8,225 nt of DNA. It comes from a virus (taxonomy: Duplodnaviria > Heunggongvirae > Uroviricota > Caudoviricetes). The number at the start of each line of letters is the position of its first letter. Positions within the stretch are counted from its first letter, which is position 1. The position numbers and the translations under genes were made by a program. Under the pieces are notes generated by a model. That model was not told where the DNA came from. It made no database searches and saw only the letters and a program-made list of their open reading frames with translations. The stretch is from the IMG/VR virus record IMGVR_UViG_2541047968_000004; one strand, written 5' to 3'. This document shows positions 1 through 8,225 of the stretch, piece after piece.

Positions 1-92
1 TCGATTGTGATGCCAAACTGTGATCGGAGATGGATGCCAAATCATGATCGATTCGAATGCCAAACTGCGATCGATTCAGATGCCATTTTGCA
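1..92. repeat. Tandem direct repeat array, ~23-24-bp unit, at least 4 copies, truncated by the window start
   Basis: Read directly: units at about 9-28 (GATGCCAAACTGTGATCGGA), 33-54 (GATGCCAAATCATGATCGATTC), 56-77 (AATGCCAAACTGCGATCGATTC) and 79-90 (GATGCCATTTTG, degenerate); bases 1-8 (tcgattgt) look like the tail of another unit. GATC occurs at 22-25, 46-49 and 69-72, i.e. 24 and 23 bp apart. The array overlaps the last ~17 codons of the 42..482 ORF. Confidence 0.6.
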
Positions 93-482
93 GTATCCCA
101 CCACGGTATAACGCAGCAGAACATTCAGGGTACCGGTCGCAGCAGCTGTCTTAATGGTGACCGTAACCAGCTCTCCATCACTCTGTGTGGTGTACGGCTC
201 CACTGGCACATATTTAGCAAAGCTGGCAGTTACTGCACCACTGTCACCAATGAGCTCATGCTTGCCAGATTTAACGCTGACGGTCGCCGTACCACCAAGA
301 CCACCTTTTGAAATCAGTTGGATCCCATTAATGCGAACGCCAGTCGGCAGTGAGAGAAGATTAATAACGGTTTCCTGTTCGGCAGCATTCACTGTAAACA
401 CACCTTCTGCCACCGACTCATTACCATGCGTACCTGAATAAACCCGCTCACTCAGTGACGGAGCAAGGATAGTCTTTGCCAT
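42..482 (-). CDS. Hypothetical protein, 146 aa; possible head-associated or decoration protein (by position only)
   Basis: ATG at 482-480 preceded by AGGAG with a 9-nt spacer (minus strand CAGGAGTCATTAATTATG). It follows the putative capsid gene and its terminator in the same orientation. The translation is rich in G/T/V/S, which suggests a beta-rich fold. No motif recognised; function is a guess from gene order. Confidence 0.55.
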   Translation of the reverse strand: MAKTILAPSLSERVYSGTHGNESVAEGVFTVNAAEQETVINLLSLPTGVRINGIQLISKGGLGGTATVSVKSGKHELIGDSGAVTASFAKYVPVEPYTTQSDGELVTVTIKTAAATGTLNVLLRYTVVGYCKMASESIAVWHSNRS

Positions 483-497
483 AATTAATGACTCCTG

Positions 498-520
498 AAA
501 AAGCCGGGCGATAACCCGGC
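498..520 (-). terminator. Putative rho-independent terminator downstream of the major capsid gene
   Basis: Minus strand reads GCCGGG-TTATCG-CCCGGC followed by TTTTT (plus-strand stem halves 503-508 and 515-520, A-run 498-502). It sits 17 nt after the capsid stop and immediately before the RBS of the 146-aa ORF. Confidence 0.55.
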
Positions 521-536
521 ATGGGGAAAGGAAAAA

Positions 537-1751
537 TCACAGCTTCACTGCGGTATCAACGGCAATAACACCGTGATCCTGCATCTTGCCGCTCTTCTCG
601 GGGAAACGGATTTTTTTCAGACCGTTGATCCAGCTGATTGCTATCTCAGTACGGTTATCCATATCCGTTTTCTTCTCAACCATGTTGAAGTGGCCGCCGC
701 CCTTCTGGCCGTACGCATTCGCCAGCGCCTGAGCCCCCAGCAGCATGGCACGGTCGATGTTGGTCTTGGCCTGCTTCTCCTCTGTGGTTGCTGCCATATC
801 GTTTTTCGATACAAGGACCTTTGAGTCCTTATAGAAACGGATCGGCATCCCCGCATACTTACGGACCAGAATATTGCGCCACATCGCACATTCGCCTTTG
901 AACAGCGGATGGTTAAACCCTTTTGAGCGGTTTACGGCACGCGTCATCATCTGGTTCCAGTCCTTGCCGGACGTGGAGGTGTACCAGTCATTCCACTGAC
1001 GCGGCGTGACGTAGAGGACGTAATACGGATCTTCGCCATACAGCTCATCACCGGACAGGCGTACCGGTTGTAACGGATGAGCCATCTCGTCAATAAACAA
1101 CGAGAGATTATCGACCAGCGCAAGAGTGAACAGGTCAGACTGGTCAATACTCTCAAAACTCGTCGCATCCCCACCGAAAAAATGACGATCATGCGTCGGC
1201 GGCAGTACGTCGTTGATCATGATTTTTTTGAATTCAGGGTGATCTGCCGTTGGCAGAATGGTGTCATCAGCAACAAAATCACCGCGGGCACCGGCAAGAT
1301 GCACTATCGCACACTGGTCCTGCAGGTCGTTAAAGTACGTACCCAGCAGCGTTCTGGCAGAGGATGCCAGGTTGAACTTCGTACGCTGCTGGCTCATACG
1401 TCCGCCCGCATCCACCAGGTGACGGCCCTGATTAATTTTCAGGGAAAAATCAGCATGGCTGAGGTCTTCACCACGGCCTTCAACGCGCTCATCCCCCATC
1501 GTCGGACGTTTAGAGAGTTTGTGCATGATGCTGAATGTCACTTCATCACCGGCCTGTTTGTTGAGGTCCGTGATTCGCACAACCGGTGCACCGGCACTGG
1601 TCTGCTTCGTGCTTTTCTTGTCAGGCGAAACTGCTTTTGGTGCATCCTGCTGTTCAGTGAGTATATTCACCATTGAGCGGTTGCGGTTGGCAGCCGTGAA
1701 AAGCGCCACCTGATACAGCTTATTCGCCTGGGCTGTTGTTACTGTGGTCAT
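537..1751 (-). CDS. Putative major capsid (coat) protein, 404 aa
   Basis: ATG at 1751-1749 preceded by AAGGAG (minus strand TAACCACTGAAGGAGTACTGACGTAATG), 22 nt after the scaffold stop. The position after portal and scaffold matches the usual terS-terL-portal-scaffold-coat order of P22-like and many lambdoid head modules. A terminator directly downstream fits a highly expressed coat gene. Identity not confirmed by any motif. Confidence 0.7.
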   Translation of the reverse strand: MTTVTTAQANKLYQVALFTAANRNRSMVNILTEQQDAPKAVSPDKKSTKQTSAGAPVVRITDLNKQAGDEVTFSIMHKLSKRPTMGDERVEGRGEDLSHADFSLKINQGRHLVDAGGRMSQQRTKFNLASSARTLLGTYFNDLQDQCAIVHLAGARGDFVADDTILPTADHPEFKKIMINDVLPPTHDRHFFGGDATSFESIDQSDLFTLALVDNLSLFIDEMAHPLQPVRLSGDELYGEDPYYVLYVTPRQWNDWYTSTSGKDWNQMMTRAVNRSKGFNHPLFKGECAMWRNILVRKYAGMPIRFYKDSKVLVSKNDMAATTEEKQAKTNIDRAMLLGAQALANAYGQKGGGHFNMVEKKTDMDNRTEIAISWINGLKKIRFPEKSGKMQDHGVIAVDTAVKL

Positions 1752-1773
1752 TACGTCAGTACTCCTTCAGTGG

Positions 1774-2781
1774 TTACCCGAGTTTTTCCAGAATCGCGTC
1801 AATTTCAGCGTCCGTCATGCCTCGCATGGCGGCTTCAATTTCGGTATGGGAAGCACCAAGTAACCGTTCAAAATTATCACCGGTTCCGACGGAAGCCGTG
1901 TTGCCAAGCTCTGACGGGGAAGCAGGCACTGCCATCTCCCGTTCAGCGGCTTTCACTTTTTCTTCCGCCGTTTTCCGGATATCCGTGTTGTCTGCCTTGT
2001 CATCAGAAGGCGGCTCACTGGCTTCACCGAAAGCGAGCTGCGTACGGCGGGCCACTTCGGCGAAACGTTCAGTGAGCGGTTTGTCTTTCCATGCGGGGTC
2101 ATTCTGGAGCTTCCCGTCGATGGATACGGCAACCGAGAAGCGATCCGGATCGGAGTTCTGCCACGTTTTCAGCACCGGCACGGCATTCATCGCATCAAGA
2201 ACCGGTGATAAATCCTCACCACCATGACCTTCTGCCTGCTGTGCTGATTGCTGAACACGGGACTGGAGATAGTTATTTTTACGGATGAGCGAAGCCACCG
2301 CGTCACCAATTTCCGGATACATCTCCCTGATACGGGCAATCTTCTCATCAGAGATTTTTTCGTTTTCCGGTAACGGTGCGGGTTTCATACCGGCCTGGTG
2401 GATCTGAGACGTCAGCAGTTCAACCAGGCGTTTTTCTTCGGCTATCTGTCCCCGAAGAAGTGCGGCTTCCTGTTCGGCCCGCTGCTTACCGGAACGTTCA
2501 GCCTCAAGGACTTCATAGGGAATGACGTGTTTACCATCGCGGGTGAGCACACCCTTCGCCTCCGGCTCCTTCACGTCCTGCGTCTGCTCAGCACTGGCAT
2601 CCGGCGTCGGTGCCGCAGTGTTATCGCCCGTCTGTGTCTGTGCTGCCTCATCCGCATGATTTTCTGTGGCGGCCTCTGTCACGCAGTCCTGTTCGTGACC
2701 GTCAATATCCACATCTCCAAGCCCTTCCAGCATTTTTTCCAGTTGTTCCGGGGTTTCTTCACCCGTAAATTCAAAATCCAT
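1774..2781 (-). CDS. Putative scaffolding protein, 335 aa
   Basis: ATG at 2781-2779 preceded by GGAG with a 6-nt spacer (minus strand GCGGAGTTATTTATG). The protein is strongly acidic (MDFEFTGEETPEQLEKMLEGLGDVDIDGHEQD...) with long E/A/K/Q-rich stretches that look helical. It sits between portal and capsid. Assignment is by composition and position only. Confidence 0.6.
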   Translation of the reverse strand: MDFEFTGEETPEQLEKMLEGLGDVDIDGHEQDCVTEAATENHADEAAQTQTGDNTAAPTPDASAEQTQDVKEPEAKGVLTRDGKHVIPYEVLEAERSGKQRAEQEAALLRGQIAEEKRLVELLTSQIHQAGMKPAPLPENEKISDEKIARIREMYPEIGDAVASLIRKNNYLQSRVQQSAQQAEGHGGEDLSPVLDAMNAVPVLKTWQNSDPDRFSVAVSIDGKLQNDPAWKDKPLTERFAEVARRTQLAFGEASEPPSDDKADNTDIRKTAEEKVKAAEREMAVPASPSELGNTASVGTGDNFERLLGASHTEIEAAMRGMTDAEIDAILEKLG

Positions 2782-2890
2782 AAATAACTCCGCATGGTCT
2801 GTTTATCGGACAGATCCGAATGGTTGAGTAAATAAGGCTTATCGCTGCCCCCGCGAATAAGCGCACCGCTCCCGGAACGCTTATCTCCGG

Positions 2891-2920
2891 AAACAAAAAA
2901 CCCCGTACGATGACGGGGTT
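2891..2920 (-). terminator. Putative rho-independent terminator between portal and scaffold genes
   Basis: Minus strand reads AACCCCGT-CATCGT-ACGGGGTT followed by TTTTTTGTTT (plus-strand stem 2901-2906 / 2913-2918, with flanking A/T pairs extending it to about 8 bp). It lies about 20 nt after the portal stop. On the plus strand the U-tract is weaker, so it is mainly a minus-strand terminator. Confidence 0.65.
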
Positions 2921-2938
2921 CCGTTAAGTTCAGGATTT

Positions 2939-5083
2939 TCAGAGCGGCATTTCATGCATCCGCTGTTGTAGTGTATGCAGCATCTGTTGCTGAAGAACTT
3001 CCTGCTCCTGTTCCATATTCTGTATGCCGGTAATGATTTCTGCCGTATGTGCCTGGTTAAGCGCATCCACATAACGCTGTCCCTGTGCCGCGGCGACATC
3101 CCGTTGTGCGCCAGCATTATCCCGTTGCGCAGCCGCGCGTGCCCTGGCAGCTTCTGCTTCCAGTTTAGCCACCCGGCCTGTCATTTCGCGCATCTGAAGT
3201 TCTGCCTGCTGTTGCTCCAGCGCCTGCTGTTGTGCTGCCGCTTCCTGCTCTTCCGGAGTCATCTCATCCGGTGATTTTGGCGTCCCCAGCGCCGCACGAA
3301 TACGTTCGACAAATTCCTGTTTCTGCGGCACATCCAGAAGATTAACCCACAGATCGAGCACAACAGCCTGCACCTGAGGCGGCAGCCCCTGAATAACCTC
3401 TGACATTCTCTGTGCAAGCTGTGCCTTAAACGCCGGTGTCTGCTGAACAGGAGCCAGCGCAATATGTGTATTTAACCTTGAAATATCATTGGTCAGTTCA
3501 CCATTATCACCTTCAGCATTGAGGACAATGGTCTGGCGACGCTGACGATCATCGCGATTAATCACCACCGCATGATTACGCCGCTTTTTCAGGTCATCAA
3601 GAAGATAAGCGAGCAACAGCCTTCCCACCTGCTGGCAGGCAAACTGGTAGTTATCGTTGATTTCGGCAAGGGTTGTGGCTCCCTGCTCCACCAGGTTGCT
3701 GATCGCCACGCCGGACGATGCATTTGAATCCTGCCCGAGAAATGCGGAATAAACCCCCATCGTGTCCTGGATAAGTTTTTCCGACTCCTGCATGACCTGA
3801 AACTGCTGGCTGGCAACCTGAAAATCCTGTTCAACCCGGAAAACATCAGCAACGCTTTTCTGATTTTTTCGGGCCGGATTCAGTTTAATAATGCCATCCG
3901 GACGCTCGATCTGCTCCATCAGATCGTTGTCTGACAACTGGGTGGCATCCTCGTCCATAATCACGCGTTTGGCCTGAAGCAACCACGTCAGTTTTATACG
4001 ACGAAAATTCACCTCATCCTGTGCCGGAATGGCCCGGGAAATCAGCCCGTAAGGCTCCCCGGTTTTATCCTTCCGGTATCCCCAGAAGGGAACCAGCGGG
4101 AACATCCCCTGCGGCGCACTGCAGGGGCGATCCACAATAAAGTGCGGTCCCACAAACCAGGCTTCACGAATACGACTTACCCGCCCGACTCTCACCTGCA
4201 CCCGCCCGGATGCCACAGCCACCGCATGCATCAGATTATTTTTATCAAAGGCCACCACCCGTCCATTACTGAGTTCAATCACCGGAAGACGCTCGAATGT
4301 ACGGTAATAAACCACCTGAAGCAGCACACGACGGCGTTCACGCTGAAGCCATTCGTTCTGCTGTCGATCCCATGACTGATACTCTTCCCATGCACTCATC
4401 AACGGACTGGGCTGGCCTTCAGTAACCGTGGTATCGACAAAACCACGCCAGTCATCAATGGCATAATCGATAACCTGAGCCATTCCCGGAAATGTGGCTT
4501 TTGCCTCATCGGTATCCATCCAGCGGCGGCGCATCAGCCAGCGGCAGTCACTTAAATCAGCCTCCCGGCTGAGCCAGTCCCAGAACACTTCATTCCGGCT
4601 GACAGTAGACACCTTAAACTCAGGCCCGAACGGATCGCTGTTCCGTCTGACCTCCACCCAGCTGAGCCCCGCTTTGATTTGTTCCGCATAGGCATCAGAA
4701 CGGGCTTTATTCATATTTCCAAGGCGGCAAGCATCGGCAAATTCAGCATTAATAGCTTCAGCCAGTTTTTCTGTTTCATCATCAGGATCATCTGATATCA
4801 CCAACAGATCAGTCCGCGTTTTGGCCTCCATACCCAGAACACCATCAACGGTAGGCGCGATGAGGTTATGGATGGTCATCGGCTGACCGCGATCTTTCAA
4901 CACCTGGAGAACTTCCAGTGGCAACTGGTCACCATCGTAATACGCACAGGCCTTGTTTGCGGCATCGCGCCATTTAGGCTGACTGTCAATATCAGAACAA
5001 AGCGCCTGTAACTGGCGCTGAGAAAAACGCGGCGTGGCTCCGTTGTCGTTTTTCGTCGCCATGGTATTAGTTTCATTTTTCAT
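2939..5083 (-). CDS. Portal protein, 714 aa
   Basis: Its ATG (5083-5081) overlaps the terL stop (5085-5083) as TGATG, indicating translational coupling. Size (~700 aa) and the Q/A/E-rich, probably coiled-coil C-terminal ~110 aa recall the C-terminal helical barrel of large P22-type portals. Position directly after terL supports the call. No search was run. Confidence 0.8.
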   Translation of the reverse strand: MKNETNTMATKNDNGATPRFSQRQLQALCSDIDSQPKWRDAANKACAYYDGDQLPLEVLQVLKDRGQPMTIHNLIAPTVDGVLGMEAKTRTDLLVISDDPDDETEKLAEAINAEFADACRLGNMNKARSDAYAEQIKAGLSWVEVRRNSDPFGPEFKVSTVSRNEVFWDWLSREADLSDCRWLMRRRWMDTDEAKATFPGMAQVIDYAIDDWRGFVDTTVTEGQPSPLMSAWEEYQSWDRQQNEWLQRERRRVLLQVVYYRTFERLPVIELSNGRVVAFDKNNLMHAVAVASGRVQVRVGRVSRIREAWFVGPHFIVDRPCSAPQGMFPLVPFWGYRKDKTGEPYGLISRAIPAQDEVNFRRIKLTWLLQAKRVIMDEDATQLSDNDLMEQIERPDGIIKLNPARKNQKSVADVFRVEQDFQVASQQFQVMQESEKLIQDTMGVYSAFLGQDSNASSGVAISNLVEQGATTLAEINDNYQFACQQVGRLLLAYLLDDLKKRRNHAVVINRDDRQRRQTIVLNAEGDNGELTNDISRLNTHIALAPVQQTPAFKAQLAQRMSEVIQGLPPQVQAVVLDLWVNLLDVPQKQEFVERIRAALGTPKSPDEMTPEEQEAAAQQQALEQQQAELQMREMTGRVAKLEAEAARARAAAQRDNAGAQRDVAAAQGQRYVDALNQAHTAEIITGIQNMEQEQEVLQQQMLHTLQQRMHEMPL

Positions 5084-6789
5084 CAGTGAGCCATCCAGTG
5101 TGTGGTTCTGCGTTTATCCGTTTTCTGTTTTACCCTCACCGGCATTCTGGCGCGCATCTCCTGGGCAATCATGTAGCTCATAAGCTGATCATCAAAACAG
5201 CCTTCCTGTGCATTCATGGAGCCTTTCGCGTCATAAACGTAGGTGTTCATTTCTGATAATGTGCCCGACCAGCGGATCCCCGACAGGCCGTTATTCAGCA
5301 GCGTTTTCATTCCCTCTGTCAGGACCGGTTTACTCTGGCGGGTTGTCAGCCAGCCAAGACGGGGCGTATCGTCGTCATATGCCTGGTCAAGGTGCTGTTC
5401 GTTGTAGATATAACGCGTCGGATAGAGTTCCCTGAGTTTCAGGATAACGGCATGTCCGTGATTGTTACGCTCCGGCCCCACAAACGCATTGTTGTACATA
5501 CGGCAGACCTGCGCAATGAGATGAGCGAAAAGCTCCGCATCGAGATGACCAAACCAGTGAGCCACCTGCTCACCATTACTGCATCTGATGATATCCAGCG
5601 ATGAGCGGTCTCCGTGCTCCAGCCCCTCAGCGGTATCCGCTCCGCATACATACTCTTCATCCGGATCCGGCAGCTCCCAGACCAGCAGATAATTCATCAG
5701 CGTCCGGTGCTGTTCGGCTTTATTCCCGTCACGCAGAGACTGCGCTTTGGTCTTCGTTCCTGTAACCGGTTCAATGTCATAAACAATCAGCGGTGGCGAA
5801 CAGAATGACTCTGCCTGCAGCGTGCTTTCCGCACTGAACACCCGTCGTCCTGACGTCAGAAACGCCTCCTGTGGCGTTGAGGGAAATTCCTGCTTCATTT
5901 CCTCACGCTGTTCAGTTTCCTTGCAGATGTACCAGTGTTTCTGCTCATCGGTAAGCGTGATGTTCATTGCTTTTTCAACCGCAGAAAAATACGCTGTTTT
6001 TTCCCGTGACAGCTTAAGTCCGCTTTCCGGCACTCTGGCGCTGTATTTGAGATCCTGCCACCAGGCGTAAAAATGGAATTTATAATCCTGTGGCGTCAGC
6101 GCCAGCCCTGATGCAGTGATTTCCTGTGCCCGGTTACTCATCTCGTAAAAATCGCCACCCACACCTTCAGCAGTGGATTCATCAAAAATAATGCACTCAT
6201 CAGAGACGGCATTAAGTGTACCGGTTCGCAGTTCTTTCGCCTTAGCCGGATATTTTGCGCAAATTTTGCCGTGCTCTGAGATATGCAGGCGCTGCACCGT
6301 ACCTGAACGGAATGAGGTTGCCACCTGGATACTCGAGCCGTGACCAAACAGGATATAGCCACCGCTGGCTCCGCTACGACGTTCAACGATGGTGAATGAG
6401 GCTCTCAGCCAGTCAGGAAGATGATCAAACGGTACAGCAATTTTGGTGCGGAAAATTTCACTGGCAGCCTGTTTATCCTGAGCGACAATCCCGCATTTGA
6501 GATGCGGTATGAATAATGCCTGGTCGAGAAGATAAATATCAATGGCCGTGGAAAACCCCAGCTGGCGTGCTTTCAGGATAATATTTTTATTGTGCATGCT
6601 CCGGAACAACTGGCGCTGCGCCGGTCGCATTCTGAAGGTGACCAGCTCACCTTTTTCGTTCTGTATCTTGTAGAGATGATTGAGCCGCCACCAGGGATTG
6701 CTCAGTTTAGTCATGATGAACAGACGTTGTTCGGTCCCGGTCATTTCTGACGGTTCATCACATCGCGGTTCATTCTTCCGGAATGTCAT
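5083..6789 (-). CDS. terL: Terminase large subunit, 568 aa
   Basis: Verified in the translation: deviant Walker A KARQLGFST at aa 73-81 (nt 6547-6573), which resembles the lambda gpA N-terminal P-loop KSARVGYSK as I recall it; Walker B IIFDE at aa 200-204 (nt 6178-6192); Asp-containing C-terminal segment VCGADTAEG consistent with an RNase-H-like nuclease domain. ATG at 6789 is preceded by GGGGAG (minus strand AATTCGGGGAGACTGGATG) and overlaps the upstream ORF by 20 nt. Alternative in-frame starts exist at 6744 and 6714. Confidence 0.9.
   Translation of the reverse strand: MTFRKNEPRCDEPSEMTGTEQRLFIMTKLSNPWWRLNHLYKIQNEKGELVTFRMRPAQRQLFRSMHNKNIILKARQLGFSTAIDIYLLDQALFIPHLKCGIVAQDKQAASEIFRTKIAVPFDHLPDWLRASFTIVERRSGASGGYILFGHGSSIQVATSFRSGTVQRLHISEHGKICAKYPAKAKELRTGTLNAVSDECIIFDESTAEGVGGDFYEMSNRAQEITASGLALTPQDYKFHFYAWWQDLKYSARVPESGLKLSREKTAYFSAVEKAMNITLTDEQKHWYICKETEQREEMKQEFPSTPQEAFLTSGRRVFSAESTLQAESFCSPPLIVYDIEPVTGTKTKAQSLRDGNKAEQHRTLMNYLLVWELPDPDEEYVCGADTAEGLEHGDRSSLDIIRCSNGEQVAHWFGHLDAELFAHLIAQVCRMYNNAFVGPERNNHGHAVILKLRELYPTRYIYNEQHLDQAYDDDTPRLGWLTTRQSKPVLTEGMKTLLNNGLSGIRWSGTLSEMNTYVYDAKGSMNAQEGCFDDQLMSYMIAQEMRARMPVRVKQKTDKRRTTHWMAH

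Positions 6790-8225: not shown

Follow-up and report, generated by a model that had tools for sequence, protein, structure and literature searches.

The first 92 bp of the 8225-bp stretch of Caudoviricetes DNA analysed here (IMG/VR record IMGVR_UViG_2541047968_000004; referred to below as the window) raise the question of what a phased array of short repeats is doing at the end of a gene inside a prophage morphogenesis cluster. The cluster encodes the small and large terminase, a P22-like portal, an N4-gp56-type capsid and a virion protein, the genes of the window lie on the minus strand, and the host prophage is 933W-like (Sepvirinae-type). An initial annotation had reported tandem repeats of ~23-24 bp with regular GATC sites, and these are real: four direct repeats of ~23 bp are located at 1-26, 25-50, 48-73 and 71-96, successive copies being 24, 23 and 23 bp apart, and Tandem Repeats Finder reports a period of 23 with 2.8 copies (score 67). 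The sequence ATGCCAAANNNNGATCG occurs three times (10-26, 34-50 and 57-73) and is absent from the remainder of the 8225 bases (0.37 expected), and three copies were found in 0 of 200 shuffles. GATC is present at 22-25, 46-49 and 69-72, i.e. three sites in 92 bp compared with 33 in the entire window. Positions 1-92 comprise three full units of ~23 bp, each with a GATC, and one cut unit.

With a probability of about 0.96, an IS21-family element of 2639 bp has inserted in the prophage and window 1-92 is the outer part of its left terminal inverted repeat, the units of the array being the predicted sites for its transposase IstA. Window position 92 corresponds to IS position 1, and the repeat copy at 71-96 represents the element tip, ending at 92 and followed at 93-99 by phage DNA that forms the target-site duplication. 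The parts of the element within the window are:

1..92, minus strand: the 92 bp at the outer edge of the left, istA-proximal terminal repeat in an ISSso4-like IS21-family element, from identity to two complete copies (loci L001 and L002)
89..92, minus strand: element tip, 5'-TGCA on the IS strand, the plus strand ending ...CA at 91-92, from the junctions in the window, L001 and L002
66..88, minus strand: unit L1 (IS 5-27), AAATGGCATCTGAATCGATCGCA, with boxes TGGCAT and CGATC, from the repeat analysis
43..65, minus strand: unit L2 (IS 28-50), GTTTGGCATTCGAATCGATCATG, from the repeat analysis
19..42, minus strand: unit L3 (IS 51-74), ATTTGGCATCCATCTCCGATCACA, from the repeat analysis
1..18, minus strand: unit L4 (IS 75-97), truncated inside its GATC by the window start, where a run of N begins

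Copies of the array and identity of the element

Positions 1-92 of the window recur with 100% identity in 1135 of 5426 complete E. coli genomes, at up to 35 places per genome (window 1-100 as query), as well as on 302 plasmids from ten genera. The features underlying the matches to window 1-100 are mutually unrelated and include vgrG, dtpD, DUF932, TPR proteins and other transposases. At two of these places, which were fetched (L001 and L002), positions 3501-3592 are 100% identical to window 1-92 and belong to complete 2639-bp copies of an element that splits host genes (DUF932, dtpD) and encodes IstA (511 aa) and IstB (251 aa). IstA of the complete copies matches the NCBIfam model NF033546 “IS21 family transposase” with 284.7 bits (cut-off 160), and IstB matches NF038214 “IS21-like element helper ATPase IstB” with 257.8 bits (cut-off 200). 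In Pfam, PF22483 (Mu-transpos_C_2) in IstA and PF01695 (IstB_IS21) in IstB score above their cut-offs, and a match of IstA to the integrase core (rve) reaches 32.1 bits, 0.5 bit under the cut-off of 32.6. IstB is named “ISSso4 family” in the RefSeq/NCBI annotation, and the ISSso4-like name of the element rests on that annotation. The many copies in unrelated contexts, together with empty sites (L003 and L004), are signs of mobility. Arrays of this kind are well understood, and the insertion sequence that carries this one is common and already annotated.

In an evenly spread sample of the plasmid matches most end at query position 92 or 93, and the element tip is therefore fixed at window 92. 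Read in the orientation of the window, the element has the form TGCGTATTCC...CCATTTTGCA, i.e. TG...CA, with the CA at window 91-92. When the junction was scanned for promoters and terminators, the IS end yielded nothing relevant.

Unit architecture of both ends and of related elements

In the complete copies the left end contains six units in the first 143 bp, spaced 22-24 bp apart, so that the array runs ~50 bp past the window, in line with the earlier expectation that it is longer than the part seen. Units L5 and L6 lie entirely outside the window, and the other end of the element carries three further units in inverted orientation. The units that the complete copies add are:

IS 75-97, istA orientation: unit L4, GTTTGGCATCACAATCGATCACG
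IS 98-119, istA orientation: unit L5, ATTTGGCATGCTTCCGATCATT
IS 120-143, istA orientation: unit L6, GATTGGCATCCTGCCAGTCACTCC
Right end, inverted orientation: three units, TATTCCGCTCTATTCGATCACGG, ATTGGCATCGAAGTCCGATCAGCG and ATTCGCATCCATTCGATCAACCG

Two boxes are conserved in each unit, TTGGCAT and CGATCA, about 11-12 bp or about one helical turn apart. Five GATC sites lie in the left units and three in the right units, so that eight of the 13 sites of the element fall in about 190 bp of its termini. A short hairpin, GTCTCCATTG...CAGTGGAGAC, was also observed inward of the left array of the window's element, upstream of istA.

The same layout is seen in relatives. Close relatives, 11 loci from one scan of representative genomes and all from Enterobacterales (Serratia, Klebsiella, Erwinia, Buttiauxella, Rahnella and Enterobacter), share 79-89% IstA identity and have an array of four, five or six units; the number of units therefore varies. 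The initial annotation had proposed to look for such variation among homologous phages, in which the array is absent; the variation is seen among the relatives of the element (4-6 units). Distant relatives on plasmids, with an IstA of 42-47% identity, likewise carry 4-6 units at ~23-bp spacing, each with two boxes of other sequence:

ISPsy14 and an ISPpu7-like element: boxes ATTCCAC and ATCCGGACAC
ISAs29: boxes ATTCCGG and GTGAACAC
IS1162: boxes TTTCGG and CGTGACCG
ISBmu3: boxes TTTCGG and GTGATCR
ISEc12: boxes AATAAC and GAGATCR

ISSso4, ISEc12, ISAs29, ISPsy14, IS1162 and ISBmu3, all with an IstA of about 510 aa, have arrays of 4-6 phased units ahead of istA, with 2-4 units at the opposite end, although the IstA of the window's element is only 42-47% identical to those outside the ISSso4-like group and the box sequences differ. 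Since the distant relatives have the same layout, it is a general property of this branch of the IS21 family. In four of them, ISEc12 (L018), ISAs29 (L019), ISBmu3 (L021) and IS1162 (L022), units of opposite orientation were noticed inward of the direct array, 100-250 bp upstream of istA. The direct and opposed transposase boxes together make up a large, imperfect palindrome immediately ahead of the gene. These inner opposed units, like the hairpin in the window's element, may be related to the regulation of istA.

The arrangement corresponds to what has been described for the family. The terminal inverted repeats of IS21 consist of multiple direct repeats (L1/L2, R1/R2) 23 bp apart, and integration by IstA requires two complete repeats (PMC10122671). 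Each repeat contains two conserved regions about one turn apart that are touched by HTH-1 and HTH-2 of IstA, and the 23-bp spacing suits a wrapped, negatively supercoiled synapse that is held by an IstA tetramer (PMC10122671). In the IS5376 synapse the catalytic subunits are located on the outer repeat and the structural subunits on the next, and the terminal CA is the dinucleotide that is cleaved in IS21-family elements (PMC10122671). By analogy with the biochemistry and structure of IS5376, the ~23-bp units of the window are predicted to be bound by IstA, with the two N-terminal HTH domains of one monomer reading both boxes of a unit. Unit L1 would then place a catalytic subunit at the CA at window 91-92, while the next unit would hold a structural subunit, and the 23-bp phasing would allow both ends to wrap into a tetrameric synaptic complex. 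The inner units are probably accessory or regulatory.

The element of the window shares with IS21 (L1-L3/R1-R2) and IS5376 (L1/L2-R1/R2) the TG...CA termini, the ~23-bp direct repeats that are inverted between the ends, the two boxes per repeat, the gene pair istA and istB, which encode a DDE transposase ending in a Mu-transposase domain and an AAA+ helper, and a short target duplication. It differs in its larger number of units, six at the left end and three at the right, where “usually at least two” repeats are described for IS21-family ends. Unlike those of IS5376, its boxes (TTGGCAT and CGATCA) are not GC-rich, each well-preserved unit includes a GATC, and IstA has 511 aa compared with about 400 aa. 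Several transposase-binding repeats per end are also present in phage Mu (L1-L3, R1-R3) and in Tn7 (TnsB sites), which likewise combine a DDE transposase with tandem HTH domains and an AAA+ target-selecting partner (MuB and TnsC, equivalent to IstB), and the likeness of IS21-family ends to those of Mu and Tn7 has been drawn before (PMC10122671). The protein families, site sequences and spacings of Mu and Tn7 are different, however, so that this is an analogy of mechanism and not one of membership.

GATC sites and Dam methylation

The GATC in the second box leads to a further reading, in which the units are IstA sites and at the same time a sensor of Dam methylation, such that binding or synapsis depends on the methylation state, for instance with a preference for hemimethylated DNA shortly after replication, and transposition is timed to the passage of the replication fork. 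We consider such a role unlikely, although several observations are in its favour. Each well-preserved unit at both ends has a GATC, with eight of the 13 sites of the element in the terminal ~190 bp, and GATC is kept in the relatives from Enterobacterales, an order that is Dam-positive. Furthermore, ISEc12, a distant IS21-family element of E. coli, has a GATC in each unit though its other box differs. Methylation may affect IstA binding, because the HTH domains contact the boxes in the major groove, the same groove that contains the N6-methyl group (PMC10122671).

On the other side, the distribution of GATC among the lineages gives a mixed picture with regard to Dam. The 11 loci of close relatives, being all from Enterobacterales, carry no information on a link to the Dam status of the host. 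ISBmu3, from Burkholderia, has a GATC in every unit, whereas ISAs29, from Aeromonas by its name, has none in its units; Burkholderia is not known to have Dam and Aeromonas is Dam-positive. Over the seven lineages compared, and these are seven only, GATC is found in the units of the ISSso4-like elements, ISEc12 and ISBmu3, and is missing from those of ISAs29, ISPsy14, the ISPpu7-like element and IS1162. Moreover, the homologous box reads GTGAACAC, GTGACCG or GTGATCR in relatives; the form GTGAnC in several of them indicates a shared motif of which GATC is one variant. No paper on a link between IS21-family elements and Dam was found in the literature searched.

A parallel is offered by IS10 and IS50, which also have GATC inside a transposase-binding end sequence in a Dam-positive host and whose transposition is favoured on hemimethylated DNA just after replication. 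There, a single GATC at the inner end or the transposase promoter is involved and the effect was shown experimentally, whereas here eight sites lie in phased repeats and are known from sequence. If a methylation sensor did operate in the units, it would represent a multi-site version of the IS10/IS50 mechanism that is undescribed for the IS21 family in the literature searched. Whether Dam could modulate the transposition of a very common enterobacterial IS through its GATC-containing boxes is a question of some interest.

Insertion into the prophage, the interrupted gene and the scaffold gap

The prophage side of the junction was defined by megablast with window 1-1800 as query against 50,697 phage records. 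Among these, 192 related records were found, from Stx-converting and related short-tailed phages (e.g. Shigella phage POCJ13, Sepvirinae), and every match begins at query position 91. E. coli prophages, with identities of up to 100%, likewise match the window only from 91. The site without the element reads GGTGGGATACTGA in two uninterrupted loci (L003 and L004), and the uninterrupted prophage sequence across it is GGTGGGATACTGATATAAACC. Comparison with this empty site places the insertion after Tyr130 (TAC), the final sense codon of the virion protein gene, and before its TGA stop, with duplication of 7 bp (GGGATAC). The IS21-family element most probably transposed into the 933W-like prophage just ahead of the stop codon, duplicating these 7 bp in the process. 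The features on the phage side and across the junction are:

93..99, no strand: GTATCCC on the plus strand (GGGATAC in gene orientation), one of the two copies of the 7-bp target-site duplication; the second copy is at L005 16243-16249, and the sequence is present once in L003
93..482, minus strand: native 130 codons of a gene for a virion structural protein (phrog_486), identical in codons and in the 130-aa product to the uninterrupted gene in the prophage of E. coli G1/2
42..92, minus strand: fortuitous 16-codon extension CKMASESIAVWHSNRS and stop, read from the IS end, from the ORF and the junction comparison

The length of the duplication varies between insertions: it is 7 bp here, 5 bp in L001, L008 and L015, and 6 bp in L002. 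Target-site duplications of the IS21 family are 4-8 bp long, a range that takes in 5, 6 and 7 bp, and that of IS5376 is 5 bp. Matching duplications are missing around two copies on a Serratia fonticola plasmid (L009 and L010), which points to recombination among copies. A target preference for GTAT beside the tip, seen in the first fetched loci, was dismissed as selection bias, because the hits had been ranked by coverage of the window's own flank.

The gene at the junction is an ORF of 146 aa at 42..482 (minus strand), which terminates inside the array, as had been noted from the start, and ends in ...VVGYCKMASESIAVWHSNRS followed by a stop. Its 16-aa tail is read from the IS end because the insertion parted the gene from its own TGA. 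In agreement with this, the PHROGs profile phrog_486 (virion structural protein) covers only residues 1-130 of the 146-aa protein; NCBIfam and Pfam searches of the protein gave no match. The 130-aa virion protein is thus intact and bears a fortuitous 16-aa tail. The earlier proposals that the array consists of protein-binding sites and is not ordinary coding sequence, and that the repeats were imposed on the end of the gene, agree well with an IS21-family terminal repeat that was inserted before a stop codon still in place at the empty sites L003 and L004. A terminator-like hairpin, CCGGCCCGCGTCATGCGGGCTTTTTT, is located directly 3' of the native stop (L005 16250-16290; L003 2950-2999), and the IS separates the gene from it. 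The orientation of istA is the same as that of the phage genes of the late operon. For annotation, the 146-aa ORF should be replaced by a 130-aa virion protein with an artefactual tail; the late operon of this prophage is interrupted by an IS, and its viability may be affected. The array adds nothing new on phage biology, its relevance being mainly one of annotation.

One public contig, scaffold KE702583.1 of GCA_000461675.1, encodes exactly this 146-aa protein, and the window is the part of the scaffold bounded by two runs of N. One of these runs, 5665 N long, adjoins window position 1 on its left (L005 10483-16147), and at its opposite end, in the region of the Rz/lysis genes, the window stops at 1235 N (L005 1023-2257). 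With N runs at both of its ends, the window is therefore one whole short-read contig of the scaffold, and the contig ends at window position 1 because the assembly of short reads was broken by the multi-copy IS. Alternatively, the N runs might represent masking instead of true scaffold gaps. Across the gap the right end of the same IS (...GAATAGAGCGGAATACGCA) is followed by GGGATAC and then by TGATATAAACC and the terminator-like hairpin. As represented in the scaffold, the insertion spans 5852 bp between the copies of the duplication, compared with 2639 bp for one copy of the IS. The interior consists of the 5665 N, so that the genome of the window itself does not show istA and istB. The longer span may reflect a badly estimated gap, two IS copies in tandem (about 5.28 kb), or a further insertion or other extra DNA.

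These features of the scaffold could be taken to mean that the junction is an assembly or scaffolding artefact, in which a contig end derived from a repeat was wrongly joined to the prophage, since the contig ends inside a multi-copy repeat at a scaffold gap and 5665 N do not fit one 2639-bp copy. Such an origin is highly improbable: the phage-IS junction at 92/93 lies inside the contig and not at its end, and the contig across the gap starts with the matching IS right end, then repeats the 7 bp perfectly and resumes the phage sequence exactly where it was interrupted. The internal position of the junction and the matching of both ends therefore argue for a real transposition and against an artefact of assembly. 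The exact phage-IS junction had no match in the collections genome_contigs, viral_contigs and metagenome_contigs.

It is hardly credible, finally, that the array belongs to the phage as iteron, partition, packaging or regulatory sites for a phage-encoded protein downstream of the head genes, as the initial annotation had proposed from the repeats, and as its position inside the morphogenesis cluster and a phasing typical of such binding sites might suggest: it is absent from all 192 related phage records and from the closest prophages, in which homology stops at the IS tip, the same 92 bp stand beside istAB in unrelated chromosomal genes and plasmids, the sites in L003 and L004 are empty, and the insertion is flanked on both sides by the duplicated target. 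Phased short repeats are also found in plasmid iterons and in P1 pac, the latter with clustered GATC as well, but these are conserved with their replicon or phage, whereas the array of the window travels with istAB as the left end of an insertion sequence.

Elsewhere in the prophage, a second cluster of short motifs was noticed in the small-terminase gene (phrog_370; ORF 6770..7621, minus strand). Seven of the ten TGCGCA palindromes of the window lie there within 180 bp (7311-7491), partly as 12-bp tandem repeats (TTTGCGCASTTT) that encode a low-complexity stretch of the SAQKNAQKSAQ type. Since the cluster is located where the pac sites of P22/Sf6-type phages lie, it is a candidate for the terminase recognition site of the 933W-like prophage, and a pac-type function is plausible.
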